This document shows positions 1 through 64,000 of a DNA stretch of 64,000 bases, piece by piece (the first letter of the stretch is position 1; each line of letters begins with the position of its first letter). The notes under the pieces are model-generated. The model was not told the origin of the DNA. It ran no database searches and saw nothing but the letters and a program-made list of their open reading frames with translations. The translations under genes and the position numbers were made by a program. The stretch is from Candidatus Aenigmatarchaeota archaeon (lineage in GTDB: Archaea > Aenigmatarchaeota > Aenigmatarchaeia > QMZP01 > QMZT01), in the NCBI GenBank assembly GCA_963726265.1, contig CAVSBQ010000002.1, positions 32,001-96,000 on the forward strand. The letters run 5' to 3'.

Positions 1-108
1 TATGTCAAAAATGAGCTCGAAATGCACAGGATAAAGGTAAACACAGTGCTTTCCTATCTCGATTTCAAGCCGTTGCTGGCAAGGCATTTTTCAAGGTTTT
101 TGACCTGA
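1..108 (+). CDS. 3' end of a probable minimal nucleotidyltransferase (MNT antitoxin), truncated by the window edge
   Basis: Frame 1 reads YVKNELEMHRIKVNTVLSYLDFKPLLARHFSRFLT*. The YLDFKP tail resembles MNT antitoxins, and the gene lies directly upstream of a HEPN gene. Confidence 0.6.
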   Translation, partial: YVKNELEMHRIKVNTVLSYLDFKPLLARHFSRFLT

Positions 109-120
109 TAGGTTGATAAC

Positions 121-537
121 ATGTATGACACGGAAAGGATAGGGAAAATACTGAGCGATATTGAAAGATATTTTGCAGACATGGAGACCATAAACGTCAA
201 AACAATGCAGGATATCGGGGACAAAAAGAACTTCTATTCGGTTTCGATGCTGTTATTCTCGATAATAAACAGGACCATAGACCTCGGTGAAGAAGTCGTC
301 ACAGCCAACAACCTCGGCACACCGAGCACATACAAGGACATTTTTTATCTTCTGAGAAAAGGGAAAATAATAAACGACCAGATGAAAAATGAGCTTTCAG
401 AATTGACATCATACAGGAACCTTTTTTCCCACGAATACCACAGCTTCACGGAAAAAGACGTGCTCAAGGCAATGGCTAAAATCGGCGCAGTCAAGGATTT
501 CGTGAAAAGAATAAAATCAAGAATCAGAAGCCAATAA
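121..537 (+). CDS. HEPN/DUF86 family RNase toxin (HepT-like)
   Basis: 138 aa with an R-X4-H-x-Y motif (RNLFSHEY). SD-like GGTTGA upstream. Confidence 0.85.
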   Translation: MYDTERIGKILSDIERYFADMETINVKTMQDIGDKKNFYSVSMLLFSIINRTIDLGEEVVTANNLGTPSTYKDIFYLLRKGKIINDQMKNELSELTSYRNLFSHEYHSFTEKDVLKAMAKIGAVKDFVKRIKSRIRSQ

Positions 538-582
538 ACAAACCAGTTTCGGAGGCTGTGTATTCGTGCCGCTGAGACGTGT

Positions 583-822
583 TTAGACGACAGGTGGAAG
601 AATCTGGGTTTCGAGTGCATCTGGAGAAGCGCCAAGCTCGTCGAGTTCATTTCGTACCATTTTCTTGAAGAGACCATTACTTACCGGGTCAATTGCCCAT
701 ACGCTTCTGTTAGGAAAAACCACTATAGGATATTTTCTACCCCGACCTTCGTCTACGTAGAAGCCTAATCGGACTCTACCGTTGTATTCTCCTAGTGTCT
801 TTTGAATGCTCATATTTATCAC
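583..822 (-). CDS. Hypothetical protein
   Basis: 79-aa ORF with GGGGTGA SD-like sequence and AT-rich promoter region upstream. The true start may be the internal MSIQ. Confidence 0.5.
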   Translation of the reverse strand: MINMSIQKTLGEYNGRVRLGFYVDEGRGRKYPIVVFPNRSVWAIDPVSNGLFKKMVRNELDELGASPDALETQILPPVV

Positions 823-925
823 CCCATGTTCGTTTAAGGTTATTTAATTTTATGTTTCAAGGCTATATAAAGCTTTCGTTTTGTTGTAACTAATAAATAG
901 TGAAAAAGAAAGGAAAAGGGGTTCT

Positions 926-1138
926 TCACCCCTGAATGAGGAGCTCGTTCTCGATTTCCTGCGCGGTCATGTCGTCAAGAGACTGGTCCACTTCCTGGTC
1001 GACCGTCTGGAACGCCTGCTGTTCGGGCGTGCCCGCCGCGGTCGCTGCCCCGCCGCCTGTCGCGCCCTGCTGGATGCAGCCGCTTATCGCGACCGCCACT
1101 ATCAGGACTGCGAATGCAAGAGCCAATACAGTTTTCAT
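926..1138 (-). CDS. Small putative lipoprotein
   Basis: Hydrophobic N-terminus ending in a lipobox-like ISGC, followed by a Gly/Ala linker and an acidic helix. AGGTGA SD. Confidence 0.7.
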   Translation of the reverse strand: MKTVLALAFAVLIVAVAISGCIQQGATGGGAATAAGTPEQQAFQTVDQEVDQSLDDMTAQEIENELLIQG

Positions 1139-1147
1139 GTTATCACC

Positions 1148-2092
1148 TTAATTGCCTCCTGAATTCGGCCCGCCGTTCGGTCCTCCGTGCGGTCCGTTTG
1201 TCAGCTCCGGAACGTCGTCCTCGCTTTCAATGTCGTTCGACAGCTTGTTCTTTATCCTTTCCCTGACCTTTTGGAACCACTGCGGCGCGTTTTTTAGCAG
1301 GTTAACCTTCTTTTCGTCGTACTTGCCGTACATGTTGGCCAGCTTGTCGCACGCCGTGCTGTTGGTGCTGTTCTTGCAGTACTCTATGATGTTCTGCCTG
1401 CAGTTCGCGTCGTCGAGTTTCAGGGCGCACGATGCTAACGTAAGCGCTTTGCACCTGTTGTCGTCAGGATGCGATTCGCAGAACGCCTTTATCCTGTCCC
1501 TGCAGCTCTCGTTCCCAGCCGGGTCGCATACTATGTTGCCCAGCGCCTTCATCACGGCCTTGCATTTTTCAGGGTTGTTCTCGCAGTAGTCCTTTACCTT
1601 TTCGGCCTTTTCCACTGCCTTCCAGAGCCTAGCGGCCTGTATGACATACGCGTTGTAGCTCACTCCGCCGAGGGTAAGCGTCCCGGCCCAGATCTCCTTG
1701 TCGCCTTTGACATACGAGTTGAGGGAAATGGAACCCAACTGATTCGTGCCGTTGATGTCGTACACGTTCGCCGTAGCCGTGCCGTTGCCTATCACCACGT
1801 CCTTTAGCCTGTATTTCGTTTCTCCGAAGTGGAGCACGCCAGTTCTCACGATAGTTTCAGTGCCGTTCGCGTCCGTCACGCTCACGCCGGCGATGCCGAC
1901 CTTGAGCAGCTCGAAGTCCATGGGGTTCGTCTGTGAAATCGCAAGCCCGTTGCCTAGCGCTCCCATGGTATGTATCTTGGCGCGCATCTGGGCCTGCGAA
2001 CCCAGTGTTTCGTCTGCCATCACTGCCGTTCCTGTTATGCCTATCAGCCCTATGACCAGAAGGGCGATTGCCAATGCCGTTATTTTCTTCAT
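1148..2092 (-). CDS. Secreted protein with a beta-rich N-domain and Cys-rich helical repeats
   Basis: MKKITALAIALLVIG signal peptide after a GGAGGT SD. Repeated (Y/F)CxxxPxxC motifs and an NGGP-type tail. Confidence 0.75.
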   Translation of the reverse strand: MKKITALAIALLVIGLIGITGTAVMADETLGSQAQMRAKIHTMGALGNGLAISQTNPMDFELLKVGIAGVSVTDANGTETIVRTGVLHFGETKYRLKDVVIGNGTATANVYDINGTNQLGSISLNSYVKGDKEIWAGTLTLGGVSYNAYVIQAARLWKAVEKAEKVKDYCENNPEKCKAVMKALGNIVCDPAGNESCRDRIKAFCESHPDDNRCKALTLASCALKLDDANCRQNIIEYCKNSTNSTACDKLANMYGKYDEKKVNLLKNAPQWFQKVRERIKNKLSNDIESEDDVPELTNGPHGGPNGGPNSGGN

Positions 2093-2207
2093 CTCATCTA
2101 CCTCCTGTATTATATTCAAATATTTTGATTCTGCTCGGAACCGTCCTCGCGGAAAGTCCCGCGAACTCATGCTAATACTATACCGTTTCGCCTATTAGAA
2201 AACTCCC

Positions 2208-2226
2208 TGAAACAATGTGAAACAAT
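2208..2226. promoter_or_regulatory. Tandem direct repeat TGAAACAAT (10-bp period), possible operator
   Basis: tgaaacaat-g-tgaaacaat lies between the wHTH gene and the secreted-protein gene. Confidence 0.4.
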
Positions 2227-2245
2227 TATTTTTTTCGTGCGTAAT

Positions 2246-3104
2246 TCATTTCTTGTAGAAGAGGCGGTTCGTCCTGCCGACGCGCTCCTTCTCGACCAGG
2301 CCTTTCGCTTCCAGCTTCTTCACCAGCCTCGTCATCTTCGCCCGCGAGAATTTCAGCTCCTTCCCGACCTTGTTCTGCATTATCCTTTTTTCCTTGGCGA
2401 GGATGAGCAGAAGCCTGCGCTCGTCCTCGGAGAAGCCGCGCTCGAACTCGTGTTTCATCCTTCTTCCTGTAATACGCTACAAGGTAGGCGCTATCGGCAA
2501 CAATGGCGAAGCCCATCACGGCCATCACGATAAGCGAGTAGTCGCTGTTCGTGTTGTAGAACTTCAGCGACACCAGCGTCTCCACGCCGCCTTCCGGGTG
2601 CCATGCGATGTAAATCCTCTCGCCGTCGCTGAGTAGTTTCATGCGCTTCGGGATAGACCACGTTCCTGTATACCGCGAAACCGGCCGGCAGGAAGGCCCT
2701 TATGCTAATCCTGTCCGCCTGCGGCGGCTTCAGGCTGGCCGAAAAGCTGTAGACGCTATCGCTGGAAAAAACAAGGTCCTTTGCCGTGAAGCGCATGAGC
2801 AGCCTTTCCGTCGCTTGGGGCGACGGTGAACCTGACGTTGTATTCGCCGCCGCTTTTATCCAGGGTGTACTGGGATGCTGTTAACGCCGTCGGAGACCGA
2901 GAGGTCGGATATCTCCCCGAGGACGGCGTAGTTCAGCGAGCTGGCGTTGAGCGCAGAGGCGAAGGCCATCGAGACGCTCTCGTGAACGCTCGTGTCTGGC
3001 ATTATCTCGAATGTGATATTGTAGTCGGATATGTCCAGCGCGCTCGCTGCATGCGCAGCAAGGGCCAGCCATAAAAACAATACAGCAACAACTGCTCCTC
3101 TCAT
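2246..3104 (-). CDS. Membrane-anchored winged-HTH (MarR-like) regulator with an extracellular domain; frameshifted
   Basis: Fragments 2856-3104 (signal peptide), 2491-2796, part of 2226-2642 (TM segment) and 2246-2458 (FSEDERRLL...FSRAKMTRLVKKLEAKGLVEKERVGRTN wHTH) join into one architecture. Confidence 0.75.
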
Positions 3105-3161
3105 AATTCAAAAATAAAGGAAATGGAAATAAATTGGTTTTCAGTCAGCGAAGTGTCCAGT

Positions 3162-3775
3162 TTATTCCTTTTTGTGCTCGTGTTTCGCTTCCGCGTGCTC
3201 GGCCTTGTGTTCGTTTTTGCGCTTCCGTGTGGCCTTCATGCGCGTGTTCCGCAGGTTTCTCGTGATGAGCTTCCTTGTGTTCCTTCGCTTCTTCGTGCTT
3301 CTTTTCGGCATGCTCCGCTTTGTGCTCTTCCTTGTGTTCCTTATGCTCCGCTTTCCTCTTTTTTCTCCTCGTGTTTCGCTTCTTTCTTCTCTTCCTTGTG
3401 CTCTTCCTTGCCGAAAAGCTTCGCGAGCGATTCCTTGCCGTACGCAATGGCTTTCATGTTGACCTGGACTATTTCCTCGGAAAGCGTGTTGCCCCTGATG
3501 ATTTTTCGCCTTCGTTCGCCTTTCGTCGTCGGGTGGAAGCCCGTTCCGCCCGTGAGCAGCATCTTCTTCCTGCCGACGCCAATCACCTCTGGTCGCATGG
3601 GGAAGCCCTGCTTGTCCGAGCCGCCGGTTATCTGGAATTCGTAACCCTGCATGCCCAGGAAATCGCCTTTTACCTTTTCGCCTATTCTCCTGCCCAGAAG
3701 GCCGGATTCCTTTTCCCCGACTTCCTTCTGGAACGTTCGCTTCGTCTTCGGATCCGCTACAACTATCTTGAACAC
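3162..3775 (-). CDS. rps6e: Ribosomal protein eS6 with a His/Glu/Lys-rich C-terminal extension; frameshifted in the tail
   Basis: FKIVVADPKT...FQITGGSDKQGFPMRP...GERRRKIIRGN is eS6. GTG start after GAGGTG. The tail continues in two other frames. Confidence 0.93.
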
Positions 3776-3864
3776 ACAAACCACCTCTCCTCAGGCAGGC
3801 CCATAATGCCGGGCCGTTCCGAGTTCTTTATACCTCTATAATTGGGCTCATCTTTTAAAAGCGT

Positions 3865-4162
3865 TTAGCGTTTATAGTGCAGGTCAGGCAGAGGGCAGGC
3901 AAGCGTCTTCTCAACATCCTCTTTATTCGCTCCTCTGACCAGTATGACCTTGTCCTTCGCCCTGAAGCCGCTCACGATTTCCACGTCCTTCCCCAGCAGC
4001 CGCTTCAGGCCTTTCACTATTTCGAGATTCGCCTTCCCCTCATGCGGCGGCGACGTGACTTCGAGAATAAGCTTGACCGTCTTTCCCGTAAAGGGCGAAT
4101 TTCCTGGAGCCTGGCTTGACCCTTACCTCCAGCAGCACGCCGTCCCTGGTTTCCCTTATCAT
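3865..4162 (-). CDS. DUF167/UPF0235 (YggU-like) protein; frameshifted and absent from the ORF track
   Basis: Manual translation: MIRETRDGVLLEVRVKPGSRKFAL / KLILEVTSPPHEGKANLEIVKGLKRLLGKDVEIVSGFRAKDKVILVRG. Confidence 0.85.
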
Positions 4163-4200
4163 ATCAGTTCTTATTTTAATTTGAAACAATATTAGTTATT

Positions 4201-4993
4201 ATGGATTTTGATGAAGGAGGGCTGTTCTCGAGGCAGATTCCGTTTCTCGGTGAGGAGAGGCAGGACGCGCTTTCTAAGGCGAAAGTCGCCGTCATCGGCG
4301 CCGGAGGCCTGGGCAGCTTCGTCTCCTCGCTGCTGGTGAGGGCAGGCGTCGGCGTCATCCGCATAATCGACCCTGACGTGGTCGAGCTTTCCAACCTTCC
4401 GAGAACGATTATATACAGGCAGAAGGATGCCGGCAAATCCAAGGCGTTCATACTCGCGGAGCGCCTGTCGGGCATTAACCCCGATTCCAGGGTCGACGGG
4501 AAGATAGAGAGCTTCAATGCTTACAAAGCGGAAAAGCTGCTCGCGGGCTTCGGCGTGGTGGCCGACTGCACTGACAGCATGGCGTCACGCCACGAGATAA
4601 ACAGGTTCTGCGTGGATAACAGGCTTCCGTGGGTTCACGGCGCGGTGACCAGGGACGAGGGCGTCTCAGCGACATTCGCAGCGGCGGAAGGCCGTGCTTC
4701 AACTGCCTCTATCACGACAAGATGGACGAGATGCGAATGAGGCGGAAAAAACAGGCGCAGTAAAAACCGGCGACGCCGGAGTCATCGGCCCTGCTGTTGC
4801 GACCGTCGCGGCATGGCAGTCTATGGAAGTGATAAAGATAATCACGGGCCTGGCCGAACCGAATTATGGCAAGCTTTACAGACTGAAGCTCGGCAGGCCG
4901 GGCTTCGAGATTCTCGCGCTCAAACCCTGGGAGGACTGCGGCGTGTGCGGCAAGGACATGCTGAGCAGAAGGCTCAGGGACAAAGAGGGATAG
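4201..4993 (+). CDS. ThiF/MoeB/UbaA E1-like adenylyltransferase; frameshifted
   Basis: FSRQI, VAVIGAGGLGS, DPDVVELSNLPR, DCTD, PCFNC (alternate frame), AGVIGP and C-terminal CGVCG. Confidence 0.9.
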
Positions 4994-4996
4994 ACG

Positions 4997-6146
4997 ATGC
5001 TCAGGAAAATGTTCAGGAAAAAAATAATCATCAAATACGGCGAGCTCTGGCTGAAATCAGAGCCGGTGCGCATGCGCTTTTTGGAAACGCTCGCCTGACA
5101 ACGTGAGAAGCCAGCTCAAGCGGGCTGGGGTAAGGGACTTCAGACTGGAGAAAGACGAGGGACATGCTGATTCTCGAGTGCACGCACAGGAAATGCCCCG
5201 AGGTTCTCGGAAAGGTTTTCGGGGTTTCATGGTTCGCTTTCGCAGTTGAGACGCAGCCGACGATGAAGGCGATAGAGAAGCCCGTGCTCGCGCTCGCGAA
5301 AAAAATCGGCAGGGAGCAGACCTTCGCCGTCCGCGCGAGCAGGAGCGACAAGACGCTCGCCGTTCACCAGCAAGGACGTCGAGAACAGGATGGGCGCCAA
5401 GATAAGGAGGAAGGTCGACCTTTCGAAGCCCGACGTCACGCTTTTCATCGAGTTCAGAAAGGACAGGGCTTATGTTTATTCGGAAAAGATAAGGGGCGCG
5501 GGAGGGCTTCCATACGGCGTTACGGGCAAGGTCCTGTCGCTCATTTCAGGAGGCATCGATTCGCCCGTCGCGAGCTGGCTCATGATGAAACGCGGCTGCT
5601 CGGTCGATTTCGTTCACTTCAACGCCGTGGAAAGCGATGTCGCGAAACTCAAAGGCCTGGTGAAGAAACTCGGCGAATATGCGCCCGCGAAGCTCGCGCT
5701 TCACGCAGTGCCTTTCGCGATCTGTCCAGGAGGCGATTGTGAAGCACTGCGAGCGCCGCTTCACCTGCGTGCTCTGCAAGAGGCTCATGTACAAGGCCGC
5801 GGCGCAGCTCGCGGAAACGACGAAAGCGAAGGCGTTGGTGACTGGCGAAAACTTGGCCCAGGTCGCTTCCCAGACGCTGGACAATCTCGTCGCGAATGAC
5901 GATGCGGTTTCGCTGCCGCTTTTCAGGCCGCTGCTGTGCATGGACAAGGAGGAGACCATCATCCTCGCGAAGAAAATCGGGACATATGACCTCTCGATAA
6001 AGCAGGCGCACGCATGCAGGTTCGTGCCGCGCAAGCCGGCCACTGCCGCAAAAAGCGGAGTCCTCGTGCGCGAGGAAAAGAGGATAAAGCAGCTGGACAG
6101 AATCGTAAAGAAGGCGGTAAGCTCGCCGATAAAAACGCTGGTGTGA
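4997..6146 (+). CDS. thiI: tRNA 4-thiouridine synthase (THUMP + PP-loop, no rhodanese domain); frameshifted
   Basis: IIIKYGELWLKS, GAGGLPYGVTGK, SGGIDSPVA, CVLCKR, TGENLAQVASQTL, RPL and CRFVP, spread over several frames. Confidence 0.92.
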
Positions 6147-6148
6147 AA

Positions 6149-6662
6149 ATGGCCAAAAAGAAAAAGTTCAGGAATGCGCTTTTCATCGGCCGCTTCCAGC
6201 CGTTCCACGACGGCCATCTCAAGGTCATCCAGGACATCGCGCAGGAAAGCGAGGCGCTCGTCATAGTCATCGCAGGCCCCGCCCGGCCGGACCGCAGGAA
6301 TCCCTTCTCGTTCAAAGAGCGGAAGCGCATGGTTCAGCTCGCGCTGCGCGGCGAAGGGATAAAATATTCGATACACGAGACCCATGACGTCAACGACGAC
6401 GGGAGATGGAACAGGCACGTCAAAAAGTTCGGCCGCTTCGACGTCGCGTATTCTCGCAATCCCTGGACGGCGCGCTGTCTCAAGGCGCTTGGCATCCCCG
6501 TGAAAAAGCACAGGTTCTACGAGCGCTACAAGAACTGCGGCAGGGAAATAAGAAAGCGCATCCTGCACGGGAAGCGCTGGGATTCTCTGGTGCCGCAGGC
6601 TGTTTACAGCGTACGTCAGGAAAATAAACGGCGAGGCAAGGCTGAAAACAATATGCAAATAA
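6149..6662 (+). CDS. nadM: Nicotinamide-mononucleotide adenylyltransferase (cytidylyltransferase family); probable frameshift near 6610
   Basis: FIGRFQPFHDGH, RNPFSFKER, IRKRI and WDSLVP. The natural end YVRKINGEARLKTICK* lies in another frame. Confidence 0.8.
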
Positions 6663-6687
6663 AAATCTTAGCCGCGTTTAATACCTT

Positions 6688-6888
6688 ATGGGTTCCGTTT
6701 CTGATGGTGATTCGAAAAGCCTGCATCTTAAATGCTGGTGCGGGCATGAATATGATGTTCCGAACAACCTCGTCTTAATGGATGATGGCCTGACCCATCA
6801 ATACAACATATCTGGCAAATGTCCTAGTTGCGGAAAAGAAAGCGATCATAATTTGCTGTATGATTCCAAAACAAGAAACTTGACATAA
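6688..6888 (+). CDS. Small zinc-ribbon-like protein
   Basis: 66 aa with CWCGH and CPSCG motifs; AT-rich. Confidence 0.6.
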   Translation: MGSVSDGDSKSLHLKCWCGHEYDVPNNLVLMDDGLTHQYNISGKCPSCGKESDHNLLYDSKTRNLT

Positions 6889-7027
6889 CGCTTGCGTGAA
6901 TTCTCCGGCCGCGTTCCCGGTAAAAACCGCTATACTTCGTCCAAATTTATGGGTTTTCATAAAAAGAGACAAATATTATCACCCTCAGTCTTTATATATT
7001 TTATTTCTAACTTATTAGTAATAAATT

Positions 7028-8626
7028 ATGAAAAAAAGGAAATATGAAGATGGAGAAGGTCAGAAAATAGCTGCTCAGAAAGTTCGTGACCTGTTAAAAA
7101 GGTTGGATATTTCCGAAGAAAAGATACCTGATGAACTGAGCGCAAGACTATTTTACGATAATGGAGCGGCGTCTCTCCTTTCTATTGCCTATAACAGTTC
7201 AACTATAAGGGCAATTGAGGCTGCATATCCTGGTAAATTCAAACCTTGGCAGTTCAAACGAAAACCAAAAGGCATATGGCAGGGGGGAAATGCTTACAAA
7301 AATGCAGCGGAAGCAACCAGATGGCTGGTGGAGGAAAAACTCAAAATTTCTCTCAAAAAAGCCTCAAAAAAGGTAACCAGAGATGTTTTCACAGAATATG
7401 GATTATCTGGGATGTTAGATACCCTCTTTGGTGGGAACCCTTATCGTGCACTAGTCAATGCCTACCCCAAACTATATAAAGTTAGTGATGTTCAAAAAAC
7501 TGAAAAGAGGGGAATAGAATCCACGGAAATTAGTGATGACGATAAAGAATTTATAATTAAGAGATTTGAGCCATTAGCAAAGTATTTGGCTTCCAAATAT
7601 TTGCATCAGACCAAGTCATTAAAATATGATGATTTGGTTCAGATGGGTAGGATTGGAGTTTACTTTGCTGTAAGAGATTTAGGCTTAACCAAAAAAAACT
7701 TCAAGAGATTCAGCAGACAAATAAAATATTACATAATCAATACAGTGAGAGATGCTATCAATAAAGGATACGACAGAATACTTGATTTCTCATGCAGTGT
7801 GGATGACTATGTCTTCGAAAATAACAAAAAAAGATCTCTCGTGGAGATAATAACTGAAAAACACAAGGAACTTTTTGGTGAAAGAATTTTAACTTCCAAA
7901 GAAAGGAATTTGAGGTTCTATGGCATCTTAGAAAGGGGACTTTCTAAAGAGGAATACGAAAAATTAAAGGAGGAAATAGCAAAAACCATTACGAGACTAG
8001 AAACGAGAATGGCTAATATCTCTTGGGATCCTATGGACGAGGCTTTGGAATTTGTTAGAAAATATGCACCTCGTCATAAAAATACCCAGAAATGGGAACT
8101 TGGAAAACGTACAAATCTATGGGGAGGAGGAGCGGGAAGAAGGTTGGCAAAACAAGCTATACGTTACCTGTTTGAAGAAAAGCTAAAAATCCCAGAGGAA
8201 ACAATCCCAGAGGTTACAAGTAGCCGTCTATTTCACGATAATGGATTGGGTGGTATGCTGCTTCAACTTTACGATGGTATGTCATTTTTAGCAGTAAGTG
8301 ATGCTTATCCAAATAAATTCAAACCTTGGGAATTTAAAAACAGACCGCATCTATGGGGAACTAAGGATGGAATGAAATACGCGGCGGAAGCAACCAGATG
8401 GCTGGTGGAGGAAAAACTGGGGATTCCGCCAAATGAGGCATTGAAAAAAGTCAAAGCACAGGACTTCAAAGATTATAGATTATGGGGGATGCTGATGACA
8501 CTTTTTAAAGGTGATGGTGGATACCATCATGCCATTTTAAATGCCTATCCTGAATTAGTCCAAGCGGATCAGCCTACTGGAGATATAAATCCACATATAA
8601 GAAAATCTAATAATAGCTATAGATGA
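7028..8626 (+). CDS. DUF4046-like repeat protein with an internal sigma-70-like module
   Basis: Repeats AYPxKFKPWxFK...W...AAEATRWLVEEKL...YxLxGML...NAYP at both ends. Central segment EFIIKRFEPLAKYLASKY...YDDLVQMGRIGVYFAV...FSRQIKYYIINTVRDAI. The ORF is certain; the family calls are by eye. Confidence 0.65.
   Translation: MKKRKYEDGEGQKIAAQKVRDLLKRLDISEEKIPDELSARLFYDNGAASLLSIAYNSSTIRAIEAAYPGKFKPWQFKRKPKGIWQGGNAYKNAAEATRWLVEEKLKISLKKASKKVTRDVFTEYGLSGMLDTLFGGNPYRALVNAYPKLYKVSDVQKTEKRGIESTEISDDDKEFIIKRFEPLAKYLASKYLHQTKSLKYDDLVQMGRIGVYFAVRDLGLTKKNFKRFSRQIKYYIINTVRDAINKGYDRILDFSCSVDDYVFENNKKRSLVEIITEKHKELFGERILTSKERNLRFYGILERGLSKEEYEKLKEEIAKTITRLETRMANISWDPMDEALEFVRKYAPRHKNTQKWELGKRTNLWGGGAGRRLAKQAIRYLFEEKLKIPEETIPEVTSSRLFHDNGLGGMLLQLYDGMSFLAVSDAYPNKFKPWEFKNRPHLWGTKDGMKYAAEATRWLVEEKLGIPPNEALKKVKAQDFKDYRLWGMLMTLFKGDGGYHHAILNAYPELVQADQPTGDINPHIRKSNNSYR
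7307..8418 (+). repeat. Exact 35-bp intragenic direct repeat (7307-7341 and 8384-8418)
   Basis: GCGGAAGCAACCAGATGGCTGGTGGAGGAAAAACT occurs twice. TAAATTCAAACCTTGG is also repeated in the gene. Confidence 0.9.
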
Positions 8627-8705
8627 AATAAATCAAGATTGGAATTCTATTTAGGAAGGGCTAAAGCCTTAAGAAAAAATGCCGTATGCGCCGGCCGCGG
8701 ACTTA

Positions 8706-9200
8706 TTATTTGCCCAGGACTTTCCCGCTCGTGTCGATTTCCTTTGCGCGTATCCTCGTCGATGAAATCCTTTCCCGGTCGTCTGAAAGTTCCGCGGGCA
8801 CGCCGAATATATAAACTTCGTAAAGACCGCTTTCCCTCCTTCTCAGATTAAGTTTGTATGCCTTGGCCAGGGAGTCTTGGCCTACAATCATGACCTCGCT
8901 GAGATTTCGAAATTTGCAACTGGTGCAGTCCTCTTTGCCGTCAAGCGGCAGTATCTCGAATCTGCCTCCGTAAAATTGATACAGATGTTCGTACAACTTC
9001 CCGAATCTCTCGTCATAAGGTTGTATCAATTCCCGGAAATGCTTTTTTGAGAATTCACCAATATATCTGTCAGTCGTGAGTCTTACGACAACGCTGTCGG
9101 AAAGATTGAATGCATAACTGAACAACTTTTTGTGGCCTTCATGCAGGGGTCCGTAAGTCCCTCCCGTGCAGGCGCAGATGAACATGCGGGGGTCCTTCAT
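8706..9200 (-). CDS. Phosphopantetheine adenylyltransferase-like protein (divergent copy)
   Basis: GGTYGPLHEGHKKL, LTTDRY, LNLRRRESGL and ISSTRIRAKEIDTSGK. Confidence 0.8.
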   Translation of the reverse strand: MKDPRMFICACTGGTYGPLHEGHKKLFSYAFNLSDSVVVRLTTDRYIGEFSKKHFRELIQPYDERFGKLYEHLYQFYGGRFEILPLDGKEDCTSCKFRNLSEVMIVGQDSLAKAYKLNLRRRESGLYEVYIFGVPAELSDDRERISSTRIRAKEIDTSGKVLGK

Positions 9201-9233
9201 AGTGAAACATTGGCAAAAAATTTTAAAAATAGC

Positions 9234-9290
9234 TCATTTCCCTAAAATCTTCCCATGCTTGTCGATTTCATTCGCCCTTCAGGAAATCGC
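9234..9290 (-). pseudogene. Remnant 3' end of a third PPAT copy
   Basis: Reverse strand reads AIS*RANEIDKHGKILGK*, matching the C-termini of both flanking PPATs. Confidence 0.7.
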
Positions 9291-9297
9291 TCTGACT

Positions 9298-9789
9298 TCA
9301 CTTTCTTCCTTTCAGGATTTTCCCGCTCCTGTTGATTTCATTCGCACTTATGCGCGTCGACGAGATGGGCGCCCTGTCGGAGGCCAGGATCATGCCGATT
9401 TGCACTATTTCCAGCGGCTTCATGCCGTAGTCCTCGCGGATGAGGTTTATGCCTCTCGCGCCTGCTATGGTATCGCCGCTGACGATTATCGCCTCTATGC
9501 CCTTCTTCGGGTCGAGCACCTCGGGCGAGAAAAAATTCTCCAGCGGCGAAATGCGGTAGCGTTTTTTATCTGCTTTTATGGAAGCCATGAATTTCACAAG
9601 ACTCGCTTTCCTTTTCTCGAATTCGCTCACCCCGCGCTTGCCCCTGCGCATGGCGTACTCATCGCTCGACAGGCCGATGTAGCAGAACTGCGCGACCTCA
9701 AACGCCTTTCTGATCAGCGCCTCGTGGCCCTTGTGCAAAGGGACGTCGAAAGTCCCGCCGAAGCAGGCGGCCTTGTATTTCTTCTTCAT
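9298..9789 (-). CDS. coaD: Archaeal-type phosphopantetheine adenylyltransferase
   Basis: GGTFDVPLHKGH, GLSSDEY, AIIVS, INLIR..GMKPL and PISSTRI..NEI. Confidence 0.85.
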   Translation of the reverse strand: MKKKYKAACFGGTFDVPLHKGHEALIRKAFEVAQFCYIGLSSDEYAMRRGKRGVSEFEKRKASLVKFMASIKADKKRYRISPLENFFSPEVLDPKKGIEAIIVSGDTIAGARGINLIREDYGMKPLEIVQIGMILASDRAPISSTRISANEINRSGKILKGRK

Positions 9790-9846
9790 GACACAGACTT
9801 CCCTTCCTGCTTTAAAAAATTAATTAGCGGATGAAGCCAATTATTA

Positions 9847-10464
9847 ATGGATATAATGGTGCACGAGATACTGATTGTCACGATTTCGCTCTTCGCGATT
9901 GTCGACCCGATAGCGGCGATTCCCGTTTTCGTGTCGTTCTTCGGCGGCTTCGACGCGAAGAGGAGGAAGAAAGCGGCCACAGAGGCGGTGGTCGCGGCCT
10001 TCGTGCTCCTAGTCGTTTTCGCTGCGGGAGGCATGGCCCTGCTTTCATACCTCAACATCTCGATTTCCGCGTTCATGATAGCCGGCGGCCTTCTTCTCCT
10101 GTTCCTGTCCTTCGAGTTCCTGCTGGGAGAGCTGCCCAAGTCGAGGAGGGTGGAGAGCGACCCGAGCGACGCGATCGTCCCCATAGGCACGCCGCTCCTG
10201 ACAGGGCCGGGAGCGATAACTTCGGCGATATTCTTTACCCATTTGTATGGCTTCCTGGTCACTTTCATAGCGATAGTCATCGTCATGGTCGTTTCCTTCG
10301 TCGCGCTTTACGCCAGCAACAAGATAGCTGTGATTGTCGGCAAGAACGGCCTGAGGGTCATAACCAGGATAATGGGCCTGATAACCGCCGCGATAGCCAT
10401 CAGCCTGATAGAAAAGGCGCTTGTTGCCTACGGGGTTATCTCTGCAGTTGCGCCTGCCTTATAA
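9847..10464 (+). CDS. MarC family membrane protein
   Basis: LFAIVDPI, IAGGLLL, AIVPIGTPLLTGPGAIT and ITRIMGLI. Confidence 0.93.
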   Translation: MDIMVHEILIVTISLFAIVDPIAAIPVFVSFFGGFDAKRRKKAATEAVVAAFVLLVVFAAGGMALLSYLNISISAFMIAGGLLLLFLSFEFLLGELPKSRRVESDPSDAIVPIGTPLLTGPGAITSAIFFTHLYGFLVTFIAIVIVMVVSFVALYASNKIAVIVGKNGLRVITRIMGLITAAIAISLIEKALVAYGVISAVAPAL

Positions 10465-10647
10465 GGCTCTTATAACAGGGCCCTAGCGCCATTTATAAAC
10501 CCTGCCCTTTTTACGCTTTATAAATGATGTGGCGATATATAGCGTTTTTAGGCTCATATTTTGCTTTAAAAAGGCTTTCTGGCGCGAAACGGCCCGGATG
10601 GCTGGAAATCCCAGTGTTCACAGGATAATATTAATATCATATTCACA

Positions 10648-10671
10648 TATAGACATTTTAAAATGTATATA
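10648..10671. promoter_or_regulatory. Palindrome just upstream of the likely ftsZ BRE/TATA
   Basis: TATAgACATTTTAAAATGTaTATA has a perfect 14-bp core. AGAAAAGTATATAAG follows at 10681. Confidence 0.45.
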
Positions 10672-10770
10672 GTCACCAATAGAAAAGTATATAAGTATCT
10701 TCATATAAATTATAAATTGCCCGCGTGAATGTTCGATTAAAGAAAGATAAATGGGGATGGGTGATGGGGA

Positions 10771-11814
10771 ATGGAGATAGACAACACGACTGATTTCGAG
10801 GCGCACCAGGCCAAGATCATGGTTTTTGGCTGTGGTGGAGGCGGTTCCAATACGATATCGAGACTCACTAACATGGACATACAGGGAGCGGTCACGATAG
10901 CAGCCAACACCGACGCCAGGCACCTTGCGGTTACGAAAGCGCACAAAAAGATACTGCTGGGAAAGGACATTACAAGGGGCCTTGGGGCGGGCGGTTATCC
11001 CGAAGTGGGAAAAAGGGCCGCCGAGGAATCGAAGGACGAGATAAGAAGGACGCTTACGGGTTGCGATTTGCTGTTCGTTACATGCGGTCTTGGAGGCGGA
11101 ACAGGGACGGGCTCGGCACCGGTTGTGGCGAATATTGCGAAGGAACTGGGAGCGATAGTCATAGCCGCAGTCACACTGCCTTTCAAGATGGAAGGCGCGC
11201 GGGTCGGGAAGGCCGAGGACGGGCTTGTCAACCTCAGGGACGCTTGCGACACGGTAATCGTGATAGAGAACCAGAAGCTGGTCCAGCTGGCCGGAAGCAG
11301 GCCACTGGGAGAGGCTTTCGCAGTCGCGGACGGCCTCATAGCGACGATGATAAAGGGCGTTACGGAGACGATATCACAGCCCTCGCTGGTGAACCTGGAC
11401 TACGCGGACGTCAAGACCATAATGCATTCCGGCGGAGTCGCGACGATCGGCGTAGGAGTTTCGGACACGAAGAACCGCGCTTACGAGGTCGTCGAGCAGG
11501 CCATGAAGAATCCGCTGCTTGACGTGGACTACGAAGGCGCCACAGGCGCGCTGATACAGGTGATCGGCGGAGACGACATGACGCTTGATGAGATAAACGT
11601 CGTGGGAGAGAGCATATCCAAGAAGATGAACCCCGACGCGACGGTCATGTGGGGCGCGAGGATCCTGCCTGAATTCAAGGGCAAGCTGCAGGTAATAACG
11701 ATAATAACCGGAGTGAAGTCGCCTTACATAATGGGCAAGTGCCAGGAAGTCAAGCAGGCCAGGTCAGTTGCCGAGAACTTTTCGAAGGAGTTCGGCATCA
11801 GGGTTTACGCTTGA
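10771..11814 (+). CDS. ftsZ: Cell division protein FtsZ
   Basis: GCGGGGSN, ANTD, GLGAGG, the GLGGGTGTG tubulin signature and NLDYADV. Confidence 0.97.
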   Translation: MEIDNTTDFEAHQAKIMVFGCGGGGSNTISRLTNMDIQGAVTIAANTDARHLAVTKAHKKILLGKDITRGLGAGGYPEVGKRAAEESKDEIRRTLTGCDLLFVTCGLGGGTGTGSAPVVANIAKELGAIVIAAVTLPFKMEGARVGKAEDGLVNLRDACDTVIVIENQKLVQLAGSRPLGEAFAVADGLIATMIKGVTETISQPSLVNLDYADVKTIMHSGGVATIGVGVSDTKNRAYEVVEQAMKNPLLDVDYEGATGALIQVIGGDDMTLDEINVVGESISKKMNPDATVMWGARILPEFKGKLQVITIITGVKSPYIMGKCQEVKQARSVAENFSKEFGIRVYA

Positions 11815-11852
11815 AGCGCTCAGACACACCTAGGACATATCATTAGTTACAT

Positions 11853-11903
11853 GAAGGGAGGGGAGGCTGTAGGCCTCCCTTTCCCTTTCATTTTCTTCTT
11901 TTT
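11853..11903 (+). terminator. Hairpin plus T/C-rich tract after ftsZ
   Basis: gaagggag-gggaggc-tgtag-gcctccc-tttcccttt followed by T-rich sequence. Confidence 0.6.
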
Positions 11904-11913
11904 CCGCGTTTTT

Positions 11914-11935
11914 TGTTTAAACGCGCGTTTAAACA
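11914..11935. promoter_or_regulatory. 22-bp palindrome TGTTTAAACG-CG-CGTTTAAACA (copy 1)
   Basis: Perfect palindrome about 30 bp upstream of the OB-fold gene. The same arms recur at 19861. Confidence 0.65.
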
Positions 11936-11968
11936 TAACTTCTTAATTCCCTTCTGGGAATTTTATGC

Positions 11969-12355
11969 ATGAAGCCTCGCAGGCAATGGCTGCTGGCGAT
12001 AGCCGCGATAATGGCTGCGGACGTCATAGCGCTCGCCCTTTCCGGCAGCGCTGTTTCGGGCGAACAGAATCCCTTCACCATTTCGGGCGTCTTCAGCGGG
12101 GCGCTGCTCGGCGAGGACGTTTTCGTCAGGGGCTTCGTATCGGAAACGCCCTCAGAGCACGTATCGAAAAAAGGCTACAGCTACCAGCAGTTCTTCATCA
12201 CCGACGGCGAAGAGCAGCTGAAAATCTTCTGTTCGGAGAAATACGGCAAAACGGATGCGCAGGAAGGCGATGAAATCATCTTCGAAGGCACGTTCCAGAA
12301 ATACGCCGGTACGTTCGAGCTTTACGGCTTCTGCAGCGAAATCAAAGTTTTGTAG
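11969..12355 (+). CDS. Membrane-anchored or secreted OB-fold protein
   Basis: N-terminal hydrophobic helix, then GEDVFVRGFV...QFFITDG..QLKIF...EGDEIIFEGTFQKY.GTFEL. Confidence 0.75.
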   Translation: MKPRRQWLLAIAAIMAADVIALALSGSAVSGEQNPFTISGVFSGALLGEDVFVRGFVSETPSEHVSKKGYSYQQFFITDGEEQLKIFCSEKYGKTDAQEGDEIIFEGTFQKYAGTFELYGFCSEIKVL

Positions 12356-12416
12356 CAGGCGCTATGTAATTCGCCTCATCTTCAGCGCCTAGTTGACGTT
12401 TTCTCCTGACATCGCT

Positions 12417-13202
12417 TTACAACTGCGCAACCATGCCGTCTTCCTGCCAGTTTTCGCGATCCCATTTCCGGTTTTCGGCACGCTCCTCATGGTTGCATAA
12501 CTCCTTTATTTTACATTCCCTTCCCCTTTCGAGGCATTTTTGCATCCTCTCGAGGTCGTCCGTGAGCCCCTGCAGCTGTTCGGTTCTGTAGTCGCCTGCC
12601 CTGGGCTTTTTGCAGTCCAATGCCTTCAGTTTTTCGGCCAGCTCCCTGGTAAAGCCGTCGACCTGTAAGTCACTGTATCTGATGTCGATTTTTTCATCCA
12701 GCGTGAACAGCTCGTCCTCCATCAGCTCCTTCATTATCCCGTAATAGCCTCTTTTGATTGCGGTCAGGGCACTTGCGTATTCATTTTTGCATTCCTCCAT
12801 TTTCGCTGTCTCTGCCCTGTATTGCCTGGCCTTCTTCTCGATGCGGTCTACCATTTTGCCGAGCGATATCGCGCCCAGGACCGCGCATAGCCTGTTGAGC
12901 CACTGGATGTCGTCGCTGCCCGCTGTCAGGAGATAGCTGCCTCCCATGCACGCGGCGCCTGCTCCCCAGACGCCGGTCCATTCGTAGAGCTTGCTTATAG
13001 CTTTTTTTGTCGTCCTAGAAGCCGTCCCCGCATAGTCGCAGAGTTTGCTGATGTCAAGACCGTTTTCATACGCCGCGTTGTCGCCGACCACTGGATACCA
13101 GGTGTCGTTCCTGACGCCGCTGAGCCCGTATTTCTTACAGGTCTTGTCTTTCTCGTCTGTCGTCAACCAGGCGCCTCGCGGGACGCCTGATGATTCATAC
13201 AC
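12417..13202 (-). CDS. Hypothetical protein with two hydrophobic segments and a coiled coil
   Basis: 261-aa ORF with host-like codon usage. Start is uncertain. Confidence 0.65.
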   Translation of the reverse strand: MYESSGVPRGAWLTTDEKDKTCKKYGLSGVRNDTWYPVVGDNAAYENGLDISKLCDYAGTASRTTKKAISKLYEWTGVWGAGAACMGGSYLLTAGSDDIQWLNRLCAVLGAISLGKMVDRIEKKARQYRAETAKMEECKNEYASALTAIKRGYYGIMKELMEDELFTLDEKIDIRYSDLQVDGFTRELAEKLKALDCKKPRAGDYRTEQLQGLTDDLERMQKCLERGRECKIKELCNHEERAENRKWDRENWQEDGMVAQL

Positions 13203-13336
13203 TTGAACCTATCGTTGCAAGTTTTTTAAGCCTATCTGATGGCCGATGCATATCGGTTTTTTGGGCAATTTCCCAAAAATGAGTAGAAAAAACGGGCCCT
13301 TGTTTTGTTTTTTATGCGGCCGCGCAAATATTAAGC

Positions 13337-14305
13337 ATGTTCAGGATAATCGCGCTGGAAAACGGCAGGAAATTCATCCAAAATTTGCCCGTGTCCAGGC
13401 TCGGAAAATTCCTGAAGGGCCGGAAAAACCTCGCATGGGTGAACATAGAAAACCCTACGGAAAGCGAATACCAGATTCTCAGGGACGTCTTCAGGCTGCA
13501 CCCGCTCGAGATAGACGACTGCAGGAAGCGCCTGGAACTGCCCAAGATAGACGAGTTCACCGACCACATCTTCATCGTCTTCCACAGGCTTTCCTACGAC
13601 TTCCAGAGGCACAGGCTCATGCTCAAGGAGTTCGACATGTTCCTCGGCAGGAATTACCTGGTCACCTTCCCCAACGAGCCGTCCGAAACCATAAGGGAGC
13701 TGATGGGCAGATGCGCCAAGGACCACTCGCTCCTTTCGAAGGGCGCGGACTTCCTGCTCCATTCCATAATAGACAAGGTGGTGGACGACTACTTCCCGAT
13801 ACTCGACCACTGGGACGAGGAGATAGAGAAGCTCGAGAACGACGTGGTCGAGGGCAACATAAAGAAGACCATGAAGGAGATGCTCAAGATAAAGAGGGAC
13901 ATAAGGAACTTCAGGAAAAGCATGGGGCCGCAGAGGGACGTGCTCAACAAGCTGTCCCACCGCGACCTGCCTTTCATCTCGGAGAAGGCGAACGTCTACT
14001 TCCGCGACGTGTATGACCACGTGATGCGCGCCTACGCCGTGGCCGAGGACCAGCGCGACACGGTGACGACGATTTTCGAGGCGTATCTTTCCATGGTCTC
14101 CAACAAGCTGAACGAGATCATGAAGACACTGACCATCATCGCGACGATTTTCATCCCGCTGACTTTCATCGTCGGGATTTACGGCATGAACTTCCACTAC
14201 ATGCCCGAGCTCAACTGGCCCTACGGTTATTACCTGGTCTGGGCCGTAATGATAACCGCAATCATCATCATGCTCGCCTACTTCAGGAAGAAGGCATGGA
14301 TTTGA
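13337..14305 (+). CDS. corA: Mg2+/Co2+ transporter CorA
   Basis: LHPLEIDD, YFRDVYDH, and the YGMNF..MPEL signature between two C-terminal TMs. Confidence 0.97.
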   Translation: MFRIIALENGRKFIQNLPVSRLGKFLKGRKNLAWVNIENPTESEYQILRDVFRLHPLEIDDCRKRLELPKIDEFTDHIFIVFHRLSYDFQRHRLMLKEFDMFLGRNYLVTFPNEPSETIRELMGRCAKDHSLLSKGADFLLHSIIDKVVDDYFPILDHWDEEIEKLENDVVEGNIKKTMKEMLKIKRDIRNFRKSMGPQRDVLNKLSHRDLPFISEKANVYFRDVYDHVMRAYAVAEDQRDTVTTIFEAYLSMVSNKLNEIMKTLTIIATIFIPLTFIVGIYGMNFHYMPELNWPYGYYLVWAVMITAIIIMLAYFRKKAWI

Positions 14306-14314
14306 CCAGGGAAA

Positions 14315-14340
14315 GACGCATGCCTTGCATGCGTCGTTTT
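14315..14340 (+). terminator. Hairpin after corA
   Basis: GACGCATGC-CTT-GCATGCGTC followed by GTTTT. Confidence 0.6.
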
Positions 14341-14381
14341 GCCCTATTTAATTATTTTAATTCCGCTTACAAATTCTTACC

Positions 14382-15641
14382 ATGGACTTCGACAAGGACT
14401 TTGACATCGAGCTTTCCGACTTTAGCATGAAGAAGCGCGATGTCTCGTTTCGTTATTGGATATTCGAATACGGCGGAAGCGTCGAGGGGTGCGGCATAAA
14501 CGACGGCGTGGTTTACTTCGGCTCCTGCGATTATTTCATATACGCGGTTGACATTGAGACCGGAAAACTGACATGGAAATTCAGGACAGGCGATTGCGTT
14601 CCCAATTATGCACCCGCGTTTTACGGCAATAACATGTATCTCAGCTCATACGATAATTATCTTTATTGTCTGGACAAAAAAACCGGCGCCGAGATATGGA
14701 GGTTCAAGTCAGGCGACAAATGCTGGTCGCCGCCAACCTGTTACGACGGCATTATTTATTTCGGGTCGAAGGACAACTATGTTTATGCCGTTAATGCGGA
14801 GACCGGCAAGGAAGTCTGGAGATTCAAGACTGGTGACATGGCGATCACAACGCCGACAGCTTACAAAAACAAGCTCATCATCGGCAGTTACGACGGCTTT
14901 CTTTACATGCTTGACAGGAAAACCGGAAAAGAAACAGGCAGGTTCAAGACAGCCGGAAACATAGTCAATATGAAGGAATTTGCCATAGATAAGAACATAA
15001 TATACGTCGGCTCTTTCGACAGCAACATGTATGCCCTGAACTTGGACACGCTCAAAGAGATATGGAGATTCAAGGCCGGATATGGCATCACGTGCGTCCC
15101 GCTCGTTGAGAACAAAAAAATATATTTCGGTTGCCAGGATTACAATTTTTATTGCCTTGATGCGGAAACCGGCAAAGAATTGTGGAGGTTCAGGGCAGGC
15201 GACAGGATAGGTTCCTCGACGCCCGTGATTATAGAAGGAAAAATATATTTCGGTTCCAGAGATCACAATTTCTATTGCCTTGATTCTGAAACAGGAGAGG
15301 AAATCTGGCGCTTCAGGACCATGCACGAGGTCTGGTCTCCTGTGGCAGTTTACAATAAAAGCGTGATATTCGGTTCCCTCGATTGCCATCTTTACAGGCT
15401 TGACGCAAAAACAGGAAAGAAGATATGGGCCTTCCTGACCAGCACGAAGACAGTCTCCCAGTACAAGGTAGAGGAAGAGATTTCGGCAGAAATAATAGTC
15501 AAGAAAGAGGACTATGAAAAAACTGAAGAGGATAAATACGACCTTTCTTCCGGCGTCGCCTTGGACATGAAAAGCGAATACTCGTTCAAGAGCGAATACG
15601 CCTTCAAGTCGGAATACCACACGACGAGCGAGTACAGGTAG
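14382..15641 (+). CDS. PQQ-like (BamB-type) beta-propeller repeat protein with a SEY-repeat tail
   Basis: About eight YFGSxDxxxYxLDxxTGKEIWRFKxG blades, no signal peptide, and tail KSEYSF-KSEYAF-KSEYHT-TSEYR. Confidence 0.9.
   Translation: MDFDKDFDIELSDFSMKKRDVSFRYWIFEYGGSVEGCGINDGVVYFGSCDYFIYAVDIETGKLTWKFRTGDCVPNYAPAFYGNNMYLSSYDNYLYCLDKKTGAEIWRFKSGDKCWSPPTCYDGIIYFGSKDNYVYAVNAETGKEVWRFKTGDMAITTPTAYKNKLIIGSYDGFLYMLDRKTGKETGRFKTAGNIVNMKEFAIDKNIIYVGSFDSNMYALNLDTLKEIWRFKAGYGITCVPLVENKKIYFGCQDYNFYCLDAETGKELWRFRAGDRIGSSTPVIIEGKIYFGSRDHNFYCLDSETGEEIWRFRTMHEVWSPVAVYNKSVIFGSLDCHLYRLDAKTGKKIWAFLTSTKTVSQYKVEEEISAEIIVKKEDYEKTEEDKYDLSSGVALDMKSEYSFKSEYAFKSEYHTTSEYR
15570..15638 (+). repeat. 18-bp-period coding tandem repeat, (K/T)SEYxx x4
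   Basis: aaaagcgaatactcgttc / aagagcgaatacgccttc / aagtcggaataccacacg / acgagcgagtacagg. Confidence 0.85.
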
Positions 15642-15647
15642 CGGTTT

Positions 15648-16826
15648 CTAGACGCGTTTCATCGCCTTCAAGGCGATGTAGGTTACGAGCATCACCAGCG
15701 GGAAAACGTAGAGCGCGGTGAACGTGCCGAGCCCCAGCGTGATGAAAACGAGGGGAATCTGCGCGGCCGCGATGGTCGCGAGGTCGTTGTTCCAGCTCAG
15801 CGTGCCTATCACCTTGCCCTTCTCTTCGACTGCGAACGTCTCGCTTATCCTCGAGAATGTCCATATGTCTATGAGGCCGCCGGCCGTCCCTATGAGCATG
15901 GCGACGATGAAGTAGTGGGGCAATGCGCTTCCGAAGACCATGAGCGTCGCGGCCGCCAGGTGGAGCATTATGCAAAGCGGAAGCCAGTATTGCCTGACGC
16001 GTTTGTTCGATATCCTTCCCACAACGAGGTTGGTTCCCGAGAAAAGCACGCACTCGGCGATTACAACGAGGGACACGAAGCTGCCGGACAGGCCGAGGGT
16101 CTTGAGAGCATAGCGAGCGAAGAAGAACACGAACGCGGAAAACATCGCGAGATCCATGGTCTTGAACACTACGTATTTCCACGTCTTGCGAAGGAATCCG
16201 AAGGACGGCCTTGGGGATTCGCCGCTCCTCTTTTTGTTGGCGAACTTGTATATGAGCAGCACCCATACGAGCCCTGCCGCCAGTATCAGGTAGAAGGCGG
16301 AGGAAATTCCGAACCTGTCGATGAAAAAGCCGGGTATCAGGAAGCCTATTATCCAGCCGAGGCTTGACAGGCCGTTGAACATGCCGACTTTCCTGTCCGG
16401 CTCCTTACTGACGAACCTCAGCGAGTAGATGAATATCGTGACGAACATGAGGGCGCTTGCTATGCCGGAGATTATCTTGAAAACGGTTATGAGGAGTATG
16501 TCCGTCGTCTGGCCTATCATGAAAAGGCAGATGATGAACACCAGCCCGCCGACGAGGAGGAAGGCGCGCTCGCCATGCCTGTCGGTGAAATGCCCGAGGA
16601 CGGGTTTGGCTATGAACGAAAACACGTCGCCTATTGACAGGAGGAAGGCGAACATGACTATCGAGATGTCCAGCGAGGAGAAATACATCGTGGGTATGAG
16701 CATGGCGAAGGCCATGAACAGCGTCTGGAAGAAGCCGAACAGCGAGCCTGAAAACAAACGGGATTTCGTGTCATCGATTTTTGCATCGCAAGCTTTGCCG
16801 GATTTAATTTTTTCCAAGCCAAACAC
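15648..16826 (-). CDS. MFS transporter
   Basis: About 12 hydrophobic segments with a motif A-like GHFTDRHGER. Start is uncertain. Confidence 0.88.
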   Translation of the reverse strand: MFGLEKIKSGKACDAKIDDTKSRLFSGSLFGFFQTLFMAFAMLIPTMYFSSLDISIVMFAFLLSIGDVFSFIAKPVLGHFTDRHGERAFLLVGGLVFIICLFMIGQTTDILLITVFKIISGIASALMFVTIFIYSLRFVSKEPDRKVGMFNGLSSLGWIIGFLIPGFFIDRFGISSAFYLILAAGLVWVLLIYKFANKKRSGESPRPSFGFLRKTWKYVVFKTMDLAMFSAFVFFFARYALKTLGLSGSFVSLVVIAECVLFSGTNLVVGRISNKRVRQYWLPLCIMLHLAAATLMVFGSALPHYFIVAMLIGTAGGLIDIWTFSRISETFAVEEKGKVIGTLSWNNDLATIAAAQIPLVFITLGLGTFTALYVFPLVMLVTYIALKAMKRV

Positions 16827-16901
16827 CCGGATTTCGATTTTGTCTTTTTGTTTTATTTCATTTGTGATTCCGTATTTATTAACTTTTCCAAAATATTAAC
16901 C

Positions 16902-18179
16902 ATGTTCGAATTCGAAAAGGACTTCGAGATGGAAATAAGTCCTAGTATGGTTAAGAAGAAAACCAACAAGTTTGTTCTACTGTGGAAAATTCCGGGCAAT
17001 GAAATATCAGGCGCGATAAGCAGTTCGCCCCTGTTGTATAATAACTTTGTAGCATTCGGCTGCGGCGACCATTACCTCTACGCCTTGGACGTCAATAGTG
17101 GCAAACCCTCCTGGAAGTTCAGGGCCAGCCAGATATTCGTTGATGCTAAACCTGCCGAGAGCGACGGCGTAATATACATGGGCTCCTATGACGGGAACGT
17201 TTATGCAGTTGACGCTAAAACGGGGAAAGAGGTCTGGAGGTTCAAGACCGGTGATTCCATATACGGCTCGTGCCTTGCCGCTAAAGGAAAGGTATATTTT
17301 GGCTCAAAGGACTCGTATGTTTACGCAGTGGATGCAAAAAACGGCAAGGAGATATGGAGGTTCAAGACGGGCGCCGACGTGGGCTCCGCACCCACTCTTT
17401 ACAAAATGATGCTGTATGTGGGAAGCTTTGACGGAAACCTTTATGCGCTCAGGCCTGAAACAGGAGAAGAGATATGGAGGTTCAGGACGGGAGGGAACAT
17501 AGTCAATCCGCTGCCCTATTTTGCCGAAGATAACGTTTTGTATATGGGATGCACCGATGGAAATGTTTACGCGATCGATCTTGATGCAAGAAAGGAAATA
17601 TGGCGCTTCAGAACTGGCGGGTGGATTCTGGCCTCGCCCAGGCCCGTTGGGGATTTCATATATTTTGTATCGAGCGACGGGAACATGTATTGCTTAGATA
17701 AAAACGGAAAGCAGGTGTGGAGGTTCAGGACAGACGCCTACATGGACGGCTCGCCTGTGGTCTTGGTGGAAAACGGCGTCCTTTATTACGGTTCTTCAAA
17801 CGGGAACCTTTATGCCCTTGATGCGAAAACGGGCAAGGAAATCTGGAGGTTCAGGACCGATGGCGAGATAATATCTTCTCCTGCCATGCATGAAGGTAAA
17901 CTATATTTCGGCTCCATGGACTGTCATTTCTACTGCATCGACCTCGATGGCAAAGAGGTATGGCGCTTCAAGACGAGCTCCAGCGCAAGGTGGAAAGTGC
18001 CGCCTGCATCCGAGTGGTTTGAGTTCGAGGTCGAGATAAAGGAGGAGCCGGAAGAAACCAAGAGGGAATACGGCAAAGGCGTCAACGTATCGGAATCCGA
18101 ATTCATTGAAAGCGAATACGCGTTCAAGTCCGAATACGCCTTCAAAAGCGAATATCACTCAAAATCAGAATACAGATAA
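16902..18179 (+). CDS. PQQ-like beta-propeller repeat protein with a SEY-repeat tail (paralog)
   Basis: About eight YxGSxDGNxYAxDAKTGKEIWRFRTG blades. Start MFEFEKDFEME; tail ESEFI-ESEYAF-KSEYAF-KSEYHS-KSEYR. Confidence 0.9.
   Translation: MFEFEKDFEMEISPSMVKKKTNKFVLLWKIPGNEISGAISSSPLLYNNFVAFGCGDHYLYALDVNSGKPSWKFRASQIFVDAKPAESDGVIYMGSYDGNVYAVDAKTGKEVWRFKTGDSIYGSCLAAKGKVYFGSKDSYVYAVDAKNGKEIWRFKTGADVGSAPTLYKMMLYVGSFDGNLYALRPETGEEIWRFRTGGNIVNPLPYFAEDNVLYMGCTDGNVYAIDLDARKEIWRFRTGGWILASPRPVGDFIYFVSSDGNMYCLDKNGKQVWRFRTDAYMDGSPVVLVENGVLYYGSSNGNLYALDAKTGKEIWRFRTDGEIISSPAMHEGKLYFGSMDCHFYCIDLDGKEVWRFKTSSSARWKVPPASEWFEFEVEIKEEPEETKREYGKGVNVSESEFIESEYAFKSEYAFKSEYHSKSEYR
18093..18176 (+). repeat. Coding tandem repeat, (E/K)SE(Y/F) x5
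   Basis: gaatccgaattcatt / gaaagcgaatacgcgttc / aagtccgaatacgccttc / aaaagcgaatatcactca / aaatcagaatacaga. Confidence 0.85.
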
Positions 18180-18184
18180 ACTTT

Positions 18185-19120
18185 CTATTTCCTTTTCGCA
18201 TTCTTCCTTTTGTGTTTTTTGTCGTTTTTTATTTTTCTCATTTTTACCCTGGGCACGCGCTTTCTCAGCTTCTCGATGAGCGACGCCCTCTCGCCTTGGG
18301 TGAGAGCCCTGGCCGCGCCTATCGCGGTCGCGAACTCCGCGTGTTCCGGGACGATGGACCTGCCTCCGAATATCTTCACAACGTTCTGAATCTTTCTCAT
18401 GAGCGTCTTGTTCTTCGTGACCTTGCCGATGAAGACAATGTCCTTCTCGAGGCCGTGGTTCTTCGCGGCGAAGGTCGAGAGCGTTCCCACGACTTCGCCG
18501 ACCATGCTTATCAGGCCGAGCGCTATGTCATGCGACGTCGTCTCGTCGCACAGCCTGCCGAAATTCGCGGCAGTCGCTTCCGGCGAGAGATTGCCTATTT
18601 TTGTCCCCACTATGTCCCTGACGGTCAGGTCGATTTTTTTCAGGTCGCCTTTGCTGGCGAGGATTTCGAGGTTGTTTATGTCGTCCTTGTTGAGCAGGAG
18701 CCTGAACAAGCCCTTCAGCGTCCCGCCTCCGACGCCAGTCCCGCCGACGTGCCTTATTATCTTCCCTCCATCGGTGACGGCGACCATCGCCGTCCCGGTC
18801 CCTATGCTCACGACGAAGCATTTCTTCTTGCCCGTGAGCATCATGCCTCCCAGCCCTATCGCCTTTATCTCCTCGACCTTTTTGACAGGGATGCCCAAAA
18901 GCGAGCTGTTGAGCTTCTTCGAGCCGCCGCCAGTCGCCGCGACGGCAATGACCCTGTTTATGGTCGTCCTGTTCTCGGTGACTATCTTGCCGAGGCAGCC
19001 CGCTGCGGAAGCCATGGCGTCGCTCGCCTGTATGGCGGTGAAGCTGCTTATCTTCCCTTTCCTGAGCATCACGCCCTGCGTGGTCGAGCCGCCTATGTCT
19101 ATGCCGACAATCATATTCAA
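18185..19120 (-). CDS. coaW: Type II pantothenate kinase (CoaW/fumble-like, ASKHA fold)
   Basis: GIDIGGSTT, ATGGGS, EIKAIGLG, VSIGTGTA, HVGGTGVGGGTLKGL, GDLKKIDLTVRDI and TAANFG. Confidence 0.85.
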   Translation of the reverse strand: MNMIVGIDIGGSTTQGVMLRKGKISSFTAIQASDAMASAAGCLGKIVTENRTTINRVIAVAATGGGSKKLNSSLLGIPVKKVEEIKAIGLGGMMLTGKKKCFVVSIGTGTAMVAVTDGGKIIRHVGGTGVGGGTLKGLFRLLLNKDDINNLEILASKGDLKKIDLTVRDIVGTKIGNLSPEATAANFGRLCDETTSHDIALGLISMVGEVVGTLSTFAAKNHGLEKDIVFIGKVTKNKTLMRKIQNVVKIFGGRSIVPEHAEFATAIGAARALTQGERASLIEKLRKRVPRVKMRKIKNDKKHKRKNAKRK

Positions 19121-19146
19121 ATAATTGGGAATGCAATTTATAAATT

Positions 19147-19677
19147 ATGATACGCAAATTGCGCGCGGCAAAGGCCAAGGGTTATTCTCTCTGGTTCATG
19201 CCTTCGGGCTACGCCAGGAAAAAATTCAGGAAAACAATCGCCGGGCTCGCGCAGAAATACAGGGGCCCTGCCTTCGAGCCGCACGTAACGCTCGTGGGCG
19301 GCATCGAAAAAAGCGAAAAGGAAATGCTCAGGGAAACGGCGGAGCTTGCGAAGAAAATCAGGCCGTTCAGGATAACCCTTGGCAGGACCGAGGGAACCGA
19401 CCGCTATTTCCGCTGCCTTTTTGCAGGAGCTTACGAAACCAGCGAGCTGATGGTGGCCAGCCGCAAGGCGCTCGCCTCATTCAGCATGAAAAAAAGGTCC
19501 GGATACAAACCCCACCTGAGCCTGTTTTACGGGAAACTTTCTTCCGGAACAAAAAAAGAAATCGCCTGCAAATACGATTTTTGCGGCGCAAAGTTTGAAG
19601 TGAAAAGGATACGCCTCATGCTGACAAAAGGCCCGCCGGGAAACTGGAAAAAGGTGCGCGAATTCCGGTTGGCCTGA
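19147..19677 (+). CDS. 2H phosphoesterase (cyclic phosphodiesterase-like)
   Basis: YSLW, plus two HxT/S motifs: FEPHVTL and KPHLSLFYG. Confidence 0.88.
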   Translation: MIRKLRAAKAKGYSLWFMPSGYARKKFRKTIAGLAQKYRGPAFEPHVTLVGGIEKSEKEMLRETAELAKKIRPFRITLGRTEGTDRYFRCLFAGAYETSELMVASRKALASFSMKKRSGYKPHLSLFYGKLSSGTKKEIACKYDFCGAKFEVKRIRLMLTKGPPGNWKKVREFRLA

Positions 19678-19678
19678 T

Positions 19679-19861
19679 TTACCTGCAGAAAGGGCACTGG
19701 CCTACATTGCCTGCGCATTTCACTTCTTTCTTTATTTTGTCGCAGAACGCCTTTTCGCCCAGGAACCACTGGCAGAATGTTTGGCCAGAGGTATCGGGAC
19801 TGGTTGCGACAGGAGGCACCATGGTAGGAGTTTCGATCTTCTTAACGTCTTGTTCGTCCAT
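19679..19861 (-). CDS. Small Cys-rich protein
   Basis: 60 aa with five Cys (CQWF, FCDK, KCAG, CPFC). TTTAAAT TATA-like box about 25 bp upstream. Confidence 0.65.
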   Translation of the reverse strand: MDEQDVKKIETPTMVPPVATSPDTSGQTFCQWFLGEKAFCDKIKKEVKCAGNVGQCPFCR

Positions 19862-19882
19862 GTTTAAACGTTCGTTTAAACA
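19861..19882. promoter_or_regulatory. 22-bp palindrome TGTTTAAACG-TT-CGTTTAAACA (copy 2)
   Basis: Lies between the TATA-like box and the start codon of the 60-aa gene. Arms are identical to 11914-11935. Confidence 0.65.
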
Positions 19883-19891
19883 TTTAAATTC

Positions 19892-21499
19892 CTATATTAA
19901 CCCAAAAAGTCCGATAAGGGCGAGCACCACACCCAGGAAACCCTCGCCGCCGATGAGGCCTGCTGCGATTAGCTGGCCTTTCTCCGTCCAGCCCTTCTTG
20001 TCTGCAAAGTAGCGGATTATGCCGCCCGCGAACAGCGGGAACGAGAGCTCGATGGGCGCGTAAAGGCCGATGCCGAAGGCGATTGGCGCTATGCCCTGCC
20101 TGAAATAGATGGAAACCAGGGTGAGAATCCCGCCGAATATTATGCCCCATACCATGTATTGTGAAATCCCTCCAGCAGACACAATCGCGGAAAGCGCGAC
20201 CGCTTGGGGCGCGGGCAGGTTTACGGAGCCGATTTTATACATCTGGTCCAATGCCAGGAGCACGACGCCTATGACAATTCCGGACGAGAAAACGCTTATC
20301 ACCTGCGCCTTTATCTGGTCTCTGGGCTTCGTCCCGACAAGGTGGCCGGCCTTCAAATCCTGCATGAAGTCGCCTGCCATGCCAGCGGAGATGCAGAGTA
20401 TCGCGGCAAGCACGACCGCGATGACGGGGTCGAGCTGCACGAACAGAAGAACGATTATCAGGATGGCCATGGCGAACACTTCCATGGGGTCGATGTTTAT
20501 CTCGCCCGTTATGCGCGCTGCTATGTAGCTCACCAGGAAAGCGCCGAAGATGGAGACTATCGCGATGATAACGTTAAGTCTCAGTGCAATGCTCAGCAGC
20601 GCAGCAAAAATTATTACAGCTACGAACCACCACCTGCTGCGCTTCTCCTTCTTCCACGCACCTTTCATCATAGGCACGAAGGCTGGCAGGCCCTTTACAA
20701 TGAAGTAAATCACGCTCGCGCCGATTATCACCCCGATGCCGAAGGGCTTCGTGGCCGTCATCATCGCCGCGGCTTTGTCAGGGAAGACCGCGAAGGAAAC
20801 CAGCGCCGGCACCGCAACGAGATACGATGCAACGGCGCCCGCGAACCACAGCGCGGTGAATTTCAGCCCTATCAGGAAACCGCCCGAGAACGTGACAAGG
20901 GTTATGCCTGAGCCGAAAGAGAAATATTTTGCAGCAGGTAGCTTGAGCGAATCGAGGTTGAAAAACGACGGGAACGCCTGGAAATAATCGCGCAATACGG
21001 CGAAAAGCCCGCCCAGGCCGAAGAACGCGAAAACCGTTTTCGCCTTCTTCCCTCCTTCATCGCCTGCTTCGAGGACCTTGGCCGTCGCCGTCCCGTCAGG
21101 ATACGGGAGCTTCAGCCTCTCTATCATCTCCTCGCGCAGGGGAATCGTGAACAATACGCCAAGCAGGCCGCCGACTATCGCGATGAACGTGACTTCCATG
21201 ACCGAAATGTCAAGCCCCATCAGCCATATCGCCGGCACGGTGAAGATTATCCCCGCCGCCAGCATGCCGCCTGTCGAAGCCGCGGTGGCAGCGACGTTCA
21301 CTTCGTTCTTGTTCGTTTTGCCCCTGCCGAAAATCTTCAGAAGGGCGAAGGACATGAGCGTCGCGGTGATTATGGGCCAGTAAACCCCGCCCGCTTTCAG
21401 GCCGGCGTAGGCGGAATACATGCAGATGACCGCGGAAAGGATCACGCCGACGAGAATCGCCTTCCACGTAAAGGCCGAAGAAGATTCCTTTTTTACCAT
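19892..21499 (-). CDS. OPT family oligopeptide transporter
   Basis: YAGLKAG, IFTVPA, LPYPDGTATAKVL, DFMQDLKAGHLVG, LPAPQA and AAGLIGGEG. Confidence 0.93.
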   Translation of the reverse strand: MVKKESSSAFTWKAILVGVILSAVICMYSAYAGLKAGGVYWPIITATLMSFALLKIFGRGKTNKNEVNVAATAASTGGMLAAGIIFTVPAIWLMGLDISVMEVTFIAIVGGLLGVLFTIPLREEMIERLKLPYPDGTATAKVLEAGDEGGKKAKTVFAFFGLGGLFAVLRDYFQAFPSFFNLDSLKLPAAKYFSFGSGITLVTFSGGFLIGLKFTALWFAGAVASYLVAVPALVSFAVFPDKAAAMMTATKPFGIGVIIGASVIYFIVKGLPAFVPMMKGAWKKEKRSRWWFVAVIIFAALLSIALRLNVIIAIVSIFGAFLVSYIAARITGEINIDPMEVFAMAILIIVLLFVQLDPVIAVVLAAILCISAGMAGDFMQDLKAGHLVGTKPRDQIKAQVISVFSSGIVIGVVLLALDQMYKIGSVNLPAPQAVALSAIVSAGGISQYMVWGIIFGGILTLVSIYFRQGIAPIAFGIGLYAPIELSFPLFAGGIIRYFADKKGWTEKGQLIAAGLIGGEGFLGVVLALIGLFGLI

Positions 21500-21565
21500 T
21501 AATTTTCAGATTGAATGAGGGCATATATAAAACATTCTCATTGTTTTACGTGGGTTGTCGAATAT

Positions 21566-21925
21566 CTAAAATTCAGCGTGATTATTTTCAAGAAGTCTTA
21601 TCAGCTGCTCCCTGGTCACCAAACATCTCGGCTTGTAACCGTTCTGCGCGTTGCTCAGGAGATTCCTGTGCGACTTGTTTTTCGAGTTCCCGCCCCTCTC
21701 AGAGGAAACCCTTTTCAGCACCTTTTCGTATTCAAGCGTCCCCCGCGGGAGCTCCCTCTCCATGACATCGAAGCCGCTGCCGTTCGGCTGCAGGCTGATG
21801 CTGCGGAAAGGCGGCTTGCCGGAAGTCGCGCCTTTCTCTTCACCGACCGGCAGTACGGAATAGCCCTTCCACGGTCCGCCGTAGACGTTGCCGCGGTATT
21901 TTTTCCCGAACGCGAGGTAGATCAT
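21566..21925 (-). CDS. Hypothetical protein
   Basis: 119-aa ATG ORF with a TATA-like sequence upstream. Confidence 0.55.
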   Translation of the reverse strand: MIYLAFGKKYRGNVYGGPWKGYSVLPVGEEKGATSGKPPFRSISLQPNGSGFDVMERELPRGTLEYEKVLKRVSSERGGNSKNKSHRNLLSNAQNGYKPRCLVTREQLIRLLENNHAEF

Positions 21926-22113
21926 AAAAATTCTTAAAGAATTCTTGTGCCCAAGCCCTTATATAATTTTATATATATTTTTGATAAAAATTATGTAAAA
22001 TAATATATAGGATATCTTCGGCATGCCTTTCAGGGATTTTTCCATTTTTGCCATGAATATATAGTTTGGGATAACTAAAGGGTTAAAAAATTTACTGTAT
22101 AATATCAACTCTT

Positions 22114-23376
22114 ATGGAAGATGAAACATTGATGCTCGTGACCGGAGGCGGCCACGTTCATTTCGGGCCTGGAATAAAGACACTGGTAGAAGCCAGCAAA
22201 GAAAGGGGCTGGAAAGTACTGGGTTCTCTCTACGGCTGGAAAGGCGTGGATGCGAATTCTGGCGAGGAAGAAGTTGTGAATTTGGGGCTTCTGGATTCCG
22301 GCAGACTGGAAAGGATGATGAGCATAGGCGGTTCGCCGCTGTTTTCTTCAAGAACCAAGGCACAAATGGAGAGGACGCGGGCCACAATGAGAAAGTATGG
22401 CGTTACATACGTTATCGGTTTTGGTGGTGATGATACCCTGAGCGTTGATGCTGGGGTTCCCATAATAGGATGGCCGAAAACAATGGACAACAACCTCGGC
22501 CCACAGTCTTCAGAACCAGACCTGTCTCGTGGAACTTATTTTACCATAGGATACCCAACTGCCGTTGAAAAAGCAGGTAAAGCGACAGCCGTAGGCCATT
22601 CGAATGCACAGACCAACAGCAGCACTCACATAATAATACCATTCGGAAGGAGCCAGGATTTCGTTGGCGTGGGCGCGACAGCTTACGGAGCTGCTGATTT
22701 CATGGCTCCCGGAGAAAGAAATGTCAATTTCGAAGAATTCTACCAAAGACTTCAGGAGGCCCGTCTTAAAAACGCGGAACTTTACAAATGCAAGCCCTTT
22801 GCCGTTGCGGTCGTTCCGGAAGGAGTGAACAGAGGTAATGTTGTCGAATTTTTAGAGGAGTTTGCGCCTCCTGAACTGGTTCAATATGCAAAGAATGAAA
22901 ATTATTTCAAAAAAGATGATTTCGAGCACATGGAACTTAACCCAGAACTGATAAGCATGATGTTGTCCGAAAGTCTTTTGAAAAGAAGCAAGGACGAACC
23001 TAAAGAAAGAAAAATAACAAAGGTTACATCAAAGGTGGTCAGTTATCATCTGAGGGACGGAGTTTCCACGGAAATAGACCAGCGCATGGGCTCGGAAACG
23101 GCTATGAAGTGCATTGAACTCATAGAGCTGGGCAAAGAGGGGCTCATGGCAACGGTACGATGGGATCCGGTTAGTAGCGATTTCACCACAGGCGATGTTC
23201 CCATAAAGGATGCGATAAAACAAAGATATGTCGACGGCACTGGATTTTTTGATTACGCAGGGACGTGGAAACCCACAGAAAAATTTATTGTGTACGCCAG
23301 CAGATTTGCAGGAACCCCGCCCCAGAAACAGGATCTCATTCACGGACCTTACCAGAAAGCCGTGCCTGTTGGTTAA
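22114..23376 (+). CDS. Divergent PfkA-family phosphofructokinase, probably PPi-dependent
   Basis: VTGGG, YGWKG, GGSPLFSSR, GGDDT, PKTMDN, TIGYPTA, FGR, PEG and YHLRDG. Confidence 0.8.
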   Translation: MEDETLMLVTGGGHVHFGPGIKTLVEASKERGWKVLGSLYGWKGVDANSGEEEVVNLGLLDSGRLERMMSIGGSPLFSSRTKAQMERTRATMRKYGVTYVIGFGGDDTLSVDAGVPIIGWPKTMDNNLGPQSSEPDLSRGTYFTIGYPTAVEKAGKATAVGHSNAQTNSSTHIIIPFGRSQDFVGVGATAYGAADFMAPGERNVNFEEFYQRLQEARLKNAELYKCKPFAVAVVPEGVNRGNVVEFLEEFAPPELVQYAKNENYFKKDDFEHMELNPELISMMLSESLLKRSKDEPKERKITKVTSKVVSYHLRDGVSTEIDQRMGSETAMKCIELIELGKEGLMATVRWDPVSSDFTTGDVPIKDAIKQRYVDGTGFFDYAGTWKPTEKFIVYASRFAGTPPQKQDLIHGPYQKAVPVG

Positions 23377-23433
23377 ACAACTTTTTAATAGACCGGGAAA
23401 TTCCTGCAAAAAATGAACCGGCCCTGGAGTGGC

Positions 23434-23970
23434 TCATTTCTTTTCATGCTGTTTTTTCATGAAGAACTCGCAGGCGGGACATCCCAGCTCCATCTGCTTA
23501 CAGTGCGGGCATGCAAGCTTGCCGTACACAATCGGGTTGCCTAGGAAAGTGACAACCAGCGGCCAGACCGCAATCCCTATCACGGCAAGGCTGAAGTTTG
23601 GCCAGTTCACGTAAGTCAGATATGCTCCTGCTATCACCGCAATTATCACCGGCAGCATAGTGGGGATGAAATTCTTCACGGTCAGCTTCCTTTCGTTGAA
23701 TTTCCTTTTCTCGTCCTTCTTCATGAAAACCTTCGCTATCTTACCCTTGCCGCATACGCAGCGCTTTCCGTAATAATAGCAGCGCACGCACCCTCCCCTG
23801 AGCGCCTGGACTTCGAGAAACGCGGTGTAAACGAAAACCAGCAGCGCGAGTAACGGCAATACCATGTATGACAGGTAAAGCGCCGATGCGTAGACGGAAA
23901 ACGAGAAAAAATAGTAGACAAGCATCATCCATGCCGGATAGCTTTCAAACAATTTATCAGCCATATTCAA
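23434..23970 (-). CDS. Membrane protein with two Cys clusters
   Basis: About 4 TMs, CVRCYYYGKRCVCG and CPHCKQMELGCPAC. Confidence 0.75.
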   Translation of the reverse strand: MNMADKLFESYPAWMMLVYYFFSFSVYASALYLSYMVLPLLALLVFVYTAFLEVQALRGGCVRCYYYGKRCVCGKGKIAKVFMKKDEKRKFNERKLTVKNFIPTMLPVIIAVIAGAYLTYVNWPNFSLAVIGIAVWPLVVTFLGNPIVYGKLACPHCKQMELGCPACEFFMKKQHEKK

Positions 23971-24008
23971 ACCACCTCAATTGGTTTTATCAAACGTCTC
24001 AGTAAACC

Positions 24009-25247
24009 TCAATAAACCTGGAATCCCCTGCAGAGCTCCCGGACTTCTGTGCGAACCTTCGCCAGCGCCGCGTCATCCTTGTAATGCATTATCGCTTTCG
24101 CAATCAGCTCCCCGACGCGCTTCATCTCGCTTTCCTTCATGCCTCTGGTCGTGATTGCGGGCGTTCCCAGGCGGATGCCGCTCGGGTCGAAGGGCGAGCG
24201 CGGGTCGTAGGGGATCATATTCTTGTTCACGGTTATCCCCGCCTTGTCGAGCGCGGTTTCCGCTTCCTTCCCTGTCACGTTCTTGTTGCGCAGGTCTACG
24301 AGAATCAGGTGGTTGTCCGTGCCGCCTGAAATGAGGGTAAAGCCTTCGCCCATAAGCGACGAAGCGAGCGCCTTCGCATTCTTCACGATTTGTTTCGCGT
24401 AATTCTTGAACTCGGGCTTCATCGCTTCTTTGAAAGCGACTGCGACGGCCGCAATCGTATGCTCGTGCGGCCCTCCCTGGAGGCCGGGGAAAACGGCCTT
24501 GTCAATCGCTTCGGCGAAACGCTGTTTGCACATTATCATTCCGCCCCTCGGCCCGCGAAGGGTTTTGTGAGTCGTGGTCGTGACCACATCGGTAAAGGGG
24601 AACGGCGACGGATGCACGCCGCCGACGATCAGGCCGGCGATGTGCGCGATGTCGGCCATCGATATCGCCCCCGCCTCCTCGGCGATTTCCGCGAAGGCCT
24701 TGAAGTCGAACTGGCGCGGATACGCCGTCGCTCCTGACACGATTATCTTCGGCTTCTCCTTCAGCGCGAGCTTGCGGACTTCATCATAATCTATCAGATG
24801 GGTTTTCGGGTCGACGCCGTATGAGACGACCCTGTAAGCCTTGCCCGAGAAGTTGACCTTGTGGCCGTGCGTGAGATGCCCTCCTTGCGCGAGGTTCATG
24901 CCCATGAGCGTGTCGCCGAAATTCATCAGGGCGAAATAGACCTCGATGTTCGCGGGCGAGCCTGAAAGCGGCTGGACGTTCACGTGCTCGCAGCCGAACA
25001 GCTTCTTCGCGCGTTCGATGGCGAGGTTCTCGACCTTGTCTATGACCTGGTTACCGCCGTAATAGCGTTTCCCTGGGTAGCCTTCGGCGTATTTGTTGTT
25101 GAAGACCGAGCCCAGTGCATGCAAAACAGCCTTGCTCGGAAAGTTCTCGGAAGGGATGAGCTCGAGGCCCTCGTTTATCCTCCTCGTCTCGTCCTGCTCC
25201 AGCCCGAAAATGTCCGGGTCAGTCGTCTTGAGATTGTCATTCCACAT
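24009..25247 (-). CDS. glyA: Serine hydroxymethyltransferase (bacterial-like)
   Basis: [43 protein letters not shown] (PLP lysine), GGTDNHL and SGIRLGTPA. Confidence 0.97.
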
Positions 25248-25335
25248 GCAAGCACCATTAGATATAATGTTAAATTTTTGTCGCGCAGATTAAAAAGTGT
25301 TTGCAGAATCTAAAACCCGCCTAAAAATTCTCAAT

Positions 25336-25575
25336 CTACCAGGTGTCTTGGGTAAATTTTAATTTGAGGTCGTTTGCCAAAGAGTCTAATCCTGACAAAT
25401 TTGCAGGTGAGTACACAAATGGTATTGTGTCAATTAATTTTTCACCTTTGTATATTTCCGCGCATATAGGATGACGTGGATCCGAAGATCTGAGAAAGTG
25501 TATGTGAAGATCGGGCGCTATTGAGAAATACCACGCTATATGCCGGTCGCTTAGTTGTCCATTTTCGTTAATCAT
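25336..25575 (-). CDS. Hypothetical protein (AT-rich)
   Basis: 79-aa ORF with TTTATAAA upstream. Confidence 0.55.
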   Translation of the reverse strand: MINENGQLSDRHIAWYFSIAPDLHIHFLRSSDPRHPICAEIYKGEKLIDTIPFVYSPANLSGLDSLANDLKLKFTQDTW

Positions 25576-25658
25576 AAAATTAATGGAAGTTAAATTTTAT
25601 AAACTTAACTACTACCTACTCATAGTCTCAGAATCTTGAGTTTTTCCTGAGAAATCAG

Positions 25659-27192
25659 CTACCTCGTCGGGCCTTCTTCCATGTCGACTTTTATGTATTT
25701 AGCCAGCAGCGGGTGGACGCGCTTGACTTCCTTGTAAAGCTCCCATGCCACGCGCCTGTATGATATGTGGCCTTCCTTCGAGGAGCGCAGGCGTATGAAG
25801 TGGTAAAGCTCGCGCAGGTTCCACGTGAACAGCGTGCGTTTCCTGTAGGCCAGGGGAACGACGTATTGCGCCTCCTTGGGGAAACGCTCCGAGATTTTCC
25901 CGAACGCGTCGCTGGCGGCTTCCATGGCCTGCCTGAAGCGCTTTTCGCAGCCGATGGCGGCGATTTCCGGAGGCATGTCATAGCCATTCGCCGTCGTTAA
26001 CGTCTGGTTGGTCTGCGTCGCCATGCGGTGCCGCTGGATGTCGCGGAAGGCGCCGTAATCGACTAGTATGTCAAAAGTATAATGGGCGTGCTCGAGCTCG
26101 CGCATGGGCATGTCGTGCTTCCCCATTCGCTTCATGAACTCGTCGAACACGCGCTCTTTCTCCGCCTGCTCCATGCCCTTAACCTTTTTCAGTATCCGGG
26201 CGTATGGCTGGCTGGAATACTTGTAGATGATGGAGGCGATGACCTTGTTTTCCGCGTCCCTGTCGTAGTCGACGAGCGCGACCTCCTTCCGTTCCTTCGT
26301 CCGCGACGGCTTCGAACGCCTTGCAGGCGCTCTCCATCCAGAAATCCGTCTCGTGCATGTAGTGGTTCCTCTCGGCGTATTTGACCAGCGTGGGTATGAG
26401 TTTCACGACCTCGGTTTTCATGTCCGCGCCGATCCTGTTCATCTCTTCGAGCGGGCTCGAAAGCAGCTTCGTGAGCATGCGCTCCAGCGCGCGGGCGTTG
26501 GCGGTTATCGCGAGATTCGTCAGCGTCGAGGCGGGCAGCGCATACCTGCAGACGTCGCATGCCCTCGCCTTCGTGACGGCCTCGTAAAGCTTCGCGTCCA
26601 TGCCATCGGGCTTCGGATGCGTTTTTTCCATGTGGGCAAGCATCTTCGGCATCATTTCCAGGTAAAGGTCGAACAGCGAGCTGCACGTCTTCCCGTAGAG
26701 CTCGGCGAACTCGGAATCCATGAGCTTCCCCGGCTTGTAGAACTTGTCGCGGTCGAAGACCTGGTAGCGCGTCGATTTCTCGGTGTATGAGGCGAGCCGC
26801 GAATCCTCGATGGCTTTCGTCGCAAGGATGGAGACGTTCTCGACCGCGATGCTGGCGACTGCGTGCTCCGCGACGGATGAATGACCATAACCCACGACCC
26901 AGCGCTCATGGAACTTGCGCGCCTTCTCCTTGGCGTCCTTGTAGTCGAGGCCGTTTCCCGAATAAATGCGCATGACATCGCCCATGTCTATGTCCCTGCT
27001 TTTTATCAGCTTCAGCAGGTTCTCGCGGAAACTCGCAGGGCTGCGCGACACGTAGGCGAACAGGACCGCGACGACCTCGGGCGGGAGATTGTATATTACG
27101 TAGATGTCCTTGTCCATGCTGCTGACGTGGTTCTTCAGGATCGTCTCGTCCTCTTTCGAAAAGCTGCCTTGACCGTCTTTCCCCTCTTCCAT
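25659..27192 (-). CDS. thyX: FAD-dependent thymidylate synthase with tandem Thy1 domains; frameshifted
   Basis: GYGHSSVAEH, RLASYTEKSTRY, RYALPASTLT, RDIQRHRM, AQYVVPLAY and NLRELYHFIRLRS. Indels lie near 26290 and 26180. Confidence 0.93.
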
Positions 27193-27882
27193 TCACCTCA
27201 ACCCCGATGAAAAGATTATCCGTCCAAATTTTATAAGCGTTTTGCGCCGGGCGCGCTTGGCTCGAAACATGAGCAAAAGGGCCTCAGCAAGTAATTTAAA
27301 ACTGCAATTCATCAGATTAAGGCATGCATCATCAGACACGGCGTGTTCAAACGCCTATGCGCAGTCATTTGTTCAGAAACCACCCTCAGCAGCCACACAA
27401 ACAGATGCACTAAGCTGGATAACTGAAGGATGAACTGACCCAGAAAAAGGACGGGGATGGAAAAGAAGTTTTAAAGAGTTGCAGAGTTATATCGCATGAA
27501 AAACAGAAGTCAAAATACATGAATATTATTTGAGGGAAATGGATGTGAGAATTACAAAGAGAAGGGAAATCGATTACGTGAAACTGAGGCGCAACGGCGA
27601 TGTATTGCCTGAATAATTGATACTCTGGCAGAATATTCATAAAAAAAATTTACGAATCTCGCGAGTCATGAAATTCATTAGAAACAGTGATGGGGCAACA
27701 AATATTACGTTTTGAAAATACCGGGCCGAACGTAAAATAGTCAACTAAACATTTCGTGTTTCAATGAAGAGATATTCGGATTACAGCAAACATATACGAG
27801 TAAAATGCTTAACGCTATGAAGCAATTTTTCTGATGAATAATTTAAACCACGGATTCAATAATTTTTAATGAAAGTGGTGCT

Positions 27883-28813
27883 ATGGGTGTTTATGACGTC
27901 GTGATTGTGGGCCTCGGTCCTGCCGGCCTGACCGCGGGCATCTATGCCACGAGGTTCGGGCTGAAGACCCTCGTCATAGGCAAGGAGCCGGGAGGCCAGG
28001 CCAACGAGGCGTACGAGGTCGACAACTACCCCGGCATGCTGCGCGCGAAGGGCATGGAGATAATGAACAAGTTCCGCGAGCAGACCAAGGCGCTGGGAGC
28101 AGAGGTTGTGTATGCGGAAGTCGTCGACATGAAGAAGAAGGGCGGAAGCGGTTTCATAGTCAAAACCGAGAGCGGCGAATACGAAGGCGAAGTCGGTCAT
28201 AATCGCGACCGGCTCCAGGAAGCGCAGGCTCGACGTCCCGGGCGAGAACGAGCTGCGCGGACGAGGAGTTTCGTATTGCGGCACGTGCGACGCGCCGTTC
28301 TACAAGGGCAGGACCGTCGTCGTCGTAGGCGGAGGCAGCGCGGCCGTCATGACCGCGCTCATGCTCACCGAGCACGCGAAGAAGGTTTACCTCGCCTACA
28401 GGAAAGAGAAGGACGACATGCGCGCCATGCCCGCGTGGATCAGGATGGCGGAGCAGAACAAGAAGATAGAGATGCTCTTCTGCGCGGTGCCGAAAAGAAT
28501 TGCGGGAAAGGAAAGCGTCGAAGCCGTCGTTTTCGAAAAAGGCGGGAAGGAATTCAGGCTTAAGGCCGAAGGCGTTTTTGTCGAAATAGGCTCCGACCCG
28601 CAGAGCGAGCTCGCGCACAGGCTCGGCGTTTCGCTCGACGCCAAGTCGGGCAAGATAAAAGTCGGGCCTGACATGGCGACGAACGTGAAAGGCGTATTTG
28701 CAGCGGGGGACGTGACCAACGGCTCCGCGGACTTCGAGCAGATAATAATCGCGGGCGCGGAAGGGGCGAATGCCGCACGCTCCGCATACAAGCATGTCAG
28801 GAAGCGCGCTTAG
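27883..28813 (+). CDS. trxB: Thioredoxin reductase; frameshifted
   Basis: GLGPAGLTAGIY, VDNYPG, GVSYCGTCDA and VVGGG (middle frame), and TNVKGVFAAGDVT. Confidence 0.92.
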
Positions 28814-28912
28814 TTTTCTGTCGTTCACTGAAGCAAAACCCTAATAAATCTTGAATGCAATAAAATAACTACCGTTTGATTTTTCAAATTCAGAGTTGAG
28901 GTGGGGTGGTTA

Positions 28913-30172
28913 ATGATGGCAGAAAAAGCTGAGAAAGTTGATCCTTTCGAATCCGCTCAGAAGCAGCTCAAGAAGGCGATTGATGTTCTCAAGATGGGCG
29001 ACGACGTTTATGAAGTTCTCAGGAACGTGAGCGAATACCTTGAGGTCTCGATTCCCGTGAGAATGGACAACGGCAAGATGCGCGTTTTCAAGGGCTACCG
29101 CGTGCACCACAACAACATGCGCGGCCCTTACAAAGGAGGGATACGCTTCCATCCCGACGTCAATATCAGCGAGGTCAAGGCGCTCGCGTCGTGGATGACC
29201 TGGAAATGCTCGGTGGTCGGGATTCCCTACGGCGGCGCGAAGGGCGGGGTCGTCTGCAATCCGAAAGAAATGAGCGAGGGCGAGCTCGAGCGGCTTTCGC
29301 GGGGCTACGTCCGCGCGATGGGCGATTTCATCGGGCCCAAGAAGGACATTCCCGCGCCGGACGTCTACACCACGCCCAAGATAATGGCATGGATGATGGA
29401 CGAGTTCTCGAAGAGGAAGGGTTACAACGTGCCCGGCGTCATAACTGGGAAGCCAGTCGACGCCTTCGGTTCGGAAGGTCGCGACGAAGCGACGGGCTAC
29501 GGCCACGCCGTCATCACGAGAGAGCTGCTGAAATACCTCAAGCTCGACCCGAAGAAGATGACCGCCGTGATACAGGGCTACGGGAACCTCGGCCACGTCG
29601 TCGCGGAGCAATACACCAGGATGGGCATAAAGGTCGTCGCCGCGTCCGATTCGAAGGGCGGCGTATACGACCCGAACGGCCTCGTTCCCGCAGACGTGAT
29701 GGCGCAGAAGGACAAGACGGGCAGCGTCGTCGGCCTCAAAGGGGCGAAGGCCATAACCAACGACGAGCTCTTCAGCCTGAAATGCGACATCCTCGCTCCG
29801 TGCGCGCTCGAGAACGTTATAACGAAGGAGAACGCGCCGAAAATACAGGCGAGGTTCGTGATAGAAGGCGCGAACGGTCCGACGACGCCTGAAGCGGACG
29901 AAATACTTTTCAGGAAAGGCATCATGGTCGTGCCGGACATTCTCGCGAACGCCGGCGGCGTGACGGTCTCGTATTTCGAGTGGGTACAGAACAACATGAA
30001 TTATTACTGGTCGAAGGAAGAGGTGAACGAGAGGCTGGACAGACTCATGACAAAGGCCTTCAAGGAAATCGCGGCCATAAGGGACAGGCTGAAGGTCGAC
30101 ATGAGAACCGCCGCGTATATACTTTCCGTGAAGCGCGTCGCGGAAACCATGAAATTGAGGGGAGTGGGGTGA
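28913..30172 (+). CDS. gdhA: Glutamate dehydrogenase
   Basis: GPYKGGIRFHP, MTWKC, GGAKGG, DIPAPDV, QGYGNLG, EGANGPTT and NAGGVTVSYFEWVQN. Confidence 0.97.
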   Translation: MMAEKAEKVDPFESAQKQLKKAIDVLKMGDDVYEVLRNVSEYLEVSIPVRMDNGKMRVFKGYRVHHNNMRGPYKGGIRFHPDVNISEVKALASWMTWKCSVVGIPYGGAKGGVVCNPKEMSEGELERLSRGYVRAMGDFIGPKKDIPAPDVYTTPKIMAWMMDEFSKRKGYNVPGVITGKPVDAFGSEGRDEATGYGHAVITRELLKYLKLDPKKMTAVIQGYGNLGHVVAEQYTRMGIKVVAASDSKGGVYDPNGLVPADVMAQKDKTGSVVGLKGAKAITNDELFSLKCDILAPCALENVITKENAPKIQARFVIEGANGPTTPEADEILFRKGIMVVPDILANAGGVTVSYFEWVQNNMNYYWSKEEVNERLDRLMTKAFKEIAAIRDRLKVDMRTAAYILSVKRVAETMKLRGVG

Positions 30173-30177
30173 CGGTA

Positions 30178-30498
30178 ATGCACGTGACGGAACTGGACGA
30201 CGCGAAACTGAAAGGCTTCCTGGTCAAGAACAGGCTCGCTCTCATCGATTTCTATGCCGACTGGTGCGGCCCGTGCCAGGCGCTCAAGCCGGTGATAGAG
30301 GAGCTCGCCGGCGAGATGAAAGGCAAGGTTGCATTCGCCAAGATGGACGTGGACCAGAACAGGGAGAGCGCAGGCAAATACGGCATCATGTCGATGCCCA
30401 CGCTTCTCGTGTTCAGGGAAGGGAAGCTGGTCGACCGGCTCGTCGGCGCGCTGCCCAAGGATGCGATAAGGCAGAGACTCGTCAAGTTCACCGAATAA
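30178..30498 (+). CDS. trxA: Thioredoxin
   Basis: DFYADWCGPC and cis-Pro SMPTL. Confidence 0.96.
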   Translation: MHVTELDDAKLKGFLVKNRLALIDFYADWCGPCQALKPVIEELAGEMKGKVAFAKMDVDQNRESAGKYGIMSMPTLLVFREGKLVDRLVGALPKDAIRQRLVKFTE

Positions 30499-30570
30499 AA
30501 AGCCCAATTATGCGCCTTTCCTTGCGCCTTTCCACTAGTTTATATAATTGTAAATAAAATAATTAATAAC

Positions 30571-37972
<7,402 letters not shown>

Positions 37973-38027
37973 ATCTTTTCACACCCGAACACCCCGGTAA
38001 TCACGTCTGCCGGTATATGCAAAGCAA

Positions 38028-38459
38028 GTGAAATTTATGGCGATGGTTGGAATTTCGCCCCTGATATCCGTGATAATGCTCATAGCCTTTACTCTCGCCG
38101 TTTCAGGCATCCTATTCGGCTGGATTTCGCAGTTCACCTATGCAGAAAGGGAGGAGTTCCAGACGTGTTCGAAGGCCCAGATAAGCCTGCAGAAGGCCTA
38201 TTACAACCCGGAGACTGGCAACATCAACCTCGTCGTGCAGAACACGGGCAGGGTCGATTTGAAAGGTTTTACCGTCCTCATTTCAACTGACAAGAGCGCG
38301 GAGACCGACAGGAGCTCCCTGGAAAAGGAGATAAAGGAAGGCGGCATAGGGCTTTTGCAGGTCAAACGCAGCGACGCCATCAGGACCATCGTGGTCCAGG
38401 CGGTCGAATGCAAGAATGCGCAGGACATGGTAACGATATACGACGTGGAGGGTTTGTGA
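38028..38459 (+). CDS. Archaeal type IV pilin-like protein
   Basis: Class III signal-like G^ISPLISVIMLIAFTLAVSGILFGW, then VQNTGRVDL and a Cys pair. Confidence 0.85.
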   Translation: MKFMAMVGISPLISVIMLIAFTLAVSGILFGWISQFTYAEREEFQTCSKAQISLQKAYYNPETGNINLVVQNTGRVDLKGFTVLISTDKSAETDRSSLEKEIKEGGIGLLQVKRSDAIRTIVVQAVECKNAQDMVTIYDVEGL

Positions 38460-38460
38460 T

Positions 38461-41400
38461 ATGAAAGCGAGAACGGGTCTTCTGTTTGCGTCATGCATAC
38501 TCATAGTTATAGTTTTGGCGCTGTCCCTTTTTCCGACAAAAGCCGCTGCGGCCTACAGGTGCTCGACATGCCAGGACAGCCCGAGCGTGTTCACGCTAGG
38601 CAAGGTGCAACTGGGGACCAGCAACACGCTATCGCTGAGGGGCTATGACCTCTACGGCATCAAGGAGATATCGATAAAATGCGAAAGGGCGGACGAAACG
38701 CCTCCGACCGTCGGCGTGAGCGCCATGCCTGTGAACGCCCTGAACTGCCCCGCCTTCCTGAAAAAGAATGCCAAGGCATCAATAAGCTGCGCCGACAGCG
38801 GCTCAGGATGCGACATGGAGAGCAAGAGCATAATGCTTTGGACCGAAAATCCGCCGGCAGCATGTCCATCCGACCCGTCCGATTACGATATGTATTTCCC
38901 GGACTCGAGCTACGACATAACCGAGCACACGTATGTCTGCGGCGCGGCCACAGACAACGCGGGCAACCCCGGCTTCTCTCCAAAGCCAATCGAGTTCTGC
39001 GTGGATTCGGAGAACCCGGAAGCCTCCCAGATATGGTATGAAAACCTGGGAGGGACTTCCGTCGACATAGTATGGTTCCAGTACACGCTGAACGCGGACT
39101 TCGACCACTATGAGCTCCATTATTCCCAGCACGCGGATTTCACGCCCGGCCCGGAAACCCTGCTTGCCAAGGTCATGACGCAGAAGACTGCTAACACCTA
39201 CGGCGTGGGCAACCTGGAAAAGGAGACGTTCTATTGTTTCAAGATCATCACCTACGACAAGACCGGCCTTACTTCGTCATCGGGAGAGCTTTGCCTGGAC
39301 ACGCTCCAGTGCAACGCAGGCGAGACGACGCAATGCTTCACTGACGACTACGGCATAACCTCATACGGCGATGACGTCATCACGCAAGGGGTATGCGAGC
39401 CGGGCGAAGCGGAATGTTCCGCGGGCTACTGGGGCTTGTGCGAGAACCAGGTCGGACCGTTCGCCGAGACGTGCAACGGGAAGGACGACGACTGCGACGG
39501 CTACACAGACAACTACTGGACTGGCGAACCCGCGCTGCTTTTCCGCTCCTGCACTGCGCCGGGCATATGCGGCATGGGCTATTACGAATGCGCCGGCGGA
39601 AAATGGGGCGACGAAAAGACCGACTGCAGCAGCCTGAGCTATGCGACAACCGAAGTCTGCAACGGCCTCGACGACGACTGCGACGGGATAAAAGACAACG
39701 TCGATGGAGCCACGTCGGTCGCGGCGACGAAATGCGGCTGCTACGGAGGAAGGCCTGCCACCACGGAGACATGCAACGGCATTGATGATGACTGCAATGA
39801 CTGGAGCACGCCGCACGAAGGGGTAGACGACGTCTATGACCAGCAGACGTGCGCATGCTACAGGGCCGCGCACGCCGCGGGAACGCTGCAGGAAACTTGC
39901 AACATGATTGACGACGACTGCGACGGACTCGTGGACGAGACATGGATAGCGACACTCGGCCATGGCTGGCCGCTTTATTTTGCAGGCTGCGGCGGCGGAA
40001 GCGTCTGCGAAGGCGGGCACTGGGAATGCAACGCCGCTGGGAACGGGACGGTCTGTTCGACCGTCGGCGGCAGCGAAAACGCAGTCGAACAGGAAACGTG
40101 CGACCTCATGGACAACGACTGTGATGGAACGGTGGACGAGGGCTGCGCGTGCTCTGCCGGCGAGTGGAGGAACTGCGGCCTTAACAAGGGGATATGCCAG
40201 CCGGGAACGCAGGAATGCGAAAGCGGCTTCTGGGGCAACTGCAGGAATTATGTCGGCCCACAGCCTGAAACATGCAACTGGCTTGACGATGACTGCGACG
40301 GGATAATCGATAATGTTAACGGCGGGAATTCCACGCAGAACACGCAGTGTGGGTGTTATAACGGAAGCGACCCTGCGGCGGAAACCTGCAACAACATAGA
40401 TGACAACTGCGACGGGATAATGGACAATATTGACGGCGGTAATTCGGTCGCGGCGACGGGCTGCGCCTGCTACGCCAACAGCACGTTCAGAGGCGTCAAA
40501 GGTCAGGAAATCTGCAACGGCCTCGACGACGACTGTGACGGAGCGGTGGACGAGACCTGGCCCGGCATAGGCACGGCATGCGGCACGGGAATATGCTCAG
40601 GCGGCGTCGTGAGCTGCGCCCTGGGCGGCAACGACACCGTGTGCTCGACCATGAGCTCCGCGGGCCTAGGCAACACGAGCGACGTGCGCCAGCCCGAGAT
40701 ATGCAATGGCCTCGACGATGATTGTGACGGGATAGTGGACAATGTTAACGGCGCCGCATCTGTCGGAGAAACGCAGTGCGGCTGCTATAATAATACTTAT
40801 GCAAAGGGAGCGAAGGCGGAGACGTGCAACCACATAGACGACGACTGTGATGGAGCGGTAGACAATAACCTGACATGCCTGTGTTATGAAGGCCAGAGCA
40901 AGCCCTGCGGCTCCAACGTCGGCGAGTGCAGCCTCGGCCGCGCCGCGTGTGATGGCGGCGTGTGGGGCGCGTGCAAGGGCGGCAAGAGCCCGGCAAAGGA
41001 GGTATGCAACAGGGATGACGACGACTGCGACGGGGTGATAAACAACGTCGGCGGCAAATATTCCATAGAGGAAACGCAGTGCGGCTGCTACAACGGCAGG
41101 AAGCCTTCCGTCGAGAAATGCAACGGTATAGATGACGACTGCGACGGCAAGGTGGACGACGACGTCGAATGCAGGTGTGAAACTGGCCAGGAGATGCAGT
41201 GCGGCTCCAACGTCGGCGTATGCTCACCAGGCACCAAGAAATGCATCGGCGGGAAATGGGGCGAATGCACCGGTGGCACGCTGCCTTCTGCGGAAACCTG
41301 TAACGGCGACGACGACGACTGCAACGGGGTCGTCGACGACGTGAACAGAGGAAATTCGATAGGCTCGTCCGCATGCGCGTGCTACAACAGGTTCGCCATG

Positions 41401-43743
41401 CCGGGCACGCAGGAGGAGATATGCAACGGGATTGACGACGATTGCGACGGAGCGATTGACGAAGGCTGCGGCAGCCAGCCGGGCCACTGCCAGAACGGCG
41501 TCATGGACGGGGATGAGAAAGGGATTGACTGCGGCGGCTCGTGCAAACTCTGCTCTGCGCCCGTCAGCGTGAGCACGTGGATGCTCGTTTTCGCGGTGAT
41601 CGCCGGCGTTATAGCCGTGTTCGGCATATTCCTCAGCTCGTTCTGGAAAGGCGAGAAGAAGTCGCTCTTCGAGAGGACGGGCGGTAGGCGCAGGAGCGCT
41701 TTCCTGTTTTCGGCATTCTTGGCCGCCTCGCTGTTCATGGTTGCATTATGCGTTTACCCGCTCACGGCAGAGGCGCAGGGCACGCTGCCCACCTTTGAGA
41801 AAATATGGAGCTGCGCCAACGGCGGCCTTTCGGGCTGCGCGGAGAACTGCGGAGGCACGAAATACGAGAAGAATATCGACCTGAGCTTCAGCGCGCCCGA
41901 GGCGGGCTATTACACCTGCACGATAACCGCAACCGCGAACCTTTTCAATTATGCGAACGGGGTCGAAGAAGTCGCGGAGTACAGCGACGTTTACCTGAAC
42001 GGCGCAAAGGTCGGGACAACCGAGGACGCATGGTGCCCGCCCAGCCCCGAATGCAAGAGCACCGTCCCGGACACGCCATCGACGGGCATTCTTAAAACTC
42101 CCACATATTTCCCCGGAGGCTACGGCCAGAGCGTCAGCAACTTCTGCAAGAAGGGCAGCGCCACCTTCAGCATATGGAGCATCCCTTCGTCCGAGCTGCA
42201 GGATGTATACAACCGTGAGCTCAACAACCAGGAAAGATCGTATAACATTTTCGGCCTGGGCAACAGCCAGAACAGGAATTCCATGATGGCAAGGTTCCAG
42301 TATTACATAACGAACTGGAAAACAAAGGCAGGCAGATACATCGTCTGCCTCGGCGGAGGGACGTGCGCGGCCTGCAATTGCTGCAACTGCTTCGAGAACC
42401 TAGAAGTCCAGGATACATGGTGCGGCGACGCCATAGACAGGCCCAACTGCCGCCTGCTGGTGGACGGAGGCAGCGGCGGCCTATCAGCCGACCCTTACGG
42501 CACTCTCATACGCACGGCGCCTTACACATACAAGGTCACATGGGATTCCGATGCGGGAGCCGTATGCCTGTCCAGGATATCACCGGCCTGCCCCAAAACC
42601 GGATCGCTGAGCGGGCTGTGCAAGCAAAGATGCATTGAAGCAAACGGCATTCCCGCATTCGCCTTCAACAACTACTGCGTGGGCAGCAGATGTTCAACCA
42701 CCTACACCAGCGCCTCAACAGGCACCACCACAGGCAGCATAAGCCTGAATTCCATAACCTGCGATGCCGTGGTAACGGAAGCGCCTGAAAGCTGCCCGGG
42801 CTACAGCTCTTCCTCCGGCTCATCATCAACTTCGCAGCTTGCCTCGCCCGATGAAGCCAGCGGGGATTTCAGCGTCGTGGTCATGCCCGACACGCAGACT
42901 CTCGCCGAGAGCAAGTTCTGCAGCCAGACCTCGTGGATAAAGGACAACAAGAAAGCCCTCAACATAAAGTTCGTGGTCCATCTTGGCGACCTGGTGGAGG
43001 AGCCGTTCTCGGCAGCGCGGTGGCAATGGGCTGACAAATGCATGGACACCCTTGATAACGTTGTCCCTTACCTCGTCATTCCGGGCAACCACGATTACGA
43101 AAACTACTGCAGGGACGAGGTGAAAAGCACAATCATGTATAACCAGTATTTCCCTTATACCAGGTTCCAGGATTACAGCTGGTACGGCGGCCATTACCCT
43201 GCGAACGGCAACCAGAACAGCTACGGCCTTTTCGCCAGCGGCGGCAAGAAGTTCCTGGTCATCGGCCTTGAGCTGTGCCCCAGCGACGCGGTGCTGAGCT
43301 GGGCCGACGGCATAATCAACAAATACCCGGACAGGGAGGTCATACTCTTCACCCACGCCTATCTCAACACGACCAACAAGAGACTTGCCAGCATCGAGGG
43401 CGCCACGGGCATCGCAATAAAATGCTGCGCCGACGGCAGGGGCAACAGCGGAGTGGACATGTGGAACGAGCTGGTGACGAAGCACCCGAACATAATCATT
43501 GTCGCCTCGGGCCACGTCCCCGGTACGGGCAAGAGGACGGATTACGTGAGCAGCGGCTCGGATACGACCAAGCCCATCCACCAGACGCTGCAGGATTACC
43601 AGGACAAGGCGAATGCCATGCTCAGGATTTACACCTTCAGCCCTTCGAATAAAAAAATCACGGTTAAGACGTATTCTCCCTACCAGAAAGTATATGACGC
43701 CGCGTCGTCGAACAGCTTCTCCCTTCCGTGGCCAGGTATCTGA
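38461..43743 (+). CDS. Giant surface protein: signal peptide, FN3-like domain, about 14 CNGxDDDCDG repeats, TM, second signal-like segment, Cys-rich region, calcineurin-like metallophosphoesterase
   Basis: FN3-like DFDHYELHYS...NLEKETFYCFKI; DCGGSC then TM. Phosphoesterase motifs DTQ, HLGDLV, PGNHDY, FTH and SGHV. Confidence 0.85.
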   Translation: MKARTGLLFASCILIVIVLALSLFPTKAAAAYRCSTCQDSPSVFTLGKVQLGTSNTLSLRGYDLYGIKEISIKCERADETPPTVGVSAMPVNALNCPAFLKKNAKASISCADSGSGCDMESKSIMLWTENPPAACPSDPSDYDMYFPDSSYDITEHTYVCGAATDNAGNPGFSPKPIEFCVDSENPEASQIWYENLGGTSVDIVWFQYTLNADFDHYELHYSQHADFTPGPETLLAKVMTQKTANTYGVGNLEKETFYCFKIITYDKTGLTSSSGELCLDTLQCNAGETTQCFTDDYGITSYGDDVITQGVCEPGEAECSAGYWGLCENQVGPFAETCNGKDDDCDGYTDNYWTGEPALLFRSCTAPGICGMGYYECAGGKWGDEKTDCSSLSYATTEVCNGLDDDCDGIKDNVDGATSVAATKCGCYGGRPATTETCNGIDDDCNDWSTPHEGVDDVYDQQTCACYRAAHAAGTLQETCNMIDDDCDGLVDETWIATLGHGWPLYFAGCGGGSVCEGGHWECNAAGNGTVCSTVGGSENAVEQETCDLMDNDCDGTVDEGCACSAGEWRNCGLNKGICQPGTQECESGFWGNCRNYVGPQPETCNWLDDDCDGIIDNVNGGNSTQNTQCGCYNGSDPAAETCNNIDDNCDGIMDNIDGGNSVAATGCACYANSTFRGVKGQEICNGLDDDCDGAVDETWPGIGTACGTGICSGGVVSCALGGNDTVCSTMSSAGLGNTSDVRQPEICNGLDDDCDGIVDNVNGAASVGETQCGCYNNTYAKGAKAETCNHIDDDCDGAVDNNLTCLCYEGQSKPCGSNVGECSLGRAACDGGVWGACKGGKSPAKEVCNRDDDDCDGVINNVGGKYSIEETQCGCYNGRKPSVEKCNGIDDDCDGKVDDDVECRCETGQEMQCGSNVGVCSPGTKKCIGGKWGECTGGTLPSAETCNGDDDDCNGVVDDVNRGNSIGSSACACYNRFAMPGTQEEICNGIDDDCDGAIDEGCGSQPGHCQNGVMDGDEKGIDCGGSCKLCSAPVSVSTWMLVFAVIAGVIAVFGIFLSSFWKGEKKSLFERTGGRRRSAFLFSAFLAASLFMVALCVYPLTAEAQGTLPTFEKIWSCANGGLSGCAENCGGTKYEKNIDLSFSAPEAGYYTCTITATANLFNYANGVEEVAEYSDVYLNGAKVGTTEDAWCPPSPECKSTVPDTPSTGILKTPTYFPGGYGQSVSNFCKKGSATFSIWSIPSSELQDVYNRELNNQERSYNIFGLGNSQNRNSMMARFQYYITNWKTKAGRYIVCLGGGTCAACNCCNCFENLEVQDTWCGDAIDRPNCRLLVDGGSGGLSADPYGTLIRTAPYTYKVTWDSDAGAVCLSRISPACPKTGSLSGLCKQRCIEANGIPAFAFNNYCVGSRCSTTYTSASTGTTTGSISLNSITCDAVVTEAPESCPGYSSSSGSSSTSQLASPDEASGDFSVVVMPDTQTLAESKFCSQTSWIKDNKKALNIKFVVHLGDLVEEPFSAARWQWADKCMDTLDNVVPYLVIPGNHDYENYCRDEVKSTIMYNQYFPYTRFQDYSWYGGHYPANGNQNSYGLFASGGKKFLVIGLELCPSDAVLSWADGIINKYPDREVILFTHAYLNTTNKRLASIEGATGIAIKCCADGRGNSGVDMWNELVTKHPNIIIVASGHVPGTGKRTDYVSSGSDTTKPIHQTLQDYQDKANAMLRIYTFSPSNKKITVKTYSPYQKVYDAASSNSFSLPWPGI

Positions 43744-43787
43744 TTTCGCGGCGTGCTGGCTTGCTGTTAACCTTTTTATTGGAAAGC

Positions 43788-44267
43788 TCACGGGAGCCTG
43801 ATGCCTGAAAGCAGGGAAACGTATTTATCCAGGCGCCTTATCTCCTTCTCGAGCGTTTCAATAGCCTTCAGCACGTCTCCGCCGCTGTCATGGAGCTTCG
43901 CCAGCCTCTCCTTCGAGCTTCCAAGCCCGGCAAGCGAGCCGTCAATCCCCCTCTTGAGCCGCATGAGGAATATCTTCTTCAGCGACTCCAGCAGGTCGCC
44001 GCTCAGCTCTATGTAGAGCCTGCGGTCCTGCGATTTCTTCACTTTCCTCACGATGCCCAGGACCTCTAGAAAGTCCATGCTCAGGGATACCATCGATATC
44101 GAATAGCCGGTCTTCCTGGCGATGTCTTGGAGCGACATCGAGCCCCCGCCGATTATCAGCGAGCCGATTATATTGCCGTGTATGGGCGAGAAGCCTATGG
44201 ATTTCGCCAGCTCGGAAAACGTCTCCAGGATGCCCTTCTCTATCGCGCGTATTTCATCGTCGGCCAT
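43788..44267 (-). CDS. GbsR/MarR-family transcriptional regulator
   Basis: GFSPIHGNIIGSL...MSLQDIARKTGYSISMVSLSMDFLEVLGIVRKV...DRRLYI wHTH followed by a coiled coil. Confidence 0.88.
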   Translation of the reverse strand: MADDEIRAIEKGILETFSELAKSIGFSPIHGNIIGSLIIGGGSMSLQDIARKTGYSISMVSLSMDFLEVLGIVRKVKKSQDRRLYIELSGDLLESLKKIFLMRLKRGIDGSLAGLGSSKERLAKLHDSGGDVLKAIETLEKEIRRLDKYVSLLSGIRLP

Positions 44268-44335
44268 GGCAATCAAGCTCCATGCAAATCAATCCGATTC
44301 CCGCTAATTTTATAAATACAATGGATTAATTATTA

Positions 44336-44365
44336 TTGAACATTTAAAACTTTTTAAAAGTTCAA
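44336..44365. promoter_or_regulatory. 30-bp inverted repeat (putative operator) between the regulator and tes
   Basis: TTGAACATTTAAAA-CT-TTTTAAAAGTTCAA, with arms matching at 13 of 14 positions. Confidence 0.7.
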
Positions 44366-44406
44366 AAAGCTCTCCAAGAAGGGTTTTTGGATGATTGGAT
44401 GATTTC

Positions 44407-46032
44407 ATGACCGAGGAAACGAACAAGGAACAGCAGGAGCCTTTCCGCTCCATGACAACCTCCATATGTCCCGAATGCCTGAAGATAATCCCGGCCGAGG
44501 TGTTCGAGGAGGAAGGGAAGATATGGATAAGGAAGAGATGCGGCGAGCACGGCGAGTTCAGCGACCTCTACTGGGGCTCCGCCGAGATGTTCAGGAAGGC
44601 CGGCAGGTTCGCCTACGACGGCAAGGGCGTCGAGAACCCGAACGTGACCAAGGATTCGCCCGTTTGTCCCAAGGACTGCGGCCTCTGCTCGATACATAAA
44701 TCCCATACCGCGCTCGCGAACCTCGCGGTCACGAACCGCTGCGATCTGTCGTGCTGGTATTGCTTCTATTATGCCAAGAAGGCGGGCTACGTCTACGAGC
44801 CTTCGCTGGAGGAGCTGAGAAGGGCCGTGAAGCTTCTTACAGCCCAGAAGCCCGTCCCGGGCAACGCCATCCAGCTGACCGGAGGGAATCCGGAGCTCAG
44901 GGACGACCTCGTGGACATCATAAAGATGATAAAAAACGAAGGCATCGACCACATCCAGCTCAACATGAACGGCACGCACAGGTTCTGGAAGGACGCTGAA
45001 TGGACGCAGCAGGTCAAGGACGCCGGCATCAACACCATCTACCTCTCATTCGACGGCGTGACGCCGCAGACGAATCCCAAGAACCATTACGAGATCCCTT
45101 ACATGCTCGAAAACGCAAGAAACGCGGGCATAGGCATCGTCCTCGTCCCGACCATAATAAACTCCGTGAACGACCACGAGGCCGGCAGCATACTGAAATT
45201 CGGCTTCAGGAACATGGACGTCGTGCGAGGCGTCAACTTCCAGCCCGTCTCGCTGGTCGGCAGGATGCCCAAAAAAGAACGGGAGAAGCACAGGATAACC
45301 ATCCCGGACCTGATACAAAGGATAGAGGAGCAGACGGGCGGCCAGGTCGCGAAAGAGGACTTCTATCCGGTGCCGGCCATCGGCGCCATAACCGAATTCG
45401 TGGAGTCGCTGGTCAAGAGGCCGCAGTATTCGCTTTCTACGCATTTCGCCTGCGGCATGGCCACCTACGTCTTCGAGAACGAGGGCAAAATGCTGCCCAT
45501 AACGAGGTTCATCGATGTCGAAGGGCTCTTCGAATATCTAAAACAAGAGGCCGAAGAGCTGCGCAAAGGCGCGAGCAAATACATCGTCGGCGCCAAGATG
45601 CTTTTCAAAATCAACTCCTTCATAGACGGCAAGAAGGCGCCAAAAGGGTTTTCGCTGGGCAAGATAATATATGACACGCTGATGAAGCACGACTACAGCT
45701 CGCTGGGCGCTTTCCACCACAAGTCATTGTTCATCGGCATGATGCATTTCATGGACTTGTATAATTATGACATCGAGCGCGTCAAGCGCTGCTGCATCCA
45801 TTATCTCACGCCGGAAGCGGTCATTCCCTTCTGCGCGTTCAACGTCATCCCCGAATGGTATCGCGACAAGGTGCAGAATATCTACGGCATCTCGTTCGAG
45901 GAATGGGAGAGGCGCACGGGCAAGAAGATGAAAGACGACGCCTGCGTCCGCGACATAGAGCAGCTGAAGAACTCCGAGCTTTACAGAAAGACCTACGAGG
46001 GCTTCCTTCCGCCTGAAGCGCCCCAGGCGTGA
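44407..46032 (+). CDS. tes: Tetraether lipid synthase (Tes / GDGT-MAS, MJ0619-like radical SAM)
   Basis: N-terminal CPEC...CGEHG site, CPKDCGLCSIH, TNRCDLSCWYCF radical-SAM motif, RGVNFQPVS, HFACG, MHFMDLYNYDIERVKRCCIHY and IPFCAFN. Confidence 0.88.
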   Translation: MTEETNKEQQEPFRSMTTSICPECLKIIPAEVFEEEGKIWIRKRCGEHGEFSDLYWGSAEMFRKAGRFAYDGKGVENPNVTKDSPVCPKDCGLCSIHKSHTALANLAVTNRCDLSCWYCFYYAKKAGYVYEPSLEELRRAVKLLTAQKPVPGNAIQLTGGNPELRDDLVDIIKMIKNEGIDHIQLNMNGTHRFWKDAEWTQQVKDAGINTIYLSFDGVTPQTNPKNHYEIPYMLENARNAGIGIVLVPTIINSVNDHEAGSILKFGFRNMDVVRGVNFQPVSLVGRMPKKEREKHRITIPDLIQRIEEQTGGQVAKEDFYPVPAIGAITEFVESLVKRPQYSLSTHFACGMATYVFENEGKMLPITRFIDVEGLFEYLKQEAEELRKGASKYIVGAKMLFKINSFIDGKKAPKGFSLGKIIYDTLMKHDYSSLGAFHHKSLFIGMMHFMDLYNYDIERVKRCCIHYLTPEAVIPFCAFNVIPEWYRDKVQNIYGISFEEWERRTGKKMKDDACVRDIEQLKNSELYRKTYEGFLPPEAPQA

Positions 46033-46064
46033 ATATAAATAGCCCCTACAAAATTCTACTTATT

Positions 46065-46637
46065 ATGAAAATCATTCCGCTTGAAGCCGCCCTGAAGGAC
46101 ATGAACCGCGTCGAGCTGGCGAAGGCCATACGCAACGGCGCCGTCCTTATCTACCCGACTGACACGCTATACGGCATCGGCTGCAACGCGCTGGTGAGGG
46201 AAGGCGTGGAGAAGATCATGAAGGCGAAGGGCCGCGAGCCGGGCAAGCCTTTCTCTGTCATCGCGCCGTCGAAGGCATGGATAACCGAGAACACGCGCAT
46301 AACCGCGGACAACGCGCAGTTCGTCGACAACCTGCTTCCGGGGCCATACACCGTCATACTAAAGTCCAAGATAAACATACCGCTCGTCACGGGCGAAGGC
46401 AAGCTCGGCGTGCGCATCCCGCGCAGCGAGTTCTGCGACTTCATCCGCTCGCAGGGCTTCCCGTTCGTCACGACCTCCGTCAACCTCTCGACCACTGGTC
46501 CCGTAACGTGCCTGAGCGACGTCCCCGCCCGCATAGCGGAAGCGACCGACTACGCGATAGATGCCGGCGAGCTCAACGGCATTTCTTCCAGGATTTTCGA
46601 CATCAGCGGCAAGGACCTGCAGATAGTGAGATGGTAA
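46065..46637 (+). CDS. tsaC: L-threonylcarbamoyladenylate synthase (Sua5/TsaC, YrdC domain only)
   Basis: YPTDTLYGIGC, KGR..KPFS, LPGPYTVIL, GVRIP and TTSVNLS. Confidence 0.92.
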   Translation: MKIIPLEAALKDMNRVELAKAIRNGAVLIYPTDTLYGIGCNALVREGVEKIMKAKGREPGKPFSVIAPSKAWITENTRITADNAQFVDNLLPGPYTVILKSKINIPLVTGEGKLGVRIPRSEFCDFIRSQGFPFVTTSVNLSTTGPVTCLSDVPARIAEATDYAIDAGELNGISSRIFDISGKDLQIVRW

Positions 46638-46642
46638 GATAT

Positions 46643-47329
46643 ATGGATGAGAGGGAAATCCTCAGCAGACTCAAAGCCATGCGCAACCCGGCTAACGTCG
46701 CTGGAATGGCGAGGTTCGGCATAAACTCGGAAAACACCCTGGGAATCTCAGTATACGACCTGAGAAATATGGCGAAAGAAATAGGCGTCGATCACGGGCT
46801 CGCGCTCAGGCTGTGGGATTCCGGCATACACGAGGCCCGCCTTCTTGCGGTTTTTCTGGACGAGCCAGCGAAAGTCAATGAAGCTCAGATGGAGAAATGG
46901 GCAGGTGATTTCAATTCATGGGACGTCTGCGACCAGGCCTCCACCAGCCTCTTTGACCAAACCGGTCTGGCGTGGAAAAAGGCCAGAGAATGGAGTTCGC
47001 GAGAAGAGGAATTCGTCAAGCGCGCAGGCTTCGCGCTTATGGCGGGCCTGGCCGTCCACGACAAGAGCGCCGGTAACGAGGCCTTCATCGGGCTTCTACC
47101 GATTATAAAACGCGAAGCGAAAGACGGGCGCAACTTCGTGAGGAAGGCGGTCAACTGGGCGCTCAGGAACATAGGCAAGCGCAACATTATTTTGAACAGG
47201 GAGGCCGTAAAAACTGCGAAAGAAATCGCCAAAATCGACTCCAAAAGCGCGAAATGGATAGCTGCGGACGCGCTGCGAGAGCTTGAAAGCGCGAAGGTGA
47301 AAACCAGGCTGAAAAAAGGCCAGCGGTAA
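46643..47329 (+). CDS. DNA alkylation repair protein (AlkD-like)
   Basis: LWDSGIHEAR, FNSWDVCD, EFVKRAG and NFVRKAVNWALRNIGKR. Confidence 0.9.
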   Translation: MDEREILSRLKAMRNPANVAGMARFGINSENTLGISVYDLRNMAKEIGVDHGLALRLWDSGIHEARLLAVFLDEPAKVNEAQMEKWAGDFNSWDVCDQASTSLFDQTGLAWKKAREWSSREEEFVKRAGFALMAGLAVHDKSAGNEAFIGLLPIIKREAKDGRNFVRKAVNWALRNIGKRNIILNREAVKTAKEIAKIDSKSAKWIAADALRELESAKVKTRLKKGQR

Positions 47330-47423
47330 AAAATTTTCCTGATTTTTACGTGGTGCAAAATAGCTTTAAATAGGTTCGTAGCATAATTAATAATAATTTC
47401 TAAGTTTGTGGGGTGTCGTTATA

Positions 47424-48035
47424 ATGGCTAAAATTTCCAAGCAATCTGCAGGTGTCGGCAAGGCCACTGCCAAAAGCGAATTCACGATAAAAATCGAGAA
47501 CGTCGTCGCTTTTACGTCGCTGAACATAAAAATTTCATTGAACAAGCTGGTAAACTCGGTCGAGAACACGGAATACGAGCCGGAGCAGTTCCCGGGCCTC
47601 GTCTACAGACCGACGAATCCCAGAGCCGCCGCCCTTATCTTCTCTTCAGGCAAAATCGTATGCACGGGGACGAAATCGATAGACATGGCCAAGGAAGCGA
47701 TGAGGAAGGTCGTCGGGAAGATAAAGGATTCCGGCTTCAAGGTCCCCGATAAATACCCGATACAGGTCGAGAACATAGTCGCCTCCTCAAGAATAAAGGC
47801 GGCGCTGAACCTCGAGGACATCGCCTTCTCGCTGGAGAACGCCGAATACGAGCCGGAGCAGTTCCCGGGCCTGGTTTACAGGATAGGCGACCCGAGAGTC
47901 GCGTTCCTGCTGTTCTCTTCCGGCAAGATAATCTGCACTGGCGCACAGAGCGAGGACGACATCCACCGCGCGCTGGCCAAGTTCAAGGTCAAGCTGGAAG
48001 GCATCGGCGTCAAGGTCAAGCCGATGGCGGAGTGA
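47424..48035 (+). CDS. tbp: TATA-box-binding protein
   Basis: Two repeats of IEN(V/I)VA...EYEPEQFPGLVYR...FSSGKI.CTG. Confidence 0.98.
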   Translation: MAKISKQSAGVGKATAKSEFTIKIENVVAFTSLNIKISLNKLVNSVENTEYEPEQFPGLVYRPTNPRAAALIFSSGKIVCTGTKSIDMAKEAMRKVVGKIKDSGFKVPDKYPIQVENIVASSRIKAALNLEDIAFSLENAEYEPEQFPGLVYRIGDPRVAFLLFSSGKIICTGAQSEDDIHRALAKFKVKLEGIGVKVKPMAE

Positions 48036-48074
48036 ACCGATTTTCTCAATATCTTACATAGATTTGATAACTTT

Positions 48075-49082
48075 TTAATCTGGCAAATTATCTAAAGGGC
48101 GATGCTCCCTGCGCGGGCTAAAGTCTATTTCTCCCCACGATGACGCGTTGCTTTTTTTCCCGTCTTCTTTCAGTACGCTGCCGAATTCAGTATCTATAAG
48201 ATTCGTAATCATTTCAGCCGTTTCTTTTAACACAGGATAATTTTTTTTGTTCGAAAAATACCATTTTTTTATATCCATTTTTTTGTGTGAGAAAAATTTG
48301 GCTACATATGATGTGTCAATTACGGTTTGGCCCAATTTAATACCAACACGCTCATGAGCAGCATATAACACTCTTCCAAATGTCTTTAGCCACACTCTCG
48401 TATTTCTGGGCTTTCCGCCCAAAAGTTCTTTCAAAGCACGCATGGAAGCGATTTTTGAAGGGCCATGAACGCATTTTAAGAGTCTTAAAGTGTCATCTTC
48501 GTTTGAATCTAGGTATCTGAAATTATGGACAAAACTAGTTTCTGCAGGAGTTGGGACACACGATGAAGTATTTATCACATTATCCGGAAAGCCCTGCCTC
48601 GAAGCTTTATTTTCTGCAAGGCGATTTTTATATTCAGGCGTCGCAAGCAGCTTCTTCAATACAGACTTGTAGTTTCTGCTTGAAACATCTATTTTCCTGC
48701 CGTGCAAACCCAATATTTTCTTTTTAATGCTCGGGTGCTTATGCAATATGCCTTGCACATCAGTTCCGGTAAATCCCATTCTACTGCCTATTGTTATTGT
48801 TCTTATTCCTGAATTGTAAATGTTGTGCTCTTTGAGAAGTTTTTCTGTGAAAGATCTTGCATTTTCATATGTTACATTACCTTTTTCTACCTTTTTTTGC
48901 ACTCTAACATAAAAAATCCTTGATAAATTAGACCGCATTCCGATGTCGTCGGAAAGCGAATTGCCGTAAAGGCATCTGTTGGCATAACCATTTCTGCATT
49001 TTTTATATAGATAGCTGTATATCCTTTGAAGCGACGTAGGGCCAATCCCTTCAATTCCATAGTTCATTCCTATAAAAACCAT
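48075..49082 (-). CDS. Hypothetical basic protein (AT-rich)
   Basis: 335-aa open frame with no recognised motif. Confidence 0.7.
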   Translation of the reverse strand: MVFIGMNYGIEGIGPTSLQRIYSYLYKKCRNGYANRCLYGNSLSDDIGMRSNLSRIFYVRVQKKVEKGNVTYENARSFTEKLLKEHNIYNSGIRTITIGSRMGFTGTDVQGILHKHPSIKKKILGLHGRKIDVSSRNYKSVLKKLLATPEYKNRLAENKASRQGFPDNVINTSSCVPTPAETSFVHNFRYLDSNEDDTLRLLKCVHGPSKIASMRALKELLGGKPRNTRVWLKTFGRVLYAAHERVGIKLGQTVIDTSYVAKFFSHKKMDIKKWYFSNKKNYPVLKETAEMITNLIDTEFGSVLKEDGKKSNASSWGEIDFSPRREHRPLDNLPD

Positions 49083-49142
49083 ATAAAGTTTTTATAACGG
49101 TTAGATATTTATTCTTAACTCGTAGTTAAACATCCCATAGCT

Positions 49143-49835
49143 TCAGACATGCGCTATAAGAGACTTGTATTCCGGGGTTTCTCGCACAGCTTCCAAGAAA
49201 CTCGGCATCCGGTCCCTTCTGACGACCCTTCCCTGTCTTCTCTTCTTTATTTCTATCATCCTTCTAATGCGGCGATACCTTGACACAATATAATAATCCA
49301 TTTGCCCCGGTCTAATGCGGAGAAGCGGCACTATTTCGTTGTTAAGGGACGCGCATGGGACGTCTTCAGCAAGCACCTTATATTCAAAACCTGGCCTAAG
49401 GAGTTTATTTTTTCTATGTATTCTGATGCCTGCCTCCTCCGCGAGCGCAAGATGCCTTCTTTCGATGCAGATGGTTACGCCTTGCCTGTAAACCGGAATT
49501 TGCTCTTCCAGGTCAGTTTCGCGAACAAATTCAATCGCACTCATGAGGGACAGCTTGCATTTAACTATTGTCTCGCGGAGCGGGCACAGCACATCGCCAT
49601 TGCCGTTATCATTCCCGCCAAACTTTTTCATGATGATCTCCGCGGCCTCCTGCGGGGTCCTGATGCCATGTGTTTGGAAATACTTCAGAAGCAGTGATGG
49701 TCGGGAACGTTCCGGGGAAATGCAGTTTACGTAATTCGGTAAGCGTTCAAACTTCGTTCCTGCCAGCTGATAATCAGTAACATTTTTTAACAGTTCAGCC
49801 GTCTGGCGCTTGTTGTAGTAAGGGAATGGGTTCAT
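49143..49835 (-). CDS. Hypothetical basic protein
   Basis: 230-aa open frame with no recognised motif. Confidence 0.7.
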   Translation of the reverse strand: MNPFPYYNKRQTAELLKNVTDYQLAGTKFERLPNYVNCISPERSRPSLLLKYFQTHGIRTPQEAAEIIMKKFGGNDNGNGDVLCPLRETIVKCKLSLMSAIEFVRETDLEEQIPVYRQGVTICIERRHLALAEEAGIRIHRKNKLLRPGFEYKVLAEDVPCASLNNEIVPLLRIRPGQMDYYIVSRYRRIRRMIEIKKRRQGRVVRRDRMPSFLEAVRETPEYKSLIAHV

Positions 49836-49902
49836 CTATTTTATAAAGGATGCTTAAAGATAAAAACGGTATCTTTCCCGGACTCAGCCGGTTAAATAGG
49901 GA

Positions 49903-50120
49903 TGAGCGTGGGGGGATTCGGACCCCCGGCCTCAGGCTGAAACAGCGAAGGACGCGCGCTTCGCGCGCGTCGGCATGCCAAATCCCTGGCTGCGCTCCGC
50001 TTCTTCGATGTCATCAAGCATTCGAATCCGGATGCTTTCAATTCTTCTAAGCCTCGTTCCGCGCCAAGGCGCAGAACTGCATAGAAGACCCGCGCTCTAT
50101 CCAGGCTGAGCTACACGCCC
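49903..50120 (-). tRNA. tRNA-Arg(UCU) with a ~143-nt intron at 37/38
   Basis: 5' exon GGGCGTGTAGCTCAGCCTGGATAGAGCGCGGGTCTTCTA (50120-50082); 3' exon AGCCTGAGGCCGGGGGTCCGAATCCCCCCACGCTCA (49938-49903). The acceptor, D, anticodon and T stems all pair. Confidence 0.85.
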
Positions 50121-50538
50121 GTGTGCGGTCCAGTGCAAACCCGCGCTACCGCATTAATTAGAATATGGGCGTCCTCATTAAAAACCTTTGCGGACGCAGC
50201 CGGCACGAGACACGTTATCAATAATATCTTCTCGGCGGCTCCGTTGCTGCGCCGCCTATAAATAAACGGCTGATGTCGTAAGGCGGATGAAAATTTTCAA
50301 CATAGCGGTTATCATTCATGAGAGGCGGCGGGCACAAGCATTCCCCGGAAAGCGGATGAGGGGTCGTCACTCTCCTGACCGTTTGCCTTATCGCGCTTAT
50401 CGCGCCGGATGGTTTGAACATAAGCATCACGTCAATTTCTAATATCTACTCTATAGCGCAAAAACCTTTAAATTCCTGACGGTCATGCAGGCTGCCGGAT
50501 ATATGGCTTTTTAAAGGTTCGCATCCAGTAGGTTCACC

Positions 50539-50898
50539 ATGTTTCTAACGACGCTTCCGTCATTTGTACCCTTCCCAGAAGAGCTTGGCACCTGGGATAA
50601 ATATAGAGAGGGCGAAAGGCGTGATCTAGCGAAAGTTGGAATGCATTATCGGGAATTCGTAAGAGTTAACGGACCGCGGCTATTAGATGCACGCGGTGAC
50701 AATTTCTGGGTAGCAGTGGGCGCCAGGAGCGGAAGGATTTTTGGTGCAGGCGGCCATTCTAATTATCCAACGTTCTCAAGCAAAAAAAGGATGTCAGAAG
50801 AGGCTGGAGAATTTGCACTTGTTACTACGCTTCCTGTATCAGTCGAGGATTATGCAGCTTCTTTATCTGGAATGTTAGCACTGAAACCGGATTTTTGA
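50539..50898 (+). CDS. Hypothetical protein
   Basis: 119-aa ATG ORF with TTTTTAAA about 25 bp upstream. Confidence 0.6.
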   Translation: MFLTTLPSFVPFPEELGTWDKYREGERRDLAKVGMHYREFVRVNGPRLLDARGDNFWVAVGARSGRIFGAGGHSNYPTFSSKKRMSEEAGEFALVTTLPVSVEDYAASLSGMLALKPDF

Positions 50899-50983
50899 AA
50901 GCCTTTGAGCGTTATTTAAGCAAAATTTCAAATAATAGGTAATAGTAATTATAAACAGGCGCGGGCCTTGAAGGTCGCTTCTT

Positions 50984-53900
50984 ATGACCGATTTCAGGAA
51001 AATCGAGGACAAATGGCAGGAACGCTGGAAGGAAGCGAAGGCATTCGAGCCGAAGATTGATGACGAAAAGCGCAAGTTCTTCTTCACCACTCCGTATCCC
51101 TACATCTCGGGCAGCCTGCACATCGGCCACGGCCGCGCGGTCACGGAAAGCGACATATACGTCCGCTACATGCGCATGAAGGGCTTCAACGTCCTCTACC
51201 CGCTGGCCTTCCACATCACCGGCACGCCCGTTCTCGGCATATCGGCGGCGATAGAGGCGGGCGACGAGGCGAAGACGAACCTCTACAGGGGCTATGTCAG
51301 GAACTACGCAAAGAGCGAGCAGGAGGCCGAGAAGACCGTGCAATCCTTCATCGACCCCTGGAACATAGTCAATTTCTTCGTCCCCAAGATGGTGGACGAG
51401 TATTCGTCTCTCGGCCTGAGCATCGACTGGAGCCGCTGCTTCACGACGGGCGATCCCGATTACCAGAAGTTCATAACGTGGCAGTTCATGCAATACAGGG
51501 ACAAGGGCTACCTGATAAAGGGAAGCTACCCGGTGCTTTACTGCCCCAAATGCGGCAACGCGGTCGGCGAGGACGACATACAGGACGCGGACACGAACCC
51601 CGTGACGAAAATGGAATTCACGCTGCTCAAGTTCCCGCTCGAAGAAGGACATGCCGAACACAGCGGGCTGATGCTTGTCGCCGCGACGCTGAGGCCGGAA
51701 ACCGTCTTCGGCCAGACGAACCTGTGGCTCAACCCCGACACGGAATACGTCAAGACAAAGGTCGGGGTCGAGAGATGGGTGATAAGCAGGGAGGGCTTCG
51801 AAAAGCTCAGGTTCCAGGGCAAGAACCCCGAGGTAAGCGGCTACGTCAAAGGCGGTCACCTCATCGGCAAGCACGTTACGGCGCCCGGCATCGGCAGGAA
51901 GATCATGATACTACCCTCGAAGTTCGTCGATTCCAACGTGGGCAGCGGCATAGTGACTTCCGTCCCGTCAGATGCTCCGTATGACTGGATGGCGCTCCAG
52001 GACCTCCAGAAGAACAGGGAGGAATGCGAAAAGTTCGGCCTGGATTGCGACAAGGTCAGGGCCATAAAGCCCGTTCCCATCATAAAAACGCCGGGCTGGG
52101 GAGACCTGGCGGCGCTCAAAATATCAGAACATTTAAAGCTTACGAGCCAGCACGACCCGCGCCTGGACGAGGCGACCCAGACGATATACAAGGAGGGCTT
52201 CCACACGGGCGTGATGAACGAAAACTGCGGCACGATTCGCGGGCATGAAGGTCGCGGAGGCCAAGGACAAGGTCAAGCAGGAGCTGCTGGACAGCGGAGA
52301 CGCGGACGTGATATACGAGACGTCGCGCGTCGCATTCTGCCGCGACGGGACGAAGGTCGTCGTTTCCGTGCTGGAAGACCAGTGGTTCCTCGACTTCAAC
52401 GCGAAGGGCTGGAAGGCGCTCGCTTCCAGATGCCTGAAGCAGATGGAGCTGCTGCCGGAAACGAAACGCAGGATGTTCGAGGACACGTTCGAGTGGCTCG
52501 ACAAGAGGCCTGCCGCCAGGAAACGCGGCCTGGGCACGCCGCTGCCGTTCGACCGCGACTGGATAATAGAATCGCTGTCCGATTCGACCATCTACATGAG
52601 CTTCTACATCATCAAGAATCTCATAAACAAATACAAAATCAAGCCCGAGCAGCTGACAAGCGAATTTTTCGACTACGTCTACCTTGGCCGCGGCGAACCA
52701 TCGCACGCCAGCAAGGTCACCGGCATAAAAATCGACGAACTGAAGGAGATGCGCGCGCAGTTTGACTACTGGTATCCGAACGACCATCGCCATACGTACG
52801 TCGCCCACCTTTCCAACCACCTGTCATTCTTCATCTTCGCGCACGCGGGCATCTTCCCGGAGAAATACTGGCCGAAGAAGATATCCTTCCATGGTTTCGT
52901 CCAGAGCGAGGGCATGAAGATGTCGAAATCCAAGGGGAACGTCATCACGCTTCTCGAGATTAAAAACAAGTATGGTGCGGACACGTTCCGCGCCTACATT
53001 TCGACCGCGACGACGCTCGAAGGGACGTTCGACTGGAAGACGCACGAGGCGGAGAACATCCAGAAGAACCTGGCCGGCATCAAGGAAATGATAGCCGGGA
53101 TGATAAGCAAGCATGAAAGGGGAGCGAAGCACGGGAAGGAGCTGGGGCCCATGGGCCTCGCCTTCATGGCCAGGTTCGAGGCCGCGCTCGGCGAGGCGGA
53201 CAAGGCGCTTTCGGAGATGCGGCTCAGGGATTACGGCAATATCGTCTTATACTCGATTCCCTCATGGATAAGGAAGCTGGAGCGACGTGCTGGCAAGGAA
53301 GAGCTGCACGCGGTTTTCGGCCTGGTGACGGAGAAATACATCAGGATGCTGGGCCCGCTCGCGCCGCACATCAGCGAGGAGATGTGGGAGAAGCTCGGAA
53401 AGAAGGGCTTCGTCTCGCTGGCTGAATGGCCAGAAAGCGACAAGAAATTCATCAACGAGAAGTTCATCGCTTCCGACGAACTGGTTGACCGTTCGGCGGA
53501 GGATATCCGCAGCGTCCTGAAGCTCGTCAAGTTCCAGCCGAAGAAGATACGCATCTTCGTCTCGCCCAGATGGAAATACTCCTTTTTCAAAAAGCTGAAG
53601 GAAGAGATGGAGAAGACGAGGGACATAGGCGCCCTGATTAAAAAGCTCGGCAGGGAAGAGAAAGAGCACAGGGAACACGCAGCGGAAATCGCCAGAACCG
53701 TGCCTTTCGTCGTGAAGGATCCGTCTCGCCTGCCTTCCCATGTGCTCGATCAGGACAGCGAGATCGCCACGCTGGAAGAAGCGAAGGCGTTCCTGCACAA
53801 GGAGTTCGGGTGCGCGATAGAAATCACGCGGGCGGAAGATTCGGAGAGCGAAAAGGCGAACAAAGCGATGCCGGGCAAGCCGGGAATAGAAGTGGAATAG
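50984..53900 (+). CDS. leuS: Leucyl-tRNA synthetase (archaeal type); frameshift near 52235
   Basis: PYPYISGSLHIGH, AATLRPET, GSGIVTSVPSDAPYD editing domain, IESLSDSTIY, KMSKSKGN and AMPGKPGI. Confidence 0.96.
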
Positions 53901-53929
53901 TAACGAAAATGACGCCTTATGAAAACTAT

Positions 53930-54166
53930 TTATGCCGGATAGCCTTCTGCATGCATAGATTTTTTCGATGGTATTTCTAGAACGATTGTTTCGAAAGGCG
54001 GTGTTTCTCCGTTTATCGTTCTTGATGCTCTTCGCATCAATTCTGCAGTGGGATAATGGCCGCTTCGTGCATTCCAGCCTTTAAGTTCTGCCGGTCCAAT
54101 TAAATCGAAAAAGGTTGTATGTTTAAAAGACGTATTAGGCGCGTAGCTGATTTCAAATTTTCCCAT
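53930..54166 (-). CDS. Hypothetical protein
   Basis: 78-aa ATG ORF downstream of the TRAM gene. Confidence 0.5.
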   Translation of the reverse strand: MGKFEISYAPNTSFKHTTFFDLIGPAELKGWNARSGHYPTAELMRRASRTINGETPPFETIVLEIPSKKSMHAEGYPA

Positions 54167-54189
54167 TAAAATAAAAAGCGGGACAAGTT

Positions 54190-54459
54190 TTAAATATCTT
54201 CCTCGACCCTCTTCCCAACAGCGCAGTTCTTCTTGACCTCGATGATTTTGACCATGACGGTCTCGCCTTCCTGCGCGCCTGGCACGAAGACCGCGAAATT
54301 GTCATACGCTCCGACTCCGTCGCCCTTCTTGCTCACGTCCTTTATGTAGAGTTTTATTACCTGGCCCCTCTTCACGGGCGGCTTCTTCTTGGTATAAAGC
54401 GTCCTCTTGGTATGGCACCTGGCTATCGTGAAACCCCTGTGATGGTAGAAGGTCGACAT
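54190..54459 (-). CDS. Single TRAM domain protein (archaeal RNA chaperone-like)
   Basis: PPVKRGQ...IKDVSKKGDGVG...FAVFVPGAQEGETVMVKI. Confidence 0.9.
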   Translation of the reverse strand: MSTFYHHRGFTIARCHTKRTLYTKKKPPVKRGQVIKLYIKDVSKKGDGVGAYDNFAVFVPGAQEGETVMVKIIEVKKNCAVGKRVEEDI

Positions 54460-54483
54460 AAAATGAATATGTCAGCTGCGCTT

Positions 54484-54780
54484 TTAAACGCTTGCCTGCA
54501 ATGAACGTTTCACGGGTATTTCCACAAATTCTACCCAGCGCCTTGTTCCATTGATCTCATTGACCCATTCGCCACCAAGAGGGTAAATATCTCCGTCAAA
54601 AAGCACACAATAGCCACCGTTTGAACAGCGAATGGGATTGAAAGGATATTTTTCACCCGAAACAGGATGTGATATGTACGGTTGAAGCCCTGAGCCCGGC
54701 CTCGGAATCCCGCCTGAAATTCCTCCGAAGTCACATTCAAGTTTCACAAAATTTTTGGTTAATTCGAAATTACCGTCCAT
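54484..54780 (-). CDS. Hypothetical protein
   Basis: 98-aa ATG ORF with GGAG upstream. Confidence 0.55.
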   Translation of the reverse strand: MDGNFELTKNFVKLECDFGGISGGIPRPGSGLQPYISHPVSGEKYPFNPIRCSNGGYCVLFDGDIYPLGGEWVNEINGTRRWVEFVEIPVKRSLQASV

Positions 54781-55006
54781 TTCTTATCTCCGTTGAAATG
54801 TTGTCAGAAAGTTTTAAAAGGGTTAAAACGCCGAAAAAACCGCTATGCTCCGCAGGCTATTTGAAAGGCGGATTTGCGGCCAAAAACCATGCGTTAAAAT
54901 CGAGGCTAAATCACCGTAAAACGGCTTTAAAAAGCTTTCTGTTACAGCCATACCACAAAGTATTTTAAGCTAACTGAGAAGCAGATAACAAGACAGCATC
55001 TGGCTG

Positions 55007-55684
55007 GTGTCTATGCTGGTGTTTGACGACGTTGGGGCGGGGAACTGGGCGAAATACAAGGAGTTCATACTCAATTCTGAAAGCATCTTCCCGGAAAACA
55101 TGAGAAGCTCGCCTGAGGATTTCAGCAACATGTTCTCGGAAGAAGGGCTCGTGGCAAAGGTGGCGTTCCTGGATTCACAATACGTAGGCAACGTGATAGC
55201 ATGCGCAGTGCCCCAGGAAGACAGGTCTTATTACGAGATAACGGGCCTCCCCGAAGGCTCGAGGGTGCTTTACATCCTGAACATGGTGGTGAACCCCGAG
55301 CACCAGGGAAAGGGGTATGGCAAGCAGCTTCTGCAGGAAATAGTCAGGCAGGCTAAAAACATCGGCTACGACTACGTCGTCGGCCACTTCAGGCAGAACG
55401 CCTCGTTCCACATCATGAAGAAGATGGGAGGCGTCGAGACCGGCAACTTCAGGAACTGGGACAACACGCAGGAGGACTTCATCGAATGCTGCCTGGATCT
55501 CCGCACATTCAGCGAAACCAGCCTTACGGCAGGCGAACCGCAGAAAAGCCTTCCTGTGCACGAGGAAGCCCAGCCGAAACTGCAGGTCGATGGCCCGGCT
55601 CCGCTTTCACCGGAGTTGATGCAGACTGGCGATGCGCATCTTGACGACCCCTCGGATATGGCACCTGCACCACACCACTTCTGA
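55007..55684 (+). CDS. GNAT family N-acetyltransferase
   Basis: Acetyl-CoA motif A: YILNMVVNPEHQGKGYGKQLL. Pro-rich tail. Confidence 0.88.
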   Translation: MSMLVFDDVGAGNWAKYKEFILNSESIFPENMRSSPEDFSNMFSEEGLVAKVAFLDSQYVGNVIACAVPQEDRSYYEITGLPEGSRVLYILNMVVNPEHQGKGYGKQLLQEIVRQAKNIGYDYVVGHFRQNASFHIMKKMGGVETGNFRNWDNTQEDFIECCLDLRTFSETSLTAGEPQKSLPVHEEAQPKLQVDGPAPLSPELMQTGDAHLDDPSDMAPAPHHF

Positions 55685-55758
55685 GGCCGAAGTTTTTTAT
55701 TAAATGTGCGCGCATTCCAAGCTATTAAGAGGGCAGGCACCAATTATTTAATACGAGG

Positions 55759-56517
55759 GTGGGCGTCTTGGCCGCTTTTCTAGGCGAAAAGTGCAGGCAG
55801 GGCAGGATAAGGCTCGTGAAGGGTAAAAAGCCCTACATAAGAAAAATCTGCGCGATTTCTGAAATCGAGGTCTGGCTCGTCGACGGCGAATACGTGCGAA
55901 AGAACATATGCGAGGACTTCGTCAATTACGACCACCATTACCACATGAGCTTCATACCTAAGAACGAGTTCTGGATAGCCAGGGAAGCGAAACACGACGA
56001 AACCAGGTTCTACATCGACCGCATGCTGACCGAGCGCAGGCTGATGGCCACCGGCGTGAGCCACGAGGAAGCGAACAGGAAGGCCGAAATCGTCGAGAGG
56101 GGCGAGAGGAGCAAATCGCAAATGATGCAGAAACTGGCCCACAAGAGGATACACAAGAAGGAAGCCCTGGGCAGGGTGCGCAGGAAGCTGCTGAAAGGTT
56201 ACAGCAATAGGAAGCTGAAGATATGGGTGGTGAACGGCGAGCTGGTAAGGGACTTCTTCTATATAGATTTCGGCGGCGGTGGGCACGACAAGGTGTACCA
56301 CTTCATTCCCGAGGGCGAGGTGTGGCTGGACGACGACATGACGGCGAAGGAAAGGAAGTTCATCCTGCTCCACGAGCTGCACGAGCGCTCGCTCATGGCG
56401 AAGGGCGGGGATTACCCGCACAGCCACTGGAAAGCGACGCAAGTCGAGGATTTCTTCCGCCACCATCCCAGAGGGACGGGCAAGGCCATCATGGAAGAAA
56501 TAAAAAAACAGCAATAG
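55759..56517 (+). CDS. Internally duplicated protein with an HExxE motif
   Basis: Two copies of W.V.GE.VR...DF...H....FIP..E.W. The second contains HELHE...Y..SH. Confidence 0.75.
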   Translation: MGVLAAFLGEKCRQGRIRLVKGKKPYIRKICAISEIEVWLVDGEYVRKNICEDFVNYDHHYHMSFIPKNEFWIAREAKHDETRFYIDRMLTERRLMATGVSHEEANRKAEIVERGERSKSQMMQKLAHKRIHKKEALGRVRRKLLKGYSNRKLKIWVVNGELVRDFFYIDFGGGGHDKVYHFIPEGEVWLDDDMTAKERKFILLHELHERSLMAKGGDYPHSHWKATQVEDFFRHHPRGTGKAIMEEIKKQQ

Positions 56518-56551
56518 AAATCTTTTTAAATACAAAGTATATTTATTACAT

Positions 56552-56878
56552 ATGAGTGACGACTCTTCAGCTAAAACTGGGCAAAAACCTCAGGAAACAG
56601 GGCTGTTTTGCAAATGTTCTGGTTCAAAGGGCTGCGGCAAAACACCTTCAGGAGAGATGATAGTAGCCGCTTTGCAAGGGGATTGCGGCTGGGATGGTCA
56701 ACTACCTAATGACCCTTCGAAAGTTTATATTTTTTGCTTCCAGAGTAACACCGGAAAGGAGGACTACCCCGGTGCTTTTGGATCTTCAGAATGTTATGAT
56801 AAATGGAAAGAAGGAAAGGGCCATATTAACCTGCATATTCTTACCGTTGATGGGCTGAAAAAAAGATATCAGATATAA
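56552..56878 (+). CDS. Hypothetical Cys-containing protein (AT-rich)
   Basis: 108-aa ORF with six Cys and TTTTTAAA upstream. Confidence 0.6.
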   Translation: MSDDSSAKTGQKPQETGLFCKCSGSKGCGKTPSGEMIVAALQGDCGWDGQLPNDPSKVYIFCFQSNTGKEDYPGAFGSSECYDKWKEGKGHINLHILTVDGLKKRYQI

Positions 56879-57125
56879 GGCAGTTCCGCCAGCCAAGCCA
56901 GCCATCCGAAACCTTTATAAACCCTAAATCCAATAAATTATCACTTATAAATAGTAAAAATGTTTCAAAAGGTTGGAAATCGATTCGCAAACATTTGATG
57001 GTTTGCAACCGAGGCTCGAGGGTGTGCATATGAATCCTTTGCATCTGCTTGGAAGGCATGAGGAAGTACAGCTCAGGCTAATGTTCTGGCTCCTAGAGGA
57101 GAGGAACTGAGGAATTGTGATTGAT

Positions 57126-57572
57126 ATGTACCAAATAAAAGGACACAAAGAACACAAATGCGCGACATGCGTGCATGAGAAGCTGTCTCCAGAGCAGCCT
57201 CTGGGTTGTATAAACCACTATAATGAAGCTATTTTTGATGCTAATAAACTATTCGCCAATCGCTTGGGAGAAATCGCTCCAAATATTGGCGAAGGACTTG
57301 GCAAAAAGATTGACAAATATACTGTGGTTAGCCAACTTTTCAAAACTGAAACTGGCAGAGAAGAATTAAAGAAAATAATAGATGAAGTTTATGCATCTCT
57401 GAATGACGTGGCTGATGAGCTGCGTCGAACTGGACTTGAATTGGAGGATAGGCATGATGGGACGCAACCGTGTTTTGGCTTCACGATGCCTTTTAGAGTT
57501 ACGAGATGCCCAAGATACGAAGCAGACTCGGAAATGCTGGAAATGTCGGATGCTTTTGGGGGGGAGTGGTAA
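57126..57572 (+). CDS. Hypothetical protein with possible metal ligands
   Basis: CATCVH, GCINH, PCF and CPRY motifs. Confidence 0.65.
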   Translation: MYQIKGHKEHKCATCVHEKLSPEQPLGCINHYNEAIFDANKLFANRLGEIAPNIGEGLGKKIDKYTVVSQLFKTETGREELKKIIDEVYASLNDVADELRRTGLELEDRHDGTQPCFGFTMPFRVTRCPRYEADSEMLEMSDAFGGEW

Positions 57573-57575
57573 ATT

Positions 57576-60102
57576 ATGAAAAAGATGTTCGGGGGTTTAG
57601 GGTTAATGATTTTGGCTTTGTTAGCTGTCGCTGTGACAGCTTTGCCGCTTAACGCGACCGCGCTTGCGAACAGCCCGCCGGTTATTGACGTTATTGGCGT
57701 GACGCCGGAGAACCCTGGCGTCTATAATGACCTGACCTGCAATGCTGACGTTTCCGACGTCGACGGGAACTTGGACTACGTCCAACTCATCTGGTATGTC
57801 AACGGCGCCATGCAGAGGCAGGTCACGAAGCTCGTTTACGGCACCAGCGATTCGGTTTCCGACGTTTTCAGCGGCAGCAAGAACGTTAATGATTATGTTG
57901 TGTGCGACGCGAAGCTCTACGATTTCGGCGGAGCGTATGACCACGAGACTCATGCTGTCCGCGTAGGTAATGTGCCATCTAATTCTGGGTCACAAATAAC
58001 CTACGTGGATATCACCCCAAGACACCCCAACCCTCAGCAAGATTTGACGTGCTCTGATCCTAGCGATCGACGCGGATGATAATCTTGACTATGTTGTCAT
58101 CGAATGGTATCGCAACGGCCAGCTGATAAGATCTGCCCCTAAGGACATCCAGGGCTCGAGCGATACCGCATTCGACATCCTCAGCGCCAGTTACACCAGC
58201 GCCGGCAACTGGTTCAAGTGCAGGGCGACGGCGTACGATACGTATGGTGCGGCGGCTACGCTGGAATCTGCCACCGTGACGATTGAGTCGGATGGCCAGA
58301 CAACCCCCTACACCCCGTATTATCCTTACACCCCATACACGCCATACACCCCCTACAGCCCCTACGTCTACGGCAAGCCCGTGGCCGTCCTGTCCGTTGA
58401 CACGTCATACGTGGACGAGGACGAGACCATGCGCTTTTCCGGGGACAATTCATACGACCAGTATGGCGGCACGATAGAGCAATACCTGTTCGATTTCGGG
58501 GACGGCGAGACGTCTCCCTGGATATCAGATGACCTTCCATACGCCTACCACTCATACAACAACAGCGGTACCTATTACGCGCGCCTCAAGGTCAAGGACA
58601 ACGAGGGCGTGGAATCCGCCTGGAGCAATTCGATAGCGATACGCGTGGCTGAAGGCACGGGCACTAACGACGACTACCCGCAGATAGACGACATGACTAT
58701 TGTTAAGGAAACGCATGACCAATATTCCACGTTCAGGTGCGAGGTCGAGCTGTTCGACGAGAACGAGGACCTGGATTACGTCAAGTTCAAGTGGTATCTG
58801 GACGACGACGTCGTCTTCACTTCAAAGGAATTTGTCGAAGGCCGCACGGACGAAGCCGACTCTGAAGTCAACCTCGCCATAAACGAGAATTCTGCCGTGA
58901 AGTGCGAGGTAACGGTTTACGACAAGGAGCACAACATAGCGACCGAGTCCAAGAGCACGAGCGGCTATGTCGAAGGGAAGGGCTGCGGCTTCGAGGTCGT
59001 GAGATTTGATTATAATACCTACCTCATGGAGGGCAAGAAAGGCTGGGTCGAGGCCGAGGTGAAAAACACGGGCGGAGCATCGGGAACCGTGACGCTCAAG
59101 CTTTACGTTGACGGCGTCTACAAGGAGCAGGCCAGCGCCTACGTGCGCACTGGAGAGAGCGAATCCAAGAAGTTTGAGTTCACGCTGGCTGTGGGGAACC
59201 ACAAGGCGCTCGTCGAGATTTCAACGCCCTGCGGCGGCAAGATCAGCAGGAACGCGGATATAACGATTTTCCCAGCCAGTTCGCCGGTCTACATTCCGAC
59301 GACAAGCGGCGGTACCAGCGGCTCCGGAACGCAGGAAATCAAGGGCGTTGACGTCATAATCACGCCAGAGTCCATGGACATTGAAATCGACTCGGGAGAA
59401 ACCGTATCCGTCTACATCCAAAGCCCGGCGACGGCGAAGTTCGCCATAGCGGTCGAAGGCCTTCCAGACAACTGGGCCAATTACCCGGCGGAAGTCGAGG
59501 TCACTGGCAGCAAGACCGCATACATATACATTGTCCCGAAGACTGTCGGGAATTACGAGTTCAAGGTTAAGGTCACCAGCGGGACGAATACGTTCGAAAA
59601 GACCATAGAGCTTTACGTCGCTCCGGCCGGCCAAAAGCATGACATAGGGGCCATGACCGGCCTTGTAAGCGCGCTGGAGAGCAACTGGCTCACCGGAGCG
59701 GTCATTGTGGCCATTCTCGCCGCGCTCACGGTGTTATATTTCATTGCAGGCAGGGGAAAGCTGGGAAGGAAGAAATACGAGGACCACGTCTATGGCGAAC
59801 GCAAGGAGCCGTATTACGGGCCTTACCCCGGACCGGGTCAGATGCAGCCAAGGATGATGAAAGGCAGCGTCGCTGCTGTCAGAACTCCAAGGGCTCCTGC
59901 ACCAGTTGCACCGAAGCCTATCAGGGTTCATGTTCAGACTGCCCAAACTATTCAGCCACAGAGGACTGCAGCCGTAAACAGGCCGCAATCGCAGGGACGG
60001 CTTAACACGAACGCGAACCTTAGCTGGCCTGACCCGGCAGACCTGCTCGGCGTGAAATATTCCGATGGCACGCGCTATCCAAAGTTCGGCATGGACTTCT
60101 GA
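57576..60102 (+). CDS. Surface protein with Ig-like/PKD domains, a C-terminal TM and a Pro/Gln-rich tail; frameshift near 58055
   Basis: Signal peptide, repeated DLTC...D.D.NLDYV...WY modules, PKD-like SYD...YLFDFGDG...HSY..SGTY.ARLKVKD, and CARDB-like VKNTGG. Confidence 0.82.
58303..58365 (+). repeat. 9-bp coding tandem repeat, (T/Y/S)PY x7
   Basis: TPY TPY YPY TPY TPY TPY SPY. Confidence 0.9.
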
Positions 60103-60146
60103 ACAACAAGCAGAAGACAGAAAAATACCATACCAAAGGTTTTATT

Positions 60147-60392
60147 ATGGACAGCACAGAAAAACAATTTGTCATGACTTCAACGAAAAACTATGCAATA
60201 CCGCTTGCACAATTCAGGGAGATGTACAAGAAAAGATTCGGCTTCTATCCCGTCTCAGGAAATCTTGCCCGCTTTTTGATTGCATATGACAGAAACGGCC
60301 GCGCGCTCGTGACGGGATTTGATTCTGACATCGATTCCTGCCCGAAAAGGCTTATGAGAAGGGCGCAGGAAATCGAGGAATACGGCCTTTAA
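60147..60392 (+). CDS. Hypothetical protein
   Basis: 81-aa ATG ORF. Confidence 0.55.
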   Translation: MDSTEKQFVMTSTKNYAIPLAQFREMYKKRFGFYPVSGNLARFLIAYDRNGRALVTGFDSDIDSCPKRLMRRAQEIEEYGL

Positions 60393-60503
60393 AACAGGCA
60401 GACGCTGGAAAGGCTGGGATAACACAACGTATAAAAAATTTCACCCCCATAGAGTTTATAAAGTGCTGACTGTTTAGTTTCAGTTTTATTGGTGGGTGAT
60501 GGG

Positions 60504-62555
60504 ATGAGGATTTTGGGTGTATGCTTGGCTTTGGTTATATTGTTGGTTGCGTTTGCGTCTTTCGCAGGCGCTGCGAGCGCGTATTCGAACACGGGCATGG
60601 ATGTTTCGCCTGCGACGGTCTCAAGGTGTCCGGGCGATACGGAAACGCTCGAACTCGCGCTTTCGAACAACGACGACGCCACCCACACCTACGAGCTCAT
60701 GCTGGAGCTGCCCCAGGGCTGGAGCGGCTTCATACAGCCCGCGGTAACGCTCGCTTCCGGGGAAAGCGACAATATAATGTTCTGGATAACCCCGTCCACG
60801 GTCAATCCAGGGGTTTATAATGCAAGGCTCGTTGCAAAGGTCGGGGTCGAGTCGACCTCGAAGGACATCCCGGTCGAGGTGCTCGGCTGCCACATTGTTT
60901 CGATAGATGTGCAGGATGCGATGGAGGTATGCGCTGACTCGGAATTCCAGTTCTCGTTCTCGGTCTCGAACTTCGGCAAGGAGGCCGAGGAATTCGAGAC
61001 CACAGCGACCGCCTCGTGGCTCACGGGGAAGGACGCGGAGCTGCACACGGAAAGCGCGATCATAGAATCAGGAAAGGCGAAGCAGATTTCCTTCAACGTA
61101 AAGACGCCGGAAGCGACAGGAACCATAAAGGTCAAGGCTGTTTCGAAGACTTCTTATGCCTCGGCAGAGAAGCAGACGCAGCTCAACGTCAACAAATGTT
61201 ATGATTTCACCCTGGACATGGCGCCGAACGAAGCGCCAGCCTGCCTGGGCGGCTCGGCTGAATTCGCGCTCACCGTAAAGAACACGGGGACCGCTGCCGA
61301 CGTTTATCTGATAGATGCGCCGGAATGGGTCAAACCAAGCCAGGCGAACGTGACCGTCCTGCCGGGCGAGGAGAGAAGCGTAAGCTTCTTCGCCTATCCC
61401 GCGGCCAAGGGCAAAACGTCATTCGCCATAAAAGTCACGTCCAGGAACTACCCGAAGGCGGCGAAGGAAGCGACAGCCGCAGTCGAAGCGAATGAATGCA
61501 AAGGCGTCGCGGTCATTGTTTCCCCTGCCGAGCAGGAAGCATGCATGGGAACGCCCGCGGAATTCACAGTCACGCTCAAGAACACCGGCATGGCGACGGA
61601 CTCGTATGAGCTCGTGGCGAATTACGGCAGCTTCGGTGAAAAAACGCTGAAAATCGAAGCCGGCGAAATAAAGGAGGCCACGCTCATCGTCGACACGAGC
61701 GGCATGGAAACTGGAGAGGCGTCCGTCACCGTTACCGCAAAGAGCGGCGAGATAATGGACCAGAACTCGGCGAAGTTGAAAATCAAGAACTGCTACGCGG
61801 CGGAGTTCGGGGTGAGTCCCGAGACGGCGGAAGCCTGCGACGGCGACGAAATCCAGTACACGCTGGTCCTCAAGAACACCGGCCTGTTCACGGACAACTA
61901 CACTGTGACGCTGCAGGACGAAGAGATAGGCTTCGTCACGCTGGAGCCCGGCGAGCTGAAGATGTTCTCATCCGCGCTCAGGATAACGGGCTTCGAGGAA
62001 GGCGAGCACGACCTCGTTTTCAGGGCCGTTTCCCAGCACGTCTCGAAGGAAGCCATAACCAAGATAACAGTTAAACCGGACAGGGCATGCTACAACATAG
62101 AGATATCGAGTGACAGCGCCAAGAGCGTGGTCGAGCCGGGCAACGGCATCGCGCTCGCGGTCAGGCTGAAAAATGCCGGCCAGAAGCAGGAGACGTTCGC
62201 TCTCTCGCTGGAGGGGCCCGCATGGCTCCACCTGAACCAGGAAGCGGTGACGCTCGGCCCAGGAGAGGAAGGGACGGTCTATCTTTATGCCTCCCCAGGA
62301 TATGACGTCAAAAAGAGCGTCTATCAGGCTTCTTTCAGGGCGCAATCCGAAACCACTGAAAGCGAGATGATATTCAGGATAGGAGTAGGGGTCGTGCCTG
62401 AAGACGAGACAGCCAAGGCAAACGGCATAAGGCTGCCTACGGGCGCGATAACGGGAATGGTGATGGGAACGACGGGCAAGGTCATCCTGCTGGCGCTCAT
62501 CGTGGCGATCATCCTGATAATACTGGTGGTAAAGTTCGTGCTGTTCGTGAAGTAA
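60504..62555 (+). CDS. Membrane-anchored protein with about six Ig-like (COG1470/NEW3-like) repeats
   Basis: Signal peptide, repeated C.G....F.LT.KNTG...D.Y modules and a C-terminal TM. Confidence 0.85.
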   Translation: MRILGVCLALVILLVAFASFAGAASAYSNTGMDVSPATVSRCPGDTETLELALSNNDDATHTYELMLELPQGWSGFIQPAVTLASGESDNIMFWITPSTVNPGVYNARLVAKVGVESTSKDIPVEVLGCHIVSIDVQDAMEVCADSEFQFSFSVSNFGKEAEEFETTATASWLTGKDAELHTESAIIESGKAKQISFNVKTPEATGTIKVKAVSKTSYASAEKQTQLNVNKCYDFTLDMAPNEAPACLGGSAEFALTVKNTGTAADVYLIDAPEWVKPSQANVTVLPGEERSVSFFAYPAAKGKTSFAIKVTSRNYPKAAKEATAAVEANECKGVAVIVSPAEQEACMGTPAEFTVTLKNTGMATDSYELVANYGSFGEKTLKIEAGEIKEATLIVDTSGMETGEASVTVTAKSGEIMDQNSAKLKIKNCYAAEFGVSPETAEACDGDEIQYTLVLKNTGLFTDNYTVTLQDEEIGFVTLEPGELKMFSSALRITGFEEGEHDLVFRAVSQHVSKEAITKITVKPDRACYNIEISSDSAKSVVEPGNGIALAVRLKNAGQKQETFALSLEGPAWLHLNQEAVTLGPGEEGTVYLYASPGYDVKKSVYQASFRAQSETTESEMIFRIGVGVVPEDETAKANGIRLPTGAITGMVMGTTGKVILLALIVAIILIILVVKFVLFVK

Positions 62556-62569
62556 TGTGGTGAATTCGT

Positions 62570-63976
62570 ATGACAGTTTCCACAGGGTTGCGAGTAGATG
62601 CCAATAATATAAGACTCTGGATGGATTCGATATCTTTCATAGGAAGAATGGGCAACTCAGAACAAAGCGGATACCATAGGGCAGCCTATTCTGATGAAGA
62701 AACCAAAGCTATTGGGGAGATAGTAAGGGAAGCTAAAACGAGTGGCTTGGGTGAAGGAATATATGACGCGGTAGGAAACCTTTTTTTGAAACTGAAAGGA
62801 AAAGCTGACGACCATGTGGTCCAGGTGGGCTCGCATCTGGACACGGTTCCCAAAGGCGGAACTTATGACGGGGCGGCCGGCGTAGTCGCTGGCCTTGAAG
62901 CGATAAGGACGATATACAAATCAGGGCCGCTCAGCAAAAGGGGCCTGGAACTCGTCGTTTGGAGAGGCGAAGAGGGAGCGGTTTTTTCTGACGCATACAA
63001 GGGATCGAAAGGCGCGTTTGGAATGCCTTTAAGCGCAAAGGCATTCGAAACCAAACACACATACCTGAACGGAAAAACGATGAACTTGGAAGAAGCTCTC
63101 AAATCGCAGGGACTTGAAAATGCCATTGGGCATTTCAGGGGAAGGATACCGACCATAGGGCAAGGCGATATAGACAATATTTTTTCCCATCTTGAACTGC
63201 ACATAGATCAGGGAGATACGCTGGAAGCCGAAGGCAAGGACATCGGCATAGTCGAGAGCATCAGAGGCAACCACAGATTTAGAATCGTGGTTGAAGGCGA
63301 ATTCAACCATTCAGGAGCCACGGAAATGCGTTCGGGGCACAGGAGAGACGCAAATGTCGCCATGGCCCATATGGTTGTAAAGGCCGATGAAATAGCAAGG
63401 ATCTATTTGGCTAAAGGAAAGGACATAGTATTGACTCCGCCTCAAATCAACACGGATCGGCCATTCAATGACAAAGAAGAATATGGAAGGAAATTAGACA
63501 AAAACGCGCTTACTAAAATCAGCGGTTTCGGCTATTTCACGTTGGACGTAAGAAGCAACAGGAGAGATGTGCTGGAAGAGTGCTGCAGGGACGTGAGAGA
63601 GGCCACAAGAAGCATAGGAAATGACCTCAATGTCAAAGTGGAGGATGTAGAAATAGGAGGTTTATGCCCTCCTGTGGAAAGAATGGATGAAAGGATCCAG
63701 CGTTTGACTAAACGCGCATGCGAAAAATTAGGCTACGGTTATCACTTCATGTCGAGCGGCGCAGGCCATGACGCCGCGATAGTAAGCCAGCAAAAATACA
63801 CCGACGGGAATCCTATACCAACCGGGATGGTATTCATACCATGCAGGGATGGCAGAAGCCATGACGAAATGGAATTTGCAAGGAAAGATGCAATAGTGAA
63901 GGGCGCGAACGTTCTGACGCTTGTTGCACGGCATTTGGCAACGGCGGAAAACCCCTTTGAAACCGAATTGCTGTAA
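62570..63976 (+). CDS. M20 family amidohydrolase (allantoate amidohydrolase / N-carbamoylase-like)
   Basis: DAVGNL, GSHLDTVP.GG.YDGAAGV, EEG, ELHIDQG, NHSG, SGAGHDA and SH..E. Confidence 0.9.
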   Translation: MTVSTGLRVDANNIRLWMDSISFIGRMGNSEQSGYHRAAYSDEETKAIGEIVREAKTSGLGEGIYDAVGNLFLKLKGKADDHVVQVGSHLDTVPKGGTYDGAAGVVAGLEAIRTIYKSGPLSKRGLELVVWRGEEGAVFSDAYKGSKGAFGMPLSAKAFETKHTYLNGKTMNLEEALKSQGLENAIGHFRGRIPTIGQGDIDNIFSHLELHIDQGDTLEAEGKDIGIVESIRGNHRFRIVVEGEFNHSGATEMRSGHRRDANVAMAHMVVKADEIARIYLAKGKDIVLTPPQINTDRPFNDKEEYGRKLDKNALTKISGFGYFTLDVRSNRRDVLEECCRDVREATRSIGNDLNVKVEDVEIGGLCPPVERMDERIQRLTKRACEKLGYGYHFMSSGAGHDAAIVSQQKYTDGNPIPTGMVFIPCRDGRSHDEMEFARKDAIVKGANVLTLVARHLATAENPFETELL

Positions 63977-64000
63977 TTGCTTCAATAAGTAGTCATTTTC

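Follow-up and report, generated by a model that had tools for sequence, protein, structure and literature searches.

In the DPANN archaeon Candidatus Aenigmatarchaeota archaeon, an intact gene located in an apparently strain-specific islet encodes a protein in which a SigH/ECF-type sigma module is combined with DUF4046 repeats. We interpret this protein tentatively as a repeat-targeted sigma derivative that is present here as imported cargo, an explanation which we prefer at a confidence slightly below even. The gene lies in a window of 64,000 nucleotides (contig CAVSBQ010000002.1, positions 32,001 to 96,000), and the coordinates of its features within the window are given in Table 1. The open reading frame proposed in the initial annotation is present and all three peptide strings quoted there were found in its translation. 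In the product, a sigma-70-type module of 186 residues (SIG) is preceded by two DUF4046 repeats and followed by two more. Residues 16 to 510 align to the metagenomic protein P0012 with 41% identity over 517 columns and without any frameshift. Upstream of the gene, the TATA-like element TTTATATA is possibly the archaeal promoter of a near-leaderless mRNA, but it may also have arisen by chance because the region is AT-rich.

Table 1. Features of the sigma/DUF4046 gene and its surroundings (positions in the window).
Feature	Position	Strand	Description
Sigma/DUF4046 gene	7028..8626	+	532 aa, R-R-SIG-R-R, net charge +26, pI 9.56
DUF4046 repeat 1	7052..7261	+	residues 9-78, local repeat HMM i-E 1.2e-18
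DUF4046 repeat 2	7277..7495	+	residues 84-156, i-E 6.3e-22; structure model
Sigma domain-2-like fold	7520..7792	+	residues ~165-255, region 2.2 motif DDLVQMGRIG
Linker, predicted beta-hairpin	7793..7882	+	residues ~256-285; matches SigH-type 'PLNxSxSLD' linker in alignments
Helical remnant at the place of sigma region 4	7883..8062	+	residues ~286-345, family motif WDPxxE at end
DUF4046 repeat 3	8120..8341	+	residues 365-438, i-E 1.3e-23
DUF4046 repeat 4	8354..8554	+	residues 443-509, i-E 1.5e-14
TTTATATA, TATA-box-like element	6991..6998	+	30 bp 5' of ATG; read from sequence
Low-GC islet	6662..8705		~2.1 kb, GC 0.381; boundaries approximate; between NMNAT-like gene and first PPAT-like gene
66-aa ORF in islet (putative gene)	6688..6888	+	CxC...CxxC, zinc-ribbon-like by eye; GC 0.413
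TBP gene	47406-48032		within window

Homology of the central segment to sigma-70 region 2 and the linker that follows it, as claimed in the initial annotation, is confirmed by profile searches together with a predicted fold. All of the 13 families matched in an NCBIfam scan of the 532-aa protein are sigma factors, the best being NF006147 (SigH-like; E 1.8e-9, residues 170-345 against 21-194 of 201). Since the top family matches are of the SigH type, the earlier naming of SigE/SigK as the closest sigma type has to be dropped. The scores lie under the curated cut-offs: 37.4 bits for NF006147, far under its equivalog cut-off of 212 bits, 28.4 bits for TIGR02859 (spore_sigH; equivalog cut-off 294.8 bits), 24.0 bits for TIGR02937 (cut-off 42.9 bits) and 19.5 bits for Pfam Sigma70_r2 (residues 177-242, E 8.7e-4; cut-off 24 bits). 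Therefore, we refer to the module as a sigma derivative and not as a sigma factor. A profile built from three SIG sequences matched 37 sequences in the PDB, of which 34 are sigma chains, including all of the top 24. Against 1.84 billion proteins the same profile gave 864 matches at E <= 1e-3, among them ordinary sigmas of ~200 aa; Sigma70_r2 was detected in each of the 18 short matches scanned from this search, with true sigmas down to E 4e-13. Comparison of the module with 28 retrieved sigmas by hhalign resulted in a match of 98.9% (E 1.2e-17).

The AlphaFold model of the SIG module (pLDDT 88.2; strands at model residues 102-105 and 108-111) is predicted to adopt the fold of sigma domain 2, to which VIA-align superposed model residues 6-91 with Z 8.2-10.0 and an rmsd of 1.7-3.2 A over 65-83 aligned residues; sigma entries make up 49 of the 50 rows returned. 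In sigma factors, region 2.2 is the RNA polymerase core-binding surface while residues of regions 2.3/2.4 serve −10 melting and recognition. Three residues of region 2.2 (D202, Q205 and R208) are invariant across six SIG modules embedded in DUF4046 arrays. The motif DDLxQxGxIG is kept, with the fusion family reading Q[MIV]GR where ordinary sigmas have QEG. Aromatic residues of region 2.3/2.4 are present here (FKRF...KYYI) and their positions vary among the fusion family.

The region-4 helix-turn-helix, which recognizes the −35 element, could be recovered neither by Pfam nor by hhalign or MAFFT. No match to Sigma70_r4 or r4_2 of Pfam was obtained in the 532-aa protein, the hhalign alignment ends at column 164 of the 220 template columns, i.e. 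at the start of region 4.1, and the MAFFT alignment places the acidic stretch WDPMDEALEFVRK opposite the basic recognition helix, with a gap of 8 residues. These observations support the earlier description of a degenerate region 4, which to judge from the alignments is either degenerate or lost. Thus, the protein shares region 2 with its linker, the domain-2 fold and the DDLxQxGxIG motif with compact SigH-type/ECF-like sigmas (NF006147, TIGR02859, TIGR02937), but differs from them in scoring below the curated cut-offs, in the unrecovered helix-turn-helix, in the position of its module between DUF4046 repeats and in residing in a host without bacterial RNA polymerase.

DUF4046 repeats flank the module on both sides, as the initial annotation had it. 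Pfam DUF4046 (PF13255) matches two stretches of the protein with 25.5 bits, over the cut-off of 22.8 bits and best at residues 443-490, and a local HMM built from the ~73-residue repeat units of P0002 identifies four copies (i-E 1e-14 to 1e-23), two on each side. Repeat 3 resembles repeats 1 and 2 at the DNA level with a spacing of 1077-1080 nt. The N-terminal repeat pair carries a net charge of +12, and the model of residues 1-160 (pLDDT 93.5, pTM 0.83) suggests five helices per repeat. Foldseek (best E 1.7) and VIA-align against 48,161 chains (best Z 4.6, none at Z >= 5) gave no convincing match for the modelled repeats; a Z of 4.6 can arise from chance similarity between helical proteins and we claim no new fold. 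Transcriptional regulators, TetR-type or unnamed, account for about 40 of the 50 weak structural rows, and the ESM Atlas returned DUF4046 clusters only, at 0.83-0.87. DUF4046 is mentioned in none of the papers of the literature searched.

DUF4046 proteins of known context share the repeat unit with the 532-aa protein and, unlike it, are devoid of a sigma part. Sigma-free arrays are present in 254 Bacillus/Priestia plasmid records, in one of which the array adjoins a replication-initiation gene. A GTDB scan returned 136 relatives, and the 80 loci kept from these, 7 of them archaeal, include arrays in Eisenbacteria and Clostridia; none of the 80 contains SIG. Elsewhere DUF4046 is joined to an integrase (P0079) and to a resolvase helix-turn-helix (P0101). 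The integrase and resolvase fusions, the positive charge and the TetR-type rows are weak hints that DUF4046 arrays bind DNA. In Rifleibacteriota-type genomes, however, DUF4046 makes up the C-terminal arm in a PilB/GspE ATPase, and a protein-binding role therefore fits the repeats at least as well.

The combination of SIG with DUF4046 arrays is not limited to this archaeon, as it recurs in at least 8 metagenomic cluster representatives, some of them giant proteins. P0012 and P0251 have the same RR-SIG-RR arrangement, P0105 extends it to RR-SIG-RR-R6 and P0104 is arranged as R3-SIG-R2-R9. Two SIG modules each are present in P0106 and P0212, and in P0096 and P0200 SIG is followed by the repeats. 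The module described here is 55% identical to that of P0104, and in a quick tree the six embedded modules fall on one side of a branch with an SH-aLRT of 99. These sequences thus appear to form an RR-SIG-RR fusion family whose embedded modules would be of one origin. The fusion family is undescribed, but the statement in the initial annotation that no system of this architecture was known has to be qualified: sigma-70 genes in DPANN archaea have been published (Castelle et al. 2021, PMC8204110, where they are listed as 'fam00359'), and the architecture recurs in the metagenomes. That a bacterial family was imported into the archaeon is our presumption, since the other fusions all come from metagenome contigs without assigned hosts. 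A GTDB scan for the SIG motif produced 84 pattern matches, none of which was confirmed, a metagenome scan gave three loci, all of them ordinary or partial sigmas without repeats, and a word-index search with the central region alone matched only the query itself. The suggestion of a virus-derived origin found no backing either: relatives were absent from two viral-contig scans and, by tblastn, from 50,697 phage records, and PHROGs gave no match at E <= 1e-3 for the 532-aa protein, P0012 or P0096.

Analysis of the surrounding sequence supports a recent horizontal acquisition of the gene as a strain-specific insert of 2.1 kb, in agreement with the other origin suggested initially. The gene has a GC of 0.379 and a GC3 of 0.326, as compared to means of 0.537 and 0.642 among 599 long ORFs of the main contig; both values are in the lowest ~2%, only 13 of the 599 are lower in GC, and equally GC-poor 2-kb windows make up just 2% of the contig. 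The genes on the two sides are ~100 bp apart in the same-genus genome G002 and 2164 bp apart here (6594 to 8758), while synteny with same-genus genomes carries on at both sides of the islet. A match to the sigma/DUF4046 gene was obtained in none of 40 relatives. DUF4046 proteins are encoded in only 5 of the 370 other genomes of the phylum, without SIG in all five. Among the public sequencing runs listed as matches there was no RNA run; four DNA runs contained only 5-6% of the sampled words, and these extend over the NMNAT-like and PPAT-like neighbour genes as they occur in relatives but leave the islet uncovered. In X1, one contig connects 6562 with 9209 across 593 other letters and another, weak one (side 22) connects 6640 with 9279; both represent islet-free forms in relatives. 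The other ORF of the islet, of 66 aa, reached DUF7575 below threshold (15.7 against 28.5 bits, Pfam) and matched no PHROG. The 9-nt direct repeat CCGGCCGCG at 6905 and 8691 brackets the gene and was considered as a target-site duplication, but is not read as such because, by our own estimate, chance alone would yield ~16 such 9-mers in 2.9 kb.

Sigma factors are regarded as a hallmark of bacterial transcription, whereas archaea use TBP and TFB. The host is equipped in the archaeal manner, as anticipated from the TBP gene in the window: the genome holds three TBP genes and one archaeal Rpo1N of 838 aa, the sole match to PF04997 (Rpb1-type), and the PF04997 scan of this genome (88% complete) revealed no bacterial-type core RNA polymerase. 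A second Sigma70_r2 match (C2:316290-316451, E 0.012) contains one TGA, lies in overlapping high-GC frames and was set aside as noise-like. Within the same phylum, 23 of 201 genomes exceed the TIGR02937 cut-off; Sigma70_r2 is present in all 10 of the sigma-70 ORFs examined and region 4 in 9 of them. The present gene resembles the DPANN sigma-70 genes, as these are presented in the relevant part of PMC8204110, in being a sigma-family gene of unexplained function beside TBP and archaeal RNA polymerase. Unlike the 532-aa protein, the sigma-70s of the phylum are multi-region proteins (r1.2, r2, r3, r4), with no DUF4046 repeat in 12 loci. The SIG profile matches just 2 of these 12, weakly (E 2e-5 and 2e-3), and the present gene is therefore a separate, SigH-like acquisition.

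The protein may act independently of RNA polymerase, as a DNA-binding or mobile-element protein in which DUF4046 does the work and the sigma module is a structural, dimerising or DNA-contacting core. Sigma-free arrays are common, as seen in the plasmid records and GTDB loci, DUF4046 is joined to an integrase and a resolvase helix-turn-helix, the protein is basic and the positions for −10 recognition are unconserved in the fusion family, all of which are consistent with such a role. However, region 2.2 is the invariant part of the module, which would not be expected of a purely structural role, and we consider this explanation unlikely, if by no means negligible.

The clamp coiled coil of Rpo1N is homologous to the clamp helices of bacterial beta-prime, and it is conceivable that the sigma-2 module binds it while the repeats tether the protein to DNA, so that the gene product would regulate the host's own RNA polymerase. 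The conserved region 2.2, the clamp coiled-coil segment of Rpo1N, which is highly conserved among 23 relatives, the TATA-like box and the recurrence of sigma-70 genes in the phylum, among them one that shares a contig with Rpo1N in G024, are in line with this proposal. We nevertheless hold it to be distinctly improbable, as the gene is strain-specific and foreign in composition, and the partner is uncertain because region 2.2 reads Q[MIV]GR and not QEG.

Alternatively, the protein could be an effector that targets RNA polymerase in a neighbouring or host bacterium, its module competing with the bacterium's own sigmas. The bacterial-type sigma-2 fold and region 2.2 motif would suit this function, as would the attachment of DPANN archaea to other cells; PMC8204110 describes them as predicted symbionts, some of which are known to be episymbionts. 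The hosts named there for the known episymbionts are other archaea, though, and reading the ORFs near the gene by eye revealed neither a signal peptide or other secretion signal nor a delivery system; we give this proposal very little credit. The slightest chance of all is left to an assembly chimera or a contaminating bacterial fragment from outside the archaeal chromosome, for although the GC is strongly deviant, indel-type errors occur in the assembly (ThiI is broken into two frames) and no public run was found to hold the islet, the latter is placed inside a contig of 1,105,251 bp, 39 kb from its end, fits exactly the gap between genes adjacent in same-genus genomes with synteny on both sides, and belongs to an assembly with an estimated contamination of 0.81%.

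We return to the repeat-targeted sigma derivative as the best explanation. The members of the fusion family would dock with their sigma-2 part on the clamp coiled coil of RNA polymerase by means of region 2.2, and the basic DUF4046 arrays may provide the recognition of DNA or of a partner that region 4 gives no longer. In the archaeal host, the protein would presumably be unable to work as a classical sigma factor. Since beta-prime, the canonical partner, is not encoded, the gene most probably represents recently imported cargo, and if active at all, its product may be a DNA-bound regulator. An archaeal function is still conceivable, given that the TATA-like box is suitably spaced from the gene and that 23 of the 201 genomes in the phylum encode full sigma-70 genes. 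It is tempting to speculate that the sigma-2 module is a portable binder of clamp coiled coils which is addressed by a DUF4046 array in place of region 4 and which, like the ordinary sigma-70s found across the phylum, acts on the clamp of Rpo1N in DPANN archaea, but this we regard as a long shot.

The gene sharpens the unexplained case of sigma genes in DPANN archaea, as it keeps the predicted polymerase-docking part of a sigma factor, bracketed by DUF4046 repeats, while the part reading the −35 element was not recovered. Should the repeats direct the module to DNA, promoter specificity would here be built in a new way. Binding of the module to the archaeal clamp would bear on the question to what extent components of bacterial and archaeal initiation can be combined, and if the clamp-binder reading is true, a sigma-type factor would for the first time be known to work in Archaea. 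Even if the gene is idle imported DNA, DUF4046 gains a testable first functional link to transcription.

The sole long open reading frame of the islet region, a low-GC insert, encodes a protein of 532 residues in which the three peptide strings first quoted are all present. Four repeats were located with a local HMM derived from the units of P0002, a protein made up purely of DUF4046 repeats, and the profile of the middle falls between the second and the third; the layout is therefore R-R-SIG-R-R, where R is one DUF4046 repeat and SIG the sigma-70-type module. The Pfam DUF4046 score on the protein is 25.5 bits against a cut-off of 22.8. Repeat pairs share 70–94% DNA likeness at a spacing of 1077–1080 nt, and the protein is basic, with a net charge of +26 (+12 in the first repeat pair).

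Coordinates of the described features (in the window unless another contig or residues of the 532-aa protein are named)
Feature	Position	Remarks
Subject gene	7028–8626 (+)	532 aa
DUF4046 repeat 1	residues 9–78	local HMM, i-E within 1e-14 to 1e-23
DUF4046 repeat 2	residues 84–156	local HMM, i-E within 1e-14 to 1e-23
SIG module	residues 160–345	profile of middle
DUF4046 repeat 3	residues 365–438	local HMM, i-E within 1e-14 to 1e-23
DUF4046 repeat 4	residues 443–509	local HMM, i-E within 1e-14 to 1e-23
Islet	~6662–8705	GC 0.381; between NMNAT-like and first PPAT-like genes
ThiI	5390–6146 (+)	split over two overlapping frames
ThiI, first ORF	5390–5896	Pfam ThiI positions 1–72 and end of THUMP
ThiI, second ORF	5679–6143	ThiI 71–195
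NMNAT-like gene, 3' end	~6600–6661 (+)	Pfam CTP_transf_like
First PPAT-like gene	8706–9200 (-)	cytidylyltransferase-like
Second PPAT-like gene	9298–9789 (-)	cytidylyltransferase-like
Giant ORF 1	32459–37972 (+)	1837 aa
Giant ORF 2	38461–43743 (+)	1760 aa
TBP gene 1	C2:79487–79996 of G000, the source genome (window 47406–48032)	two TBP repeats
TBP gene 2	C2:301610–302128 of G000	two TBP repeats
TBP gene 3	C2:1104139–1104657 of G000	two TBP repeats
tRNA	49903–50120 (-)	Rfam; spread over 218 nt
Sigma gene L019	C1:122661–123344 of G024, a same-order relative	same contig as Rpo1N
Sigma genes L014	C20:14261–20852 of G029, a same-order relative	three full sigma-70 genes within 7 kb

All 13 NCBIfam families matching the protein are sigma factors, the top one being the SigH-like NF006147 (E 1.8e-9; residues 170–345 against profile positions 21–194 of 201), while Pfam Sigma70_r2 at residues 177–242 scores 19.5 bits, under its 24-bit cut-off. 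A profile made from three central domains (subject protein, P0012 and P0096) gave 37 distinct matches among PDB sequences, 34 of them sigma factors, including all of the top 24, and an exhaustive HMMER search of 1.84 billion representatives returned 864 proteins at E <= 1e-3. Among the 25 top matches that were Pfam-scanned, the short proteins (102–272 aa) list Sigma70_r2 in 18 of 18, above the cut-off in 17, and Sigma70_r4_2 as well in 13. Alignment by hhalign of the six embedded modules, i.e. those flanked by repeats, with 28 ordinary sigmas reached 98.9% (E 1.2e-17, 140 columns). The AlphaFold model of residues 160–345 (65-row alignment) has a mean pLDDT of 88.2; Foldseek E-values were weak (best 3.8e-3, to a SigH model), with all listed rows but one being sigma chains, and VIA-align superposed model residues 6–91 on sigma domain 2 with Z 8.2–10.0 and rmsd 1.7–3.2 Å over 65–83 residues, sigma entries making up 49 of 50 rows. 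The claim of the initial annotation that a sigma-70-like module sits between DUF4046-like repeats is thus confirmed by family profiles, hhalign, structure superposition and the repeat HMM; judged by profiles and modelled fold, the central segment is really sigma-like in region 2 and the linker.

Region 2.2 of the module reads DDLVQMGRIG, in which D, Q and R are invariant across the six embedded modules; the region 2.3/2.4 positions are variable. The linker, a predicted beta-hairpin, corresponds in the alignments to 'PLNxSxSLD' of SigH-type sigmas. Region 4, described earlier as degenerate, has no Pfam match in the protein and the hhalign alignment runs no further than template column 164 of 220, where region 4.1 begins, both of which bear that description out. 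MAFFT offers an alternative placement, at the cost of an 8-residue gap, in which the acidic helix WDPMDEALEFVRK is aligned with the basic recognition helix; the structure search barely covered this half of the module. Because curated cut-offs were not reached and region 4 was not recovered, the module is, as read from its sequence, a sigma derivative rather than a sigma factor.

The same combination is present in further proteins, all from metagenome contigs. P0012 (606 aa) is 41% identical to the subject protein over 517 columns, middle included, and shares the RR-SIG-RR layout with P0251. Other layouts are RR-SIG-RR-R6 (P0105), R3-SIG-R2-R9 (P0104, whose module is 55% identical to the subject's), SIG-R3-SIG-R2-R4 (P0106) and SIG-R2-SIG-R2 (P0212), and in P0096 and P0200 an N-terminal module precedes the repeats. 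A maximum-likelihood tree of 65 modules puts the six embedded ones together on one side of a branch (SH-aLRT 99); the tree comes from a quick search (the careful one being unfinished) and has long branches flagged. On sequence comparison, the fusion is a recurring family.

The model of residues 1–160 (46 aligned DUF4046 proteins; pLDDT 93.5, pTM 0.83) shows one long and four short helices in each repeat. No good match to a solved structure was found (Foldseek best E 1.7; best Z 4.6 among 48,161 chains). Of 50 weak rows, about 40 belong to transcriptional regulators, either TetR/AcrR-type or unnamed, and most of these align via the N-terminal DNA-binding part; at Z 3.3–4.6 they are only a hint. 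DUF4046 occurs alone in 254 Bacillus/Priestia and related plasmid records, one adjoining a replication-initiation gene, and also in Eisenbacteria, Clostridia and Riflebacteria, archaeal loci being 7 of 80. Fusion partners elsewhere are an integrase and a resolvase HTH, and in PilB/GspE ATPases DUF4046 forms a C-terminal arm. These ATPases (MshEN + T2SSE, about 1170–1215 aa; loci L054, L062, L085 and ~20 similar ones) carry four repeats at residues ~740–1050, conserved across Riflebacteria-type genomes. P0024 (836 aa, metagenome) has, in this order, six repeats, a segment resembling a PD-(D/E)xK nuclease motif by eye and three HTH-like units with weak Sigma70_r4_2/HTH_AsnC matches. A search of one literature library for DUF4046 found no mention.

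The window lies in a contig of 1,105,251 bp; the genome (1.13 Mb, 88% complete, 0.81% contamination) has three TBP genes and a single Rpb1-type gene, the archaeal Rpo1N. The subject gene has a GC of 0.379 and a GC3 of 0.326; among 599 long ORFs of the main contig the means are 0.537 and 0.642, and just 13 have lower GC. The islet contains this gene and a putative 66-aa CxC...CxxC ORF, nothing else. Between the NMNAT-like and first PPAT-like genes lie ~100 bp in the congener G002 as against 2164 bp here, and in G004, of the same genus, the second PPAT-like gene is the direct neighbour of the NMNAT-like one. A search with the full protein in 40 relatives, of which 4 share the genus, 18 the family and 18 the order, gave no match; DUF4046 proteins occur in 5 of 370 other genomes of the phylum, the module in none of the five. 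Low GC, the synteny gap and absence from relatives point to a recent insert, as the horizontal acquisition proposed earlier would have it. The TTTATATA box located 30 bp upstream of the ATG would be compatible with a near-leaderless transcript of archaeal type, or may be due to chance in AT-rich DNA. The first of the tandem PPAT-like paralogues has 94% DNA identity to the congener G001 (neighbour genes, 66–81% to congeners) and in each of the congeners examined a different gene lies upstream of it, suggesting an exchange hot spot. Elsewhere in the window two giant ORFs follow in succession, and a long intron is presumed in the Rfam tRNA; ARAGORN found no tRNA in the whole window.

Read mapping, suggested earlier as a check of the contig, brought no confirmation: none of the public sequencing runs contains >6% of sampled words, no RNA run is listed as containing them, and four runs cover relatives' flanking genes, X1 among them including two islet-free joins, hence the islet junctions are without read support. 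The apparent ThiI frameshift near 5700 is probably an assembly indel. At its 3' end the NMNAT-like gene reads better by eye in another frame, which would end near 6661, and a relative's contig in X1 has one base missing at 6609; a single-base assembly error is possible.

Castelle et al. 2021 (PMC8204110) report sigma-70 genes in DPANN genomes, Woesearchaeota above all, without anti-sigma partners or known role, which qualifies the earlier statement that no such system is described. Of 201 genomes sampled from the phylum, 23 exceed the TIGR02937 cut-off (weaker matches in 185 genomes are mostly HTH only), and ten long sigma ORFs have Sigma70_r2 in every case and region 4 in nine. Same-order relatives have full sigma-70 genes (r1.2, r2, r3, r4) in ORFs of 767–807 aa with long extensions without assignment. 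In contrast to the subject gene, with its module between repeats, none of 12 sigma loci of the phylum contains DUF4046 repeats, and the SIG profile matched 2 of the 12, weakly; the subject gene is thus a separate, SigH-like acquisition.

The module shows a sigma-2 fold with region 2.2 conserved and region 4 degenerate, the repeats are basic and helical, and the fusion recurs. We propose that the family's sigma-2 part would, in its home organisms, dock on the clamp helices of the polymerase, with targeting taken over by the repeat arrays. In the subject archaeon, where the insertion is recent and bacterial polymerase is absent from the genome (88% complete), the gene would be recent cargo with no classical sigma action. 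Alternatively, the protein might bind DNA or a partner independently of polymerase, bind the archaeal Rpo1N clamp, which is homologous to the bacterial beta-prime clamp helices, or serve as an effector aimed at bacteria. An artefact of assembly would agree with the indel-type breaks near the islet, but a chimera is less likely because the insert is neatly intergenic with synteny on both sides. The initial interpretation is supported in part: the homology in region 2 and the linker, the DUF4046 flanks and the acquisition stand, and its novelty is narrowed by the DPANN sigmas reported in PMC8204110. Sigma genes were already known from the same lineage in that source, and what the subject gene would add is a previously unreported fusion that contains a sigma-70 derivative.
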